Shown in pieces: positions 1 through 64,000 of a DNA stretch of 64,000 nt. The position numbers and the translations under genes were made by a program. Origin of the DNA: a virus; the IMG/VR virus record IMGVR_UViG_3300036791_001907, positions 32,001 through 96,000 of that record; one strand, 5' to 3'. Numbering within the stretch: position 1 is the stretch's first letter; the number at the start of each line of letters is the position of its first letter. The notes beneath the pieces were generated by a model that saw nothing but the letters and a program-made list of their open reading frames with translations, had not been told where the DNA came from and ran no database searches.

Positions 1-474
1 AGCAACGGTACCCTGCGGGTCTACGATGTCCTGGCGCTGCAAGGGGCCAGGCCCACCGGCGAGGTCCAGCTCGAACAGATCCTGTTCGATGCGGATGCCG
101 CCGGCATGCTCTGCACCGGGATCCAGAAGCTGGCCCAGCGGTTCGTCCTGGAGCTGCTCACCGAAAAGGGCTCCATGCGCTACCTGCCCAGCCGCGGCAC
201 CACGTTCATGACCCAGCTCCGCCAGGGTTACCTCCGTACCGAGACTGATGTCTTCATCGCGTTTAACCTTGCCCTGAACGATCTCGAGCTGAACCTGACC
301 GCGGAGGATGCGACCACGGACGCGCCCGACGAGCAGTACGCCAGCGCCACGCTCAATAGCGTGACGATCCTGGCCGGGACCGTGGTCCTGCACGTGACGC
401 TCATGAGCATGGCCGGCATCGCGCGCCAGGTGGTCATGCCGGTCTCGACCACACCGGGCATCGTCCCGAGCTAA
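1..474 (+). CDS. Baseplate wedge / gp25(W)-like protein, 5'-truncated by the window edge
   Basis: Frame 1 is open from base 1 to TAA at 474. 'TGIQKLAQRFVLELLTEKGS..Y.P.RGT.F' is typical of gp25-like proteins, and it lies directly upstream of the J-like gene. Confidence 0.65.
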   Translation, partial: SNGTLRVYDVLALQGARPTGEVQLEQILFDADAAGMLCTGIQKLAQRFVLELLTEKGSMRYLPSRGTTFMTQLRQGYLRTETDVFIAFNLALNDLELNLTAEDATTDAPDEQYASATLNSVTILAGTVVLHVTLMSMAGIARQVVMPVSTTPGIVPS

Positions 475-485
475 CGGAGACACCC

Positions 486-2147
486 ATGGCCGACATCCTC
501 GATGTGCTCGACCTGTCGACGATCGACCCCACGCTCGTGGACCTGGTGCACCAGCAGATCTCCGAGCGGATGGCGGAACAGTTCCCCGAGCTGGAGATCA
601 AACGGGGAGTTATTCATGATATCGTCCTGTATCTGATGTCGATCCTGGGTGCCGAGCAACGGACCCGGATGCAACTGATCTTGCAATCCAACAGCCTGCT
701 GTCGATCTCCCAGAACCCGGCGCTGAGCGACGACACCACCGTCGATCTGCTGCTCTCGAACTTCCGGATCACCCGCGAGCCCGGCGCGCCCGCCGCCGGT
801 ACGATCACCATCATTCTCAGCGCGCTGACACCGGTCGTGATCCCGGCGGCCGCCCTGTTCTCTTCCGGCACCATGACGTTCACGCCCGGCCAGGCCTACG
901 CGGCGCGGATCAACGCCGCCACGGCCACCACCGATACGGACCGCGTGCTCTACCCGCTGGGCGACGGCACTTACGCATTTTCAATACCGGTGACGGCCAC
1001 GGCGGCGGGTTCGGCCGGCATGCTCCGCCGCGGCGCCGGCCTGACGCCCCTGGACCCCATCCCCTACTTCGACCGGGCGTTCGCCGAGAGCGACTTCACG
1101 GGTGGTTTCGACCCGGAAACCAACCAGGACATGCTCAACCAGCTCCAGAGCGGCATGGCGGCCCAGGCGTGGTCGAACCGGGTCACGATCGACGCCTCGA
1201 TCCGCGCCATGCCCGAGTTCTCCCGCATCCTTCAGACCTCGATCATCGGCGCCGGCGATCCCGAGATGCTCCGCGACAAGCATACGGTGATGCCGATCGC
1301 CAACTTCGGCCGGGTCGATCTCTATGTTCGCACCCAGGCGCTGCCGGCGTCGCGCACCCTGACCTACACGGCCACCTTCATCCAGGCCACTTCCGGCGGC
1401 GGGATCTGGCAGTTCTCGGTCGCCTCGGCCGACGCCCCCAGCTTCTACGTGGTCGACCGGGTCGGGCCGCCGCTGGGGCCACAGGATGATGCGGGTTACG
1501 AGATCACCAGCGACATTCGCGGCGTGGATCTGAACTACCCCGGTTTCGTGCCCGACATCATGAACCCGCTGGAGGCGACCTATAGCCGCTATCAGGCGGC
1601 GACCGTCCAGTTCCTGGACACGGACACGCCGGTTACCGGCCTGGTTCCGAACCAGTCCACCGCGCAGTACTCCGTCTCGCTCCTGCTGATGCCCCTGATC
1701 GACGCGATCCAGGATACCGTCTCCGGCCGCTCCTTCGGCGCCCCGGCCGGGGACTGCCTGGTCAAGGCCCCGGTCCCCTGCTTCCTGACGCTCAGCTTCA
1801 ACATCAACAAGCGGGCCACCGTGATCGTCGATCAGCCGACCATCGATGGCATCAGTACGTCCGTGGCCAGTCTGGTCAACTCGCTGGGCTTCATCGGCCA
1901 GCTCTACGCCAGCCTGCTGGCCGAGACGATCCAGCAACAGCTGCCCGATGGCGCCTACCTCGGCGCCATCGATATGTTCGGAACCATCCGGCTGCCGGAC
2001 GGCACGATCCGGCGGATCCGCAGCCCGGAGGTCCTTGAAGTCCCTGATATCCCTGCGCTGATGGTCACCGCGCGCACGGTGATCTTTCTGCTCGACCCGC
2101 TCGACATCGGTATCTCCGTGATCGATGTGGACATGCCCGACATCTAA
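486..2147 (+). CDS. Baseplate J-like wedge protein
   Basis: 553 aa with RBS GGAG. Has 'NFRITREPGAPAAGTITI', 'TGGFDPETNQDML' and 'GRVDLYV' segments characteristic of baseplate J/gp6 proteins. Confidence 0.8.
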   Translation: MADILDVLDLSTIDPTLVDLVHQQISERMAEQFPELEIKRGVIHDIVLYLMSILGAEQRTRMQLILQSNSLLSISQNPALSDDTTVDLLLSNFRITREPGAPAAGTITIILSALTPVVIPAAALFSSGTMTFTPGQAYAARINAATATTDTDRVLYPLGDGTYAFSIPVTATAAGSAGMLRRGAGLTPLDPIPYFDRAFAESDFTGGFDPETNQDMLNQLQSGMAAQAWSNRVTIDASIRAMPEFSRILQTSIIGAGDPEMLRDKHTVMPIANFGRVDLYVRTQALPASRTLTYTATFIQATSGGGIWQFSVASADAPSFYVVDRVGPPLGPQDDAGYEITSDIRGVDLNYPGFVPDIMNPLEATYSRYQAATVQFLDTDTPVTGLVPNQSTAQYSVSLLLMPLIDAIQDTVSGRSFGAPAGDCLVKAPVPCFLTLSFNINKRATVIVDQPTIDGISTSVASLVNSLGFIGQLYASLLAETIQQQLPDGAYLGAIDMFGTIRLPDGTIRRIRSPEVLEVPDIPALMVTARTVIFLLDPLDIGISVIDVDMPDI

Positions 2148-2156
2148 GGAGGAGTC

Positions 2157-2642
2157 ATGACGACCGCCATTCTCCAGGGACATCGACAATGCGTTCGCGA
2201 CTTCATCGACACTGTGCTGGAGGCCCACTATAACCTGGGCGCAGCCCGGCCCACGCTGGCCGGCCTGGTCGCTTGTCTGACCGATGAGGAGATCACTGGC
2301 CCGTCGCGCGACGAGCCACTGGCTGTAGCGCCTGAGTTCCGTCAGCCCCATCCGACCGGCTGGCTCCGCCGCGACCACGGCAGCGCCGGCGTCTGGGCAC
2401 ATCTGCCGGACACGGGATGTTACCTGCACTTCCCGGATCGGTTCGCAGTCCGCTACAAGTTCGAGGTCAGCGGTGACTACGCGGCGCTGTCACTCCAGGC
2501 GGCGCCGCCGCTTCCGGGATTCGTGTTTTCGGAGAACTTCGTCGAGGTTCCGATCGGTCGGCTGATCATCGACGCGACGCTGATCACGATCCTCGTGCTC
2601 GATCATTCTCCGCATCAGGACGTTGAGATCCTCGTCTCATGA
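2157..2642 (+). CDS. Hypothetical protein
   Basis: Strong RBS (AAGGAGGAG); stop overlaps the next start. Confidence 0.6.
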   Translation: MTTAILQGHRQCVRDFIDTVLEAHYNLGAARPTLAGLVACLTDEEITGPSRDEPLAVAPEFRQPHPTGWLRRDHGSAGVWAHLPDTGCYLHFPDRFAVRYKFEVSGDYAALSLQAAPPLPGFVFSENFVEVPIGRLIIDATLITILVLDHSPHQDVEILVS

Positions 2643-4159
2643 CCTACGCCTACGTCGACAGCGATCTGCACAATGCCCGCAAGCTGCTCTCCTTCCTGGG
2701 CAGCTTCTGGGGCGACACGTACCAGGGAGTCGACCAGATCGTCGCGTACTGCGCCGATCTGGGCGAGGCCGGCTACCAGGCCAGCATCGACCTGTCGGAG
2801 GTGATCAACGCGGTCGGCCGCCATACCGTGCCGGTGTACCACACGGAGCAGTGGCAGGTTTATTACCTGCTCGGGTCCCAGAAGGGCATCGCCCCGGTCA
2901 GCTACGGCGCTCCGGGGGCCGGCAGCTTCGGCGGCAGCCTGGTCTACGGCTCCAGCGGCGGCGCGCCGGCCTACTCCTGGACCTGTCCGGTCACCACGGT
3001 CGACCTGATCTTCAACCGCATCTACGAGCCGTCCGCCACCTTGACGCGCGGCGTGGACTTCGACATCACCGCCGGCCGGCTGGTCTTCCGCGCTGACCCG
3101 TTCGCCGATCCGCGGTTCATCGCGCAGCCGGTCATCGACGATACCGGCCAGGAGGTCGACAGCCAGCTGGCGCTGTGGCTGTTCCGGCCGGCCATCGATC
3201 AGGAGTTCATCTGGACCCAGTTCGGCTACGTCATGGGTATCCGCCTGGCGTCGTCCCAGGACTACAAGGACCTGGTCAACGCGCTCCTGGATGCGATCGT
3301 CGGCTGCACGGCGGCCGATCAGCTGCTCGCCGCGCTGGCCGCCGTGACGGACTGTCCGCTGGCCCGCGGCAATGAAGTCGTCGAGGACATCGCCATCGTT
3401 GCCGATGAACTTCTGGTGATCACCGATGGCTGGGTTTACCGGTACTCGACGGCATGTACGGCCGTCGTTGCCATCGGTGATCAGCTCACCGCCGGCGACG
3501 CGCTCGTCGACACGGTCGAGACCCATTACCTGAACCACGGCACGGTGCCGGACTGGCTGGATGCGCTGTCGGTCGGGCACAACCTGCTGCTGGCCAGCTA
3601 CCTGTCGGACATCATCTTCAGCAACACCGAGACGCCCCTTGTTGTCGAGCTGAATGTTGACGGCTACACCAGGGTCAGCTGGGCCCTGGGCGGGTTCCCG
3701 GCCGACGTGACCGAGTTCTGGGACCAGGTCCACAGCCGCGGGGTGTCCAGCGGCACGACCCTGGCCCACCTGCTCGATGTCCGGACCAGTCCGGTCGGCG
3801 AGCCGACGGCGGCCAGTCTGCCGGCGACGATCAATCCGCTCGAGTTCCTGGCGGCCAACTACTTGCGGCACAACGCCCTGCTAGTCAGGATCAGGACCGG
3901 CGGCTTCGGCCCGGGAGCGCTGGGCCTGGAACAGCTCCGCCATCTGCGGCGGATCATACCACCCCATGAGCTGGTCCTGATCGTGATCGAGATGCCGGTC
4001 GTGTCGGACTCTGTTACAGTGGACCAGGTCGCTGAGGCCCTGCTATCCTACAGCGCCGCAGAGCCGCTCTATGAGGTCGCTGATCCGAGCCTCATCGGCG
4101 ACGGGCCAGCCACCGGGAGCGTGGTCCTGGGCACCTGTTACGCGAGGGCTGGTTCATGA
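2639..4159 (+). CDS. Putative baseplate wedge/tail structural protein
   Basis: 506 aa, ATGA-coupled in the baseplate operon. 'FIWTQFGYVMGI...YKDLVNALLDA' resembles gpI/gp7-like wedge proteins; function inferred from position. Confidence 0.55.
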   Translation: MTYAYVDSDLHNARKLLSFLGSFWGDTYQGVDQIVAYCADLGEAGYQASIDLSEVINAVGRHTVPVYHTEQWQVYYLLGSQKGIAPVSYGAPGAGSFGGSLVYGSSGGAPAYSWTCPVTTVDLIFNRIYEPSATLTRGVDFDITAGRLVFRADPFADPRFIAQPVIDDTGQEVDSQLALWLFRPAIDQEFIWTQFGYVMGIRLASSQDYKDLVNALLDAIVGCTAADQLLAALAAVTDCPLARGNEVVEDIAIVADELLVITDGWVYRYSTACTAVVAIGDQLTAGDALVDTVETHYLNHGTVPDWLDALSVGHNLLLASYLSDIIFSNTETPLVVELNVDGYTRVSWALGGFPADVTEFWDQVHSRGVSSGTTLAHLLDVRTSPVGEPTAASLPATINPLEFLAANYLRHNALLVRIRTGGFGPGALGLEQLRHLRRIIPPHELVLIVIEMPVVSDSVTVDQVAEALLSYSAAEPLYEVADPSLIGDGPATGSVVLGTCYARAGS

Positions 4160-4413
4160 TGACGACAACCGGCGCAGCCGGACCCGAGCGGCTCTTTCGC
4201 GAGACCAGGCCCGGCGATACCTTCCAGGCCATCTGGAAAGGGAAGCGCGGCGACTACATGACCCTGGACCTGGCCCGGGCCGCACCGGACAGCAACAAGC
4301 CATGGGACTACCGGGCGGCGGCTCATCTTGAGACTGGCGAGGTGGTCTGGTTCGCGGACACTCAGATGGTCGCCATGACCCAGATGAAGGCGGTTCCCCT
4401 GACGAACACCTAG
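4156..4413 (+). CDS. Hypothetical protein
   Basis: 85 aa ORF translationally coupled to the upstream gene. Confidence 0.5.
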   Translation: MMTTTGAAGPERLFRETRPGDTFQAIWKGKRGDYMTLDLARAAPDSNKPWDYRAAAHLETGEVVWFADTQMVAMTQMKAVPLTNT

Positions 4414-4429
4414 CAAGGACGCAACTTCC

Positions 4430-5020
4430 ATGGACGGACCCAGGGCTGGCGGCAAGCACATCGCCTTCCATGTCGACGACCGGACCAGGATCTGGACTCC
4501 GATCCAGCGCCTGCACACTCCGAACACGCTGCTCTACACCTGGGGCTACATCGTCGCGCGCTCGGTCGGGATGGGCGATCCGAACTACCGGGTCGCCTGG
4601 GCCTACCTCGAGTTCGAGAACAACTCCGGCACCATTTCCGTCCCATCGTTCAGCCGCGCCGATGGGCTCCAGTACTACATGGATCTGTCATCCAGCTCGG
4701 TCCGGGACTACCTCCGGGTGCCGATCCGGCCCTACCCCGAGATCGTCGTCGCCCCCGGCTTCGAGCAGTACCTGGACCCGAGTCAGGGCAACCAGTGCAT
4801 CTTCTACGCGCAGAGCGCAGGTGGTACCGGGGTGCATGGCCGGCCATTCTCGGATGGGGTGCAGTCCAAGGTCTTCGGGATCGCCCTGGCGGCCGGCCCG
4901 GCTCCCAATGATCCGTCGCAGGACGTGCTCTTCGCCCGCAGCTACTACGACCCGGCGAACCAGGTCCCCAAGGTGCCCTCGGGACAGATCGGCGTCCAGT
5001 ATCCAATGACCTTCGAGTGA
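4430..5020 (+). CDS. Putative tail/baseplate structural protein
   Basis: 196 aa with RBS, in the tail operon. Confidence 0.5.
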   Translation: MDGPRAGGKHIAFHVDDRTRIWTPIQRLHTPNTLLYTWGYIVARSVGMGDPNYRVAWAYLEFENNSGTISVPSFSRADGLQYYMDLSSSSVRDYLRVPIRPYPEIVVAPGFEQYLDPSQGNQCIFYAQSAGGTGVHGRPFSDGVQSKVFGIALAAGPAPNDPSQDVLFARSYYDPANQVPKVPSGQIGVQYPMTFE

Positions 5021-5038
5021 GCGCTCAGGGAGGAGCTG

Positions 5039-6853
5039 ATGCCCGGGACATGGATCAACCGCATCCAGCACGTCAACGACGGCGAGCCCGTCAGCGGCGC
5101 CGTCGACAGCCGGCCGACCCGCGGCCTCGAAGGCAACACCCAGTACCTCAAGGACCGGCTTGACTCCGCCGAGCTGGGCGAAGGGGTCTGCGCCTACGGT
5201 GAGACGGTCGAGGCCGCGGCGGCCGTCGGCATGCCCGTCTACCGCAACAGCGTCACGGCGCAGTACGAGCGGGCCTTCGCCGCCGTCGTGCCGGACCCGG
5301 CGACCGGTGTGCTCGTGCCGGCCCCGTCCTGCGACTGCGTGGGCATCATCATCTTCAAGTACAACGCCACCCTGGCCGACATCCTCCTGGGCGGCCAGCG
5401 GCAGGTCGATCTTTCGGCGGCCGTCGATCCCACGCTGCTCGTCGATGGCGTGGCGCTCCCGGGCCGGTATTACCTGTCCAGCGCCACGCCCGGCATGCTC
5501 GTCCAGCAGCGTCCCCCCGTCTCGGTCTCGGTGCTGGTCTACACCGATGACGGCCTGGCGATCGTCCAGCCGGTGCAGCGCGACTTCCTCGAAGACCACA
5601 TTCATTACAAGGTCCAGCTCTATGCGCAGCCGGCCGGAACCAATGTCATCAGCGCGGGCCGCCACTCGGTGGGTTCACCGGACCCGACCCTGCCGGGCTG
5701 GCTGCCGGCCGGCCACCCCAGCTTCAACGGCCGGGCGCCGACCGGCGCCGCGTTCGGTTACAACCTGGCGGCGCACCCGCAGCTCTCGCGGATCTTCCCG
5801 CCGATCCCCCCGTCGGGAGCGGTCGTCTACCTCGATCGCGGCGAGGACAGTACCGGCGGCAAGCTGGTCCCCATGGGTCCCGGCGGCCTGTGCTCAGTCG
5901 ACTCGTTCGGCATCTGGTGGATGAGCGACTGTCAGGATGATGCCCCCTGGCCTGTGAACTGGTCCGCCCCCATCAACGACCAGACCGGTAACGCATCCAG
6001 CGGCCCCGAATGCCCGCGGATCGTGGACTTCGTGATCACGCTGTCCTACACCATGATGGTCTTCACCACCGAGCGCACCTGTGTGACCAGCTTGCAGCCA
6101 GCCGAGGGCAGCCCGCTGGTGTTCACCGACTGCGACGGCGATCCCGCGACGACCGGCGATCTGCTGGCCGACATGGATCTCAGGTTCCTGGTCGGCCCCG
6201 GCCCGGTCACCGGCAGCCTGGTCTTCAAGGAGCTGGACGGCGCCACCTTCTATCAGGGCCTCGTGGTCGAGGGGCTGACGGCCGGCCCCGGCTGCGCGCT
6301 CTCCTCCACGAACCCGACGCCCCAACCCGGCGGCGGCACCCTCCATCAGGGGATCGTCCAGGTCGCGATCGACACGGCGCCCGCGGAGCAGGAATTGCCG
6401 GTCGACCTGATCCGGCTGGCGCAGACCGAGGAGCGGTTCTATCTCGAGATCCCCTACATCGGGTTTGACCCCGGGGTCTCGACCAGCCTGCGAATGCGTT
6501 TCTACGTCCCTCCCGACGGCCTGCCCGCCAGCCCCATGGTGGCGCTGCGGATGCAGCTCCTGGGCCGGTCCGCCGGCACGCTGCCGCAGCTCACCGTGAC
6601 CTACCGGATCCTGCCGCGGCCGCAGGTGGCGACCAACCTGCCGGACATGACCGCCGAGCAGGCCATGCAGATCGTCACCAACGTGCCGGTCGGGGCCAAC
6701 CAGTACATCGAGGTCCAGGGTACGGCGTTCTCCGTCAGCGCTGGCGACACGATCCTGGTCAACCTGGTGCGGAGCAACAACGACGGCTACACCGATGAGG
6801 TCGGGTTGCTCCGCCCGGTCGGCATCCTGACGGGCACGGGCCCGGGGAGCTGA
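5039..6853 (+). CDS. Putative tail fibre/baseplate-attached structural protein
   Basis: 604 aa, RBS GGAGG. N-terminal 'DGEPVSGAVDSRPTRGLEGNTQYLKDRL' resembles tail-fibre anchoring N-termini. Confidence 0.55.
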   Translation: MPGTWINRIQHVNDGEPVSGAVDSRPTRGLEGNTQYLKDRLDSAELGEGVCAYGETVEAAAAVGMPVYRNSVTAQYERAFAAVVPDPATGVLVPAPSCDCVGIIIFKYNATLADILLGGQRQVDLSAAVDPTLLVDGVALPGRYYLSSATPGMLVQQRPPVSVSVLVYTDDGLAIVQPVQRDFLEDHIHYKVQLYAQPAGTNVISAGRHSVGSPDPTLPGWLPAGHPSFNGRAPTGAAFGYNLAAHPQLSRIFPPIPPSGAVVYLDRGEDSTGGKLVPMGPGGLCSVDSFGIWWMSDCQDDAPWPVNWSAPINDQTGNASSGPECPRIVDFVITLSYTMMVFTTERTCVTSLQPAEGSPLVFTDCDGDPATTGDLLADMDLRFLVGPGPVTGSLVFKELDGATFYQGLVVEGLTAGPGCALSSTNPTPQPGGGTLHQGIVQVAIDTAPAEQELPVDLIRLAQTEERFYLEIPYIGFDPGVSTSLRMRFYVPPDGLPASPMVALRMQLLGRSAGTLPQLTVTYRILPRPQVATNLPDMTAEQAMQIVTNVPVGANQYIEVQGTAFSVSAGDTILVNLVRSNNDGYTDEVGLLRPVGILTGTGPGS

Positions 6854-6854
6854 C

Positions 6855-7802
6855 ATGCCGACCGGGATCTGGAACTTAGAGTTTTTGAACCACAACTCGC
6901 AGCGGTCCTACCCGCTGGCCGAGGATGCCACCAAGACGGACCTGACGGGCACGTTCACGCTGCCTGACGACTTCATCGTCGAGCTTTACTTCCCCATCAA
7001 CGCCGGCAACGACGTCGACGCCGACCTGTTCTTCATCGCCTCGATCGCGGTCTTCGCAACCGGTTTCAATATCTCTATTGGTTACAATGACGGTTCCGCA
7101 AACCCGCCCATCGTTGCCTCGGCGATCATCAGCCAGACCACCTTCACGCCCAACCTGTCCTACGCGCTGCCCGGCGTCGAGCCGTTCGACGACTCGGTGG
7201 GCAAGATCGTCATCGGCCGGCTCGACTCGATCAACCTCCAGCCCTCCGGCCAGTTCTTCTTCAGCTACGAGGGGGGCAAGCTTGATAGCGACGCCATCCG
7301 GCCCCAGATCCGCGGCATCCAGTCGATCCGCGTCCTCAACAATGGCGAACTCAGCGACCGCCTGACGGGGCATGTGATCCTCTCGGCGGGCACCAACTTC
7401 CAGATCTCGGTCACCCAGGTAGCCGGCCAGCCTGCCCAGATCCGCTTCGATGCCGTCGACGGCGCCGGCCTGACCGAGAGCTGCGACTGCGAAGGTACGA
7501 TCAGCGGGCCGATCATGACGATCAACGGCCTGGCACCTGATATCAATGGTAACTTCGCCCTGGTCGGCAACCAGTGCCTCGATATCGAGCCGATCTCGAA
7601 CGGTCTTCAGCTCACCGACACCTGCTCGACGCCCTGTTGCGGCTGCACCGAGCTGGAGCAGATCACCCAGGAACTCCAGATCATCGGCAGCGGCGCGGCG
7701 ACCGTCGACAACTTCGTCCAGCAGCTTGCCGTCCAGATGAATACTTTTAGTCAAGTGATATTGGGTTCGCGCTTGAACGATCAGGGGTGCATGCAGTCCT
7801 AG
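6855..7802 (+). CDS. Structural protein, paralog family member 1 (Cys-rich)
   Basis: N-terminal 'EFLNHNSQRSYPL', internal 'TINGLAPDINGNFAL', 'CSTPCCGC'. Confidence 0.55.
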   Translation: MPTGIWNLEFLNHNSQRSYPLAEDATKTDLTGTFTLPDDFIVELYFPINAGNDVDADLFFIASIAVFATGFNISIGYNDGSANPPIVASAIISQTTFTPNLSYALPGVEPFDDSVGKIVIGRLDSINLQPSGQFFFSYEGGKLDSDAIRPQIRGIQSIRVLNNGELSDRLTGHVILSAGTNFQISVTQVAGQPAQIRFDAVDGAGLTESCDCEGTISGPIMTINGLAPDINGNFALVGNQCLDIEPISNGLQLTDTCSTPCCGCTELEQITQELQIIGSGAATVDNFVQQLAVQMNTFSQVILGSRLNDQGCMQS

Positions 7803-7814
7803 AGGGCGACGCTG

Positions 7815-9152
7815 ATGTTGGTTCTCCCGACCGGCGGCATGGGTATCGGCGTCGAGGCCGAAGGGTCCAACTTTCCCTTCGTGGCTCCGAGCAGCGATAT
7901 CCAGGGTCTGCTTGCCGACCTCTGGGTGACGACCGATATCCCGTTCGCGCCGCCGCTGACCGTGACCCGGCTGGCGGGCTTCCAGGAAGCCTTCGATGGT
8001 TTGCCGTCGGCGGCCGGCATCACGATCACTGACGCCCAGAGCGCGACCGTCTTCGACTCGACCGGCGCGACCTACTGGTGGAAGGACTGGGGCGCCCGGC
8101 TGCGGATCCACGAGTGGCTCTTCGCGGGCTCGGTCTGCCGGGTCGTGCAGCACCGGGCCGTCCCCGCGGTCCGGGCGCCGTGGCCCGAGGAGATCGTGCC
8201 CGCCAGCGGCGTGCTCGACGAACGCACCTCGGAGCTGATGTCCCAGCGGCTGCTGGTCCTGAGCGAGGCGTCCAGCGGCGCGGCGGTCACGGGCGAGATC
8301 ACGCTGGCCGCCGGCTATAACATCGTGATCAGTGAAGCGCCCTATGCCGAGCCGCTGCGGAACACGACCATGCTGACCTTTAGCGCCATTCCCGGTAACG
8401 GTCTGGGCCGTGCCCCTGGTTGCCTGGCCCCCAGCAGCGCCATCCGCGCGATCAATGGCGTCAAGCCCGACGCACAGGGCAACTTCGCGCTCGCCGCCGG
8501 CCAGTGCTACTTTGTCCGGCAGCCGGTCAATGTCGTCGGCGCGCAGGGCGTGCCGATCGCGGCCACCCTGGACCTGGGCAACGACTGCGGGCCGTGCTGC
8601 GAATGCGACGACTTCGTCAATGTCCAGCAGGCCATCCTCAACATCGAAACACAGGTGCGGGGCACAGGGGCGCTGGCCGAGGCCACGCGTGATGAGATGA
8701 ACACGGGCATCGAACGATGGAACCAGCAGAAGGAATGTCGCGAAAGCCATGCGGTGTCGACGACGGCGGGCACCACGGCGCGGCTCTACGCCGACATCAA
8801 CATCCTGATCGGCAACCCGACGAACCAGTGCATGACCGAGCTCATGGTGAGCTTCACGGTCGTGACCCAGCCGGCGGGGCACTGGAGCGTGGTCCCGGGC
8901 ACGACCTACATCTCGGAGGCCAACTCGGCGGCGATGATCCCCTACCAGCTGGTCGGGCCCACTCCGAGCGGCGCCGCGGCCGCCCATCTCGACGCGATCA
9001 ATCCCGGATCCTCCGGCCGGGTGCGCACCCGGCTCGTCTGGGACTACCCGATGCCGCCGGGAACGATGCTCACCGTCACGGTGAAGGTCGACGGCCGGTC
9101 TGCCGGCAACCTGTTCCCGCAGTACGCCGCGTACACGACCATCATGACCTGA
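7815..9152 (+). CDS. Structural protein, paralog family member 2 (Cys-rich)
   Basis: 'AINGVKPDAQGNFAL' and 'CGPCCECDD' shared with neighbours. Confidence 0.55.
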   Translation: MLVLPTGGMGIGVEAEGSNFPFVAPSSDIQGLLADLWVTTDIPFAPPLTVTRLAGFQEAFDGLPSAAGITITDAQSATVFDSTGATYWWKDWGARLRIHEWLFAGSVCRVVQHRAVPAVRAPWPEEIVPASGVLDERTSELMSQRLLVLSEASSGAAVTGEITLAAGYNIVISEAPYAEPLRNTTMLTFSAIPGNGLGRAPGCLAPSSAIRAINGVKPDAQGNFALAAGQCYFVRQPVNVVGAQGVPIAATLDLGNDCGPCCECDDFVNVQQAILNIETQVRGTGALAEATRDEMNTGIERWNQQKECRESHAVSTTAGTTARLYADINILIGNPTNQCMTELMVSFTVVTQPAGHWSVVPGTTYISEANSAAMIPYQLVGPTPSGAAAAHLDAINPGSSGRVRTRLVWDYPMPPGTMLTVTVKVDGRSAGNLFPQYAAYTTIMT

Positions 9153-9164
9153 GCGAGGAATTCC

Positions 9165-10895
9165 GTGGGTGCCATCAGCCAGGACTGGTACGCCGGTAAC
9201 GCGACCCGCGCCTACCCGCTCGACGACGCCGCGACGGCGCGCGACGACGCTGGTCTGGAGCTGCCGCCACAGATCCTGGTCGACTGTCGCGTTCGCTTCC
9301 CGCTCGACCTGGGGCAATTCGCCTACCTGGGGGGCGTGACCGTCGGGCCTGCCATTGTGACCGCCATCTTGATGGCCGCCCCGGACTCAGTCCGGCCACC
9401 GGCGGACGTGCCCCCCTACGGCACGCCCCTCCAGCCCCTGGGGGCCGTCTCGCTGCCGCGGCCGGTCGTACCCAACCGCCATTACCCGATCCAGCCGCTG
9501 GCCGACGGCGTCGGCGGCTGGATCGTGTTCGGCCGCGGGATCGATGAGTTCTACTCGGGCCGGTTCTCGACGCCGGCCCAGTCGCTGCTCCTGCCCCGGG
9601 TCGCCTCGGCCTATCATCCCCTGCCCATTCCCACCCTGGGCAAGCTGGGGCTGGCCGATGCGCTGACCGGCGTGGTCCAGCTTCTGGGCGGCACCGATCT
9701 GGAGGTCGTGCAGGACCTGCGCACCATCAATGGCGCCGAGGTTAGCGCCGTCATCATGCGGTTGACCGACAGCCTGAACCGCAACGTCTACCAGTTCTAC
9801 ACGGGTCCCTGCGACGGCCGCCCCGAGAGCCAGAGCTGCGGCACGCCGGTGCTTGAGTCGATCAACTCGGTTTCCCCCGACTGCAATGGGAACCTGACCA
9901 TTGACTTCAGAGGTGTGGATATCTATCCGTTCGAGGGGGGCGGCGGCCTCGCCCTGGATCTGGCGCTGGGCCTGGCCGATGTCTGTACCGGGCAAGACTA
10001 CTTGCCCGATGACACCGGCAAGCTCCCCAGCGACTACACGGGCGACTGCGCGCCGCCCGAACCACCCGTATCACCCACACCCACACCCACACCAACGCCG
10101 CCATTGCCGAGCGGCTGCACGGCGCTGCCCTTCTACGACAGCTTCGATGAGCCGGTCCTGTCCAATGCCTGGGTCATCTCCAACGGCGCCTTCGGCTTCG
10201 AGGCCGATGACTCGCCGGGCGAGCCCTTCGGTCTGATGGCACCGGGCACGGGCGCGCCGCTGCCCGGCCATCCTCCTGGTATTCCGGGGCTGCCCCCCTT
10301 GCACCGGGCGCAGGCGATCGCAGCCCTGGGCGGCACCCCGATCAACCAGTGCTATTCCGCGACCAGCCAGTCGCAGCGCAACGTGGTGGCATGGGACTGC
10401 GACTATGACTACCGGACGACGGACCTGACCTGCCTGACCCATCTCAAGCTGATGCCCGGGCCCCAGATCAATGGCGGCATCGTGTTCAACTACAACGGGA
10501 GCGACTCTCGCTCGGGCGGCCGGCCGACCTACAACATCGCCTCGGTCAACCCGGTCAGCGGCTACCTGGAGATCGACGCCTACACCGGTTACTCCATGCT
10601 GCCGCTGGTCATCGGGTGGTCATTCGCCGCCTACAATATCCCGCTTCCCCGCGCCGGCGACTGGTACGCGCTCCAGATCCGCACCCGGCCCGCTCCGATC
10701 GCCGGCTGGGCCTCGCGGATGCTGATCGACCTGACGCTCAGCGGGGTCTCGGACCCGCATTTCCCGGTGATGAGCATCCCCAACCAGCCCATCGGCGGTA
10801 ACACCGCGTCCCCCGCGCCCAGCAAGTTTGGCCTCGGTGCATACAACGCCTACACCCGGTTCAGCTTCTTCTCCCTGGAGGTGACCCCGCCATGA
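9165..10895 (+). CDS. Structural protein, paralog family member 3, with PT linker and C-terminal beta-rich (lectin-like?) domain
   Basis: GTG start. 'DWYAGNATRAYPL', 'SINSVSPDCNGNLTI', PTPTPTPT linker at about 10072-10100. Confidence 0.55.
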   Translation: MGAISQDWYAGNATRAYPLDDAATARDDAGLELPPQILVDCRVRFPLDLGQFAYLGGVTVGPAIVTAILMAAPDSVRPPADVPPYGTPLQPLGAVSLPRPVVPNRHYPIQPLADGVGGWIVFGRGIDEFYSGRFSTPAQSLLLPRVASAYHPLPIPTLGKLGLADALTGVVQLLGGTDLEVVQDLRTINGAEVSAVIMRLTDSLNRNVYQFYTGPCDGRPESQSCGTPVLESINSVSPDCNGNLTIDFRGVDIYPFEGGGGLALDLALGLADVCTGQDYLPDDTGKLPSDYTGDCAPPEPPVSPTPTPTPTPPLPSGCTALPFYDSFDEPVLSNAWVISNGAFGFEADDSPGEPFGLMAPGTGAPLPGHPPGIPGLPPLHRAQAIAALGGTPINQCYSATSQSQRNVVAWDCDYDYRTTDLTCLTHLKLMPGPQINGGIVFNYNGSDSRSGGRPTYNIASVNPVSGYLEIDAYTGYSMLPLVIGWSFAAYNIPLPRAGDWYALQIRTRPAPIAGWASRMLIDLTLSGVSDPHFPVMSIPNQPIGGNTASPAPSKFGLGAYNAYTRFSFFSLEVTPP

Positions 10896-11653
10896 GGATC
10901 ACCTATCCGGAATTCCGCAGCGAGAACCTGGACTCGCGCTACCCGTTCGCCGACACGGCCACGCTCCTCTCCCGCGACAAGCTCGCCATCGATCCGGCGA
11001 TGCTCATCGACGCCGTGGTTTACCCCATTGGCGCCGCGGCGCGGCTCTACATTTCGACGATCGAGGTCTCGAACCGCCTGGTCACGATCTGGATCGGCGA
11101 CTCCACCCAGCCCCAGCTCGCGTCAGGGTCCTTTGACCCGCTGGCGCCGCTGGCCACGATCGTCCTGACGGATCCCTACGGCCGGCCGGCCGGCATGTTT
11201 GTCACTGATCCCATTCTTCTGGCCTCGGCCCAGGCGTGGCCGTCCGGCGCGCATACCTTCGATATCGGCAGCACCGAGTTCGCCGCCAGCTGCACGATCG
11301 CCACGCCGGAAGCCGGTGTCCGGGGTCTGATCACGGCGCAGGGCCCGCTGGCGGCCGGCGACGTCTGGCTGGTCGGCGAGGGGGGGATCATGATCAGCCT
11401 GGACGAGGATGGCTCGATCCGGGTCGACGTGGTGGGCGACCCGCTCTTCGCGCGCCGGCTCTGCACCCCGGTGAACCTGTTCGCCGCGCCCCGGTTCGTG
11501 CAGACGATCAATGGCGTGCCCCCCGGTCCCGACGGCGACTTCCAGATCGCCGTGGCGACCGCGAGCGCCGCCGATACGGTCCTGCGGATCATTCCCCAGC
11601 CCCCCGATACGCTGCGTATTGGCCTGGTGGGCCGGTCGGTCCAGGGAGGTTAG
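10892..11653 (+). CDS. Structural protein, paralog family member 4
   Basis: 'EFRSENLDSRYPF', 'TINGVPPGPDGDFQI'. Confidence 0.55.
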   Translation: MRITYPEFRSENLDSRYPFADTATLLSRDKLAIDPAMLIDAVVYPIGAAARLYISTIEVSNRLVTIWIGDSTQPQLASGSFDPLAPLATIVLTDPYGRPAGMFVTDPILLASAQAWPSGAHTFDIGSTEFAASCTIATPEAGVRGLITAQGPLAAGDVWLVGEGGIMISLDEDGSIRVDVVGDPLFARRLCTPVNLFAAPRFVQTINGVPPGPDGDFQIAVATASAADTVLRIIPQPPDTLRIGLVGRSVQGG

Positions 11654-11655
11654 CC

Positions 11656-12630
11656 ATGGCGCTGCCGGGGTTCTACAACGAGAACGAGGGACGGGCCTAC
11701 CCGCTGGTGCCCTTCTCCAGCGTGACGCTGGGCCCGGATGATCCCAGCCCGCCGGTCCGGATCTCACTCCCCCTGGATACCCTGATCGACTTCGGCTGCC
11801 TGGTCGGCCTCGACGCCGAGTTCGACGATGCCCGGCACGTCATCTACCTGCACGAGGTCAGGCGTACAGGCAGCCAGTTCGCATTCGACTTCCGCTCAAA
11901 TGCCCCAGGTCTCCTGGACTACGCACTCATATTCACCCGGGACGTGGCCGACGGCGAGTATGCGACCGGCTACGCCGAGGCCACACCGCTAACCGGCCCC
12001 ACGGACGCCCAGGGGCCGCTCTGGGAGGGTTTCCTGGTCACCGGGACCATGGACAGCCTCGATGTCGTGCTGCCCTGGGACGGGGCCTTGACGGCCTCCA
12101 CCGGTGCGCAGGTCGAACCGGCCCTCGTCCAGAACCTGGGTCTCAGCTACCTCCGGACGATCAACCTGGCCAACCAGGACCGCACGCATGCATTGCCACC
12201 CCCCGGCTGTCCCGGCGACACGACCACCGACGACTACGCCTACATCGTCAACGCCACCGGCCTGGCGGGCGACCTCCGGTTCAAGGAAGGCTACAACCTG
12301 TCGATCCGGCAGACGGCCCGGACCAACTCCCTGGCCTTCTCGGCGATCCAGGGCGCCGGCGCCGGCGCGCAGTGCGGGGAAGTGCCGCTCTATGCCGGCG
12401 AGCAGCCCCCCGCGGGCAGCACCCTGCTGACGGGCGGCCCATCCTGCGACGAGGTCGTGACCAGCGTCAACGGCCTGACAGCCAGTACGATCCAGCTGGT
12501 CCCCGATCTGGGCACGCAGATCATCCCGTCGCCCGATGACCCGAACACGTTGATCGTCGACTTCGACCGCAACAACATGACGGTCTGCGGTCCCATCGTG
12601 ACGATCGTCGAGGACCTGGGCGATGGCTGA
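11656..12630 (+). CDS. Structural protein, paralog family member 5
   Basis: Start moved to ATG 11656 after RBS GGAGG. '[13 protein letters not shown]', 'VTSVNG'. Confidence 0.55.
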
Positions 12631-13690
12631 TCTACCAGATCCCATCTTCGATCCCGCGAAGTGCCCGGTACCGCCCCTGGCGCCGGTCAGCACCGAGCCG
12701 TTCATCAACGACTGCACGGTGCCCGACGCGCCGGATCCGATCTTCGACTTCCCGCCGGTGATCGATATCCCGATCATCGGCCCCAGCGGTCTCCAGGGGA
12801 TGCTCGGCATTCAGGGTCCGTCCGGCCTGCAAGGTCCACAGGGACCACAGGGTCCGCAGGGACCACAGGGACCACAGGGCATCCAGGGGCCGCAGGGACT
12901 GCAAAGTCCCGAGGGACCCGCCGGTCCCATGGGACCGCAGGGTTTCCCCGGTCCCGAGGGACCAGAAGGGCCGGAGGGGCCAGAGGGTCCTGAAGGGCCA
13001 GAGGGTCCTGAAGGGCCAGAAGGGGCGGCGGGACCGGACGGATCGCCGGGACCGTCGGGACCACCAGGGGCGCAGGGGCAGCAGGGGCAGCAGGGCGCCA
13101 AGGGAGCGTCTGGGCCCCAGGGAACCCAGGGAAACAGTGGTAACCGAGGCCCGCAAGGGTTGCAGGGGAATACCGGCAACTCGGGCCCGCAGGGAACGCA
13201 GGGGAACCAGGGAAATACCGGGTCGACGGGGAACCAGGGCCCGCAGGGGAACAAGGGCCCGGACGGCTCCCAGGGGGACAAGTACGCCATCGTGCCCCTG
13301 CACGGCGGCAAGGATGACTACGTTGGCCTGTTCTGCGCCGAGATGCCCGAGTCGCGGTTCTTCGATCTCTACGACGTCAGCAACATCGATGAGGGAAGCC
13401 ACCTGGTCTGCCGGCTTGATCACCGGTTCATCGACGTCTGCGTGCCGGGCTCGATCGTGCCGGTCTCGGTGGCGCCCAACCGGCCCTGCCAGGTCGGCGT
13501 CGCGGTCAAGGACGGCGGCATCTGGATGGACATCGTCGCCAGTACGCACGGCGTGCCGACCCGCCTGACCGTGACCGTCTCGGGCATCCGCCGCGGCAAG
13601 AAGGGAGACCGGTTCCCGGCCTTCAAGGCCGATACGGCGCAGCGGAACCGGGCATTCTGGTCCCAGGCTTACGAGCCCGGAACGGACTAA
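12623..13690 (+). CDS. Collagen-like (Gly-X-Y) tail fibre/whisker protein
   Basis: Long GPQ/GPE/GNQ triplet run (about 12779-13279) between non-repetitive N- and C-terminal domains, at the end of the tail module. Confidence 0.85.
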
Positions 13691-13700
13691 ACATCCGCCT

Positions 13701-13713
13701 GAAAACCTGTCAT
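13701..13713 (+). promoter_or_regulatory. Repeated motif GAAAACCTGTCAT, copy 1 (putative phage promoter)
   Basis: Exact 13-mer also at 49946 and 59356, each at a gene boundary upstream of a + strand gene. Confidence 0.55.
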
Positions 13714-13779
13714 CTATGGTGAGGCCGTCCCTGGTGTGGGGCCGACCCGGTTCGCCGCCCCGATAAGGACTCTGATCCG

Positions 13780-14106
13780 ATGAAGAAGCCATCCAAGATG
13801 ATCGACCCCAAGGTGCTCAAGGTCGACATGCTGGAACTGCTCGCCAAGGCCAAGAAGAAGGGGCTGACGGTCGATGAGGCCGCCGCCCTGCTGCTCGGCC
13901 AGGAGACGTACGCGCACTACATCAAGGACAAGAAGTACGTCCATGAATGGGCCCAGTCGATGCTCCAGAAGCTCGCCAAGGAGCAGCTGGCCATCCTCAA
14001 GGACGACCGTTACGTCCTGGTGCCGACGCCGATCTTGCAGGACACGCCGCCGGCGCCGGAAGAGTATCTGCCGTCCGAGGTCGTCAAGCGCGGCAAGCAA
14101 AAGTGA
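13780..14106 (+). CDS. Hypothetical protein
   Basis: 108 aa, RBS AAGGA, phage-like codon usage. Confidence 0.65.
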   Translation: MKKPSKMIDPKVLKVDMLELLAKAKKKGLTVDEAAALLLGQETYAHYIKDKKYVHEWAQSMLQKLAKEQLAILKDDRYVLVPTPILQDTPPAPEEYLPSEVVKRGKQK

Positions 14107-14176
14107 TCGAAGGGTCGCCCCGCGTGGGGACGTCCGCTATGCTAGGCGGAACGCACTGGGGTCAGGAGGACACGCG

Positions 14177-14662
14177 ATGGCCACGACGTCTACGGTCCAG
14201 CAGTTCGGGGACGCCATGGTCGTCGCGGTCGGCGGCCTGTCGATCACGGTGTTGCCCACATTCCAGCAGGGGTATGTGCCCAACGTGGTCGACGGCTTCC
14301 GGTTTACCATCCAGATCACCGGCGCGACCCAGATGCCGACCAAGATCTTCCGCTACCGGCTGGTGCCAACCAAGATCCAGCCTGCGGTCAACCAGCCGCC
14401 TACTGCCATTGAGTACCTGGGCACGCTCGACGGCGTGTGCAGCCCAGCTGACCTGGAAGACTTCCCCGAGGACTGGCCAGTCCAGAATGCGAGACCACCA
14501 TGGTACCGGCTCGACTACGTCGACCTGATCGTCCGCAGCCGCTCGATCGCCGACCAGGCGTACCAGGCCATCCTGTTCGAGGTGCAATCGCTGGTCGATA
14601 CCCTCTACCTCATGAACCAGCAGGTCGCGGCGCCGCCGGTCACCATCACGCCGGGGGGTTGA
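14177..14662 (+). CDS. Hypothetical protein
   Basis: ATG 14177 after RBS AGGAGG. Confidence 0.65.
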   Translation: MATTSTVQQFGDAMVVAVGGLSITVLPTFQQGYVPNVVDGFRFTIQITGATQMPTKIFRYRLVPTKIQPAVNQPPTAIEYLGTLDGVCSPADLEDFPEDWPVQNARPPWYRLDYVDLIVRSRSIADQAYQAILFEVQSLVDTLYLMNQQVAAPPVTITPGG

Positions 14663-14664
14663 AC

Positions 14665-14985
14665 ATGCTGCCGGATCAGCCCCGCGGCCCCGCGCACAAC
14701 CTGGTCGTGATCGAGAACCATCTGATCGACTCGCTGGCGGCCAACGACATGTTCCGCCGCGAGTTCCCCTACCTGGCCGCGCTGGTGCGGCCCAAGACGG
14801 GCCAGGGCTGCCGCCGCTGCCCCAAGAAGCAGCGGGCCACCCTGGCCGAGTACCGCACGTTCAAGGATAACCTGGCGGCGCTCCAGCCCGAGGAGAAGAT
14901 CCGCTTCAAGCAGTTCCTGAACGCGAAGCAGGTCCGGGTCGTGCACGTCAACGCGGCCAACCGGATCACCAACCGGATCTTCTGA
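14665..14985 (+). CDS. Hypothetical protein (CxxC)
   Basis: ATG 14665 immediately after the previous stop; contains 'GCRRC'. Confidence 0.6.
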   Translation: MLPDQPRGPAHNLVVIENHLIDSLAANDMFRREFPYLAALVRPKTGQGCRRCPKKQRATLAEYRTFKDNLAALQPEEKIRFKQFLNAKQVRVVHVNAANRITNRIF

Positions 14986-15162
14986 TCCGGGATCATTGAT
15001 AGCAACCGATGAATGCGGCCTGAGGTGGGAAAACCCGCCCCAGGCCGCATGCGTTTTTCACCTAAACTTTGATCACTTTCCGGTCATATATCAGTGGACC
15101 AGCCTAGTGGCTGGATCTGCTGGCTTCATGTGAAGCCGGTGACGACAACAGGAGATCCGGCA

Positions 15163-15462
15163 ATGAAGGGACGTTTTCCGGATGTCAACCTGGCGGCCCA
15201 CTTCCTCGGCCTGGTGCCGCGGAACTCCCGTCGCCTCTGTGTTCACTGCGATGAGCTGGATGGGGAATGCCGCGTCTTGCTACCAAGAAGGCGCCGGCGT
15301 GACCTCGTCAAGCGGCTCTGCGCGCCGTGCGCGCGCCAGGTCCTGGGCTACGACCCGCTCGCGGTGACGGACAGCCAGGATGAGCTGGTGCTATGCGAAT
15401 ACATCGCGGTCTGCCTTCTCGACCGGCTCCCTGACCGGCGGACCGTGGCGTACCGCGCCTGA
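15163..15462 (+). CDS. Small Zn-finger protein
   Basis: RBS AGGAG; CxxC...CxxC. Confidence 0.5.
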   Translation: MKGRFPDVNLAAHFLGLVPRNSRRLCVHCDELDGECRVLLPRRRRRDLVKRLCAPCARQVLGYDPLAVTDSQDELVLCEYIAVCLLDRLPDRRTVAYRA

Positions 15463-15714
15463 GCGGCGCAGTGGGCCGGCCAATGATCCTCCATCTTCCG
15501 CCGCATGACGGGGAGGATCATCGACTATGGCCGGCCCATCCCAGTCACCTCGACCATCTGAGTCAGTCCCGTCCACGGGGGCTGCCGCTGGCTCCTTCTT
15601 CTTCCCTTTTGGTCGAGGTGGGGGAGAAGGCAGTCGCAGTAGGCGGCGGCCCCGTGTGTTTCTGACCTCGACCAACCTCGACCGTTTCGTTCTTTCACCT
15701 GGAGAATTCCTACC

Positions 15715-17193
15715 GTGGCTAAACGCCAACCCGCCTCGAAGTCCGTCAAGTCCACCAAGTCCACCAAGTCCACCAAGTCCATCAAGGCCAGCAGCAAGGC
15801 CTCCCGTAAACCCGCCCCGATATCGGCTCCGGAGCCGACCGTGGAGCAAACCCAGGCAGCCGCCCCGGCGCCTGGTGCAGAACCGATCGTGACGCCGGCA
15901 CCGGAACAGGCCACGGCGACGGAACAGGCCGTGGTGCCGGCCGTCACGTCGGTTGAGGAGCCGCCCGCGGATCCCGGCGACAGGCGCAATCTGCCGCGGC
16001 CGCGGTGGGCGCCCAGGCCACCGCTCAAGCGGCGGCCGCGGCCTGCCATGCGTGTGGCGCCAGCGCCCGCTCCGGCGCCGGCAGCGGCGCCGGCAGCGGC
16101 GCCGGCCGCCACGGCCGCCCCGATGTCGGCGGAGGCGGCCGGTGATAAGCTCGCGGAGGTGCTGGCTTCGGCCATGCCCGCCGAAGGCATCGCCTACGAG
16201 CCGGACAACGTGATCGAGGCCCCGTTCCAGGTGATCTCCGTCACGGACAATCCGGCTCCGTCCGCCCCGGGTCCGTTTGCCCGGGCTGGCATGGCCGGCA
16301 GGGCTGCGGCGGCGACGGCTCGGGTCGCGGCACAGCCGCAGGCGGCTCCGACAGCACAGCCGCAGGCAGCCGCGACGGCGCAGCCGCAGGCAGCTCCGAC
16401 AGCCCAGCCGCAGGCAGCCGCGACGGCGCAGCCGCAGGCGGCCCCGACCACGCCGCCGCCTGGCTTCTTCCAGTTCCGCGAGTCGCCCCTGGTCAAGGAC
16501 TTCGGGCCGATCTTCCGGTGGCTCTGGAGCGTCATCACGTGGATCGGAAAGGGCATCGCGAAGCTGGTGATCTGGCTCCGGGACAAGATCGCCACCAAGC
16601 TCCGAGCCACGGAGACGGGCCGGGCGATCGCCAGGCACCGGTACAGCATCGGGATCGCGGCGGCCGCCGTGGTCACGATGATCGCCGGGATCTGGGTGTA
16701 CCCGTGGCTCCAGATCAGCACACCCACGCTGGGCGTGCTGGCTCCCCGCGGCACGGTGGTCACGACGACCCCGTCCGGCCAGGTGGTCGTCACGAAGACC
16801 GCCGGGTCGGCCCGTCTGCCCTGGGCCGAGGTGCCTGGCCCTGGGTTCCGGCCGGACAGCCTGATCCAGGAACTGGTCGTGCGCCTCAATGGCGAGCGCG
16901 CGCCGGTGGCTCAGGTCGTCAGCGAGCTGGCCGCACAGGTCGGCAGCAACGGCTACATCGCCATGTGGGCCGAGGAGTGGCCCTGTGGCGCGGTCGACGT
17001 CCACCTGGAGGTCGAGCGCGACACAGCCCTGACGATGTTCCCCGGCATGGCGCAGATGCGTGACCAGGTCACGACCTGCTGCCGCGACGGAAGCGTCGCC
17101 GTGAAGGTCATCCATGACGGCCCCAAGCCGGCCGCCCCGTTGTCCTCGCCCGTAGTACCGGCCGCCCCCAGGGCGTTCCTGGTCAGCCAGTGA
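15715..17193 (+). CDS. Ala/Pro-rich membrane-anchored protein with internal tandem repeats
   Basis: KST repeats (9 nt) near 15748, AQPQAA(P/A)T x5 (24 nt) at about 16330-16450, hydrophobic segment 'IGIAAAAVVTMIAGIWVYPWL'. Confidence 0.65.
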   Translation: MAKRQPASKSVKSTKSTKSTKSIKASSKASRKPAPISAPEPTVEQTQAAAPAPGAEPIVTPAPEQATATEQAVVPAVTSVEEPPADPGDRRNLPRPRWAPRPPLKRRPRPAMRVAPAPAPAPAAAPAAAPAATAAPMSAEAAGDKLAEVLASAMPAEGIAYEPDNVIEAPFQVISVTDNPAPSAPGPFARAGMAGRAAAATARVAAQPQAAPTAQPQAAATAQPQAAPTAQPQAAATAQPQAAPTTPPPGFFQFRESPLVKDFGPIFRWLWSVITWIGKGIAKLVIWLRDKIATKLRATETGRAIARHRYSIGIAAAAVVTMIAGIWVYPWLQISTPTLGVLAPRGTVVTTTPSGQVVVTKTAGSARLPWAEVPGPGFRPDSLIQELVVRLNGERAPVAQVVSELAAQVGSNGYIAMWAEEWPCGAVDVHLEVERDTALTMFPGMAQMRDQVTTCCRDGSVAVKVIHDGPKPAAPLSSPVVPAAPRAFLVSQ

Positions 17194-17262
17194 TCCCAGT
17201 GACGGCGGCCGCACAGTGCGGCCGCCGTCTTGCTCTTCCCACCCTGACCAGGAGAGATCACC

Positions 17263-17616
17263 ATGATCCGCCGGTTCTTAACCAAGGCCGCCCTGATGGC
17301 GGGCTTTTGCGTCGTTTACTTGCTCGTTTACTCCGTTGCGATCAATGTATGGCCCGAGACTTACTGGTCTAACCCAGTCAAGCCTAAACCCACCTCGGTG
17401 TACATTGCCGGCTGTATCTTGTTTACCACTGTCTGGATCGCCTACACCAGCATCGTGAACACGATGATCCCGGGCATCGTGTTCCGGCATTTCCCCGAGG
17501 CGCGCTGGCTGGCCCCGGAAAAGATCGAAACCCGAACCGTGGCGCGGAGGACCATGCGATGGTCACCACGCCACGAGCCGGAACCAACGGATCTACCTGG
17601 TTCATCCCAGGTGTAG
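17263..17616 (+). CDS. Small two-TM membrane protein
   Basis: Two hydrophobic stretches; RBS AGGAG. Confidence 0.55.
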   Translation: MIRRFLTKAALMAGFCVVYLLVYSVAINVWPETYWSNPVKPKPTSVYIAGCILFTTVWIAYTSIVNTMIPGIVFRHFPEARWLAPEKIETRTVARRTMRWSPRHEPEPTDLPGSSQV

Positions 17617-17910
17617 TCCACGCCAGGGATCGGCAAACCATTGTCGCTACAACCGCTGCGGCGGTTCAAACCTCGATGCGTCGAGGTGCGGGGGACGAGT
17701 CCCCCAGGGGTACGATCGCAGACAGCTTCCCCAGCTGTCAACGATCGTATTCCCTGGGGACTCATTGCGCGCCGGCGCGCCGGCCTTTTGGTTTAGCTTT
17801 TGGCTTTAGCTATTGCCGCTCCGGCACATGCAATTGATCGCCGTGCGCCCGCCCTGTACGATGGCCGCGAGGTACCAGACAAGCTCGCAGGCCAGCGCAG
17901 GAGCAGCAAC

Positions 17911-18195
17911 ATGGGCGTCACGCTCGTCGATCAGCCGGAAGGGGGCAAGATCACCGTCAACGGGCCGAAGGCCATGGTGACCGTCGAGGCGGACACCTCG
18001 CGCGAGGTGAGCGACTCGGTCGCCCGGACCGCGGCGCTGAACGCAGCCCGTGGTTTTCTCACCCGGCCTGGCATCGCGGGTCAGAGTGGACCCTATCCCG
18101 TGGACGCGGACGGCAACCAGCTCGAGGACCTGACCAAGGGGCTCCCCGAGGGCTTCCGTTACCGTCAGGACTACACGATCCAGGAGGGCATGTGA
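17911..18195 (+). CDS. Hypothetical protein
   Basis: ATG 17911 after AGGAG; coupled to the next gene. Confidence 0.55.
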   Translation: MGVTLVDQPEGGKITVNGPKAMVTVEADTSREVSDSVARTAALNAARGFLTRPGIAGQSGPYPVDADGNQLEDLTKGLPEGFRYRQDYTIQEGM

Positions 18196-18752
18196 CTGGA
18201 AACCAGATCGAGATCCCGGCAATCCAGGCACCCAGCCTCACCGAGGCTGAGGTCCAGGCGCTCTTCCGGCTCATCATCCGGCGGCCGGCGCCGCGTCGGA
18301 ACGACGACAAGCTCACCACGGCCGAGGTGGTCCTCATCACCGCGACCAACCTCCTCAGAGGCAGTTACGGCTTCGACCTGGCATCCACGCTGGCGATCGT
18401 GAGCCGGCTCTGGCCCTGGCTCGAGGCCGACGACCAGCAGATCTTGATGTTCAATATTGTCGACCGCCGCTATGTCGGCTGGACCTGCCGGGAACACAGC
18501 ATCCTGATCGACGCGGTCACTGGCGACGAGGTGGCGCCGTCCCAGATACTATCCCGCGTACTGGAGTCGACCGCGTACAATCTCTACGAGATGCTCGACC
18601 GGCAGATGGCGCTGGTCCGCGGCGCGCGGACGTCGTTCTGGGAGGGAAAGGATGCCCCTTCGCAAACCCCATGTGGTACGGCGGCAGCAGACGGCGACGG
18701 CCTGGGAGAACCCCAAGTCGTTCGCGACGACCCTGGTGCACCTGTTCCATGA
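18192..18752 (+). CDS. Hypothetical protein
   Basis: 186 aa ORF in a + strand operon. Confidence 0.55.
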   Translation: MTGNQIEIPAIQAPSLTEAEVQALFRLIIRRPAPRRNDDKLTTAEVVLITATNLLRGSYGFDLASTLAIVSRLWPWLEADDQQILMFNIVDRRYVGWTCREHSILIDAVTGDEVAPSQILSRVLESTAYNLYEMLDRQMALVRGARTSFWEGKDAPSQTPCGTAAADGDGLGEPQVVRDDPGAPVP

Positions 18753-19419
18753 TGAGTATTTCGATCCCAGGGATCCGCCGGGAGAGAACTGCTACACCTG
18801 GCATCCCGGCACGATCCTGCTCGAGATCCGCGACGACTTCGGCGTCGAGCTGCCGCGCGCCAGCTTCGACCGGCTGATGGCGGGGATCCAGCTGGTCACG
18901 TCGGACGCCTTCTATAAGAACGCGCCGACGTTTGTCGACCTGTGCAACGTCCTGGCCGGGGGGCTGTATGACCCGGCGACATGGGACCCGGCCGACGCGA
19001 CGGAATGCGCCTGGGGGATCACCGAGGCCATGCTCCTGGCACCACCCGACGATGACGATGAGGAGCCATTCTCTGCGGAGATCCGCGGCTACTTGGGCGC
19101 AGTCCTGGACGAGGAGGGTATACTGGACCCACCCGACGTGCTCCGGATCGCGCTGCGGGACGGCGGGCTGAACCAGACCGCGCGGGTTCATTCCCAGTTC
19201 GACGATCCCGGGATCCGTGCGGCCATCACTGGAACCGAGGCTGCGAAGGTCAAGGAGATCAATGACCACGTCCGCTCAAACCTACGAATGCTGATCGGCC
19301 AGCTTGAAGCGCTTCACCTGGCGCACGGTGACGCCAGCGCGCTGGCAGGCAAACTCGCCCAGGCCATGGGCACGGAGGGATCGCAATGGTTCTCGTCGCC
19401 AAGCAGGAAAAGTACGTGA
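18652..19419 (+). CDS. Hypothetical protein
   Basis: 255 aa ORF with phage-like codon usage. Confidence 0.65.
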   Translation: MPLRKPHVVRRQQTATAWENPKSFATTLVHLFHDEYFDPRDPPGENCYTWHPGTILLEIRDDFGVELPRASFDRLMAGIQLVTSDAFYKNAPTFVDLCNVLAGGLYDPATWDPADATECAWGITEAMLLAPPDDDDEEPFSAEIRGYLGAVLDEEGILDPPDVLRIALRDGGLNQTARVHSQFDDPGIRAAITGTEAAKVKEINDHVRSNLRMLIGQLEALHLAHGDASALAGKLAQAMGTEGSQWFSSPSRKST

Positions 19420-19874
19420 TCATGAAGGGTGGCCTGTACGCCAACGTGGACCGCAAGTTCGGCGGCAAGCCCAAGGTATACACCACCCTGCGCGAGGCCC
19501 AGTACGACAACACCCACTATGCCGCGCTGCGAGCCGGCGTCATCGCGCCCTACACGGGCACGGAAGTGGCCCGGACCCCGGGCGTCGCCGCGACCACCAA
19601 GCCCCGATCGGGACCGGTGCCGCCGCCCCGGCCGGCGCGCGCCGCCGCCGGTATGGCCACCAGTGCGAAGACCGTCAAGCCCAGGGTTTCCGGTCCACCG
19701 CCTGGCACCACCAGACTCGCGCCGCCGTTGCCGTCGGGCAGACTGGTCCCACTGGGGCGCGCCGCTGCCGCCGCTCCTGTGGCCAAACCGGCGGACAAAC
19801 CGGCGGACAAGGGCAAGACCAGGAAAACGAAGACGGTCAAGGTCACGGCAACGAAGCGAACCACCAGCAAGTGA
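19386..19874 (+). CDS. Basic Lys/Ala/Pro-tailed protein (possible nucleoid-binding)
   Basis: Very basic low-complexity C-terminus; RBS GGAGG. Confidence 0.5.
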   Translation: MVLVAKQEKYVIMKGGLYANVDRKFGGKPKVYTTLREAQYDNTHYAALRAGVIAPYTGTEVARTPGVAATTKPRSGPVPPPRPARAAAGMATSAKTVKPRVSGPPPGTTRLAPPLPSGRLVPLGRAAAAAPVAKPADKPADKGKTRKTKTVKVTATKRTTSK

Positions 19875-19973
19875 CGGTGCAAGCGCTGGTCACTACGCCC
19901 GCTGCAACGGCACGCTCCGTAGCGGGCGTTTCCCTGCGCAGCTATTCTGTGGTAGGCCAAGCGAGGACCATCC

Positions 19974-21689
19974 ATGTCGATGATCAATCCGAACGTCAAG
20001 AAGCGAGTGCAGATCCTCTGGGGATCGAGTCAGACCATTGTCTCGGTGCGGACCGCCGAGGACGGCCGGTTCGTGCGCGACATCGAAACGATCATGAGCG
20101 AGACCGAACCCGAGTGCGTGCTCGTGGTCTGGGATCGGGCCCGCGGGTTCAACTGGAACCGCGTCGACAAGCACGGCTACATGCTGGAGTTCCCCTTTGG
20201 CAAGGGGGGTACCAACATCAAGGGCACCGACTTCACCAGCATGCTGGTGGCCCTGGAAACGATCGCCGTGCTGGACTCGACGAAGCTGAAGAGGGCGGTG
20301 TTCATCTTCCTGGACCCGCATGATGTCTTCGACGATCCGGTCGAGGGCCCCGCCTGCCGGCGGGTCGTCAAGACCATGGTCAATGAGCTTCAGCTCTCCC
20401 GGGCCAAGGACAAGGAGACCGGGGCTCCGGGCCATCGCCGCCAGGTGATCTTCGTCTCGCCGGGGCCGGTCCACCATGAGCTGCACGACTACGCCGTGCC
20501 CCTGGACTATCCCCGTCCCACCGAGCAGGAGCACGTGGACACGGTCGGCGTGGTCGAGAGCGGCACCGACGGCAAGAAGTGCCCGGAGGAGATCCGCCAG
20601 GCCCTGGCCGCCATCGGCGTCGGTCTGACCATGGTCCAGTTCGAGAACGCCGTGGCCGCGGCCACGCACGAGCACAAGGGCTTCTCGCCCGCGGTCCTGG
20701 ACTCGGTCGAGCGCAAGAAGGCCGATCTGATCGCCCAGCAGGGGTTCCTCACCTACGTGCCGTTCAGTGAGCTGCCCCATGAGGGTGACATCCGGGGGTT
20801 CGATGAGGTCCATGACTTCCTGGGCATGCAGGCCCAGTCCTACAAGAAGGCCGACCGGGGTCTTGATCGGCCCAAGGGCATTCTCCTGATGGGCGTGGCC
20901 GGGACCGGCAAGAGCCAGATGGGCAAGCTGGCGGCCCGGATCTTCTACACCCAGACCGGCAAGCGGTTCCCGGTCTACCTGCTCAACGTGCCGGCGCTCT
21001 TCGGCGGCATCGTCGGCCAGACCGAGGCCAACGTCCGCTGGGTCACCGAGACCCTGAGCGCGCAGGGCCACTACATGCTTGTCATCGACGAGCTGGAGAA
21101 GATGCTCGCGACCGGCGGCTACAACGGCGACAGCGGTGTCTCGCTCCGCGCCGTCGGGCAGATCCTCAACTGGCTGTCGGAGCGGGTCAGCAATCCGCTC
21201 GACCGGGGCTACATCATCGGCACCCTGAACACGATCGAGGGGATCCGCCCCGAGTTCTTCCGCCGCTTTGGCGCTGTCTTTGCCACCGATCTGCCCACGC
21301 CGGACGTCCGCCGGGAGATCATCGCCAGCCACTTCCAGCGCCGCGGGGTGGATCCCGGCAAGATCGTCGGCCTGAACGGCGCGCCCTTGACGGCGGCAGA
21401 CTGGGACGCCCTGATCACCGGCACCGAGAACTTCATCGGTTCCGAGCTGGAGGACGTGGTCGTCCAGTCCCGGGAGCTGGCCTCCTACAGCCGAGACACG
21501 GCGATCCCGGTCTTCGAGGAGATCGAGGAGACCGTGCGCAACCGGGCCCAGAACATCGTGGCCAAGACCCACAGCGACGAGGTCCAGGCCGTCCGCGAGT
21601 ACTGCCGGACGTCGGCCCGCCCGGTCCATGTGCAAAAGGCCCCGGTCCGGGGTGTGAAACGTTCACGGCAAGTTAATACAGGTGACTGA
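19974..21689 (+). CDS. AAA+ ATPase (Ycf46-like)
   Basis: 'PKGILLMGVAGTGKS' Walker A, 'LVIDELEK' Walker B, 'RPEFFRRF' SRH, 'FIGSELE' lid. Confidence 0.9.
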   Translation: MSMINPNVKKRVQILWGSSQTIVSVRTAEDGRFVRDIETIMSETEPECVLVVWDRARGFNWNRVDKHGYMLEFPFGKGGTNIKGTDFTSMLVALETIAVLDSTKLKRAVFIFLDPHDVFDDPVEGPACRRVVKTMVNELQLSRAKDKETGAPGHRRQVIFVSPGPVHHELHDYAVPLDYPRPTEQEHVDTVGVVESGTDGKKCPEEIRQALAAIGVGLTMVQFENAVAAATHEHKGFSPAVLDSVERKKADLIAQQGFLTYVPFSELPHEGDIRGFDEVHDFLGMQAQSYKKADRGLDRPKGILLMGVAGTGKSQMGKLAARIFYTQTGKRFPVYLLNVPALFGGIVGQTEANVRWVTETLSAQGHYMLVIDELEKMLATGGYNGDSGVSLRAVGQILNWLSERVSNPLDRGYIIGTLNTIEGIRPEFFRRFGAVFATDLPTPDVRREIIASHFQRRGVDPGKIVGLNGAPLTAADWDALITGTENFIGSELEDVVVQSRELASYSRDTAIPVFEEIEETVRNRAQNIVAKTHSDEVQAVREYCRTSARPVHVQKAPVRGVKRSRQVNTGD

Positions 21690-21690
21690 C

Positions 21691-21885
21691 ATGGCCAAGC
21701 AGATCGTCTTCACGATCGACCAGAACACCGGCGGCGTCACGATCGAGGCCTCGGGCTACAAGGGCCCCGAGTGCAAGGTCGCCACCGCCCCCTACGAGAA
21801 GCTCTTCGGCACCCCGGCGTCGGATACGCCCACCAAGGAGATGGGGATCAAGGCCACCGAGCAGGTGCGCCAGAGACAGGGGTGA
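21691..21885 (+). CDS. DUF2997-like small protein
   Basis: 'IVFTID..G.VTIEASGYKGPEC..AT..YEKLFG' pattern; usual partner of Ycf46-like ATPases. Confidence 0.7.
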   Translation: MAKQIVFTIDQNTGGVTIEASGYKGPECKVATAPYEKLFGTPASDTPTKEMGIKATEQVRQRQG

Positions 21886-21888
21886 GCC

Positions 21889-22236
21889 GTGGCTCAGGAA
21901 CTGGTTTTTAACATTGGCCCGGACGGGGTCGTGCGCTACATCCACAGCGACGAGGCAGTCCGCCTGGCGGCGGGCGCCCTCGGCCGTCCCGTCATCAACC
22001 GGGCCAGCCATGTCGAGTACGACAACGAACGAGGCGGCTGGACAGCCGACATGTCCCCCCTCGGAGCGCCCGTGATCCTCGGGCCGTACACCACCAGGGA
22101 AGAAGCCCTCGAGCGCGAGCATACATGGCTCGCCGCGTACATGCCGATGCTGCCCTGTGCGCAGTATCGCGCGGTCGACTACGGTACGCTGCCGGCCGGC
22201 AGACCGGGCGAACTTCCACCACGAGACTCGACATGA
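21889..22236 (+). CDS. Conserved hypothetical of the AAA/DUF2997 module
   Basis: 'RASHVE...W.ADMSP.G...LGP...R.EAL..E..WL' pattern, recalled from AAA/DUF2997 loci. Confidence 0.6.
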   Translation: MAQELVFNIGPDGVVRYIHSDEAVRLAAGALGRPVINRASHVEYDNERGGWTADMSPLGAPVILGPYTTREEALEREHTWLAAYMPMLPCAQYRAVDYGTLPAGRPGELPPRDST

Positions 22237-23258
22237 GCACGGTCATGGAACCCCAGAAGGAAGCCGTCCTGGCGGACGGCGTCAGCGTCCAGGACGTCAA
22301 GCTGGATACCGACATCTATTTGCTGGATATCGTCAAGCACCGCTGGTCCGGCGAGCACGTTCTCGACCCCAAGGCCCACGCCAAGGTCGAGGTCAAGGGG
22401 CAGGAGGTCAAGGACAAACTGGTCAAGAAAACCGTCTGTCTGATCCCCAAGTCCTTGAGCAGCGTGCTGACGCCCGGCTACGCGCAGGTGGACCACGTGC
22501 TCGCCCGGTTCACCACCAACTTCTCCGGCGCCCGGGCGCTCTCGGGGCCGGCGAAGGAGCAGTTCTTCACCGAGCTGAAGGCGGCCCGCGCCTTTCTGGC
22601 CGAATGCGTCGCCGAGTTCGTCGGCCGCTACCAGGCGGAGGTCATCGACTACAACCAGGCAGAGTGGGAACCCACGCTGGGTGCTGACTACGGCGTGGTC
22701 ATCGGCAAGCTGCTCACGGCCGTTGAGTATGTTGGCGAACGGTTTCGCTACAGCGTGCGCAACATCCGCCGGCTGGAGGCGCCCAGCGAGGAGTACAAGA
22801 AGATCGCGCGGCTGGACAAGGAGCTGCTCGCCGAGGTCCGCGCCAACAAGCGCGATGACTACGAGGCGGCCATGGACGAGCTGGTGGCCGGCCCCCGCAA
22901 GGTTCTGGCCGAGTCCCTGGACGGTCTGATCCAGCAGCTTCAGGACGGCAAGATCATCCAGCGGGCCTCGTTCAACGCCGTCCTGGACGCGATCGCGCTG
23001 AACCGCGCGTTCGCGGGCACCATCACCGACGCCAAGCTCCTGGCTACATCCCAGGCGCTGGAGCAGGCGATCGACAAGGCGATCGTCACCGCCGAGAACA
23101 ACAAGACCAGTTCCACGAGCTGGTCCGATCTGCTTTCGGCCCACAAGGGCGACCTGGAAAAGGCCATCGCACCGGTGGCCGAGGCCGCCAAGGACTCCGC
23201 CGCGGTGGAGCAGGTCCGTCGACGCCTGAATGCACGGGTCCGCCCGGTCGATGCGTAA
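22233..23258 (+). CDS. Helical hypothetical protein (DUF3150-like?) of the AAA module
   Basis: 341 aa from ATG 22233; family assignment is inferred from context. Confidence 0.5.
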   Translation: MSTVMEPQKEAVLADGVSVQDVKLDTDIYLLDIVKHRWSGEHVLDPKAHAKVEVKGQEVKDKLVKKTVCLIPKSLSSVLTPGYAQVDHVLARFTTNFSGARALSGPAKEQFFTELKAARAFLAECVAEFVGRYQAEVIDYNQAEWEPTLGADYGVVIGKLLTAVEYVGERFRYSVRNIRRLEAPSEEYKKIARLDKELLAEVRANKRDDYEAAMDELVAGPRKVLAESLDGLIQQLQDGKIIQRASFNAVLDAIALNRAFAGTITDAKLLATSQALEQAIDKAIVTAENNKTSSTSWSDLLSAHKGDLEKAIAPVAEAAKDSAAVEQVRRRLNARVRPVDA

Positions 23259-23278
23259 GCTGATGACGGAGCCGCGCC

Positions 23279-23920
23279 GTGGGCATCACGGTCAGCTACC
23301 TGGCGCCGGCCGCGGCCGGCGCCACCTTCGCCTACTCGGTTGAACGGCAAGCAGATGGCAAGTTCTTTGACTTTACCCTGAACACGTTCCGGCATTCCGC
23401 GCTGGTCCTGACAGCCGCACGCACCCGGCCACTGGTCCCGCGCGACGAATTCATGGACATGGCCGCCGAGTTCGCTCATGTCGAGGACGGCGCGACCTAC
23501 ATCATCCGCATCCATCGCACCGACAGGGTCACCCGGATCGTCGCTGCGCTGCCAGTGACCGTCTGGTTCGCCGGGGACCGGGTTACGACCGTCGAGGAGG
23601 GACAGCTCGTGGAGCCCAGCTACCGGGCGGGCAAGAAGTTCTTCGAGGGCCGGACGATCGAGGCCAAGTGGCGGCTCACGTTCTATGGCGATGATGGGTT
23701 CACCATCCATACCGCGACGCTCTGGGAAGATGCCACCAGTTCCTGCAACTGCCCGCGCTGGTGCCGGAAGATGCAGGGCCAGCGGCGCAGCTGTCCGCAC
23801 GCGGAGCGGGCGCTGACGCTCACCGCCAACGTCGACGAGACCGGCGCGCAGCCGGCGGTCCCCAGTGCGCCGCCGCCGCCCGTTCCACCCCGCCAGCGGT
23901 CCCGGCCCGTCGATACCTGA
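23279..23920 (+). CDS. SWIM zinc-finger protein 1
   Basis: 'SSCNCPRW...CPH' (CxC...CxH); start uncertain. Confidence 0.7.
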   Translation: MGITVSYLAPAAAGATFAYSVERQADGKFFDFTLNTFRHSALVLTAARTRPLVPRDEFMDMAAEFAHVEDGATYIIRIHRTDRVTRIVAALPVTVWFAGDRVTTVEEGQLVEPSYRAGKKFFEGRTIEAKWRLTFYGDDGFTIHTATLWEDATSSCNCPRWCRKMQGQRRSCPHAERALTLTANVDETGAQPAVPSAPPPPVPPRQRSRPVDT

Positions 23921-23943
23921 TGGCGGCCCGCAAGGAGAATCCA

Positions 23944-24261
23944 ATGACATTCCATGGCGGCCAAAAGTTCATCGGCAGCCTGGCGATCTCGGCCAGATAC
24001 CGCCTCACCTGCTTCGGCAGCGATGGGGTCACCATCTACACCGCGACCCTCTGGGCCGATGGTACCAGCTCCTGCAACTGCCCGGCGTGGCGGTTCGAGC
24101 GCAACGGCGTACGCAAATGTAAGCACGCCACCCGGGCTCTGAGTCTCACTGCCGACGTCGATGAGACCGGCGGACAGGCTCGTCCTACACCAGCCGCCGC
24201 GGAGGAACCGGTACAGGGAACCAACCCATTCCGGCGGCGCTCCCGACAGGTGGATACCTGA
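23944..24261 (+). CDS. SWIM zinc-finger protein 2 (tandem paralog)
   Basis: 'SSCNCPAW...CKH', RBS AAGGAG; colinear with the C-terminal half of the previous gene. Confidence 0.75.
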   Translation: MTFHGGQKFIGSLAISARYRLTCFGSDGVTIYTATLWADGTSSCNCPAWRFERNGVRKCKHATRALSLTADVDETGGQARPTPAAAEEPVQGTNPFRRRSRQVDT

Positions 24262-24488
24262 GATGTACCACGTCAAGTACCGCGACTTCTTCGGCAAGCT
24301 CGTCCTCTGTGCGGGCCGGTCCACATTCGAGGACGCGCAGTCCGAGGCCGAAGACCATGCCCACGCGGGCCAGCGCGAGGTGGCGATCCTCATCGACCTG
24401 GACACGGCCGACGTCAGCATGGAGGTGGCCGCGGCCCTCTCCCGTCGCCATTCCCTTCCGGGGACAGCCCGACCGGGCTGCCGCGACG

Positions 24489-25274
24489 ATGGCCGCACGC
24501 AGACGCAGGCCGCGACTCTTCGGTGACCCCCACATCGCCAAGCTGGGCGGGCTGATCTACCCGTTCTCGATCCCGGCCATCCGCACCTGCCCCGGCCGGA
24601 GCGGCTTCTGCGAGTCGATCTGCTATGCCGACGATGGGTTCTTCCTGATGGAGAGCGTGCGGCAGAAGCACATCGCCAACCTGAAGCGGACTCGCGAGCC
24701 CGAGTTCGTCGCTGACGCCGTGGCCGAGATCAAGTCCCGGTGCATGGGCGTCGTCCGCGTGCACATGGCCGGCGACTACTACACGGCCAAGTACGCCGGG
24801 AAGTGGGTGTCGATCGTCCGCCAGTGCCACCGGACCACCTTCCTCTGCTACACGCGAAGCTGGAAGGTCGATGCGATCCTGCCGGTCCTGGCCACGCTGG
24901 CGACCCTGAAGAACATGAACCTGTGGTTCTCCACGGACCACGAGATGCCCGATGCGCCTGCTATTCCTGGTGTGCGAATTGCCTACCTGCTGGCTGACGA
25001 CGAGGACCCGTCCCGGGTTCCCGCTGGGCAACATCTCGTCTTCCGTGACAATGAGCGCGTGCCCCTGAAACGAGCCAACGGCGTGCTCGTGTGTCCTTAC
25101 GAGCAGGGCATCAAGCGCCAGGTCAAGATCACGTGTTCCAATTGTCGGATCTGCTGGACCCCTGAGAGGAAGAAGCATCATGGCCAAGCAGCCACCGAAG
25201 AAGAAAACCGCCGCCCGCCGCGCGCCGCGCGCCGCCAAGCCCGTCCCGGCAACTCCGGCCGCTCCGGCCGCTGA
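24489..25274 (+). CDS. Phage gene product 88-like (radical-SAM-related) protein
   Basis: 'FSIPAIRTCPG...C...CYA', 'VRVHMAGDYY', 'YTRSW', terminal 'CxxCxxC'. Confidence 0.75.
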   Translation: MAARRRRPRLFGDPHIAKLGGLIYPFSIPAIRTCPGRSGFCESICYADDGFFLMESVRQKHIANLKRTREPEFVADAVAEIKSRCMGVVRVHMAGDYYTAKYAGKWVSIVRQCHRTTFLCYTRSWKVDAILPVLATLATLKNMNLWFSTDHEMPDAPAIPGVRIAYLLADDEDPSRVPAGQHLVFRDNERVPLKRANGVLVCPYEQGIKRQVKITCSNCRICWTPERKKHHGQAATEEENRRPPRAARRQARPGNSGRSGR

Positions 25275-25926
25275 GCCCGTCGTGGTCGACACCGGCACGG
25301 ACATCGTCGTTGCCGGGACCGAGCGCCCCAACACCCGGATCGTGCTCGATCTGGGGATCGACAACTTCGTCGCCGTCGGCGTGGTCCGCGCCGAGACCCG
25401 GCTGACCGCGCGGCTCGAGCAGCACGTCAGCGAGGCCCACCGCCTGGGCGTCGCGATCAGCGACCGGCTGGCCCAGCTCCACACGATCTACAAGGAGGTC
25501 AAACCGGATCCCCAGTTCGTGCGGGATTGCGAGGCTCTGGTCGAGGTGGCGGCGAAGGTTGGCATCAGGCTGTCGTTCGAGACGATCACGGGGGACTTCA
25601 ACCCGGACACCCTGAGGTATAACGTCGCCGTCCGGTTCCGCGGCGAGCTCACGACAAACCGGATCTACACCGTGGATGATAGGAATGCCGAGGCGCTCCG
25701 CGACGAGATCGCCGTGCTGCGAGTGCAGCAGAATGGGCAGACCCGGGAAGCCAAGGGCACCAAGGAGCGGCTCAACCCGGGACGGCTCGAGAAGCTGATG
25801 CGCGCCGGCATCGCCGAGAACGCGATGCGCGGCACCGAGGAAGGCGCCCAGACGCTCGAGGCCTGGCTCGCCTACATCGACGCGGCCGTCGACGGCCCCC
25901 TGCCTCGCCAGATCGGTGTCGACTGA
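25180..25926 (+). CDS. Hypothetical protein
   Basis: 248 aa, basic N-terminus, coiled-coil-like. Confidence 0.6.
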   Translation: MAKQPPKKKTAARRAPRAAKPVPATPAAPAAEPVVVDTGTDIVVAGTERPNTRIVLDLGIDNFVAVGVVRAETRLTARLEQHVSEAHRLGVAISDRLAQLHTIYKEVKPDPQFVRDCEALVEVAAKVGIRLSFETITGDFNPDTLRYNVAVRFRGELTTNRIYTVDDRNAEALRDEIAVLRVQQNGQTREAKGTKERLNPGRLEKLMRAGIAENAMRGTEEGAQTLEAWLAYIDAAVDGPLPRQIGVD

Positions 25927-26142
25927 CATGGGCGATATCGTCTACTTCCTGGTCCGATCCGGGCGGGGAACATGGATTGACCCGGATGGCTTTACCGATG
26001 TGATCAGCGGCGGCTGGCGCGTTCCCCGCCGGCACCAGGGAGACTGGCAGTCGGTCACCTGGAAGCGCCGCCGCTATCAGCTCTTCGGCGGTATCCGCAC
26101 GGGCTACTTCATCTGCACCAACAACCCACTTCGGAGGCGTAC

Positions 26143-26991
26143 ATGCCCAAAAAAGTGAAGGCGGCCGTTACGCCGCGTAACGCCGGACCAGTCGACATGG
26201 AGGCCATCCCATCGTTCCCACTGACCAGCAACCAGTCGCTGGACTACGTCCGGGCGGTCCACCGCCATGTCTTCGGTAACGACTCGTTCCTGGTCGTGCT
26301 CTACGGCGCCCTCAATGTGGGGGGTCTTATTGGCACGGAGCACAACGGGATCGCCGTGCTCTGGGAGAACCGTGGCAAGGTCGTGCTTCTGGGTCACTAC
26401 CGGGACAGGTCATACATGCAGCCGAGCAATTCCCAGCGCCAGGAATATGCGCGGATCTGCGTCCTGAAGGCGACCCAGTTCCGGTCGTTCATCAACAGCC
26501 ATCCGTTTGCGCAGTGCCAGGTCATGGTCGCCCGGCCTCAGCCGATCGTCCGGCCGAAGCTCCGGTTCAGAGCTGCCGACTTCACGGCGACCCCGTTTCA
26601 TTCGGCCCGGAGCAAGGTCGCATTCCTCAAGGCCCTGATCCAGTTCCTCTGCGACCACTGCGACCAGGATCAGTTCAGTCGGCAGCTCTACGATGGACTA
26701 TCCCAGCATCTGGGGCACATCGCCCATTACAACCGCGATGGGTTCTACGCCGAATGGTTCGTGGACCCGGCCGCACGGATCCGGTTCCTTGAGTACCATA
26801 CTCGTGTGCAGCTCTGGGGCGACTGGAGCGATGTTCGCAAGGCGCTCCAGCAGTGGATCGAAGGACCGGAGGGGCAGGCCGTGTCCGGGCACTGGCGGAA
26901 CGTGCTGGCGGCGGCGCGCGAGCAGGCCGAGCGGCGGGAGCTTGCCCGGCTCAAGGCCGTGTACGAACCCGCCAATGGGGAGGCACCATGA
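26143..26991 (+). CDS. Hypothetical protein
   Basis: 282 aa, RBS GGAGG; 'GHIAHYNRDGFYAEWF' recurs in mobile-element proteins. Confidence 0.6.
   Translation: MPKKVKAAVTPRNAGPVDMEAIPSFPLTSNQSLDYVRAVHRHVFGNDSFLVVLYGALNVGGLIGTEHNGIAVLWENRGKVVLLGHYRDRSYMQPSNSQRQEYARICVLKATQFRSFINSHPFAQCQVMVARPQPIVRPKLRFRAADFTATPFHSARSKVAFLKALIQFLCDHCDQDQFSRQLYDGLSQHLGHIAHYNRDGFYAEWFVDPAARIRFLEYHTRVQLWGDWSDVRKALQQWIEGPEGQAVSGHWRNVLAAAREQAERRELARLKAVYEPANGEAP
26166..26182. promoter_or_regulatory. 17-bp palindrome CGTTACGC-C-GCGTAACG (putative operator, copy 1)
   Basis: Perfect 8-1-8 inverted repeat; near-identical copies at 40221 and 55099. Confidence 0.55.
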
Positions 26992-28208
26992 GACGGAAGA
27001 GGCGGAGACGATACGACTACAGCCGCGACGAGAAAGCGTTGCCCAAGGCGGAGCCACTCACGGGCGAGATCATCGGGGCGAGGCGACTGGGCGTGCGGTT
27101 CCTGGAGGAGGGGATCATCGCGCTTGGGCACGTCGCCGAGCGGTGGCGGCTCACTGATGACATCGACGCCTTGCTGGCCCCCGATGACGAGTTCGTTGCC
27201 GGCAGCTCGTATCGCGAGATCAGGAAGGCCCTGGAAGCACGGCATCCCTCGCCGGTCCCTGGCGTGAGCCGGGTCGAGATCTGCAACGGCAGCGACATGA
27301 AGCTGCACGTCATGCCGTTCGCCGACTCGGTGATCGTCCAGGTCAGGAGGAACCCGCAGCACGTCCAGTACCGTTGGGGTGATAGTTACATCAAGACCTG
27401 GATCATCAATGCGATCGAGACCCTCACACGGCTCACCGCCGGGGGCGAGGACCTGCTGATCTCGCACGAGGCCGAGGAGATCATTCGTACCCGGGAGGAC
27501 TTCGAGGGATCGGACCTGGTCATCGCCCGCCGCGACAACTGGTACTCGATCGTCAAGTACCGGCCCAGCAAGGCCGCAGCACGGCGGCATACCAGGACCA
27601 CGATCAAGAAGAAGGATGAACACGCCAATGAACTGGTCGTGGCGGCCCGCGAGCTGCGCGGCGCCGCGATCGAAGCTTATGCTGCGCTCCGCGAGGAGCT
27701 GGACCGGTTCGGCGCCTGCGCCGTTCTGACCGAGATCAAGCCCCAGAGACACTATCACAGCGATGACGACACGAATTCGCTGGTCGGGGTCCGGTACATC
27801 CACGCGCTGCTGCCGATCCATGCGGCCCTCCTGGGCAAGCATGCCTATCGTTACAATCTCCTCTGGCAGGGGTTTCTCGACAAGGTCCGGGCCCGCCTCC
27901 AGGACCTCGACGATGTCACCTGGGGCAACTACGGGGACGTCAAGCCGTGGCTCGAGGCTGAGTGCCGACTCCGGAAGCTGCCGCCGACGGCGAAGATGCT
28001 CGCCGCGAAGGCTGCGGCCGAAGCCGAGGAACTGCGGAAGCTGACCTGCGCCCGCTGCGGCGACCCCGTGCCCAACATTCATCACCTGAGCTGGCCACCG
28101 ACCGGATGCCGGACCCGGTATCCACGGGAAGCCAGGCTCTGCGGCGCCTGCTGGCAGTTCGAGTACGAGACCATCGGTGTGGCGGAACCCGTGGCCGCGG
28201 ACGGCTGA
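26988..28208 (+). CDS. Hypothetical protein with C-terminal Zn finger
   Basis: ATG 26988 after GGAGG; CxxC...CxxC at the C-terminus. Confidence 0.6.
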   Translation: MRRKRRRRYDYSRDEKALPKAEPLTGEIIGARRLGVRFLEEGIIALGHVAERWRLTDDIDALLAPDDEFVAGSSYREIRKALEARHPSPVPGVSRVEICNGSDMKLHVMPFADSVIVQVRRNPQHVQYRWGDSYIKTWIINAIETLTRLTAGGEDLLISHEAEEIIRTREDFEGSDLVIARRDNWYSIVKYRPSKAAARRHTRTTIKKKDEHANELVVAARELRGAAIEAYAALREELDRFGACAVLTEIKPQRHYHSDDDTNSLVGVRYIHALLPIHAALLGKHAYRYNLLWQGFLDKVRARLQDLDDVTWGNYGDVKPWLEAECRLRKLPPTAKMLAAKAAAEAEELRKLTCARCGDPVPNIHHLSWPPTGCRTRYPREARLCGACWQFEYETIGVAEPVAADG

Positions 28209-28236
28209 TCCGTCTGGGAACTCCGGGAGGAACATC

Positions 28237-28785
28237 ATGGTCGGGAAAGCCTACGGACCACGGGGCATGATGAAGTCCCGCGAGGATGTGACCCAGGGAT
28301 GGGCCCAGGCCATCAAGGCCAACGTCCGGCCGCCTGAAGGCGGCGTGCTCACGGACGCGGCGGCCAGCGACTACGCCGATCAGTTCTGGAGGTCGCTGGA
28401 GCAGCGCCATGTGCCGATCAAGGAGATCATGGCGGTACCCGGCAGGGACGCTGTGGCATGGGTGCTGCTCGCCGCAGCTCCGGCTACAACCATTGAGATC
28501 GACGCGATGGCGATCGACGAACCCCCGGAATTCGAGGAGGACCATGTGAAGACGGCGCAGGGCAAACCCATCGATCTGGGGACGCGCGATGTGACGGTAT
28601 CGGTATACGCGCTCCTCAATGCCACGATCCGCGTCAAGGGCGATGACGGCGAGTATCATCCCGTGCCTGTCCAGGCCGAGCTCGAGATCCATCACGGGAG
28701 TCTGCGCCAGCTGGTCCAGAAGGCCAACACGAACATGTCGAAGAAGAGCAGCGACGGCGCGGTGACCGTTCGCATCCGCGGGTAA
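28237..28785 (+). CDS. Hypothetical protein
   Basis: ATG 28237 after GGAGG. Confidence 0.55.
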   Translation: MVGKAYGPRGMMKSREDVTQGWAQAIKANVRPPEGGVLTDAAASDYADQFWRSLEQRHVPIKEIMAVPGRDAVAWVLLAAAPATTIEIDAMAIDEPPEFEEDHVKTAQGKPIDLGTRDVTVSVYALLNATIRVKGDDGEYHPVPVQAELEIHHGSLRQLVQKANTNMSKKSSDGAVTVRIRG

Positions 28786-29289
28786 CCCAATGAAGGAGGA
28801 TGATGGGCATGTGGACGTCTTATCTTCAGCTCCGCGGCGCCGAGGCCCGTGCGGCCGGACGGTCCCGCGACGATCACCAGCTCGACAGCCAGGACGCGGC
28901 GCTGTGGCTGGAGGGCTACGATGCCATGAACCAGAGGATCACGTCGCTCCTCGGCGAGATCCGCAGGGGTTGGCTGGTCCCGCACGTCGTCTTCGTCCAG
29001 CGAGAGCGACCCAGCGTTCCCGTGGTGATCACTCCGATCCGAGGATTGTCCGAATGAACAAGCCCAAGTATCACCGCGGCCAGAAGTTCCGGATGGGCAG
29101 CGACGGCTCGCGGTTCGAGATCGAAAACGTGCGCGTGCTGGCACCCGATGATCGGATCGGCTACGAGCTGCGCGGCCTGGAGGAACCATTCCAGGGAATG
29201 GTTCTTCACCGCTTCGAGGCCGAGCTGGAACGCGACTTCGAGCTGGAGCCAGAACCACCAAAGGAGGACCCAGCGTAACGATGCAGCGA

Positions 29290-29689
29290 ACCGACGGCCA
29301 GCGGTATATCTGGCGGTGATGGCAGCGATGGGTATGTTGCGGCGGGCCGAGCTACGTCGTGGTAGGTCCGGCAGCTGCGGTTGGGTTCGTCATGGCGAGC
29401 CGAGCATGGGTATGCTCCGTCATGGCAGCCGAGGCATGGTTTGTTGGACCATGGCGAGATGAGCTTAGCCGAGCTTCGGCGAGGCAGCCGGGGTGTGGTT
29501 CGGCGGGCTGTGCGGCGCCACGCCAGGGTTGGGCAGCTCAGATCAGGTGTGGACAGCTCTGGCCGGCAGCGCCAGGTCATGGCAGCCGAGGATAGACCTG
29601 GCCAGCCACGCGGAGCCGTCGTGAGCCGGGGCAGCATTGGCTGGTCACGTCATGACACGGCCAGTCGAGCACGGCCATGTTATGTCAGC
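29290..29689 (+). ncRNA. Guide-RNA array 1: pseudoknot repeat plus 7 pentamer-coded units (VIPR-like)
   Basis: 33-nt repeat at 29290-29322, then units such as GGCA|GCTGC|GGTTG|GGTTC|GTCAT|GGCGA|GCCGA|GCATG|GGTAT|GCTCC|GTCAT|GGCA. Confidence 0.85.
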
Positions 29690-29706
29690 ATTGAAAGGAG
29701 GTGAAT

Positions 29707-29928
29707 GTGTCAAAGATAGTTCATTTGATCTATCATCGCGTCCCCAACGATCGGATCTCAGACATGAGCGAGGTCGTGGGGGTCGTGACCACGGGCTGGC
29801 AGGATGCCGATGCGATCGTGGATCAGCTCAACGCGCGGGACCCATCCGGATTCGGCTGGCAGCGCGACTACTGGAAAAAGGAGGTTGATGTCATCACCAA
29901 GGATGATGTTCCGCGTCGCACTCCATGA
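29707..29928 (+). CDS. Small hypothetical protein between arrays
   Basis: GTG start after AAGGAGG; the pentamer periodicity stops here. Confidence 0.55.
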   Translation: MSKIVHLIYHRVPNDRISDMSEVVGVVTTGWQDADAIVDQLNARDPSGFGWQRDYWKKEVDVITKDDVPRRTP

Positions 29929-29940
29929 CAGGAGACAGCG

Positions 29941-30207
29941 ATGATCTGTCCGGAATGCGGGCATTCCAACCCGGTGATCGCCGCCGAGTGTCTCAAGTGC
30001 CGGTGCCGGTTCCTGGAACACGGTTGTTTTTCCGAGCAGTATCAGCACCCGCTCGTCGGCAAGCGAATCCAGGTCAATACCAGGACCGGCTGCATGGCCG
30101 AAGGGGTCGTGGAGCGGGTGGTGTCTTCACGTTTCGGCCTGCTCGCCTGCCTGGAAGGCGAAAACGGCAGGGCCTGGGCCGTGAACCAATGCACGCCGGT
30201 CACCTGA
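29941..30207 (+). CDS. Small Zn-ribbon protein between arrays
   Basis: 'CPECG...CLKC'; RBS AGGAG. Confidence 0.6.
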   Translation: MICPECGHSNPVIAAECLKCRCRFLEHGCFSEQYQHPLVGKRIQVNTRTGCMAEGVVERVVSSRFGLLACLEGENGRAWAVNQCTPVT

Positions 30208-30219
30208 CCGGCGTCATGG

Positions 30220-30629
30220 ACCGATGGCCGGCGGTATATCCGGCGGTGGTGGCTAGCCCTGGCGACATCAGCAATGGTCGCGCGAGCACTGCCGTGGCGC
30301 GTTCAGGCAGTACAGGCGGGGTGATGCGGGCAACGGCAGGGCCGGGTCCGTCCGGCGATGTCATGCCACGGTATGGCAGCTCAGGTGAGTTCAGATCGGC
30401 CATGCGCGGGCTGGCTGCGGTGACCAGAGGTGGGTCGAGCCGTGGCGAGGCAGCGTAGCCATGGAAGGGTCGGGTCGGTTGAGCTGCGGCGAGCCCAGCT
30501 GACGCAGGGCTGGCCGCGGCAGCAAAGAACCGATGGCCAGCGGTATATCTGGCGGTGACGGGAAGCATCGGCAGCGACGGAATGGCAGGGCAAGTTGCGT
30601 CTTGTTCCGGCCAGCCAAGTCATGGCTGC
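30220..30629 (+). ncRNA. Guide-RNA arrays 2-3: two pseudoknot repeats, 5 units; the last unit matches the downstream RAMP gene
   Basis: Repeats at 30220-30252 and 30529-30561; GGCA-delimited pentamer tracts. Confidence 0.85.
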
Positions 30630-30754
30630 GTCGTATTGCCGATCACTACGAGGACGATCCGCCTGCGCGGTGGATCGGAACACGTACTGAACACCCTACA
30701 GTTGCAGGGCCGCGGGACGCGCGGCCCGTCTCACTGGCGACAAAGGATGATCCA

Positions 30755-31666
30755 ATGCCAGCCAAGAAAGGTCCGGCCAAGGGGACAGTCCCGGTCAACA
30801 TCCCCCAGCCACAGATCCTCGACTTCGGGATCGGACTCATCGGCGTGACGCCGACGATCTCGAACGCATTCCCGCAGAAGATCCGTGAGAAGCTCGTGGC
30901 TGATCACATGCACATGCCTGAGGCCCTCATCCCCCACGAGGCCAAGGACCCGTGCGCCAACTTCAGCGCGTGCATCCACTACGTCAAGTCCAAGGACGGT
31001 GGGGTCAACTTCGCCATGCCCGGCTCCTCGTTCAAGGGGGCCATGGTCGCGGCGTGCCGGATGACCAACAAGAAGTTGGACATGGCCAGTGCCAAGCAGT
31101 TCTTCCAGGTGATCCCGTTCCGGGTCCAGATGTACGGCGACGAGCCGATCATGTGCGAGCACCGGGTCCGCAACGACAACGGCGGCGTCGACATCCGGCA
31201 CCGGGCCATGTACTGCCGTTGGTCGGTGATCCTGCCGATCCGCTACCACGCGGGGTCGATCTCCAAGGAGTCCCTGATCTACCTGGCGGAGCTGGCCGGC
31301 TTCGGCTGTGGCATCGGTGACTGGCGGATCGCGGCGCCCAAGAGCCCCAACGGGCAGATGGGCGCCTTCCGCGTGGCCCGCGAGGGCGAGATCGTCGGCC
31401 CGGCGTACTCCAAGTGGTGCGCCAAGAACCCGTTCGACTGGGACGAGTTCGAGCAGTACGGCATCGTCCCGCCCGCGCGGGTCGAGTACTACCGCAAGGC
31501 CGCCGAGATGGTTCGCGGCCTGCCGCCCGAGCAGCGGGGCACGCCCAAGAAGGGCAAGAGCCGGAAGGCTGTGCCCACCGCTGCGGCCGCCGCGGCGATC
31601 ATCAACGGCGTCCAGCCCGTCGACGGCCTTGAGCCGCCCGATGACGGCTACGTGCCGCAGCAGTAA
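30755..31666 (+). CDS. vipr: Stand-alone RAMP/Cas7-like RRM protein; putative RNA-guided effector (Vipr-like)
   Basis: 303 aa from ATG 30755 (RBS AAAGGA). First strand 'IGLIGVTP', RAMP helix motif 'MPGSSFKGAM', C-terminal G-rich loop 'AGFGCGIGDWR...GQMGAFRV'. No other cas genes in the window; flanked by the arrays. Confidence 0.8.
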   Translation: MPAKKGPAKGTVPVNIPQPQILDFGIGLIGVTPTISNAFPQKIREKLVADHMHMPEALIPHEAKDPCANFSACIHYVKSKDGGVNFAMPGSSFKGAMVAACRMTNKKLDMASAKQFFQVIPFRVQMYGDEPIMCEHRVRNDNGGVDIRHRAMYCRWSVILPIRYHAGSISKESLIYLAELAGFGCGIGDWRIAAPKSPNGQMGAFRVAREGEIVGPAYSKWCAKNPFDWDEFEQYGIVPPARVEYYRKAAEMVRGLPPEQRGTPKKGKSRKAVPTAAAAAAIINGVQPVDGLEPPDDGYVPQQ

Positions 31667-31741
31667 CCACTTCGTGCAGGAGGACGACCGGGGGCCAGGA
31701 TGGCCCCATCTTTCCCGCAACCCTAGCAGCAAGGATCGAAC

Positions 31742-32275
31742 ATGCCATCGGGTGTCAAGAAGAAGTCATCAGCGCCGGCGCCGGCGCTCAAGTACGAGTT
31801 CCGGGCCTGCTTCCGGAGCCCGCTCGATCCCAACGTCGTCGCGGCGCGGCTCGAATGGCTCAGAACCAGACTGAGCCGGGACCCGGAGGGTCAGGACGTC
31901 CTGGAAGACGCCCGGCCCGTCGGCTCGCCGTTGCATGATCACTTCGACTGGAATGACTACGAGGCCGGCGAGAAGCATCGGCTCGGCCAGGCCACGGATC
32001 TGATCAACGCCATCCGGGTCACCGTTTACGTGGTGGCGAAGCCCAAGGGGCGGGTCAAGCAGCTGCTGCCGGCCTATGTCCGGCTGAAGAACCCCGCCGG
32101 TCGGCGCACCTTCGTCGCAGCGACCATCGCGACGGCAACGCCCCGGCGCGCAGAGACGCTGGCGGAGACCATCATTCGGTATGCACACATGGCGACTCGC
32201 GATCGCGCGCTCGGGCTCACCGAGCTGGATCCGCTGTTCGACGTGATTGATAAGTTGAAGAAGCGGTACGGCTGA
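31742..32275 (+). CDS. Accessory protein of the RAMP locus
   Basis: 177 aa; 'ARPVGSPLHDHFDWND.EAGEKHRL.QATDLINAI' is a phage hypothetical motif I recall next to such RAMP-like genes. Followed within 10 nt by a pseudoknot repeat. Confidence 0.7.
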   Translation: MPSGVKKKSSAPAPALKYEFRACFRSPLDPNVVAARLEWLRTRLSRDPEGQDVLEDARPVGSPLHDHFDWNDYEAGEKHRLGQATDLINAIRVTVYVVAKPKGRVKQLLPAYVRLKNPAGRRTFVAATIATATPRRAETLAETIIRYAHMATRDRALGLTELDPLFDVIDKLKKRYG

Positions 32276-32283
32276 TGCAGCAG

Positions 32284-33923
32284 ACCGACGGTCGGCGGTA
32301 TATCCGGTGGTGACGGGAAGGCGGCAGAGATCCGGCTTCGTTCGCTCCGGCGTGCGACGCTGGGGCCCGGCAGCCAAGGACCGGCGTGGCAAGCCGCGTT
32401 CTGGCTTGCAGCGTCTAGGTTCGGCCGCAGCGGAGGGCCAGGCCGGGGTAGTGTTCGGCTCCGCAGGTCGAGGCTTGTCCCGGTTCGGCAGCTCGGGTGC
32501 GTCGTGCTGCGAATAGGCATCGTGAGGCTGGCTTCGGCAGCGTCAGGCAGCGGCGGAGGGCCTTGTCCGGGTGTGGCATTCGGCGGCTTGGCGTGCCCAG
32601 GTGAGCCGAGGCCGTACAGGTTAGGCGGGATGCGCCCGGCACTGCAATGGCCTGCTCCGGCTGGCCGGGCAGTAAAGAACCGACGGCCAGCGGTATATCT
32701 GGCGGTGACGGCAGTTCAGGAGCGGATGGGACGGCCCAGGCAGGGCTTGTTACGGCCCGCCGGGACTCGTTTCGGCGCCGCCGTATTGGTCTGGCTTCAC
32801 ATGCCGTGGCGACGTGAGCCGCGGTCAGCACAGGAGCGGCAGCGATGGTTCGTCTAGTCTACACAAGGCAGGCCCAGGCAGCCGGAGGTATGCCCAGCAG
32901 GGCCATGGCCGTACAGGACAGCAGGGGTAGGTAAAGCACGGGCAAGCCGTGCCGGGTCCCGGCAGCGAAGCCGAGTTCCGGTGTGGTGCGCCGTGGTGGC
33001 GTCCGTCACGGCGGGCCATGTCGCGGCTAGTCAAGTCGCGGCAGCAAAAAACCTATGGCCACAGGTATATGTGGTGGTGATGGCAGGCAGGGCAAGCCCT
33101 GTCACGTCGCGGTGCGGCATGTCCCGGCAGCGTAGGCTTGGTCAGATACGCGAAGTCCTGGTACGCCGCGGCCGGCACAGGTTAGCTGCGGCCAGGCAGC
33201 ATAGGCTCGTCCCAGCAAAGGCAGGTCGCGACAGGGCTGGCCGCGGTTCGGCAGCATTGGCTGGGAAAGCCCAGCCCAGGTTCGCCGCGCCACGCAGGGC
33301 TTCGGCGGGGCGGGGCAGTCAAGGATCGGCATGGCGTGTCTAGCCACGGTCCGTCATGGCGAGTCGTGCTGCGGCAGCGGCGGAGAGCCGAGCCGTGGTG
33401 GCAACTGGTGGGCCAAGCTACGTTGTGGCGACGCCGGATAGGTATGGCATGCCCCGGACTGCCATGGCGAGTCATGGCGGGCCATGGCGAGCCGTGGCCG
33501 CGAAGGAGTGGCCGCCCGGCGTTCGTCCGGCGTTGGTTGGTCTAGGTAGGGACGCGTCAGCCGGGGCAGTCATGGTTTGGCGCGGCTTGCCTGGTCGTGC
33601 CACGGCAAGCGATGCCAGGGATGGGCAGCAAAAAACCCATGGTCACGGGTATATGTGACGGTGATGGTGCGGCAGCTCGGCCCTGCCATGATGGGGCATG
33701 TCGAGCCGCGGCCAGCAGCGCAATGGTAGCGCTGGTGTTCCCAAGCTTGGCCTGGGTAAGTCAAGCGCTGGCCAGCCGGGGCAGCGAAGGTGAGGCTAGA
33801 TCTATCGAGCCTAGCGCTGTCATGTGCTGGTGAGCCGGGGTGAGCCTCGGTACGGTATCGCCGCTCTGGCGGCGTTAGTCGTGACATCGAAAGCTGTGGT
33901 ATGCCGAGTCGAGGTCAGACAGC
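32284..33923 (+). ncRNA. Guide-RNA arrays 4-7: four pseudoknot repeats, about 24 units
   Basis: Repeats at 32284, 32679, 33051 and 33635; continuous 5-nt periodicity reset by 4-nt GGCA/GGCC/CGCC delimiters. Confidence 0.9.
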
Positions 33924-33936
33924 AGAGGAGGTGTGA

Positions 33937-34152
33937 ATGATCGGACCCAAGTGCGAGTGCCGAAAGCCGACCTTTCCGTCTGAAGACGAACAGTCCTGGC
34001 TGTGCATGAACCCGGAGTGTGCGGGCTTCCAGCAGGTCTACTGCGAGTTGACGCCGGCAGACCTGGCGCTCATCGCCAAGCTGAAGGCGCTGGCCAATGG
34101 CCACTGGCAGCGTGTTGCAAAAACCCGAAAACTCCGCGGTACCAGGAAGTGA
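33937..34152 (+). CDS. Small Zn-finger protein inserted in the array
   Basis: RBS GAGGAGG; 'CEC...CMNPEC'; lacks pentamer periodicity. Confidence 0.6.
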   Translation: MIGPKCECRKPTFPSEDEQSWLCMNPECAGFQQVYCELTPADLALIAKLKALANGHWQRVAKTRKLRGTRK

Positions 34153-34157
34153 TGAAC

Positions 34158-35835
34158 GGTTCGGCAGCCGCGGTGAGGTGCGACCGGGTTCGTCCAGCGA
34201 TGGCGGACCTTGGTGTGGCATCACAGCAGTAAACCTATGGCCACAGGTATAAGTGGCGGTGATGGAATGGCAGCATCGGACGGGCTCGGACGGGCCATGA
34301 CGGGCCGGGTTAGCTGTGCCGCGTCAAGGCAGTACTGGCTAGGTTTTTCAGGGCATGCTCTGGTGCGCCTGGTCACGGCCGTCTAGGTGAGGAGTCGCGT
34401 GCAGCGGCTTGCCACGGCCAGTTCTGTCGAGGCAAGCCGAGGCCGTCAAGGTGCGGCCAGGCAAGTAATGCAGGGATCGGGCTGGCTATGGTCCGGCCGC
34501 AATGGCAAGGTTAGTTGCGGCTGGTACCGGCGGGGCGAGCCCTGCTGTGGTATGGCCGTAACGGTAGTCCGCGGAGCGCCATGGACGGCCCCGCTCAGGC
34601 TGGCCAAGGTCGGCCGAGGCAGTCTTGCAAGGGATCGTCCAGCCTGGTTGTGCCATGGCCAGGCAGGGGAGCAGAGGTGTGTTCTGGCACCCTGTGATCT
34701 GGCCGGCCAAGTCACGGCAAGGCCGGGCAGCAGTAAACCCATGGTCGCGGGTATATGCGACGGTGATGGAAGGGCAGCCGTGGACAGCAGGGTTATGATG
34801 CGCTGCGCAAGGGCTGGTCCTGGCAGGCCAAGGATCGGCAGGAGAGCACAGGTCCGGTCTGCATAGTAGTGGCGAGACCTACCATGTCGAGCCGGGTTTC
34901 GGCAGCAATGCGAAGGTGAGCCTTGCCGGGGCGGCCGTAGCTGTGGCAGTGTAGTCGAGTCGTGGCAAGCCTAGTCCGGCATAGTTGGGCTCTGGTCCGG
35001 TCCGGCAGCAGAAGTGTGTCTTGGTCCGCCGCGTCGCGACGCGGTGGGATCCGGCAGTAATGGTGCGGCTAGTCATGGCGCCGCGAGCCGCGCTGTGTCA
35101 TGTCATGATCTGGCTAGGCCGGACAGCAAAAAACCGATGGCCAGCGGTATATCTGGTGGTGACGGGAAGCATCGGCAGCGACGGCAAGCCGTGGTGTGGT
35201 ATGCCCGGCTCCGCCAAGCTACGGCAGCAGTGGGCAGGCTGGGCAGGTTTTGCTCCGTCGTGTCGAGTGTTGGTAAGGCAGCCATGGTGTGGCCCGGCGC
35301 GTCATGTCGCGTCGTCCTTTGCGCCGGCATGGCGTGGCCGCTGTGGCAAGACACCCTTAGTCATGATGGGGCCGGGCGGGCACCTGTTTGCTGCGCCGAG
35401 TCGTGGCAGTGACGCAGTGGTGTGTTGTGCCCCGGCCTGCCCCGGCGAGTCCTGTCATCGTGGGCAGCGCTGAGGCAGCAAAAAACCCATGGCCACGGGT
35501 ATATGTGGCGGTGATGGACAGCCCCGCGCTGGCCGGCTTTGGTCAGCCATGCAGAGCTGCGGCAGCAGAGGTGAGGCGTGACCAGCACAGCCGGGGTACG
35601 GTTCGCTGTGCCCTGGTTAGGCAGGTGGGTCATGGTTCGCGATGGCGCGTTGAGCCTTGCCATGGTGAGGCAGCAATGGATCGGCGGGCTGTGGCACGGC
35701 AAGCCTGGGTCGGATCCGCTGCGGCAGCGGAGGTGCGGAACGCCATGGACCGGCAGGGTGGGCCAGGGTGGGCCGAGCCACGGCAGCACGGGTGTGCCGT
35801 GTCCGGCCTAGTCAAGGACGGATGAGCCGCGCACT
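34158..35835 (+). ncRNA. Guide-RNA arrays 8-11: four pseudoknot repeats, about 26 units
   Basis: Repeats at 34233, 34737, 35133 and 35485; same pentamer grammar; ends at a strong hairpin. Confidence 0.9.
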
Positions 35836-35840
35836 GTGGA

Positions 35841-35870
35841 AGGGGGCGTGGTCTTCGGGCCACGCCCCCT
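35841..35870. terminator. GC-rich hairpin with cUUCGg tetraloop closing the array
   Basis: AGGGGGCGTGGTC-TTCG-GGCCACGCCCCCT, between the + strand array and a convergent - strand gene; U-tract weak. Confidence 0.7.
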
Positions 35871-35872
35871 CC

Positions 35873-36079
35873 TTATACCTTCACGCCGGCGAGCAACTCG
35901 AAGACCCCGAATGCCTTACACAAAAAGATGATCAGAACCAGGGCCAGCAGACCATAAGCGAGGTGAATACACCACCGCGGGTAAGCCAGCCTCGATCCCA
36001 GCTGCTGATCGGCGAAGGCGACCAGCGCGCAGGCGATGATGAACGCCAGAACGGCCAGCAAAACGCCGAGCAAACTCAC
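35873..36079 (-). CDS. Small two-TM membrane protein
   Basis: 68 aa, two hydrophobic helices, coupled to the upstream - strand gene. Confidence 0.6.
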   Translation of the reverse strand: MSLLGVLLAVLAFIIACALVAFADQQLGSRLAYPRWCIHLAYGLLALVLIIFLCKAFGVFELLAGVKV

Positions 36080-37251
36080 GGTGCACCTCCCTGACGATGA
36101 GTCGCGGCCAGGGCCCGCAGATCCTCACGAGTGAACCCCGTCCGGACGCCAGCTTCCTTGACGAAGGGACGAATGGACCGATCCGCGCACAGTGTATCGA
36201 AGATCCGGGCATCGCCCAGTGGCAGCGTCGGAATGATCTCAGCCATCTTGGTCGCATCAACATGGATGCCATCGCTGTCGATGGCGTTGGCCAGCTCATC
36301 ACCCATGTAACTTCGCACGTCACGAATTCGCAACCGGCCCAGGTCATCGCGGTTGTAGACCGAGCCGCTGGTCGTCGAGACGTGCTGGTCGGCCAGCGCC
36401 GAGGCCACCTTCCGTGTGATCCTGAAAAGCAGGTCCTCGGCCCGCGGCACGGCGGCGGAATATTCACGAATGCGCAGCATCCGGTCGAGCTGATCGATGA
36501 CCTCGGCAGTCTTGATCAGCCGGTCAGGCGCGCGGGACTTGGCCGGATCCTTGGTGATCATGTCGGCCATCCTCTCCAGCTCGCCGGCGAGATCAGGATC
36601 CCGGGCGCGCGCGATCTTGGCGCGATCGCGAACCAGCTGCGCCGCCTCGCTTGCCGAGCAACCGCCGAAGCCGGCCATCCGTTCCAATGGTTCGTCCAGG
36701 CTGCCGAGCGCAGCCCCGTACCGGGCGGCCTTCTGGAGGATCGCCCGCGCCATCTTCAAACGGTCCGGGAAGGTGAACTCATCTCGCCATTTGTGGATGT
36801 ATTCGGCGGCGGCCTTGACCTCGAGCGCATTCCGCAGCGGCAGCTGCCGCTCATTCCCCTGGATCCAGGCAAAGTCCGAGTCAGGCAGCTTCGCCAGGTC
36901 ATCATGGGCCATCGCCGCGGCCTTCTCGCGCAGCGCATCGGCCTGGGACTCGATCCCCCAGAAGCGGGCGGCTTCCGTGAGCCGGCCCTCGATCTCCGCA
37001 GCCTCGCGCTGCGGCAGTCCGGCTTTCTTGTCGACGAAGAACGCTGCTGACAGCCATGTCGCAGCTTTTGTATGCATGGGATAGCGGCGGTGCCGCTGGT
37101 CGGCAAACAGATGCGGCAGGGTTGACTCTGGCCCACAGAGCTGTTCGACGCTAGCCTCTTTAACAAAGGCTGGTGCCTCGAAGAGCTGGACCAGTCGGTA
37201 TGTTTCCTGACCGCCAAGGTCGGTCGTCTGATCGAGGATCGGTTGTGGCAC
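36076..37251 (-). CDS. Hypothetical protein (possibly virion/head associated)
   Basis: GTG start at 37251 after GGAGG; helical, with 'VKEA/KTA' motifs; function not recognised. Confidence 0.6.
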   Translation of the reverse strand: MPQPILDQTTDLGGQETYRLVQLFEAPAFVKEASVEQLCGPESTLPHLFADQRHRRYPMHTKAATWLSAAFFVDKKAGLPQREAAEIEGRLTEAARFWGIESQADALREKAAAMAHDDLAKLPDSDFAWIQGNERQLPLRNALEVKAAAEYIHKWRDEFTFPDRLKMARAILQKAARYGAALGSLDEPLERMAGFGGCSASEAAQLVRDRAKIARARDPDLAGELERMADMITKDPAKSRAPDRLIKTAEVIDQLDRMLRIREYSAAVPRAEDLLFRITRKVASALADQHVSTTSGSVYNRDDLGRLRIRDVRSYMGDELANAIDSDGIHVDATKMAEIIPTLPLGDARIFDTLCADRSIRPFVKEAGVRTGFTREDLRALAATHRQGGAP

Positions 37252-39971
37252 AGCTTCCCTCCTTGAATGCGTTTCTGCCCTGGACGAGCGTCCTGCCGGT
37301 ACTCGGCGTGGAGGTCCACGGCGCGGCATTACCGGCCACGGTGCGCTGCCCATTGTGCCAGCGCCAGGCGCTTGGAGTCTACAAGGACCCTTCACGCCGT
37401 GGCGAGTGGTACCATTGTAGCGGTTGCAGCTTCGCGGGCGATGGGGTCGAGCTGACGGCGGCCGTCGGCACGATCTCGATCGGCAGCGCGATCCTCAAGC
37501 TGGCCGCGCGCGGATTGCCCATCCCACCCATCTTGCTGGAGCCTGAGCGGCTCGACGTCTACACCAAGCGGGTCGACGCCCAGCGGCAGGCACAGGTCTT
37601 CTGGGACGCCGCCCGCGCCTCGACGGCCGATACCGGCAACACCGGCCCGGCGCAGCGCAAGCTGGGCATTGCCCCCGGCGCCATGCATGCCCCGGAATGG
37701 CCGCGGCGGGGCGGCCGGTTCGTGGGCCATTGCCGCGTCCCCGAGATCGAGGCGCTGCTGCGGTCCTACGTGCTGAACTACCGGCGCAAGCAGGGCAAGC
37801 ACAACATTGGCGGCGTGGGTTGGAATCCCCTGTTCGTCGGTCCCGGCTGGCGCGATCTTCTGGTCATCGCCTATCAGGACGTGCTCGGCCGGATCTCGGG
37901 CTTCCTGCTGATCGGCCGCGAGGCGCGCTGGCCCGAGGACTTCGTCTTCGCTCCCGCCCGGCACCGCAGGGATGGCCGGGTGTGGACTACCGGCGTGACG
38001 ATGCTCGAGACGGCGCTGCCCCTGCATCGCGAGTTCGCCGACACGATCTTCGTGATCGATGATCCGGTGCTGGCCGTGCGGCTTCAGCTCCGCCATCTGG
38101 CGGCCTCGGATACGCCGCTGCCCGTGGCGGGCGCCTGGGGCAGGCCGGAGGCCAAGTCGATCTGGCCCTGCCTGCCGCGGCGGAACCTGGTCCACTGGTC
38201 GCCCGAGCCCGATGGCCGGCTGATCGCCCGCGCCCGGGCATCGGGCGGGCGGGTCGCCCTGACTCCGGCCGGGACGGCCGTTAGCGGGCACCTGGAGCGA
38301 TCCAGGCCGATCCAGGCCTTGCGGGGCATGCTGACCGCCGCGCGGCCCTGGGACGCGGCCCTGGAGGCCCTCCTGGCCAGGCTGGCGCCCGCCAAGGCCG
38401 AGGAGCTGGTGCTGGGACTGAAGCTCCAGCCCGATGAGACGGCGGGCTTCCTGCGGACCTGCGCCGACGATACCCGGGCGCGGCTGTCGGCCTTGCTCGC
38501 GGACGCGGGCAAGCCCCGGGGGGTGACCATCAGCGGCAAGACGGTCGTCGAGTCCGGCGGCGCCTGGCGGGTCGCCAAGAGTGGTGAGCTTGTCTGTGAC
38601 GCCGTCCTGAGGATCGCCCAGGTGATCCGCGCGGCCAACGGGGGCGTCTCCTACCGGGGCTCGATCGAGTACCGCGGCCAGTCACTCCCCTTCTGGGCTC
38701 CCGACACCGAGATCGAGAAGGATCCCCTGCGCTGGCTCCGGACCAAGGTGGGCCAGGCCGGACTGGGCGAGGTTCTCATTGGCAGTATTTACTGGTCCAA
38801 GCACCTGCTCACGATCGCCCAGCAGCTGGAACCGCCGCGGTCGGTTCGCGGTCTCGACGCTGTGGGCTGGGATGACGACCGCAACGCGTTTGCCCTGCCC
38901 CGGTTCCTGCTCCGCGGCAATGGCGACGTCGCAGTCCCGGACTATGTCGTGCCACCGGAGGCCGTATTGCCCGCCGCCGGCCTGGCGCCGCCCGAGGGGC
39001 TGGCGCCCGGCGCGCGGGTGGCCCTGGCCTGGGGCGACGAGGCCAACGAGCTGTTCTGGGCGGTGGCGACCTGCCTGCTCACCGATATTCTGGCGCCGGC
39101 CTTGGGGCTACAGCGGACGTCGACCGCCCTGGTCGGCGTGGGCGCCATCGCGGCGGGCCAGGCAACGGCGCGCGCCTTCGGCTGCCTGGAGGTACCCGTG
39201 GGCTATGACTCTGCGCAGCAGGTCGCCGCCGAGACCCGGCGGTTGCTGGGCGCTGGGCACCGCTGGCCGCTCCTGGCCCGCCGCCGCGACAACGAGACCA
39301 CCCGAACGATCCATGTCAAGAGTCTGAGCATGCTGCCGCCAGGGATGATCGCTGCGGTCGGCCAGTGGCCGGCTGCGGTGCTGTCGCTCTCCGGCGGCTG
39401 GCACGTGGTCACCTGCGACCACACCGTGAACACGGAGCGGATCCGCGAGCACGGCGCCGCGATCCTGACGAACTATCTCAAGGATCTCTGCGCGCGGCGG
39501 CTGAGCCTGGAGCCCGAGGGCAACCTGCTCGATGCGGTTCACGCCGACCTGGTCGCCTGGTACGGGCGGGCGCAGGCCACGCCGCGGCCGGTCGAACGGG
39601 CCCGCCAGCATCTCAGTGCCGATGATCCGGCGGCGCGCGGCGATCGGTTCGGCCGGATGGTGGCCCGGCTGATCGCCGCCGGCGATCTGCATCTGACCAC
39701 GCCGACCGCCAATGCCCAGCACGCCATCATTCTGCTCGGCAATGACCAGGTCCATATTCCCAAGTGGGAGTTCATCGAAGGCGTCGCGAAGAAGCGCACG
39801 CCTGTGCTGGACGTTGACGCGCTCTCCGCGCAGCTACGCACTTCGCAGGTTCTGCTCGCGGAGCGGGACCAGGACTACGTGGCCGGCTGGATCGTCTCGG
39901 AGCGCTGGCTGCGCCAGCGCATGGACGACCTCCGGCGTGAGGATCAACCCGGCGTCAGTCTTGTCAAGTAG
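37173..39971 (+). CDS. Large primase-like protein with N-terminal Zn finger
   Basis: 'CPLC...WYHCSGC..AGDGVEL' resembles the CHC2-type primase Zn finger; later 'LVIAYQD..GRISGF'. Start uncertain (GTG 37245 possible). Confidence 0.55.
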   Translation: MPRRAGPVGMFPDRQGRSSDRGSVVAQLPSLNAFLPWTSVLPVLGVEVHGAALPATVRCPLCQRQALGVYKDPSRRGEWYHCSGCSFAGDGVELTAAVGTISIGSAILKLAARGLPIPPILLEPERLDVYTKRVDAQRQAQVFWDAARASTADTGNTGPAQRKLGIAPGAMHAPEWPRRGGRFVGHCRVPEIEALLRSYVLNYRRKQGKHNIGGVGWNPLFVGPGWRDLLVIAYQDVLGRISGFLLIGREARWPEDFVFAPARHRRDGRVWTTGVTMLETALPLHREFADTIFVIDDPVLAVRLQLRHLAASDTPLPVAGAWGRPEAKSIWPCLPRRNLVHWSPEPDGRLIARARASGGRVALTPAGTAVSGHLERSRPIQALRGMLTAARPWDAALEALLARLAPAKAEELVLGLKLQPDETAGFLRTCADDTRARLSALLADAGKPRGVTISGKTVVESGGAWRVAKSGELVCDAVLRIAQVIRAANGGVSYRGSIEYRGQSLPFWAPDTEIEKDPLRWLRTKVGQAGLGEVLIGSIYWSKHLLTIAQQLEPPRSVRGLDAVGWDDDRNAFALPRFLLRGNGDVAVPDYVVPPEAVLPAAGLAPPEGLAPGARVALAWGDEANELFWAVATCLLTDILAPALGLQRTSTALVGVGAIAAGQATARAFGCLEVPVGYDSAQQVAAETRRLLGAGHRWPLLARRRDNETTRTIHVKSLSMLPPGMIAAVGQWPAAVLSLSGGWHVVTCDHTVNTERIREHGAAILTNYLKDLCARRLSLEPEGNLLDAVHADLVAWYGRAQATPRPVERARQHLSADDPAARGDRFGRMVARLIAAGDLHLTTPTANAQHAIILLGNDQVHIPKWEFIEGVAKKRTPVLDVDALSAQLRTSQVLLAERDQDYVAGWIVSERWLRQRMDDLRREDQPGVSLVK

Positions 39972-39982
39972 GAGGTTCCCTG

Positions 39983-40219
39983 ATGGCTGTCAGTGCACGT
40001 ACCACCAAGTTCACCGGCCCCCGCGCCGCGTCCGCCGACGATGACGACTACGACGATGGCAACATCGACATCGACGGCGACGAGGACGACCTCGATCTTG
40101 AGGATGCGGATGATGATCTTGACGACGAGGACGACGACAGCCTCGATGACGAGGACGAAGACGACGGCGACGATGACGTTGCCGATCCCGCCGAGGACCC
40201 CGCCGAGGAAGTGGTCTAG
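39983..40219 (+). CDS. Extremely acidic small protein (possible nucleic-acid mimic)
   Basis: 39 of 78 residues are D/E; RBS AGGAGG. Confidence 0.65.
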   Translation: MAVSARTTKFTGPRAASADDDDYDDGNIDIDGDEDDLDLEDADDDLDDEDDDSLDDEDEDDGDDDVADPAEDPAEEVV

Positions 40220-40220
40220 G

Positions 40221-40237
40221 CGTTACGCAGCATAACG
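40221..40237. promoter_or_regulatory. Palindrome CGTTACGC-A-GCATAACG (putative operator, copy 2)
   Basis: One mismatch to the perfect copies; intergenic. Confidence 0.5.
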
Positions 40238-40395
40238 AACTGGAGGCGAACCCATGTCGTGCAGACTCCGCTGACAGCACCTTGGCATCGGACTGCGTGA
40301 CATGATAGCTATCCGGGGGCGGTCTGCTGATCACAGGCCTTCCCCCCGGATAGCGCAACCCAATTCTGCCCGCGCGCTGGCTGTTGGCGCGGCCG

Positions 40396-42321
40396 TTATG
40401 GCGTGCTGAAGTAGCCGCGCTCGGCGCGCGCATCCTCGTCGGTCCAGCCGATCTCGGCGTTGCCGGCGGCGCGCACCTGCTCCGGCGTGAGCCGGTAGCC
40501 GGCGCCGGCGGCGAAGTTGGGCCAGGCGTCGTTGGCGTGCCAGAGGGTGGCGCAGCCCAGGTTCACGGCCTGGGCGAAGTCGTCGGTGAAGCCGGTGGCG
40601 CGCTTGATCAGGTAGATGTCACCTGCATGGGTGCCCGGTCGCTTCTCGTCGACTAAGGCCAGGAAGTCCTCGATCAGGCCCGCCACGCCGTCGTACTTGA
40701 AGAACCGGATCAGCTTCAGCTTGATCGACGAGGTCACGTAGATCAGGCTGCGGGTCTTGTCCAGCGAGTGCCGCGTCCGCTGGTGCTGGGGCGTGGCCGG
40801 GTGAAAGGTCATCAGCGAGTGCGTCGCCGACCGGACATACTGAATGGGCATGATCCGGGAGATCGGCACGCCGGCCTGGGTCAGGAATGTCTCCCTGAGA
40901 ATTCCCGCCCCGGTGTAGTCATGCGCAACGAGGTCGGGCTGGAACAGCTGGAAGTAGTGGAAGATCTCCTCGGCCTCATGAATGTGTTCGTGTGGGTTCA
41001 GAAGGCGGCGGCCCCAGAGCACGTCGATCCGGCCGTCGGTGCGCAGTCCGAGCAGGGCCACCACCGTGAACGACACGCCATCTTCACCGCCGCCGCCCCA
41101 GTCGATCCCCAGCACGGTCATCCGGTAGTTGCGCAGCCGCGCCATGACTTCCGGCCGCGGGTCCAGGGGGCGGTTCTCCCAGGGCAGCTCGGCCGCTTCC
41201 TGGAGGTCGGGCAAGGTGACCAGCTGGTTGCCCGTGGCCGACGACTCTCCCAGAACTTCATTGATAAACACATGCGGCGCCGTGTTGGCGGCGCCGTCGC
41301 GCTTCAGGAGCAGCTCGGCCCACTTCTTGCGCACCGCATAGTGCAGGGGCATGATCGGCTGGGGCACGTGCAGCCCCAGCCGCTCCCACCGCCGCTCCGG
41401 GTGGCGGTGCACCCAGCGGCCGTAGCGGGGATTGATCGGCTTCCGGCAGCGATGGCAGATGGTCCCCGGGCTGGCCTCGGAGATGTCGTCGTGCAGCGGA
41501 CCGAGCATTGCCTCCAGGTGGAACTCGAGGCTGGCGATGTTCCAGGCGCCGCAGCTGAAGCAGGGGGTGAACCACTCACCCCGGCTCGACCGCATCCATT
41601 CCCCGTGAATAAAGTTGTCCAGCGTCTTGGGGGTGCCGGTGACCTGGGTGATCCCGTACTCCTTCGAGGCCGACATGGTTTCCCGGATGATCGGGATATG
41701 ATCGGGGTCCATGTCCTGCGCTTCGTCGATCCCCACCTTCCCGGCCGGAATGCCGCGGACGCGGTCGACGTCCAGCAGTGCGAATGAGAAGAACATCCGG
41801 CTGCCGTTGTGGAACGTGCGCAGGAGCACGTTGCCGGTGGTCTCGGTGGAGACCCAGAGGTCACGGACCGGCGACTGCTTGATGAAGGCGCCTACATATT
41901 CCGTGGAGAACCGGCGGATCTGCTCGTAGCGGGGGGTCACAAACAGGGTCGAGAAGTGGGGGATCGCATTGGCCAGGGCCACGCCGTGGCTGGCCATCGA
42001 CGTCGACTTCGAGACCTGCCGCCCGGTGATCATCACCACATTGGTGGGCATCCGCACCCGGAAGAGCGGACTGAACGGGAAGTAGTCGTGGAGGCTGTAG
42101 GGCTTACCGTTCAGGTTGAACAGCAGCGGCAGGAGCGGCTCGAGCGTCTGGACCGAGCCCAGTTCGCAGAGCTTGCGGACCGAGATGATCCGGTCGACGT
42201 CCGAGATCGCGCGGCCTTCCTGCTCGGCCCGTTCCAGGTCGGCCAGGATCGCGCCGGTCTCCTTGAGCCGGCGCTCGGCGAGCAACTGATCCTTGCCTGG
42301 TGTCTTGAGCGCAACGGACAT
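40396..42321 (-). CDS. terL: Terminase large subunit (GpA-like)
   Basis: Walker A 'GRQVSKST', Walker B 'IDEAQD', 'GTPKT' coupling motif, CxxC...CxxC insert, nuclease 'LGIDWGGG', terminal 'DDFAQA'. Confidence 0.88.
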   Translation of the reverse strand: MSVALKTPGKDQLLAERRLKETGAILADLERAEQEGRAISDVDRIISVRKLCELGSVQTLEPLLPLLFNLNGKPYSLHDYFPFSPLFRVRMPTNVVMITGRQVSKSTSMASHGVALANAIPHFSTLFVTPRYEQIRRFSTEYVGAFIKQSPVRDLWVSTETTGNVLLRTFHNGSRMFFSFALLDVDRVRGIPAGKVGIDEAQDMDPDHIPIIRETMSASKEYGITQVTGTPKTLDNFIHGEWMRSSRGEWFTPCFSCGAWNIASLEFHLEAMLGPLHDDISEASPGTICHRCRKPINPRYGRWVHRHPERRWERLGLHVPQPIMPLHYAVRKKWAELLLKRDGAANTAPHVFINEVLGESSATGNQLVTLPDLQEAAELPWENRPLDPRPEVMARLRNYRMTVLGIDWGGGGEDGVSFTVVALLGLRTDGRIDVLWGRRLLNPHEHIHEAEEIFHYFQLFQPDLVAHDYTGAGILRETFLTQAGVPISRIMPIQYVRSATHSLMTFHPATPQHQRTRHSLDKTRSLIYVTSSIKLKLIRFFKYDGVAGLIEDFLALVDEKRPGTHAGDIYLIKRATGFTDDFAQAVNLGCATLWHANDAWPNFAAGAGYRLTPEQVRAAGNAEIGWTDEDARAERGYFSTP

Positions 42322-42424
42322 CGTGTTCCTCCATGAACGGCGCTGTGCGCCCGGAGCCACGGGTCCGATCCTACAATGGCGTGTGTGGCCAATACAATGT
42401 CAGCAACCAACTTAGGAGCGATCC

Positions 42425-42979
42425 ATGGAGCGACCCACACTCAAACGCGGCCTCGATCCGGCCGTCGTACTCTGGAACCCCAAGTACGTCCATAACCTGG
42501 CCGGCGCCATCCGGGCGGCCTCATGCTTCGGCGTTCCCCAGGTCTGGTGGACCGGCCGCCGGCTCGATGATGCGCTGTACTCGGTCGACCGGCTCCCCCG
42601 CGAGGAGCGGATGAAGGGTTATCGCGACGTCGCCTGGGGTCATACCTTCAGGCCGCTTGATCACTTCGACCGGGTAACCCCGGTGGCCGTGGAGAAGCGG
42701 GACCGGGCCGAATGTCTTACCGACTTCATCCACCCCGAGCGGGCCGTGTATCTTTTTGGCCCTGAGGACGGCTCGCTCCCCAAGGGACTGCTCCATGCCT
42801 GTCACCGCTTCGTCTGGATCCCCAGCGAGCAGTGCCTGAACCTGGCGGCCGCGGTCAATGTCGTCCTCTGTCACCGCCGGATCAGCCGCCAGCTTGCGGG
42901 TCTGGAGCCGCGGATCACCCTGGCCGAGACCCGCGGCTACGCCTCCACCATTGATGTCGCTGGCTGGGACGGCCGCTAG
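42425..42979 (+). CDS. SpoU/TrmH-family (SPOUT) RNA methyltransferase
   Basis: 'NPKYVHNLAGAIRAASCFG', 'YLFGPEDGSL', 'CLNLAAAVNVVL'. Confidence 0.9.
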   Translation: MERPTLKRGLDPAVVLWNPKYVHNLAGAIRAASCFGVPQVWWTGRRLDDALYSVDRLPREERMKGYRDVAWGHTFRPLDHFDRVTPVAVEKRDRAECLTDFIHPERAVYLFGPEDGSLPKGLLHACHRFVWIPSEQCLNLAAAVNVVLCHRRISRQLAGLEPRITLAETRGYASTIDVAGWDGR

Positions 42980-43462
42980 GCCGCCACCAAACCTGCGGGA
43001 GGATAGACGCAATGAAAACGGATCGACGGATGCTCCGCGGCGTGATCGAACGGGTCCGCGCCGCCGTGCCGAATGTGACCCGTGAGCGCCTGGCCGACAA
43101 GTTGCAGGAGCACTTCGATGCTGCCACCATTGCGGTCGAGCTGGACCTGGCCTTCGGCCCGCCCTGCGGACGGAAAGGGTGAGATCGCCTGTATGGCCAG
43201 CTGGCCGCCGGCGGTCTGCCGGGTTACATCGAATATCTCGAGGCAATTCGCCGGAGGACATGATGGCCAAGCCGAGGACCTACAAGGTCGCCGTCTACTG
43301 GCGCGACGACGAGCGGATCTGGCACCACCACGGCACCTGGGAGGGTGAGGCGAACAGTCCGGCCGACGCCAGGACGCGGGCGCTCAATGCGCTCGAGGAC
43401 GAGCGCATCGAAAGCTGGAAGGCCGAGATCATCGGCAGCAAACCAACCGGGAGTCCCAAGTC

Positions 43463-43804
43463 ATGAGTGAGGACAACATGGTCATCTTTGATCAGCGCAC
43501 CGGTACCGTGGTGGCCGATCCCCTGTGGGCCCCTTCGGTCCATGCCGGTCGTATTCTCCCCGACGGCCGCTGTCTACGGCTCATGGCGATGACCTACGGC
43601 AAGGTCCGGCTGACCCTCTCGGCGTCGCTGGACGCGTACGACTATCTCGACGGCTGGTGATACGACGGCATTCCCGCCGCGGTCGCGGCGCTCAACACCT
43701 GGGATCCGGCTGTGGATCCCGAGCCTTCAGGCTGGTACCGCAACCCCCTCTCGGGCCGCCGTCGGCCCGACGGCGACGCGTCCCGGGAATACGTGTGCTA
43801 CTAG
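43463..43804 (+). CDS. Small phage protein with in-frame TGA (43658-43660): candidate selenoprotein or nonsense pseudogene
   Basis: The frame continues after TGA as YDGIPAAVAALNTWDPAVDPEPSGWYRNPLSGRRRPDGD... to TAG at 43804; hairpin at 43675-43690. Confidence 0.6.
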
Positions 43805-43840
43805 GTGTCAGACATCGAAACCGAACCCGCGAGGTCAGCA

Positions 43841-44269
43841 ATGTCCAATACCGTGCGCACGACCATTTCGGTCCCACGGGCGCTCAAGGCACGGATGGAT
43901 GCCTATGAGCCGCCCATCAACTGGTCGGCGGTCGCCTGCCGCGCCTTCGAGGCGATCATCGGCATCGATGGTCCGCCCGGTTCCGATGCCGACATGACGA
44001 TCATCGAGCCGCATCCAGACGGCCATGGGGTTCGCCTGCTCGACCACGAGGATACGACTGAACTCCGGCGCAACATCGACGCTGGCCGGATCGTGGCGAT
44101 CTATGCCGGTGCCGTGGGCGACAACGTAGCTTTCGTACTCTGCACCAGTGCCGCATCGCTGCGCCAGTTCTTCGATGCTGCCATTGAAGCCGATTGCACT
44201 TACACGATCGAGGGTTGGAGCCGCGAGCCGTTGACTCTGAAGCCAGGCCAGCCCCACAATGACGCCTGA
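43841..44269 (+). CDS. Putative ribbon-helix-helix DNA-binding protein
   Basis: 'RTTISVPRALKARMD...INWSAVACRAFE'. Confidence 0.6.
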   Translation: MSNTVRTTISVPRALKARMDAYEPPINWSAVACRAFEAIIGIDGPPGSDADMTIIEPHPDGHGVRLLDHEDTTELRRNIDAGRIVAIYAGAVGDNVAFVLCTSAASLRQFFDAAIEADCTYTIEGWSREPLTLKPGQPHNDA

Positions 44270-44520
44270 CCGCGGAGACTGATCATGGGATACCCCACAA
44301 CGCGATCGGCAGCGCTGTACCTTGAACGGGTGGGGATCTTCCCCACCCTGAGGCAGCCGGTGCCGTCGGCCTCGCCGGACTTGAACCCGATCCATTCCTA
44401 CCCGCTCGTGCCGCCGCCCCATCCCTGGCCGTTCCTGATCCAGTACATCAATGGGTGTCCAGCGCCTGATCGTGGCCAGAGCGATATCTGGCCGTGGGGC
44501 GAGGCCGGCGAGCTGCCGCC

Positions 44521-44898
44521 ATGACCGGATCCGACCTGTTGCTCAACGTCGTGCTGCTCCCGCTGGCCACCGGAGCGGTCGTGGACATCTGGCTCAACGG
44601 CGCGCTCTTCGCCGGCTGGCGGGCCCGGATCGAGGCCCGGGAAAACAGGCTCTCCGAGTTCCTGGGCTGTAGCCTCTGCCTGAACTATCAGGTGCCCATC
44701 TGGCTCACGCTGGGCTGCTGGGCGCTGCCCATGTACGTCCCCCACTGGGCGGCGCTGGTTCTCCGTGGCATCCTGATCGCACTGGCCACAGGCCGGCTGG
44801 CGTGGCTGATCAACGCCTGGCTCGGCCCCGACTACGGCTACGACCGGGAGAGTCACGACCATGACGACGACGACGACGACGACGAAAAAGACGCTTGA
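44521..44898 (+). CDS. Membrane protein (DUF1360-like)
   Basis: TM segments with 'SEFLGCSLCLNYQV'. Confidence 0.55.
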   Translation: MTGSDLLLNVVLLPLATGAVVDIWLNGALFAGWRARIEARENRLSEFLGCSLCLNYQVPIWLTLGCWALPMYVPHWAALVLRGILIALATGRLAWLINAWLGPDYGYDRESHDHDDDDDDDEKDA

Positions 44899-45230
44899 CA
44901 TCGCGATCCGCGAGCGCGTCGAGGCCGAGGCCCGGGCGATCATGGCCGATCACCCCGAGGTCGAGGCCATCGGCGTGATGTTCCTGTCCAAGTACTTAAC
45001 CGGCATCCTGTCGGCCATGATCGTCAACGCCGACGGCAAGCCGCTCCGGCCCGATCAGAACGTGCGGCTCTTTGAAGTCTGGGTGCGGGTCGGGATGCAG
45101 CTGATGGCCAACAGCCAGCGCGACGTCCAGTTCCTCGACCAGATGCTCGCCGACTATGCCAGGAGGTTTGTCGATGCCAAGACGGCGGCGGAAGCGGGCC
45201 AGCAGCAACGGGCAGGACCGCCTGGAGCTG

Positions 45231-45827
45231 ATGGACAGCATCGAGACGCTGAGCCTTGATGAGATGGTGGCGGAGGCCGGCATCCCCGCGACCTGGGACG
45301 TCCTGATCGTCGGCGACGGCGCCGGCTGCTGGTGGGACCGGCCCTGCGGCTGGGGCTGCACCCTCTTTGATCATGCCCTGGGCCGCAGACGGGCCTTCTA
45401 CGGCGGCCTGTCGACCGGCTCGATCGCCATCGCCGAACTGATGCCGGCCGTGCACGCGATGCTCTGGTACGCCGAGTTCCACGGCCACGACCGCAAGCTT
45501 CAGCTGGGTCGCGGCACGCTCAACGTGCACGTGCTCACGGACAATGAGCCGACCGTCTGGCACTGGAAATGCCTGGCCGCAGGCGGTCAGCGCGCCCAGA
45601 AGCTGCGCCGGAAGCGGCCGCTCTGGAATATCATGCTCCAGCTCGAACGTGCCGGCTACAGTTTCCATTTCCACTGGACCGCGCGGCTGGCTGTGGGCCA
45701 GAACCAGCTCGCCGATGAAGTCGCCGGCAGGGCCCGCGACGCGATCGCCACATTCCAGCTGAAACCCCGTGACGGGGTCGCGCGCGATCTCGATAACGAG
45801 ATCTACAGGGTCAACCCAAGTACGTGA
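45231..45827 (+). CDS. Ribonuclease HI-like protein
   Basis: D-E-D-D set: 'IVGDGAG', 'IAELM', 'VLTDNE', 'FHW...NQLADEVA'. Start uncertain. Confidence 0.8.
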   Translation: MDSIETLSLDEMVAEAGIPATWDVLIVGDGAGCWWDRPCGWGCTLFDHALGRRRAFYGGLSTGSIAIAELMPAVHAMLWYAEFHGHDRKLQLGRGTLNVHVLTDNEPTVWHWKCLAAGGQRAQKLRRKRPLWNIMLQLERAGYSFHFHWTARLAVGQNQLADEVAGRARDAIATFQLKPRDGVARDLDNEIYRVNPST

Positions 45828-46147
45828 TGTTGCTAATGGTTATGGCATGATCGCCAGATCGCGGCGAGGCGCGGGTTGGCTCGGTCGCCCGTGCTCGCTA
45901 GGATGAAACCCGCACGACCGCCAGCGATCGGGGAAGGCAACCCAGTGGGCCACGCCGGCGGTTTCGTGTCACGGAGTCCCAGGTTTCGCACGGAGGTGTG
46001 ACCATGGTCGGGCGGCCCTCGCATGCCAGCGGTCCCGCGGGACCGGCAGATGCCGCCTGAACCGATGCACTTCACCAGCCGCTCCGCCGTGGAGCCGGCC
46101 CTGGAGAGACTCCGTTTTTTCTCCCGGCGATCCCGAGGAACCAGACG

Positions 46148-49870
<3,723 letters not shown>

Positions 49871-49945
49871 CACCGTGTCCAGCCCCGTTCCGGCCGTCGC
49901 CCCCATTCCGGGGCGCCGGCCCCGGCGCGCGCTAACGGGCCGGGC

Positions 49946-49969
49946 GAAAACCTGTCATATACCAGTGGA
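49946..49969 (+). promoter_or_regulatory. GAAAACCTGTCATATACCAGTGGA (motif copy 2, extended)
   Basis: 13-mer shared with 13701 and 59356; the 3' 16-mer is 15/16 identical to 15083-15098. Confidence 0.55.
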
Positions 49970-50016
49970 TAGCGTCCCGTACGGGGTCGTTGTCCGGTTT
50001 CGCATGGAGGTCAAGA

Positions 50017-53000
50017 TGAGCGAGCAACCAACCAAGGGCGTGCCCAACCTGCTGGTCCAGATCACAGGTGACACGGCACTCTACGAGGCCGACAGCGACA
50101 TGAACGTCGTCCTGATCAACTGGGACCGCCTGGCGGACGACGACACGACCAGGGGCACGCTGTGCGAGGTCTGGAAGGAGATCTGGACCCTGCCCGAAGC
50201 GATGCGGGAGGGCCCGCTGTGCGACCTGATCGACATGGTGGAAGAGCGGTTCCCGATCATGGCCGAGTTCTGCCCCGAATGGTGGGATAATGACTACGCG
50301 GTGCCGGCCGGCCCGCCGGTCCCATTCGATGCCACCGCGGCCATCCTCCGGATGGGTCCCGACGCGGTCGATAGCATGCAGGATAATGCCCTTCCTACGG
50401 ATCGCCTGGCTGATGATCTGCCGGCGCGACAAGCCCATGACGGGCCGTTCGAGGTCAAGGTCCGGCAGGCTGCGCTCGAGTTTCTTGCAGCCGACCTGAA
50501 TGAGGCCGCCGACAATGAGCGCTCCGGAACCGCCTGAACTGCCCGACGACTACGACGGCACGCTCTACCGGGTGGTCTTCGTCGAGGACGGCGAGCGCAC
50601 GATCGTGAACGTTCTGCTGCCAGGGCTGACCGCAGCCGTGAATGCCATGCGCCGCGCCATGATGGCGCTGCTGACGGCCCGGATCGGCCATCTCATCGGG
50701 CCCCAGACGCCCTACGAGGGCCAGGCGGATGTCTTCGGCAAACAGGTGCGGCTCTACCTGCCTGATGGTCCTGTGGACTTCCTGATCGAGGAGAGCGACG
50801 ACGATGCAATGGACCCCTGAGAAGCTCAAAGAACGGGTCGCGGCGCTGCCTGAGGACGTGCGGACCACGATCATCTGCGACGTCGCCTGGAGCTTCTTTG
50901 GCGATCTCGATGACGATGGCGAGGAGTACATCGACACCGGCCGCAGGCCCGACAGCCCGGACCTGACTGCGGCGGTCGACTATCTCCGCGAGGAGCTAAC
51001 CAAGATGCGATCCGAGGAGGCTAACAATGACGACGCAGTTTGATCCCCTGGGTTCCCACTACGCGATGCATGGCGGCGACGCCGGAACCATGGTGCCGCT
51101 CTCCCGGGTACTGATCGAGACGGCCTTTATCCTGATCCCCGACGTCACCCTTGAGGTGGCCGTCACAAAGCTCCTGACGCTGGCGCGCAAGCTCGACGTC
51201 CCGGTCGATGACGGCTGGCTGGAGAACTGGTGTCGGGAGCTGTGCACCGAGGTCTGGCAGATGACCGCCTGATCAAGGAGAACAATCCCATGTCCATCGA
51301 CCTGTACAGCTACCAGGCGTGCCTGGGCACGCTGGTGATCGACTGGGCCAACCGCACGTTCACGCTCGCGGGCATGGACGGCGACGGCGGCGAGGAGATG
51401 ACCGTCGCCGATGTCCAGGCAACCTTCGCGGCGCATGCCAACAACGACGACATCGAGGTCTCGGCGCTCGTCTTCTGGCCCGAGAACGAGCAGCTCTGCG
51501 CTCATGATGAAGGCAGCTTCGCCAACGAGCTGGAGCACGACCGCGAGATCAAGGGCGACGACGAGGAGGACGGATGCGAGACGTGAAGCTGCCCGACGGC
51601 ACTTGGGTCACGACCGCGCTGTTCGCCGGGGCGGCGACGGCGCAGGCGCAGTGCCCGGACGATACGTGCGCGTGGGAGGACAACGGCCCGATCATGGGCG
51701 AGGGGCCGGTGCCGGTCCAGCTCCAGCGGTGCCCCCGCTGCGGCTGGGTCCGCGGCCGCTACCTGGGCAACCCCCACCCCGAAGCTGGAAGCGACGAGCC
51801 ACTGGACTACAACCTGATCTGAACCACAGAAAGGCAGGAGCAAGGATATGGTGGAAGCCGACGACGCCGATGGGAAGCTACCCGACGTTGGTGGTGTGAT
51901 CGCTGACGGCAAGCACCACGGGACGTTCTGTGGCTCCTGCCGCACAGAGCTCAGTTCTTACGAGGTCCGTTAGGCGTACGGTTCAGACAGGGAGAATCTT
52001 GATGAGTAAGCTTTCGCAGAATGTCTGGATGGTCGACAACCTCAACCCCAATTCCCGGGATCCCGATGACGATGGAGCCGACGAGGGCTTCGATATCTCC
52101 GTGTACGACAGTCTGCTCGATGCCGACCAGGAGGCCAGGCGCATCGCCGGTTGCAGTCGATCGTCCCTGGCAACATCGGACTATCTGGTTTACCGCGGAC
52201 ACGATGGCGCGATCAGTGTCCTCGTTCACAGGGTTCCTCGCGAGGTGGCCAGTGCGCAGTGGCCCGAACTTGCGATCCCGACTGTCGACTATCCGGTGAC
52301 CGAGGAGGATCTCGCACTGATCAGGAAGCGTACCTGCAAACGCGTGCAGCGGCAGATCGCGGCCATCAACCTGCAAACCACCGCGATCGTGCAGCTGAGG
52401 GACAAGGTAATGGCACTGGCGGTACTGGCGATGCTGGCAGGAGAACCCGACCCGATCCGCCGTCCGCCCGTAAAAGGGGCTCGGGTTCAGTTCGCCTATC
52501 TCATTGCCCGCGGCCCGAACAAGGGACGGTTTGCCGCGGTGTTCAAGTGTCCGCAGCCCGGAGGATACCAGCTCGTCACTGGTCCCGAACGCTCATTCTC
52601 GGGTGGTTCGGGGCTGAAGCTGGACCATCGGACGGTCTATGGCAACTACACGACGCTGGCTGCGGCCATGGACGGTCTGGAGGCCCTGTTCGCCGATCAG
52701 CTCAGCGACCATCTCCGGCAGCTTCTGGCCACGGACTGCGCCACGCTCCGCTCCTGACCTTGAGGAGGATCCCAATGCCAGATCCTGAACTGCGCGCGGT
52801 CATCGTGCTGGGCAAGGATCACCTGAAGTGCCCTTACTGCGGCATCGCGGGGCTCGACAACTTTTACTACGTGGAAACCGCCTCGACCATGCGGGAGCTG
52901 ATCAGTCTGACGGATCAGTTGCTGCTGATCCGGTCGCATTACGCCGTGGCCGATGAGAGTACCGACAATCCCCGGCTGGGATGCAAGAGCTGCGACAAGG

Positions 53001-53313
53001 ACTGCGCGCTCCCGCCCGATCTCGAACTGGAATGGGAGTGATCATGGCCACGACCACCCTGGGACCGGACGGCCTGCTGGTCGAGGTGCGCGACGAAAGC
53101 GATGGCGACAACCGGGCGCCGCCCCGCACCTTCAAGGTGGCGCAGGATGCCTACGGCATCTTCGTCGAGGACGTTCAGAGCGGCCACCACGTGGTGCTGG
53201 AGATCTTCGATGGCCAGTTGAGCGCCCTGGTCTTCGACCGCGATCAGGAGGAGCCGGTGGTGAACCACAAGTTCACGCTCCCGCCCGCGGAAGACCAGCA
53301 CGGCGCCCCTTGA
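50017..53313 (+). other. Cluster of about 8 short co-oriented hypothetical ORFs (e.g. 50017-50537, 50500-50820, 50804-51043, 51027-51272, 52002-52757)
   Basis: Overlapping start/stop codons and RBSs; several acidic or CxxC-containing; no family recognised. Confidence 0.55.
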
Positions 53314-53318
53314 TGTGA

Positions 53319-53535
53319 TCCGATGGCCACCGGAATATGTGGCGGTGACGGCAGCGCAGGAGAGGACAGCCGTGGCAAGCCGAGCCCGCTCGCGGCAGGG
53401 CAGGCCAAGGCGGGCCTTGGCAGCAAAGGCGGGGCGTGGACGGACGCGTTATGCTAGGATGAGCCTCGCGCAGGCAGGACCGCCGAGGATGGTTGAGGCT
53501 TGATCTATCAGGGCACGCCCAGCCAAGTCAGGGCA
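53319..53535 (+). ncRNA. Orphan guide-RNA array 12: pseudoknot repeat plus 3 units
   Basis: TCCGATGGCCACCGGAATATGTGGCGGTGACGG, then GGCA|GCGCA|GGAGA|GGACA|GCCGT|GGCAA|GCCGA... Confidence 0.85.
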
Positions 53536-53681
53536 GGACGCCAGTCGTACTGGTCGGGACCCTACCGCCGGACCCGGCGGTGGGCCTGACACCCGGGGAT
53601 CCTGGGACACCTCTTGCCCCCAGGATCCCAGGTGGGCCGGTCTCTGGAACGAGACGTCGTTCCGGGGGCCGGTCCGTTTTC

Positions 53682-54635
53682 TTACGGGTCAAGCCACCCC
53701 CCTTCACTGCCGAAGGGATCGCGGGCGTGCATCAGTCCCAGGGCCAGCAGCTGATCGGGTCCGGTATAGCAGGTCGAATAGTCCGGGTGGAAGAAGGATC
53801 GGCTCGGAGTCTGCTCGAGCATCAGTTCCATGGAGCGGTATTCCCGGGCGTCGCCGAAGTGCTCGCCGCGGATGATCTCCTCCCGCGCCCGCGGCACCGC
53901 GTCATCAAAATGTTTGCAATGTAGGAGCGCTCCCCGCATTGGCGCCAACGTCACCGGGACCTTCAGGCCGTGCGCGCCGCAGTCGAACGCCTGGCCCGGC
54001 TGCCAGCGCACCAGCGGCAGCTTGCTGCCGGCCGGCGCGTCGCGGCCGAGCCCATCGAAGACGCGGGTCCGCGCGCCCCCCAGGATCATGCGGTGCGGAA
54101 ACGCCGGGATCGTGATCCAGCGATAGTGCTTGCGGTCGAAGAAGGGGGTTGCGGACAGGAACGGTTCGCCGCGAACATAGCCCACGCTGCCGAACGGCCG
54201 GTCGGAATAGCAGTCAGTGAGCACACAGAAGAGCGCACGGGCCTGGGCGCGGTCGAGTTCCCCGGTCAGGTCCTGGATCGGCTTGCCGGCGCTGCCGGGC
54301 CAGACCAGCAGCTCGTCGGCATCGGCGATCAAGACCCAGCATTCCGGACAGTGTGTGTTCAGGACCGGGTTGACCCAGTCCATGCCGAAGTGGGCGGGCC
54401 CGTAGCGGTCTTGGGTCTCGAACAGGCTGACGTCAGGCCGGTCCTCGAGAAACTCGTGGGTGCCGTCGCTGGAGCCATTGTCGATCAGCAGGAACCGATC
54501 GAACCCGAGCGCCCGATAATACATCAGGAAAAAGGGGAGGCGCAAGGTCTCGTTCCGGACCACGGAAACGACGACGTGATCGGTCGGCCGGATATCATCC
54601 GGCGGCCGTGTGGACGCGGCAAGTGTAACCGGCAT
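53682..54635 (-). CDS. Glycosyltransferase family 2 protein
   Basis: 'VVRNETLRLPFFLMYYRALGFDRFLLIDNGSSDGT', 'WVLIADADELL'. Confidence 0.88.
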   Translation of the reverse strand: MPVTLAASTRPPDDIRPTDHVVVSVVRNETLRLPFFLMYYRALGFDRFLLIDNGSSDGTHEFLEDRPDVSLFETQDRYGPAHFGMDWVNPVLNTHCPECWVLIADADELLVWPGSAGKPIQDLTGELDRAQARALFCVLTDCYSDRPFGSVGYVRGEPFLSATPFFDRKHYRWITIPAFPHRMILGGARTRVFDGLGRDAPAGSKLPLVRWQPGQAFDCGAHGLKVPVTLAPMRGALLHCKHFDDAVPRAREEIIRGEHFGDAREYRSMELMLEQTPSRSFFHPDYSTCYTGPDQLLALGLMHARDPFGSEGGWLDP

Positions 54636-55098
54636 GAAGGCCTCCCAGGTCCCGTTAGTGTTGCCCATCACGCACCAAGAGGAACGATGCCAGATGATCC
54701 ACGATCCCGCCAGACTCCGGTTCGCACTGAAGTGCCTCAAGCTGGCTCGCGATGAGATGAAGGCGCACGGCCGCACCTTCATGACGCCGCGCCAGAACCT
54801 GTTCGACATCGCCGTGCAGTACGGCGGCAACATCGCGCTGACCCGCCAGGAGATCATGGCCGCCGCCCGGATGTTAAGATCGCGGCACGCCGCTGCGGCC
54901 AGCAAACGAAAGTACCGATCGACCGGGACCGGCGCCGAGGGCCCGTTCGCCATCGAGGTCGAGGCCGTCAGCCCGGCCGATGCATTCGTTGAGGTGTCCC
55001 TGAACGTGCGCGGGGAGACGGCCGTCGACACGCTGTTGGATCTGGCCACCGGCCAGGATGTGCTCGACGACATCGACCCTGATGACCCTGTGCTTTAG

Positions 55099-55115
55099 CG
55101 TTACGCAGCGTAACG
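55099..55115. promoter_or_regulatory. Palindrome CGTTACGC-A-GCGTAACG (putative operator, copy 3)
   Basis: Perfect inverted repeat between a stop codon and the next RBS. Confidence 0.55.
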
Positions 55116-55950
55116 ACCCGGAGGCAACAATGCCCCTTTTCGACGTGACGGTCACAGTGACCCTGGCCGACGGCCACAGCTTCGAGGACGCCGAGATCGA
55201 CGCGCGCGACGATCTCGGCGACCACAACTACCACATCGAGGACACCTCACCACAGGCGGCCGAGGCGCTGGCGCTCGACCTGTTTCACGGCACGGTGGCG
55301 ATCGGCGCGCTCGAGGCCGTGGAGATCGACGTCAAGGTTCAGGAGGCGCGCCCGGGATCCCCGGAGACCTACCTCGACAGCGCGGCGGTCATCAAGACCA
55401 TCCGGGACCGGTGGCACCAAGACCGCGACCAGAACCTGGAGGAGCCATGATCGACAATGATGCGCGCACCAGGCGCTATGGTCTCAGCCTCGGCGACGAG
55501 GTCGACTTCCGCTGGAACGGCGCGCGGCTTCGAGGCACGGTGATACGGCTGACACTCACCAAGGCCGTGATCAAGACCGCAGCTGCTGACTCGAAGACAG
55601 TTCTCTATCGACAGGTCGAACAGTCGAACCGGTATCCCACCTGACGGGCTCCTCGACGGTGTGATGGGTCCGGAGGCGCCTCGAACAGGGAAGAAAAGCA
55701 AGAAAAAAGACCCTGTAAGGGAATGCCGGACGAAACTCGAAGATGGTGTAGGTGCAGCGGACGCCATCGAGGCGTAGCCAGGGCTTCGCCTGGCCGGCGT
55801 ATAGGTTGTTGGCGCCCCTAGTTGCGCATGGTGTCCAGGCGCGCGCTTATGTTACTCGTTCTTGGAAAGAGGGAGTCGCGGAGCGGCGACCCTTTCCAAG
55901 AATTTACTCCCTTCGGAGGAGTTACTAGCAAAAAGATATGGGCTAGGAAC

Positions 55951-55979
55951 TTGACACCCGAGCTTCCCATTTTTATACT
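55951..55979 (+). promoter_or_regulatory. Sigma70-type promoter
   Basis: TTGACA-17 nt-TATACT in an AT-rich intergenic region. Confidence 0.75.
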
Positions 55980-56151
55980 CTACAAGCTCAGGCGCCGCAA
56001 CAAGTTGCGCACACTTTGTCGAGTGTCCATGATCCATGTCCTTGATGGCATTATCAGCGCATAACTCAATATACAGCCTCGAGTTGCGTATGATTGCCGC
56101 AGAGGGTGTACTCCAGTGTGTATATCTTTCCGATGAACTTTCCACCCGCAA

Positions 56152-57333
56152 TTGAGGTTTTTCGCGCCCCGAGGAGGCCTTCTTTTGAGTGTTGAAAGTC
56201 TGGACGGCGAGTCCCCCCGCGATGGTTCGAGGTTCCGGAAGCCGCCCCACTGCGGCTACCGGGTCTCGGCGGTGCCGAAGCGCTATGTCGACCAGGTTCA
56301 GCTCTCTGCGGTGCTGCGGCCGGCCTACGGCCGGCTGGCGACCGAGGCCGACATCATCGACGCCACGGCCTGGGCGCTGTACCACTGGCGGCGCAGGGCC
56401 ACACAGCTGGCCTCGGCGGGCTGGGGGCCATTGGGGATCGTCGGCAGAAAGTCGCGGCTGCCGAACGCCATGAGCTGTCCGGTGGCGTTCGTCATGACCT
56501 ATGACGGCAAGGCGGGCCGCAGGCCCTGCAAGTTCCGGCAGATCTGTCCATTCTGTTGGGCGCGTGAAGTGCGGCGGCACTGGCTGAAGATCGATGCAGC
56601 CTTCTTCCCGGTTGTGACCAGGAAGCGCCGTGTCCGGGTGGTCGATACGGACTCAGATATGGCAAAGTCGAAGTCCTTTACACGTAGTGTAAAGGACGTC
56701 GAAACCGGCGTCAAGAGCCCCTATGATCTGGTGCGCCGGGTCTTTACTTTTCGGGTGCCAAGGAGCCTGGCATACCCTGTGGGCGGTGCGCGGATCGTGC
56801 TGGAAGATGATGTCGGCCGGATGCTGGATAAGGTGAAGGTCATCGCTGACGAATGTGATGGTCGAGTCCAGACGGTGAAACAGGTCGTCATCAAGCGTAG
56901 TGGTCTGCTTGCTTATCTGGATAGCCGGATCCGCGGTCGTCCTGACTCCCGGTTCCATCGCCTCCACGAGTGTCGCAAGCTGCTGGAGTCTGCCGGACCC
57001 GGCGGCGGTATGCTCGAGGTCGTTTCCTTTCGTCACGTCGACGATCCGGCCTATCCCTGTGAGGTCCAGGTTCACCAGCTGATCCTGGCTGCCGACGGCA
57101 CCAAGGTGCCCAAGCAGATGCACGAGCTGTCCGCGCCCGAGTCGCGGCGGCACATCGTCATCTCCAAGCCCGGCCGCCGCGTCGTGACGGCGGCGGTGGC
57201 GCGGGCTCTACGCTATCCCCAGGGCCTCATCGATCCCAAGGTGCCGATCGAGGACGTCATTGCCTATCTGGAGGCGCGGCGCGGCCGCCGCCTCGTCGCG
57301 AGTTTTGGTTGTTTTCGCAACCAGAAAACCTGA
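56152..57333 (+). CDS. Basic hypothetical protein with Cys cluster
   Basis: 'C...PCKFRQICPFCW'; start uncertain. Confidence 0.55.
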   Translation: MRFFAPRGGLLLSVESLDGESPRDGSRFRKPPHCGYRVSAVPKRYVDQVQLSAVLRPAYGRLATEADIIDATAWALYHWRRRATQLASAGWGPLGIVGRKSRLPNAMSCPVAFVMTYDGKAGRRPCKFRQICPFCWAREVRRHWLKIDAAFFPVVTRKRRVRVVDTDSDMAKSKSFTRSVKDVETGVKSPYDLVRRVFTFRVPRSLAYPVGGARIVLEDDVGRMLDKVKVIADECDGRVQTVKQVVIKRSGLLAYLDSRIRGRPDSRFHRLHECRKLLESAGPGGGMLEVVSFRHVDDPAYPCEVQVHQLILAADGTKVPKQMHELSAPESRRHIVISKPGRRVVTAAVARALRYPQGLIDPKVPIEDVIAYLEARRGRRLVASFGCFRNQKT

Positions 57334-57345
57334 GAGGAGGATCCC

Positions 57346-59357
57346 ATGTCTATCGGACCGTGGCGACCAGACCGTGGTACCAGGAGTGACAAACCCGCCG
57401 ACCACGGAACTCCCGCTGAGGAGACACCTCAGCAGCGAACCCGGAAGATCCTTGATATGCTGGCCCCGGACCAGACCTGCAACCGCTGCCAGAAGCCGGC
57501 CGCGCGCCATGAGATCACCCCGCTGGGGGCCGTGGTCTGTCTCGAGCTGCCCCGCTATGGCGGCCTGACGCCCTGGCACAGCCACGGCTTCATGACCAAG
57601 GACGGTCTGCATTACCTGTCGCTCATGGAGCAGATCGGCGCTCTGGCCGGAATGCTCGAAGAACGGGGCCTGGTCGAAGGTCACGATGTGATCCTGGAGC
57701 GGATCGTCGCGCTTCAGCTCTGGATGAACCTGCTCAGGCCGGGCGGCTCAATGGGCGCCGGGGCCGTGATCACGATCCCCCGGCCCCCGGAGCTGGGGTG
57801 ATGATCCTCGATGCCAGGCACATCGAAAACGCCAGAGGTTACACGATCCTGGATGCCGCGACCGGCCGTTGTCTTGACAAGGAGCACATCTTCTACGCCG
57901 ACAGCGATCTGGGGTTTTACAGGCGCTACCTCACGGACGAGCAGAACAACACGTACTGGTGGGACCGCCGCACCCGGCAGAAGGCCACGATGGATACTCC
58001 CGACCGGTTCCGGGAGGTCGCCTGGACGACCGTGCGGCGGTCGATCGCCATCTTCAAGAAGGAGTCCTCGTGATGGCTACACTGCCTGATCCGCCCAGGC
58101 TCTTCATGGCCGTCGTGCCGATGGTCCTGGGCGTCGACACGCTGGCCTGGGCGCCGATCACGCTGGCGGCCAGCCGTGCCGGCTGCTGGGACCACACCCT
58201 GGAGTGGGCCGGTGAGGCGCGCGACCGTGCCGCCATGTTCGATGATCTGTTCGCGCGCTGCCCACGCGGCGCGCCGTCGGCGATCACGCGGAGTCTGGGC
58301 CTGTGGGCCAGCTACAAACCCGAGGCGCCGCGGTCGGCGCGGATCGCCTGGCTCAAGCGACACGGCTGCCGCGTGGTGGCCGGTCAGTTCATCATCGAGA
58401 CAGGAGCAAACCATGAAGAAGTCTTACAGTCGTGAGCAGACCCTGGCGCTGCGTTCCACCAAGGTGCCAGCGCTCGCGGTCATCGAAAAGGCCGTTGGCA
58501 TGAAGGCCCGCGCCTGGCGGAACCGCTGTCATGAGGTTGCCTGTGCGATGCTCGAGAAGAAGTTGGTTGTGGGCGTCGAGCGCTATGGCCATTACTATGG
58601 TCCCGTGGCGCGGCGACATCCGCAGTATGACCGGCCGTTCCAGCGGCACGGCTGGATCGAGACCCCCCGCGGCCTGGTCATCGACCCCACGCGGTGGGCC
58701 TTCGAGCTGGTCGCGCCTTATGTGTATCATGGTCCCGGTGATGACTATGATGCCGGCGGCCAGCGCGCGCGGGCCTCACGGCTCGGGCCCTATCCGCCGC
58801 GATCGCCGGACGCGGAATTCATCTCGTTCGACGTTGACGGCGCGGCGCTATTACGGCTCCGCGAGCTGACCGGCGGCCAGGATGCCGACTTCAGTTTGGA
58901 TCAGATCTTTTGGTTGGCCAACTTGCCGCTGGAGCGCTGGGGCCGGCATGCGGCGGCGATCTACGCGGCGCTGGCCCAGGCCGGGCACAAGGCGGCGATC
59001 CCGATCGACCTGTGGCGGATGGCCATGGATCGGCCGGTAGCGTCACATTTACCATGAAAGGTTGCCATGGAGATCGGCGGCTACGACACGATCTACGAGA
59101 CAGCCGAGCCCACGCGGCTGCTGCTGGCCATCATGATCGCCCTGGGCTGGTCGGCGCCGGTCACCGAGTGGATCAATGACAGGGAGCTGTTCTTCTATCG
59201 CGACCAGGCGGCCAGGGACGCCTGGGATCGCGACGTCGGGCCCGACGAGACCATGGTCTACTTCATCGTCGATCCCGGCAGGCTCACCGTCGTCAGCGAC
59301 GAGGTGCTCACGGCCGCGATCCGGGTGCGGTTCCTGTCGTTTCTCGTCCCGTCGTGA
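57346..59357 (+). other. Five short hypothetical ORFs (57346-57801, 57798-58073, 58073-58435, 58413-59057, 59067-59357)
   Basis: Coupled ORFs with RBSs; no family recognised. Confidence 0.55.
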
Positions 59358-59386
59358 AAACCTGTCATTCAGCACAGGAGGGTTCC

Positions 59387-61195
59387 ATGCCAGCGCTCAA
59401 AGGCTTCGAGGTTCAGACTCATTCACTCGGCAAAGGCCGGGAGATCGACGTCCTCCACCATCCCGACCACAGCCTGTTTCTCTGGGTGCCGGCGCAGCAG
59501 GTCGCCGAGCACAGCAACTGGAGCCGGCGGCGCACCGGCGAACACAGCACCAGCGACATCGGCAAGGATCTCGACCCGATGTACCGGATGCGGGTGGAAG
59601 ATCCGCACAAGCTGTACTCACGGTCGCGAGTCAAGAGCACGACGCTCTTCAACGTCGAGGGCCTGATCCAGAAGACGTTCCACACGCGTAAGCAAGGTTA
59701 TCTGGAGTTCTGTCACGACTTCATCGCGCAGGTGCTGCCGGCGTACGAGGCGTTTGCCGCGCATTACGCCGAGCTGGTCTTGATCTGGCGCGACGCGATC
59801 GATGGCGCCGTCACGGGACAGTACCTCCGCGAGGACAGCTTCACGCAGGCGCTGGCGCTCTGCGCCGACCGCTGCGCGGTCCGGCCCGCTGCCAGGCCGA
59901 TCCTGATCCTCGGTACGCTGACCCTCGACGGGGTGCTCTCCAACTGGGCGAAGACCACGCTTGATCCCATCCCGGTCGCCAGCGCGGCGACGGTGCTCAC
60001 GTTCCCGGTGGCCCAGCTGCATGCAGCCAACAAACGCGCGCAGGCGTACTGGGACCAGCATTCCGACGGTCCGGCCATGACCTTTCATCTGGCACTCGCC
60101 TATCCGGACGGCGCGATCTCCCTGCCCGACGGCACACTGGTCGCCGGACCGAGCGTGGCGGCGGCCTCGGAGCCGCCACCCGAGACCGAACCGGCCGTCG
60201 ATCGCCCTCTGCCCGGGCTGCCTGCGGGCTTCAACGGGCATCCGTGCCCGACTTACGGATCGTACGAAGATCCTGAGTGGATCGGACTTTACGTCTGCGA
60301 CGCCCTGGGGATCGTCGACCATCACGATGCCCTGAGCCGAGTTCCCGCCGAGGAGAAGGGTAGGGTTATCGCCCCCACCCAAGTGTCCTCCCGTGGCCGC
60401 AAGACCCAGAGCTACGTCACGATCAAGGAGGCAGGCCTCTACCGTTTGATCAGCGAGAGCCACAAACCTGAGGCCGAAGCATTCAAGAACTGGCTTTATC
60501 GCGAGGTCTTGCCGGCGATCCGCCGCTACGGTTACTACGCGCAGCCAGGCGCGCAGCCTGGTCCCACGGCCGAGGAACTGCGCGCGGCCCTCCGCACGAT
60601 CGTCAGGGAGGAGCTGGCGGCGGCCGTCGGCAGGATCATCCCGACGCAGGTCGGCGCGGCCCAGGTGGCGGCGCTGGTCGAGCCCCTGGTCGCGGCCGCC
60701 GAGCGGCTGGCCGAGAGCAATGTCATTCACCAGCAACAGCTCACGCTCATGGGCCAGACGATCGAGCTGATCCTGCCCAGCAAGGAGCTGTTCCTGCCGG
60801 CCAAGGACTACGTCGAGATGGACGGTGTGGCCGATGCCCTGAAACGCGCGCCCCGGCTGGCGGCGCCGGCGCTCGAGATGGACCATTGCCCCGACTACGG
60901 CAAGGCGTCCCTGTTCATGAAGCGGCTCTGCCGCGCCGAGAACAAGAAGGTCGCCGCCAACGCCGTCGCGCGGATCATCGCCAGGGACGCCGGCCAGCCG
61001 CTGCCGCCCCTGTACATCCCCGAATTCCGGATGCGGAAGATCGAGCGCGAGCACGCCAAGGTGCTCATGTTCAACCCGGCCTGCTGGGCCTTCTGCAAGC
61101 AGACGTTCCTGCCTGCGGATACTCCGACCCTGCTCTTCCCCGGCCCGCGGGCCGAGGCGGCGCCGGGTGCTCGCGACCAGGCCGGTGAGGTCTGA
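59387..61195 (+). CDS. BRO-N domain antirepressor-like protein
   Basis: 'VCDALGI...IKEAGLYRLI..SHKPEAEAFKNWLYREVLPAIRRYGYY'. Confidence 0.85.
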   Translation: MPALKGFEVQTHSLGKGREIDVLHHPDHSLFLWVPAQQVAEHSNWSRRRTGEHSTSDIGKDLDPMYRMRVEDPHKLYSRSRVKSTTLFNVEGLIQKTFHTRKQGYLEFCHDFIAQVLPAYEAFAAHYAELVLIWRDAIDGAVTGQYLREDSFTQALALCADRCAVRPAARPILILGTLTLDGVLSNWAKTTLDPIPVASAATVLTFPVAQLHAANKRAQAYWDQHSDGPAMTFHLALAYPDGAISLPDGTLVAGPSVAAASEPPPETEPAVDRPLPGLPAGFNGHPCPTYGSYEDPEWIGLYVCDALGIVDHHDALSRVPAEEKGRVIAPTQVSSRGRKTQSYVTIKEAGLYRLISESHKPEAEAFKNWLYREVLPAIRRYGYYAQPGAQPGPTAEELRAALRTIVREELAAAVGRIIPTQVGAAQVAALVEPLVAAAERLAESNVIHQQQLTLMGQTIELILPSKELFLPAKDYVEMDGVADALKRAPRLAAPALEMDHCPDYGKASLFMKRLCRAENKKVAANAVARIIARDAGQPLPPLYIPEFRMRKIEREHAKVLMFNPACWAFCKQTFLPADTPTLLFPGPRAEAAPGARDQAGEV

Positions 61196-61210
61196 TCCGG
61201 GGAAGATCCC

Positions 61211-62002
61211 ATGACCAACTCGATGTTCGATCTTGTTGAGATCCCGTTCTACGGTGACTCGATCGAGGCTGCCCGCAACACCCAGGACGGCAGCTTCTAC
61301 GTCTCGATCCGCCGGGTCTGCGACAACCTCGGCATTGGTTTCAGTGCCCAGCTCGAGAAGCTCAAGGGCTACCACTGGGCAACTGTGGCGCTGATCGACA
61401 TGGTTGCGCAAGATGAGAAACGGCGGGAACTTGCGGTCTTGCCGCTGGCCCAGGTGCCGGGCTGGCTGACCCACATCAACCCTGACAAGGTCGGCGGTGG
61501 GGATGAGCTGGTCGAGAAGCTCAAACGGTACCAGGTCGAGGCCGTCGACGTGCTCTACAGGCACTTCATCGCAGCGCAGTCGGCGCCGCAGGACCCGATC
61601 GTGGCCTTGTCGCAGTCGGTGATCGCGACGCGGCAGGCCCAGCTGGCGATCGAGAGCCGCGTTGACGGCATCCAGGAGCAAGTCGGCAACATGGTCGAGC
61701 TGCAACGGGCGGCGCTCGGCACCTTCTTCAACGTCCCCCGCGCCACGGAGCCGCCGGCGCCGCTGACGACCAGGAAGAAGATCAGCATGATCGTGCGGAG
61801 CTTCATCGCGGCCCACAGCATCAACCCCGACGGCGACGAGTACAAGGATATGTTTAATAACATCTACTGGCAGTTCAAGTACCGGTACGGCTTCGACGCT
61901 ACCGTGCGGGCCAAGAACGCCGGGATCTCCAAGCTCGAAGCGATCGAGCGGGCGGGTCTGATCGAGGAACTCTACAAGCTGGTGTCTGAGCTGTGCTCGT
62001 AG
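61211..62002 (+). CDS. P22 antirepressor N-terminal domain protein
   Basis: 'IPFYGD...YVSIRRVCDNLGI...QLEKLK...LPL..VPGWL..INPDKV...KLKRYQ.EA.DVLY.HF'. Confidence 0.85.
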   Translation: MTNSMFDLVEIPFYGDSIEAARNTQDGSFYVSIRRVCDNLGIGFSAQLEKLKGYHWATVALIDMVAQDEKRRELAVLPLAQVPGWLTHINPDKVGGGDELVEKLKRYQVEAVDVLYRHFIAAQSAPQDPIVALSQSVIATRQAQLAIESRVDGIQEQVGNMVELQRAALGTFFNVPRATEPPAPLTTRKKISMIVRSFIAAHSINPDGDEYKDMFNNIYWQFKYRYGFDATVRAKNAGISKLEAIERAGLIEELYKLVSELCS

Positions 62003-62035
62003 GCGGGAACGCGTGGTTGAACCAGGAGGCGACAT

Positions 62036-63908
62036 GTGAGCAACCGATACAAGCTGGGGCTGAAGTGTCGCGACTGCGGCGCCTATCGCTATGCCAGCCG
62101 CCAGGAGCTGGGTCGGTCGGCGCGGGTGCGCTGCCTGCGGTGCGGCGGGCCCATGGAACTTTCCGGGGCTGGGGGCGAGAAGATGGCCGACTCCCAGGAC
62201 GTCGTCAACGAGCAGCGGCTCCGGTTCGAGCGGCTGCGGGAAGGGCACGAGTTCTGGCAAGGCCAGACGGCCCAGGAAGGCATGATGACGGCCCAGGACA
62301 AGCTCCGTGCCGAGCACGGCACGCCCGAGGAGTTCCAGAACGCGACGTGGGAAGAATATTACGACTGCAAGATCACGGCCGACGAGGCCGTGGCGGCGAT
62401 CACCCGGTATCGCAGGGCGTGGACCACTGCCGGTGACACGGCAAACCAGGACACATTGTGCGCCGATCACCATGATCAGGGATCTGGCAGCGATCGTGCT
62501 GACGACCATTCGACGCAGGAGAGCTGACGCCATGGCGATTGAGAAAAAACCGCAGCCACTTCAGGTGTTCGGCACGCCGGGGCCAGGCACGGCCCCGGTG
62601 ATCTTTCATGCCATGACCGCCTGCGACTGCGGCTGTGGCCGCCCCGCCCGGTTCCTGTTCTGCATCGGCCAGGATACGGTCGCGATCGCGGATCCGAAGG
62701 CGATCCGGGCGCTGATCACCGAAATGGAGGCGGGCTACGCACTACTCTGGGGACCCCAGGAGACTCGTGATGCCAACCCTGGCTGAACTCCGCACCAGGC
62801 ACGGCACGCTCGAGGAGTTCGAGCGTGCCGTCTGGGCGGCGCATGCGCAGCTCTTTGTAACCACTGACGAGGCTGTGGCGGGGATTGCCAAGTATCGCGC
62901 GGAATGGATCGCCGCCGGTGGGACCGTGCCGCAACCCTACGGGCCCCACATCGACGCGCTGTCGCTCGCGATCCTGTTTCATTTTCACTACGAGCGGCTC
63001 GCGCCCCAGTACGGTTACGAAACCCGGGAGGGGACGCGGAAGTTCGATCCCAACAGTCCCAACGGCAAGCTCATGGTTGCGACCTGCGGCGCGGTCCTGG
63101 ATGCGTTGTCCAGTTTGCCGTCGCCGGATCCAGAGGCCAAGGAGTCACACGATGCCGGATCATGATCTGCCGGCAGGATGGCACCCAGCCATTCCGGTCG
63201 ACTATCTGAACCCGGGCAGCAGGGTCGGCAAGGTCTATGCCGCGATCGCGGATGGCCCGCCGCTGCGGGTGCGGGAGCAGGCCTGGGGCTCGGACTCCGG
63301 CGATACCCAGATCGTCATCGAGCTGGAGAACTTCGTGGGCGTGGCCAGCAGCGAGCTGATCGACCAGCTCCGGTTACCGGAGCTGCGGGCGGAGCCCGTG
63401 CTCCGGCTGGCCTTGCACCCGACAGGGGCGCGCAAGCTCTGCCTGCACTTGCTCACGGCCCTGGCGGGCACCGGTGACCGGGTGGCCGGTCTGGCGCACG
63501 AGAAGACGATCGAGGCCATGAACGAGATCGGACGGCAAAGACAAGGAGATGTCGATGGATGAGGATCTGTTCAATGAGATCACGCGGCGGTCCAGGCGGG
63601 CCCATCAGGTGCGACCTGATGTGCCCGCCGAGGATATGCTCTTCACCATTGCGGGCGACGAGCGCGTCGAGACCATTCCGGAGGTCAATGCCTCCAAGGA
63701 GCCGTTGTTTTTCGTTTGCATGCGCACGGCGACACTGAAGGCCGCTGACGTGTTTCCCGGCTCAACGCGGGTTCATTGCAACCGCTGTCAGAGCGAGGTC
63801 TGGATCAGTCCGGCGACCAAGATGACCTATGACCGGATCCCCAAGGCCGAGATCGTTTGCGCCGACTGTTTGGGGCTCATGATCGCGGCCGAGGAGGACG
63901 CGTCGTGA
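62036..63908 (+). other. Five short hypothetical ORFs (62036-62527, 62532-62786, 62770-63165, 63152-63562, 63549-63908), several with Zn fingers
   Basis: Coupled ORFs; CxxC pairs. Confidence 0.55.
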
Positions 63909-64000
63909 GCCAGCGGCGACCGTTTACCTGTGCCATCTGCAAGGGCGACTTCACCACGGAGCGATCCCTGGAAGAAGTCCTTGCCGAAACCCGTGAGGTC

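Follow-up and report, generated by a model that had tools for sequence, protein, structure and literature searches.

Within a 161-kb virus record of IMG/VR (66% G+C) lies a region of five-nucleotide repeats in which the variable dinucleotides, read as the first two bases of successive codons, can spell catalytic motifs of helicases. The question that this locus raises is whether the repeats are guides and, if so, which genes they are aimed at. An earlier note, made from the letters of the DNA, had drawn attention to two units of this kind and to a third that it called weak. We have analyzed a stretch of 64,000 nucleotides of the record (IMGVR_UViG_3300036791_001907, positions 32,001 to 96,000), which we term the window and to which all coordinates refer. 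Among the genes of the window are those for baseplate proteins, the large terminase and ribonucleotide reductase. In the class II ribonucleotide reductase gene (46148-49870) there is an intein that includes an HNH endonuclease, with matches to Pfam Intein_splicing and HNH_3.

The locus is a VIPR system

VIPR is a CRISPR-like gene-silencing system that was first described in 2026 preprints (bioRxiv 10.64898/2026.04.26.720920), and for which structures are available (bioRxiv 10.64898/2026.04.26.720927). Its vrRNA comprises 9-16 YNNGG repeats, and the Vipr protein, a minimal RAMP, sequesters each GGY and displays the NN. The NN pairs bind double-stranded DNA with one target base skipped per unit, usually the codon wobble position, and binding of Vipr-vrRNA silences transcription. 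Staggered arrays with 1-nt overlaps are known (bioRxiv 10.64898/2026.04.26.720920, fig. S18). The locus in the window has the following features.

29290..35870, + strand: the whole VIPR locus, with blocks of pentamer guides (~61 guides) interspersed with small ORFs, vipr and a candidate vap
30755..31666, + strand: vipr, RAMP-like effector, from a PDB sequence match and phrog_4652
31742..32275, + strand: candidate vap, accessory protein of 177 aa, assigned by its position directly downstream of vipr
32663..32711, + strand: 49-nt core copy heading the block of guide A, AACCNAYGG / covarying hairpin / GGTATAT / GGTGAYGG
32268-32316, 32663-32711, 33035-33083 and 33619-33667: 49-nt core copies, first set
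34217-34265, 34721-34769, 35117-35165 and 35469-35517: 49-nt core copies, second set
29283-29322, 30217-30250 and 30520-30561: further 49-nt core copies
35843-35870: terminator hairpin closing the locus

A 5-nt periodicity is limited to the VIPR stretches of the 161-kb genome and is lacking in the coding flanks. The region 29290-35870 has a few small genes and is otherwise without a credible long ORF. A five-state cyclic HMM gave a pentamer profile of G (95%), then G, C or T, then C, T or A, followed by two positions of almost zero information at which all 16 NN pairs occur. Viterbi parsing yielded 652 regular pentamers and 60 shortened boundary units; the latter are mostly the 4-mer GGCA, with GGCC and CGCC also used, and the resulting unit lengths are 49, 54, 59 or 64 nt. 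The autocorrelation of G moves in phase by −1 at intervals of ~59 nt, which is the sequence signature of a staggered array. Parsing into guides gave ~61 of them, 7-21 pentamers in length (mostly 9-13), falling into 10-11 blocks, each with the conserved 49-nt core at its head.

Two overlapping helices covary among the copies of this core (ACCN...NGGT and CCACN-GGTATAT-NGTGG), in a pseudoknot-like order and followed by GGTGAYGG. The core may act as a promoter, as a signal for processing or as a handle resembling a vrRNA tail. The motif was not found in other viral contigs, and searches with the locus returned no Rfam family, no tRNA and no DNA match among GenBank phages. Between guide blocks there are small ORFs with CxxC zinc-ribbon-like motifs (29941-30207 and 33937-34152), each with its own Shine-Dalgarno-like sequence.

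The sole PDB sequence match of the vipr ORF is the 'SUSP1 Vipr protein' (36pp_D), a weak match at E = 7e-4 whose alignment spans the G-loop motif (a)G..CG.GDWR (CGxGDWR). The product of the candidate vap matches phrog_15946 and no Pfam family. Judged on sequence, the locus is a VIPR system, given the Vipr match, the pentamer profile, the boundaries and the wobble-aligned targets described below. With that identity and the rule of one skipped nucleotide, to take each NN as the first two positions of a codon is to apply the published code, not numerology. Binding of a TRAP-like ring protein (5-nt period, 11 units) was considered and dropped, as VIPR fits the vipr gene as well as the profile of the pentamers and their boundaries. 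A rod-like structured RNA (fold z = −3.9 for the + strand versus −1.1 for the − strand) was dropped once the VIPR features had been matched, as were Chi-like or centromere-like DNA repeats and neutral microsatellite decay.

A related 226-kb phage (G001) has no VIPR array at the syntenic site (L011:14000-16600, equal to G001 34000-36600, compared with 28770-35890 of the window), so that the locus looks like an inserted cassette. The kinship of the two phages is seen in a neighboring 932-aa protein with 68% identity. At the site G001 has instead ~2 kb of opposite-strand ORFs, and the same terminator hairpin is kept.

Guide A reads the DEAH box of SF2 helicases

The first of the units is bounded as follows.

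32779..32782, + strand: CGCC, phase-resetting boundary 5′ of guide A, an irregular unit in the Viterbi parse; the same 4-mer ends the guide at 33377-33431
32783..32837, + strand: guide A, 11 pentamers, NN = TT CT TT AT GT GA GA GC CA CA GC
32838..32841, + strand: GGCA, boundary 3′ of guide A, a staggered-array signature

Guide A decodes to [FL]L[FL][IM]V[DE][DE]A[HQ][HQ]A, which is motif II of SF2 helicases, the DEAH box. Its triplets are below average (10th lowest of the 61 guides), and two are without the leading G. The earlier note had read the unit as (F/L)L(F/L)IVDEAHHA; this decoding is correct, and the best matches are to motif II of ResIII and SNF2 helicases of SF2, in frame.

The 8-NN core of guide A matched at least 115 viral contigs, and in all 115 matches listed it falls in frame 0 of a long ORF. 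IVDEAHHA is encoded in 96 of these, and 98 have the ResIII-type context DEAHHA..Y/W, with the skipped (wobble) bases varying freely. Representative ORFs among the viral and cellular matches carry the SF2 domains ResIII, DEAD, SNF2-rel_dom and Helicase_C. A 10-NN pattern found 21 matches in cellular genomes, every one in frame, in SNF2, ResIII and Hef helicases together with a minority of MuB-like AAA_22 (LLIVDEAQHA), AAA_10 and ATPase_2 proteins. No exact target (11 NN, 22/22) was present in the viral, genome and metagenome collections. Guide A scores at least 18/22 at 72 of the at least 115 viral loci, with a mode of 17-18/22 and the three 5′ NN mostly mismatched. The top score among the matches listed, 21/22, is that of a viral helicase (L064) and not of drmD, the gene discussed below; the ORF of L064, like that of L034, has Pfam ResIII and Helicase_C domains.

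Any string of 11 dinucleotides yields a peptide of one kind or another, and the resemblance of guide A and of the second unit, guide B, to helicases might have been assigned post hoc. Such a chance origin would be in keeping with the lack of an exact target, and with the third unit, which was flagged in the same manner and proved to be chance. Nor are guides A and B wholly independent of each other, given a similar stretch in both (GTGAG..CAGCACAG). Yet cores of the same length from guide B and the third unit (guide C) gave a baseline of only 8 matches (6 of them non-helicase) and 30 matches, respectively, mostly out of frame, compared with at least 115 for guide A, all of those listed being in frame 0. 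In 401 Pseudomonadota genomes the guide A core had nine matches and the reversed pattern none, and a second guide matches at 22/22 a gene that guide A also matches. The in-frame pattern of guide A exceeds chance, and we regard a chance origin of the helicase reading as most improbable.

Two guides converge on drmD of class 1 DISARM

We rescored all guides on the loci that had been fetched. A second guide was found to match the same genes as guide A.

33377..33431, + strand: partner guide, reading SNF2 motif I as A[DE][DE]VGLG[KN]TV[DE]; on drmD genes its site is 106 codons upstream of that of guide A

In an alphaproteobacterial MAG (L193) the motif-I guide scores 22/22 and guide A 20/22, in the same ORF and 106 codons apart. 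PADLOC assigns the gene to DrmD (E = 1e-136) and the next one to DrmMI (E = 2e-202). The drmD of L193 (L193:2387-5338) is broken across three reading frames, through assembly error or because the gene is decaying. In Bradyrhizobium manausense (L217) the scores are again 22/22 and 20/22, and the gene order is SNF2, an N6_Mtase/MmeI/Eco57I protein, a 1175-aa Helicase_C protein and MZB (DUF1998). A Logan contig (L218) gave 22/22 and 19/22. These findings fit class 1 DISARM, in which an SNF2 helicase of the DrmD type shares an operon with DrmMI, DrmA and DrmB (DUF1998/MZB), and DrmD is also the name given to the protein in database sources. No further guide did better than 30 shuffles on the drmD loci of L217 and L218. 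A guide at 32550-32609 that would lie upstream of drmD (19/24) was judged marginal.

On two contigs (L218:6209-9572 and L219:1556-4919) the guide-matched DISARM operon adjoins a large serine recombinase and two ParB/RepB-like genes, which suggests that DISARM is here carried on an integrative mobile island.

Among 151 genomes of the drmD-bearing family, guide A had 12 matches with three or fewer mismatches, compared with one for the control. Of these matches, four lie in drmD genes on which the motif-I guide scores 21-22/22, and the pair was present in 4 of the 151 genomes. In the best 120 DrmD clusters ADDVGLGKTVE is present in 100, and x-L-[FL]-I-[LV]-DEAHHA in nearly all. The triplet L-F-I, corresponding to positions 2-4 of guide A, is characteristic of drmD and not of the viral helicases with IVDEAHHA. 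Viral SNF2 genes with an exact match to the motif-I guide score only 12-17/22 with guide A. The VIPR preprint used a guide-target criterion of at least 80% NN identity, and drmD lies above this for both guides, at 19-20/22 (86-91%) for guide A and 21-22/22 for the motif-I guide. A figure for mismatch tolerance was not found in the published descriptions of VIPR. The first NN of guide A is a mismatch in every drmD. We found no link between vrRNA and DISARM in the papers searched.

The virus record has no clear host flank. Among 101 genomes of the drmD-bearing family there is one distant relative of the phage TerL, which hints that related phages occur in this bacterial family. The relative (L220/L221; G424:C51:187312-190548) has 46% identity and lies inside a 1089-aa open frame. 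Its match is in two pieces, suggesting an insertion such as an intein.

Convergence of two guides also bears on whether guide A has a single target at all. It might be a broad-spectrum guide against the Walker B DNA of many P-loop NTPases, including SF2 helicases, MuB-like proteins and other AAA proteins, as its 10-codon pattern matches SNF2, ResIII, Hef, MuB-like AAA_22, AAA_10 and ATPase_2 genes, all in frame, and its H/Q and D/E ambiguity extends its reach. However, the non-helicase matches all require Q in place of H and still mismatch the first NN, and a specific gene is indicated by the constant company of the motif-I guide on drmD. A guide of such breadth would also be a risk to housekeeping genes of the host, yet there are just nine core matches in 401 genomes. 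We consider this explanation improbable. LLIVDEAQHA is the Walker B sequence of MuB-like/AAA_22 ATPases of transposable elements (L185, L181, L188 and L194; Rhizobium and Cupriavidus), and guide A scores 20-21/22 there.

Guide B, the third unit and the helicases of other phages

The remaining two units are as follows.

35565..35619, + strand: guide B, 11 pentamers, NN = GA GA GT CA CA GG AC TC GT CT TA; GGCA at 35561-35564 and 35620-35623
33254..33313, + strand: third unit (guide C), of 12 pentamers, the last seven NN being TC GC AC GG TC GG GG = S-A-T-G-S-G-G

Guide B decodes to DEVH(H/Q)GTSVLY. Its core had eight viral matches, two of which are in-frame motif II of helicases while six are non-helicase. 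The better of the two (L140, DEVHHGTSDTY) scores 19/22 and is in a protein with ResIII and Helicase_C domains; the other (L137) reads DEVHQGTSEAY. In the family of the L140 helicase the conserved D, E, H, H, T, S and Y agree with guide B and the variable positions differ. A 9-NN pattern had seven matches in metagenomes, none in a helicase, and a search of the drmD-bearing family (61 genomes) with up to three mismatches allowed gave no match. A target closer than 19/22 was not found in the viral, metagenome or drmD-family genome searches. The match of guide B is probably above chance. The ResIII-type spacing that the earlier note had proposed for this unit is borne out by its best matches, which are DEVH[HQ]GTS..Y in frame in ResIII and Helicase_C proteins.

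The third unit behaved differently. Its 30 viral core matches are in unrelated conserved genes, many on viral contigs of ~5 kb, and none is in frame; on 209 helicase proteins its score was no better than that of shuffles. Guide C is a real guide, and the Walker A-like reading, which had been called weak from the start, is not supported. The earlier note had asked for a gapped search with classification of the genes hit; this placed the best matches of the first two units in frame in helicase genes, so that the note's own ground for refutation does not hold for them, and the matches of the third out of frame. Of the two classes of target that it had named, helicases are supported, and no type I/III restriction subunit was found among the best matches.

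Guides A and B may instead be aimed at the ResIII-type (IRC3-like) replication or recombination helicases of competing phages during co-infection, in which case drmD would be matched incidentally, through the DEAH box that it has in common with them. Competing phages, prophages, satellites and other VIPR loci, and not host defence genes, are what phage-borne VIPR has been reported to target in nature. The viral loci with an in-frame guide A core, the 72 scores of 18/22 or above, and the 21/22 of L064 would all be accounted for, as would the top matches of guide B, which are helicases on viral contigs of ~100 kb. In these genes, however, there is a single guide per gene, none of the other guides being better than shuffles on the at least 115 loci listed. 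The mismatched 5′ NN and the modal score of 17-18/22 also weigh against such targets, as does the L-F-I triplet, which is typical of drmD instead, and no exact target was found. We think it unlikely, if worth serious consideration, that rival phages are the intended targets.

The guides do not match the phage that carries them. Motif II of its own ResIII helicase is LGDEGHE, scoring 14/22 and 12/22 with guides A and B, and so escapes both. A gapped search with all 61 guides of its own genome (with the locus masked) and of the related phage G001 gave nothing above shuffles.

Proposed mechanism

The reading that we prefer takes guides A and B as vrRNA guides belonging to a phage VIPR system with an apparently staggered array, guide A acting with the motif-I guide in the silencing of drmD and hence DISARM, and guide B acting on a helicase of IRC3/ResIII type. 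We assign this a probability of roughly 0.55. By analogy with the published system, Vipr protomers would polymerize along the RNA, with each G-S-H triplet buried by the protein. The displayed NN would pair with double-stranded DNA, every third base of the target being skipped, and the bound filament would be expected to stop transcription. That the present locus is expressed, and that it binds and silences in this manner, we infer from the features that it shares with that system. Since the skipped base is the wobble position, guide A reads just the amino acid-determining bases of x-L-F-I-V-D-E-A-H-H-A, and every codon variant of the β-strand and DEAH box (motif II, Walker B) is thus covered.

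The most likely natural target of guide A would be drmD, the gene for the SNF2 helicase in class 1 DISARM, as it occurs in Bradyrhizobium-like Alphaproteobacteria, which would then be the probable hosts. The guide at 33377-33431 would join it on motif I of drmD, and an anti-phage system of the host, or one borne on an island, might be silenced. Guide B would read motif II and the residues downstream (DEVHH-GTS-x-x-Y) of an IRC3/ResIII-type helicase, the exact owner of which is likely to lie outside the sequences sampled.

On a wider view VIPR may be an RNA-guided weapon against defence, with pairs of wobble-skipping guides on the invariant catalytic motifs of drmD (motif I and the DEAH box) silencing DISARM in Bradyrhizobium-like hosts or on its mobile islands, whatever the codon variant, and other guides such as B likewise directed at further helicases. 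We put this forward tentatively, as somewhat short of an even chance. Several points weigh against drmD as the target: no 22/22 target for guide A, the mismatched first NN, a top score that is viral, and the weak triplets of guide A. Silencing would leave in place any DISARM protein already made at the time of infection, and competing mobile elements are the targets of the phage-borne VIPR systems published.

Comparison with known systems

The locus resembles the published staggered-array VIPR (bioRxiv 10.64898/2026.04.26.720920, fig. S18) in having a phage Vipr RAMP with a candidate accessory gene, tandem pentamers of the GGY/NN type, boundaries at which one guide would end as the next begins, and coding targets with the wobble position as the base that is skipped. 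It differs in three respects. The triplet is looser here, G-[GCT]-[CTA] being more degenerate than the strict GGY. The array is very large, with ~61 guides in 10-11 blocks each with a 49-nt core, and guides A and B spell catalytic motifs common to a superfamily rather than sequences specific to one element.

A close parallel is vrRNA4 of SUSP1, which targets the catalytic core of the excision recombinase of a satellite (bioRxiv 10.64898/2026.10.15.759431). There too a wobble-aligned guide lies on active-site codons, so that escape needs amino acid changes in an essential motif. The target of vrRNA4 is one family of satellite genes, whereas the DEAH box is common to a whole superfamily of helicases. 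Moreover, the best-supported gene here belongs to a bacterial defence system, DISARM, and is matched by two guides.

Viruses that carry programmable guides against an element restricting them are known in other forms. The CRISPR-Cas system of ICP1, directed against PLE, is an example of phage-borne CRISPR. The 'dummy' crRNAs that act as anti-CRISPRs are another RNA-based form of anti-defence. Unlike phage-borne CRISPR, VIPR binds and silences without cutting, its guides are non-contiguous, and acquisition from the target is not known.

The mechanism proposed here is the known VIPR code. What is new are guides that spell catalytic motifs common to a superfamily, and the pairing of guide A with a second guide on drmD of DISARM. 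If guides can address invariant motifs of a superfamily, then one short RNA would cover thousands of gene variants. If drmD is the intended gene, VIPR would in addition give phages a programmable means of countering bacterial immunity. The ~61 natural guides of this locus are a large set from which rules of targeting and mismatch tolerance may be drawn.

Follow-up and report, generated by a model that had tools for sequence, protein, structure and literature searches.

A staggered VIPR array of an uncultured soil phage includes a guide probably directed at the family A DNA polymerase of integrated elements in Planctomycetota

The stretch of DNA analysed here (64,000 nucleotides, hereafter the window) comprises bases 32001-96000 of a 161,481-bp virus record in IMG/VR (IMGVR_UViG_3300036791_001907), which represents an uncultured soil phage. 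The genes in the window are of phage type and include those for baseplate J, a gpA-type terminase and a class II ribonucleotide reductase carrying an intein; the terminase gene of the phage lies at positions 40396-42360 of the window. No close cultured relative of the phage was found, and a blastn comparison of the array described below with cultured phages returned no match.

The locus of interest lies on the plus strand and includes, upstream, two blocks of guide arrays containing 10 guides according to our parse (29321-30522). These are followed by a predicted vipr gene for a RAMP/Cas7-like effector (30755-31666, the longest open frame starting from 30533) and by an ORF of 177 aa at the position of the partner gene vap (31742-32275). 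The region downstream of the two genes (32277-35840) shows no 3-nt coding periodicity and contains no long credible ORF, and scans of it for Rfam families and tRNAs came back empty. Its G residues display a strong 5-nt periodicity, with autocorrelation values of 0.25, 0.23, 0.20 and 0.17 at lags of 5, 10, 15 and 20 nt, respectively.

A phase-tracking parse resolved this region into runs of 9 to 15 pentamers of the form G-S-Y-N-N, spaced by the 4-nt sequences GGCA, GGCC or CGCC. The first position of the pentamers is G in 73% of cases, the second is G or C in 73% and the third is C or T in 68%, and positions 4 and 5 are approximately uniform. Most guides are followed by GGCC+G or GGCA+G. We predict that the region is a staggered vrRNA array (32277-35840, plus strand) consisting of approximately 45 guide runs and 8 copies of a 49-nt tail repeat (repeat family D1). 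One copy of this repeat (..AAAACC.ATGG..GGTATAT..GGTGATGG) occupies 32663-32711 on the plus strand, and the remaining copies start at 32268, 33035, 33619, 34217, 34721, 35117 and 35469. The repeat contains a stem that covaries between GCCAG/CTGGC, GTCAC/GTGAC and GTCGC/GCGAC.

When the product of the 30755-31666 ORF was compared with 177,635 PDB sequences, the sole match was the Vipr protein of SUSP1 (36pp_D), with an E value of 0.001 for the single sequence and of 1.6e-5 for a profile of 10 sequences (the ORF and 9 homologues). The alignment covers the G..CG.GDWR loop, and a 44-residue stretch is alignable by sequence. A single-sequence fold was discarded because of its pLDDT of 33; for the AlphaFold model (pLDDT 67), nearly all of the top Foldseek matches were Csm3, Cas7 and Cas7-11 chains, with Csm3/Cas7 ranking first, probabilities of 0.9-1.0 and E values of about 2e-3. 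No Pfam family was found for the 177-aa partner gene; in three related loci, a gene for a protein of 178-189 aa comes after vipr.

VIPR systems are phage-borne and combine a minimal RAMP protein, Vipr, with an accessory gene and with vrRNAs in which tandem pentamers pair a conserved GGY with a hypervariable NN; Vipr comprises an RRM core, a G-loop and a thumb, and the vrRNAs have 9-16 units and a conserved structured 3' tail (bioRxiv 10.64898/2026.04.26.720920, 10.64898/2026.04.26.720927). On double-stranded DNA, each NN pair is read and the next base, usually the codon wobble base, is passed over; binding leads to silencing of transcription (10.64898/2026.04.26.720920, 10.64898/2026.04.26.720927). 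Staggered arrays with 1-nt overlaps have been described in the legend to fig. S18 of one of these reports (10.64898/2026.04.26.720920). The locus studied here resembles the published systems in that the phage encodes a lone RAMP-like gene and a small candidate partner gene, flanked by pentamer arrays. Unlike in VIPR systems in which each guide has its own tail, however, its approximately 55 guides are staggered, with 4-nt GGCA/GGCC spacers and a 1-nt overlap, as in the fig. S18 type, and the tail repeat is present in just 8-9 copies. The runs of 9-15 units follow a G-S-Y consensus, which is looser than the GGY of VIPR, and the predicted Vipr protein has about 300 aa, compared to 202 aa in SUSP1. 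The pentamer array, the match to SUSP1 Vipr and the Cas7-like fold place the locus among the already known VIPR systems; what is new is a putative natural target at a catalytic motif, together with a clue to the host.

Four stretches of the array had been singled out in a preliminary description made from the sequence, which assigned them to replication and packaging genes. Their NN dinucleotides read exactly as given there, and our parse agrees. Guide A (32550-32609, plus strand) has 12 units, GC GG TT CG GT AT GC TT GT CA GA GA, and decodes as AG(F/L)RVIA(F/L)V(H/Q)(D/E)(D/E); it is preceded by GGCA punctuation (32546-32549, plus strand) and closed by a ggcCG unit (32610-32614, plus strand), the final G of which opens the next guide and thereby creates the 1-nt overlap. 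Guide B (35057-35116, plus strand), also of 12 units, AT GC TA AT GC GA GC GT AT AT CT TA, decodes as (I/M)AY(I/M)A(D/E)AV(I/M)(I/M)LY and is followed by the punctuation unit ggcCG (35117-35121, plus strand). The arginine that the preliminary description had read at the end of a DnaB-like 'LYR' comes from this unit, which is recurrent between-guide punctuation and not a free guide unit. Guide D (35727-35781, plus strand) comprises 11 units, GA GC AC AT CC AG GG AG GG GA AC, decoding as (D/E)AT(I/M)P(S/R)G(S/R)G(D/E)T. Guide C (35786-35835, plus strand), with 10 units, CG GT GT CG TA AA CG GA GC CT, is the last guide of the array and decodes as RVVRY(K/N)R(D/E)AL.

Since the skipped base is the codon wobble position, a guide effectively spells a peptide. 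We compared the pooled NN dinucleotides of 48 guides with the codons of 633 genes from the phage and four relatives. The best fit was obtained with positions 1 and 2 of codons on the coding strand (log-likelihood of -1485, versus -1555 for the antisense strand and -1503 for a uniform model). A mixture model assigned weights of 0.74 to the sense, 0.07 to the antisense and 0.19 to the uniform component, and the posterior for sense reading of the four guides ranged from 0.86 to 0.96. The bias in NN composition thus supports a sense reading of the guides, without proving it, as constraints at the RNA level could contribute. By form, guides B, C and D are as good as guide A and probably also spell coding-strand peptides.

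The peptide decoded from guide A had been recognized in the preliminary description as motif C of family A DNA polymerases (Pol A). The exact 24-base guide had no match in IMG/VR, in 185,579 GTDB species genomes or in JGI metagenomes. A search of the same 185,579 genomes with a 20-base pattern of the guide yielded 7 matches, 3 of which fall on Pol A motif C, all in metagenome-assembled genomes (MAGs) of Planctomycetota: G005:C2:33564 (EGFRVIAFVHDE, 23/24 read bases), G006:C326 (EGYRVIAFVHDE, 22/24) and G007:C144, a Fuerstiella MAG (SGYRVIAFVHDE, 22/24). The other 4 matches lie in unrelated frames, and their number is close to the chance expectation. The metagenomes were searched with nine units of guide A, with Y allowed at the F/L unit, which gave 118 stretches, 80 of them listed. 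The best among the matches listed were two 23/24 sites in C-terminal polymerase fragments (...QGLAGDGAKDSLWRLMRAGYRVIAFVHDEFLIEL), in which QGLAGDGAKDSLWRLMRAGYRVIAFVHDEFLIEL takes in the helix QG.AAD and the strand VHDE of family A polymerases; a further Pol A site among the matches listed reached 20/24. Nine units of guide A had a single match in IMG/VR, antisense to an HNH gene, which we attribute to chance.

Collectively, there are six Pol A sites, three in Planctomycetota MAGs and three on metagenome contigs, with scores of 23/24 (L162, L068 and L075), 22/24 (L167 and L168) and 20/24 (L069). All six are in frame, on the coding strand and with the wobble base skipped, and the motif C that they encode is (E/A/S)G(F/Y)RVIAFVHDE. 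Identity across the sites is 95% at the read positions and 65% at the skipped ones. By comparison, shuffled guides (n=1000) reached at most 20/24 on the G005 contig. The G005 site lies in the context ...NTPFQGLAADGAKL...REGFRVIAFVHDEVLIELP, and VHDE is invariant in an alignment of three sequences. A protein-level scan of all sequences collected for the analysis recovered the guide A sites only, and a mismatch-tolerant search of 401 Planctomycetota genomes with guide A found only the G005 site and one chance match. The preliminary assignment of the 32550-32609 stretch to Pol A motif C is thus supported by in-frame sites at 22-23 of 24 read bases, located at motif C in genes of integrated elements. 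As in published VIPR systems, the guide A sites conform to the rule of one skipped base, which is the wobble base, and self-targets are absent. A match of at least 80% of the NN bases in a coding sequence with the wobble base skipped was found for guide A only; guides B, C and D had none in the searched data. We consider it likely, from these sequence comparisons, that the four stretches represent vrRNA guides of a VIPR that the phage carries, with a staggered array, and that guide A is directed against the Pol A of a rival.

The sampled polymerases themselves may not be what the guide was written against. Other members of the Pol A clade matched guide A at only 19/24 (EGYRIIGFVHDE) and 17/24 (AGFKVANFIHDE) positions, and the guide therefore appears to be specific for a sub-lineage. 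One clade member has the AGF prefix, which makes a perfect AGFRVIAFVHDE variant plausible, and an unsampled polymerase carrying it may plausibly exist. Relatives of the target polymerase in IMG/VR were distant only (23-44% identity) and lacked guide matches. A second Pol A element of G005 and an element of G012 with its flanks contained no guide matches beyond the short-guide background, and none of the other ~50 guides of the phage reached 85% on the Pol A-bearing contigs. Whereas guides of published VIPR systems converge on one element, those of this phage do not do so on the sampled elements. Given that the other guides do not converge, the sampled Pol A elements are probably related to the true target without being identical to it.

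The target gene in G005:C2 encodes a 903-aa protein with exonuclease and polymerase domains (PF01612; PF00476, 6.5e-27; phrog_17 'DNA polymerase', 9e-67). Its neighbours include genes for an AAA_24 ATPase, a DUF3854/DUF3987 primase-helicase and an IS200-type transposase; the contig is otherwise cellular, and ordinary host genes lie to either side (those for pyruvate:ferredoxin oxidoreductase, ExbD, Ser/Thr kinases and WD40 proteins). The Fuerstiella MAG has PrimPol-DUF3987, followed by Pol A, a D12 methylase, a tyrosine integrase and then a host gene. The replication and integrase genes thus lie within chromosomal contigs, and no capsid or terminase gene was seen. The targets therefore appear to be integrated elements capable of replicating themselves, of cryptic prophage or satellite-like type. 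Every polymerase target in a named genome belongs to Planctomycetota, a phylum for which, to our knowledge, very few phages are known. This suggests, as an inference from the targets and not as proof, that the phage infects a planctomycete; no copy of its terminase turned up in the three target MAGs.

Two related, syntenic VIPR loci, L203 and L205, encode Vipr proteins with 53% and 56% identity, respectively, and carry arrays of their own. At 20/22, a guide of L205 matches the AAA_24 gene of the G005 element described above, in the region of Walker B (HDYRTLVIDTV), and a guide of L203 matches, at 22/24, a site in the family A polymerase gene of phage G004. Both sites are in frame and sense, and their scores were not reached in 2000 shuffles. 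These matches suggest that VIPR systems of this lineage are recurrently directed against the replication machinery of other elements, at the level of its genes. A bolder, tentative reading, which we consider possible but doubtful, is that the array is largely a library in which many guides, by virtue of the skipped wobble base, correspond to catalytic motifs that do not vary within an enzyme of replication or defence (Pol A motif C, SNF2 motif I and the Walker B motif of AAA_24-type ATPases are examples), so that each would silence a whole enzyme lineage across diverged rivals. If so, targeting would be broad-spectrum and escape-proof, directed at protein families and not at individual elements, and the phage would protect the enzymes that it encodes itself by means of divergent motif variants (in its Pol A, LQIHDA instead of FVHDE).

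The preliminary description had labelled guide B as DnaB/RecA-like, guide C as excisionase-like (HTH_17) and guide D as terminase-like (Walker A), and these labels fared less well. No exact match to full guides B, C or D, or to nine units of guide B, was present in IMG/VR; no target was found in the three target MAGs, with at most 3 mismatches tolerated for guides B and D and 2 for guide C, or on the Pol A-bearing contigs. A mismatch-tolerant search of 201 Planctomycetota genomes with guide D returned nothing, and that of 251 genomes with guide B gave two 21/24 matches ascribable to chance (one upstream of MnmG, the other in a 21-aa frame). Likewise, a 17/20 match of guide C on G005:C2 is best regarded as chance, as it falls in an unlikely 88-aa frame and has a p value of 0.006 before correction for ~150 tests. 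Searches of the decoded, X-padded peptides with hmmscan against Pfam were blank even for guide A and therefore had no power.

The reading under which all four labels are right, that is, that Pol A, a DnaB/RecA-type ATPase, an excisionase and a terminase of a rival are all targeted, would draw on the confirmation of guide A and on the L205 guide that matches Walker B of AAA_24, a replication ATPase. It could also appeal to the 'ADAV..L' of guide B, which recurs in a strand, W-A-D-A-V-L-F-L, encoded by the AAA_24 gene next to the target polymerase. The match there is 15/24, however, and 120 close AAA_24 homologues, which keep THKWAD.VLF(L/A)N, share no more than 6 of 12 residues with the guide, so that AAA_24, and with it the 'RecA-like' label, is a weak lead only. 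Guide B also lacks the E-Q-D signature of DnaB motif H4, which reads IEQDAD.V..LYR in PF03796 proteins, and no site in a DnaB-family gene was found. The pattern expected of HTH_17 for guide C would be R.VR(F/Y)...(D/E)(L/V), at the wing of a PF12728-type protein. Guide D reads GA (D/E) where the lysine codon of Walker A, G.GK(S/T) in the P-loop of a terminase, needs AA, and its best match in the phage's own genome, including the terminase gene, is at background. For guide C, no target was detected in the own genome, in four relatives, in IMG/VR (exact search) or in the three target MAGs; guides B and D were equally untargeted in these sets. We thus hold it very unlikely that all four labels are correct. 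The claim that replication and packaging genes are targeted is supported for replication (Pol A at 22-23/24) and unsupported for packaging, since no terminase target was found; the family labels of guides B, C and D are guesses, unverified and not disproved.

Guide A could alternatively be aimed at cellular proteins with an Omp28-like domain (..LRVIAFVQDD.T.EILQAVQV), which match it at 19-21/24. About a dozen of the metagenome matches, among those listed, and one match in a Gemmataceae genome are of this kind, and the read bases cannot tell H from Q or D from E. However, these matches were selected through the last nine units of the guide, and over the first three units they agree with it at chance level (1-3 of 6 bases, against 4-5 of 6 for Pol A); the best of them scores 21/24, compared to 23/24 for Pol A. 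We therefore give little credence to a cellular target of this type.

With ~50 guides, two-fold ambiguous letters and a large stock of known motifs to choose from, all four peptide readings might in principle be products of pattern-matching by the reader. The fate of guides B, C and D is what such an explanation would predict: none has a target in any search, the arginine of B is punctuation, D is mismatched at the Walker A lysine and, for B, agreement with the closest family member does not go beyond 6 of 12 residues. For guide A, by contrast, the family named beforehand is the one in which the best database matches fall, with 3 of the 7 genome matches and the top listed metagenome matches in Pol A at 22-23/24, against a shuffle maximum of 20/24. 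For this guide, pattern-matching is refuted by the sequence comparisons, and as an account of all four readings it is highly improbable. The lesson for method is that decoding of peptides can predict targets, and that the database match alone separates the real ones (one in four here) from those that look plausible.

Least probable of all, and refuted at the level of sequence matches, is that the guides regulate the phage's own genes: in the whole 161-kb genome, their best gapped matches (67, 67, 77 and 75% of the read bases for the four guides) lie inside the null distribution of shuffled guides, 'LYR' is absent from the DnaB-like gene of the phage, and its own Pol A motif C, NAFQIVLQIHDA (LQIHDA), matches guide A at just 12/24, so that self would be spared. 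The family A polymerase and DnaB-like genes of the phage both lie outside the window. The observation in the preliminary description that the decoded peptides are absent from the ORFs of the window extends to the entire genome, which lacks sites for these four guides. In addition, none of the guides reached 85% in four whole relatives of the phage (terminases 83, 83, 56 and 38% identical). With no sites in its own genome or in these relatives, and with targets in integrated elements, interference with competing phages or integrated elements, as originally proposed, is favoured over self-regulation.

In the preferred reading, in which guide A belongs to a phage-borne VIPR and is directed against a rival's Pol A, Vipr protomers would polymerise along the RNA, gripping the G-S-Y triplet of each pentamer, and the NN dinucleotides would be matched to double-stranded DNA, every third base being skipped; transcription would be silenced upon binding. 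Guide A, which would spell AG(F/L)RVIAFVHDE, the motif C strand with the catalytic aspartate of a family A DNA polymerase, may target the polymerase gene of a family of integrated elements or phages that replicate themselves and occur in Planctomycetota genomes. Silencing of this gene would stop replication of the rival, and the phage's own polymerase would be spared owing to its different motif C, LQIHDA. Mutational escape should be hard, because protein function fixes the read bases and drift is confined to the skipped ones. The first descriptions of VIPR date from 2026, with natural targets known for systems of E. coli and Pseudomonas; the present analysis adds a putative natural target for a VIPR of the staggered type, from a soil phage of 161 kb known without cultivation, and evidence that a guide can apparently address a rival's DNA polymerase at its catalytic motif.

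A close precedent is vrRNA4 of SUSP1, which targets the recombinase of the F5 satellite in E. coli with a 6-unit footprint and reads near-invariant codon positions 1 and 2 of an essential gene of the rival, so that synonymous escape is impossible (bioRxiv 10.64898/2026.10.15.759431). Guide A likewise reads near-invariant codon positions 1 and 2 in what would be an essential gene of a rival element, whereas its putative target, Pol A motif C, lies in elements integrated in Planctomycetota genomes and its footprint is of 12 units. The resemblance to the Cas7 backbone of class 1 CRISPR-Cas systems and to CRISPRi lies in the RAMP fold, the periodic binding of the guide RNA and the presumed silencing by binding; unlike CRISPR-Cas, the locus contains no CRISPR repeats, cas genes or adaptation module. 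The period also differs, being 5 nt with 2 read bases in VIPR and 6 nt with 5 read bases in Cas7.

Two guides from the arrays of related phages with syntenic VIPR loci, L205 and L203, were also matched to genes of integrated elements or phages. The L205 guide at 13107-13161 matched 20 of 22 read bases at position 26914 of G005:C2, a Planctomycetota contig, in the region encoding the Walker B motif (HDYRTLVIDTV) of an AAA_24 gene; this score was reached by none of 2,000 shuffles. The AAA_24 gene and the polymerase gene matched by guide A of the window's phage (window 32550-32609) are carried by one and the same integrated element. The L203 guide at 11922-11981 matched (22/24) position 53855 of G004 (L042), an IMG/VR phage distantly related to the window's phage, within a gene for a 1081-aa UDG/exonuclease/family A polymerase protein.

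In the window's own array, the guide at 33377-33431, decoded as SNF2 motif I, found 21 of its 22 read bases at L061:8466-8497 on the minus strand, within an 863-aa ORF reading ..LLIADEVGLGKTIEAGLL.. at the site; L061 is a metagenome contig that had been picked for reasons unconnected with this guide. This is the second case in which a guide spells out a motif conserved in an enzyme. Guide A has further 23/24 sites in two metagenome contigs (L068:800-1090 and L075:4151-4403), both within C-terminal polymerase fragments of ~80 aa; a stop codon lies shortly upstream of each fragment and is itself preceded by unrelated sequence, which in L068 is a truncated beta-lactamase-like gene. They may be what is left of elements that have decayed, or may stem from joins made in assembly.

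Across all guides (window 29321-35840), the dinucleotides are rich in GA and poor in TC (0.12 versus 0.04), a bias resembling codon positions 1 and 2 of a coding strand, and a mixture model assigned an antisense reading to only ~7% of the guides. All three targets matched in the present analysis are in the sense orientation; published VIPR systems target both strands.

Nearly all guides differ between the window's array and that of L203, apart from one shared by window 35624-35668 and L203:13682 (GG AT TC xT GC GA TT AT GA; 17 of 18 bases). No 5-nt-periodic array was found in the whole records of G001 and G002, which on terminase identity (83%) are the nearest two relatives in IMG/VR; one of these records, of 226 kb, is rated 100% complete. 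The VIPR locus seems to be either present or absent among close kin of the phage.

The pentamer phase of the guides is broken in mid-array by a plus-strand ORF for a 71-aa Cys-rich protein (..CECRKPTFPSEDEQSWLCMNPECAGFQQVYC..; window 33937-34152), which is preceded by a GAGGAGG ribosome-binding site and yielded no Pfam family. Immediately 3' of the last guide lies a perfect GC-rich hairpin, GGGGGCGTGGTC TTCG GGCCACGCCCCC (window 35842-35869), at which transcription of the array probably terminates. Elsewhere in the window, at 46148-49870 on the plus strand, a class II ribonucleotide reductase is split by an intein that carries an HNH endonuclease.

Follow-up and report, generated by a model that had tools for sequence, protein, structure and literature searches.

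Cells, and also a few animal viruses, are known to decode UGA as selenocysteine (Sec). The closest described systems to the locus discussed here are the bacterial genes with a SECIS inside the open reading frame, for which E. coli fdhF is the prototype (PMC4605307). In these genes the UGA occupies a position where homologs have Cys, the SECIS hairpin lies within the coding region just 3′ of the UGA, and TGA is otherwise a normal stop codon; the phage gene resembles them in all three respects. The bacterial SECIS has a stem of 6–8 bp, carries a conserved G in its loop some 20 nt past the UGA, and is bound by the winged-helix domains 3–4 of SelB (PMC4605307). The differences are that the gene described here is carried by a phage, that the DNA examined contains no Sec machinery, and that the gene is a candidate for a selenoprotein by sequence.

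A review mentions a few viruses that redefine UGA as selenocysteine (PMC8310308). The glutathione peroxidase homologs of molluscum contagiosum and fowlpox viruses are like the phage gene in being virus-encoded UGA-Sec genes that rely on the Sec machinery of the host. They are captured host enzymes that use a 3′-UTR SECIS and SBP2, whereas the phage gene belongs to a phage-specific family and has what appears to be a bacterial-type SECIS within its reading frame. Members of the same family that have Cys in place of the UGA are found in cultured phages (Caulobacter Bertelyvirus BL47 gp271c and CcrBL9 gp257c, and Sinorhizobium phage Phosso). They match the gene studied here in length, in the motifs W-C/U-Y and EP.GW.RHP..GRRR, and in being surrounded by small genes, but their codon at this site is TGC or TGT, they lack a hairpin at a constant position, and all are annotated as hypothetical. 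A full-text literature search found no description of a bacteriophage-encoded selenoprotein, and to our knowledge the phage family is not among the known selenoprotein families.

The DNA analysed here (the window) is a stretch of 64,000 nt, from position 32,001 to 96,000 of the IMG/VR record IMGVR_UViG_3300036791_001907. The record comes from a soil metagenome and is 161,481 nt long with 65% G+C; it is classed by IMG/VR as a provirus, with a CheckV completeness of 78%. The relevant features of the window, and two tRNA arrays in related phages, are as follows.

42425–42979, + strand: SpoU-family RNA methyltransferase gene (PF00588, 47.7 bits)
43263–43466, + strand: upstream small gene (alternative start GTG 43179; no Pfam family)
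43450–43454, + strand: GGGAG, Shine–Dalgarno-like, 8 nt 5′ of the ATG (read from the sequence)
43463–43804, + strand: proposed recoded gene of 113 codons (ATG 43463, UGA as codon 66, stop TAG 43802–43804)
43658–43660, + strand: in-frame UGA, proposed selenocysteine codon (residue 66, motif W-U-Y-D)
43661–43801, + strand: 47 sense codons past the UGA (YDGIPAAVAALNTWD...REYVCY), followed by the TAG
43675–43690, + strand: SECIS-type hairpin (6-bp G+C stem, 43675–80 with 43685–90; GGUC loop, 43681–84)
43805–44269, + strand: downstream gene (start GTG 43805 or ATG 43841; no Pfam family)
L077 (G006:C1:110000-129999): tRNA array of a related phage, 45 genes
L078 (G007:C1:35000-40000): tRNA array of a related phage, 29 genes

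The 65-aa ORF at 43463–43660 closes with ...YDYLDGW-TGA. If the TGA is read through, then the peptide around it is ...LDGW-U-YDGIPAAVAALNTWDPAVDPEPSGWYR, where U is the proposed Sec. A previous reading of this DNA, made from the sequence alone, had proposed a selenoprotein here; the positions that it gave, 43463–43804 for the whole and 43675–43690 for the hairpin, are correct. The TGA is at 43658–60, and the open frame described past it is confirmed, with 47 sense codons leading to the TAG at 43802–43804. The gene sits in a row of small + strand genes which also contains the SpoU-type methylase gene, about 480 nt to the 5′ side. The TGA stop of the upstream gene overlaps the ATG of the recoded gene (ATGA, 43463–66), and the downstream gene begins immediately past the TAG of the read-through frame. 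A gene that ended at 43660 would leave a gap of 144–180 nt within a tightly packed gene row. The same locus occurs in a separately assembled Logan contig, from which an identical 65-aa product has been called, ending at the same TGA. The stretch is present in one soil-metagenome DNA sequencing run, possibly that of the sample from which the record derives, and no RNA sequencing run is among the matches listed.

TGA is in general a stop codon in this phage. In the 161-kb record it is the commonest stop, closing 125 of the 191 ORFs that are 120 aa or longer and have high GC3. It also ends 16 of the 23 IMG/VR genes that have the internal TGA (referred to here as TGA forms), 45–48 codons past that internal TGA. 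The code has therefore not been reassigned, which bears out the earlier statement that the recoding is not genome-wide. The upstream gene gives a local example, since it ends at a TGA and so TGA terminates translation only 190 nt 5′ of the recoded TGA. The whole record was scanned for in-frame TGA codons with coding potential on both sides, and the recoded gene is the sole site that has a strong hairpin at nt 24. One other TGA stop, outside the window (G000:C1:149999), is followed at nt 25 by a G+C-rich hairpin whose stem has 11 bp and whose loop has 3 nt; the frame downstream of it is not coding-like, and this is probably an ordinary terminator rather than a SECIS. No tRNA of any kind was found in the 161-kb record, and the arrays of 45 and 29 tRNAs in two TGA-form phages contain no UCA anticodon. 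A possible tRNA-Sec in the record of a relative was rejected: it scores 45.6 bits, below the cut-off of 47, and is a tRNA-Tyr.

The codon at the UGA column was read in related loci. Scanning IMG/VR with the family alignment yielded 64 loci, and in all the codon was read in 70 loci, of which 24 have TGA (including the window's own copy), 27 TGC, 12 TGT, 4 GAC and 2 GAA or GAG, the last one being a remnant. A scan of species-representative genomes added six contigs from metagenome-assembled genomes (MAGs), four with TGA and two with Cys. Of the 76 loci, 28 thus have TGA at the column (27 distinct forms, counting the window), 41 have Cys, 4 Asp and 2 Glu, while the remnant lacks the UGA column. 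The 26 distinct TGA forms besides the window consist of 22 from IMG/VR and 4 from MAG contigs. They are 40–52% identical to the window's protein, so that TGA recurs at the same codon in well diverged sequences. Matches to cultured phages in a tblastn search (Caulobacter Bertelyvirus phages and Sinorhizobium phage Phosso) span the TGA and have Cys (TGC) at the column. The sequence-only reading had placed the TGA at a Cys position on the strength of a motif of similar small phage proteins. The motif is real: the consensus of 56 members is Y.D.WCY.....A..AL..WDG...GEPEGW.RHP.TGRRRP.GD, and the claim for Cys holds in the 41 loci with TGC or TGT, with the six Asp or Glu loci as exceptions.

A maximum-likelihood tree groups 21 of 22 TGA forms in a single clade (support 93/93), although with 110 columns the support values are rough. 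The clade also contains four Asp forms and two Cys forms. The TGA form that falls elsewhere (L023), from a complete 191-kb phage with terminal repeats (3028; G007), is placed among the Cys forms, and its hairpin is atypical, with a 4-bp stem and an 8-nt loop. This form may reflect another, independent change from Cys to Sec, or an artefact of the tree. Asp is found at the column in L030, L039, L061 and L068 and Glu in L005 and L048; four of these six relatives are inside or beside the TGA clade. The occurrence of Asp or Glu in six relatives indicates that the column is not an obligate redox Cys throughout the family.

The frame past the UGA is under protein-level constraint. All TGA forms that are not cut by a contig end have 45–52 open codons after the TGA, continuing to a homologous C-terminus. 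An alignment of 18 TGA forms has 16 invariant columns, of which 12 fall 3′ of the UGA (A73, E87, P88, G90, W91, R93, P95, G98, R99, R101, P102 and G104); E109 is a further conserved residue on that side. AlphaFold2 was used to predict the structure of the 113-aa read-through product, using a 56-sequence alignment with Cys substituted for the UGA residue. The model is a single domain with a mean pLDDT of 92.3 and a pTM of 0.84, in which residue 66 lies in a β-strand (63–67) that is followed by a helix (70–79). A one-domain fold that runs across the UGA counts against a split gene or a pseudogene. One related locus (L006:185-340, on a JGI contig of 997 nt) consists of the C-terminal half alone, with an identical hairpin (CGCCGCGGTCGCGGCG) and with neither the N-terminal half nor the TGA, and it is adjoined by a divergent gene on the minus strand. 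It looks like a rearranged remnant, or else a C-terminal ORF that exists by itself and may start at a TTG at 185.

The hairpin consists of CGCCGC (43675–80), the loop GGTC (43681–84) and GCGGCG (43685–90). The first G of the loop is 20 nt past the A of the UGA, or nt 24 counting from the U. The SECIS of E. coli fdhF has the same apical loop, GGUC. With its 6-bp stem and loop G at 20 nt, the hairpin agrees with the general description of bacterial SECIS elements (PMC4605307). A search of the region 43400–43900 against Rfam, with E values up to 10, gave no SECIS family and only a weak match to radC (17 bits against a cut-off of 40). Among the 27 distinct TGA forms, the loop starts at nt 24 in 23 and at nt 23–25 in all but one, and 17 have GGUC in the loop; a few TGA forms have other loops, such as AAUU in L011 and the 8-nt loop of L023. 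In a subset of 23 distinct TGA forms (window included), the loop of the strongest hairpin starts at nt 23–25 in 22, and at nt 24 in 19, and GGUC is present in 14. The TGA forms from MAGs were found later and played no part in defining this pattern; all four of them have the hairpin at nt 24, three with GGUC. By contrast, no constant hairpin position is seen in the 34 Cys forms: the loop starts of their strongest hairpins are scattered from nt 10 to 45, and the mean hairpin score is 17.3 in TGA forms vs 12.1 in Cys forms.

Covariation was tested on an ungapped 60-nt alignment of TGA forms, using an 8-bp helix. Base pairs are formed in 76.6% of the cells, compared to 34–65% when the 3′ partner is slid by 1–3 columns. 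The covariation score is 0.363, as against 0.202 for shuffled alignments, and none of 500 shuffles reached as high a value. Changes on both sides occur in five of the eight pairs (25 cells). Two of these pairs (columns 30-45 and 33-42) are formed by third positions of Ala or Val codons, where G-C, C-G, A-U and U-A replace one another. Such covariation between synonymous positions cannot result from selection on the protein. Together with the lack of a fixed hairpin in Cys forms, this implies that the hairpin is under selection as RNA and goes with the UGA. The UGA and the hairpin are conserved, and the hairpin covaries, across diverged phages, and this supports a genuine programmed UGA recoding element. 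The hairpin first noted as SECIS-like from the sequence alone therefore stands, its position being conserved and its changes compensatory, with no hairpin at that position in Cys forms. The sequence-only reading had set two outcomes against itself, namely that no other homolog has TGA here and the hairpin is not conserved, or that the aligned residue is not Cys. Neither holds.

The Sec machinery, if it is used, has to come from the host. No selB, selD or tRNA was found in the record, whose ends carry no recognisable host genes, and its terminase has only distant cultured relatives, in phages of Bacillus, Vibrio and Salmonella (22–29% identity). Four MAGs that carry related TGA forms were examined; phage contigs are not reliably binned in MAGs, and errors may go either way. 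The sequence-only reading had pointed to selA, selB, selC and selD of candidate hosts as a check, and in the relatives' MAGs the set is present in three of four. These are the Thermomicrobiales, Chloroflexota and Bryobacteraceae MAGs, in which selA, selB, selD and tRNA-Sec all score above curated cut-offs, while selA, selB and tRNA-Sec were not found in the Peribacteria MAG. They were likewise not found in the Agitococcus MAG, which has a Cys form and is the only Cys-form MAG tested. The Peribacteria TGA form (L073, G002:C5) has a proper hairpin with an AGUU loop at nt 24, in a candidate-phyla-radiation bin. Its 62-kb contig is probably a mis-binned phage genome; otherwise it is a counter-example to the Sec reading.

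The Bryobacteraceae contig (G004:C27, 117 kb; L079, L081, L080) has its TGA form at approximately 42 kb. Its first 20 kb are phage-like, with 63.6% G+C and with tail-sheath-like and FtsK-gamma proteins, and the stretches examined from 60 kb onwards are cellular, with 58–60% G+C, and encode PolA, a SurA-like isomerase, a NupC nucleoside transporter and PSD/PSCyt proteins. The contig is a prophage–host junction, which physically links a TGA form to Bryobacteraceae DNA. In a sample of 41 Bryobacteraceae genomes, 38 have selA above the cut-off. In the Chloroflexota (L084, G003:C2) and Thermomicrobiales (L086, G001:C80) MAGs, selD is itself a TGA gene (...GAG-U-A..), in which the hairpin loops are CGUGA and (G)GUC(C). 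These host selD genes are similar to the phage gene in having an in-frame TGA and a G+C-rich hairpin with the same two loop types. They differ in that their loops are about 34 nt past the UGA rather than 20 nt, and in being cellular housekeeping genes.

Taking these results together, we consider it quite probable that 43463–43804 is one gene of 113 codons, coding for a small single-domain phage protein in which the sole Cys conserved in the family has been replaced by a UGA-encoded selenocysteine. The inserted residue is most probably Sec, judging from the Cys alignment and the form of the hairpin. It is likely, too, that this came about within one clade of a phage-specific family of more than 1000 members, which turned its single Cys into Sec by means of its own bacterial-type SECIS and the SelA, SelB, SelC and SelD of the host. 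In the mechanism that we propose, host SelB carrying Sec-tRNA(Sec), made by SelA and SelD, would bind to the hairpin at 43675–90 through its GGUC loop. Binding would coincide with the arrival of the ribosome at the UGA, where SelB would compete with RF2 to deliver Sec. If SelB, tRNA-Sec or selenium were missing, the gene would give only the 65-aa N-terminal fragment, and the output of full-length protein would hence be tied to a Sec-competent host and to the supply of selenium. The phage would contribute no Sec machinery of its own.

Several other explanations were considered. One is that the TGA arose by nonsense mutation as a provirus decayed, or that TGC or TGT was misread as TGA in sequencing or assembly; in its favour, TGA is one base from either Cys codon and the record is classed as a provirus. 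It is effectively refuted by the recurrence of the same TGA in 26 other distinct and diverged forms, with downstream frames that are intact and conserved, and by the same stop in a separately assembled contig; we reject it as having a negligible probability. Reassignment of TGA to sense throughout the genome, as in code 4 or code 25, has the open frame in its favour and nothing more. It is rejected as equally negligible, given that TGA closes more of the likely genes than any other stop does (125 of 191), that the upstream gene and 16 of 23 TGA-form genes also end with it, and that no suppressor tRNA was found. A split gene, in which the 65-aa ORF functions alone or with a separately initiated C-terminal peptide, would agree with the reporting of the 65-aa ORF by gene callers, and with the C-terminal half that stands alone in L006 with its possible TTG start. 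It is nevertheless very improbable: the Cys forms are single genes, the first start codon past the TGA in the window is the GTG at 43712, the AlphaFold2 model forms one domain across the UGA, and neither the fixed hairpin nor the constraint on the UGA would be explained.

The remaining alternatives accept that the UGA is decoded, and concern the residue inserted. Sec-like tRNAs with the anticodon UCA that are charged with Cys or Ser are known in some soil bacteria, and a non-canonical tRNA of this kind might decode the UGA with the help of the hairpin as Cys or Ser. This would preserve the Cys of the family, and the candidate hosts are indeed soil Acidobacteriota and Chloroflexota. We regard it as improbable, since no UCA anticodon was found in the window's record or in the two tRNA arrays, and three MAGs have ordinary selA, selB, selD and tRNA-Sec. 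Programmed read-through or regulated termination without Sec is also unlikely, if less so. Here the hairpin would slow or stall the ribosome, so that Trp or Cys enters through a near-cognate tRNA, or a fixed ratio of 65-aa to 113-aa product is set. The conserved UGA and hairpin show programmed decoding and not the identity of the residue, and neither selA nor selB is present in one MAG that carries a TGA form, both of which leave room for such a process. We know of no hairpin-stimulated UGA read-through of this kind established in bacteria. On the other side, the UGA falls exactly at the Cys column, which is the classic signature of Sec; the size, spacing and G-containing loop of the hairpin are those described for a SelB-bound SECIS (PMC4605307); the phage loops match those that follow the UGA of the host selD genes; and the full Sec machinery is present in three of four MAGs. 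Both read-through without Sec and decoding by an unusual tRNA fit the alignment with Cys and the SECIS-like hairpin less well than Sec does.

If the selenocysteine reading is true, then viruses of bacteria encode a selenoprotein family, and phages exploit the recoding machinery of their hosts, so that a complete phage proteome needs a trace element. Part of the phage programme would depend on selenium and on a Sec-competent host, for which Bryobacteraceae and Chloroflexota are the candidates. The UGA and SECIS would double as a marker of host range, and may aid host prediction for uncultured phages. It would also mean that gene callers systematically truncate such genes, as in this case, where the call stops at a 65-aa fragment and misses 47 conserved codons. 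The switch between Sec and Cys would be a natural experiment on the role of the one conserved thiol in an unannotated family, and the UGA with its hairpin would form a compact and testable element for the study of SelB specificity in poorly studied soil phyla.

The function of the protein was approached through sequence, structure and gene context. The window's protein has no match in Pfam or PHROG, and a Pfam search with 56 relatives also gave nothing. Matches to PHROG 24748, which is unannotated, were obtained for 22 of the 56 aligned relatives (best E 1.6e-13); the window's protein itself does not match, but its homology to the matching relatives is clear from the alignment across the TGA. 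In a metagenomic protein collection the family has more than 1000 members, all unnamed and without Pfam domains. The AlphaFold2 model had no Foldseek match in the PDB at E 0.001 or better; its best VIA-align wide score was Z 4.8, with only generic β-sheet and propeller matches, and a sequence profile search of the PDB gave nothing better than E 0.17. A search of the ESM Atlas with a natural Cys homolog (P0007) returned only unnamed, mostly viral clusters. Across the loci, no conserved gene neighbour hints at a function. One family member is located on a plasmid of Skermanella rosea.

The recoded position is the only family-wide Cys. It lies beside an invariant Trp in a β-strand, and the protein also has an Arg-rich GRRRP.GD loop. 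Because there is one conserved Cys/Sec, which is Asp or Glu in some clades, the site might be a nucleophile or a ligand-binding residue, rather than one of an obligate redox pair.
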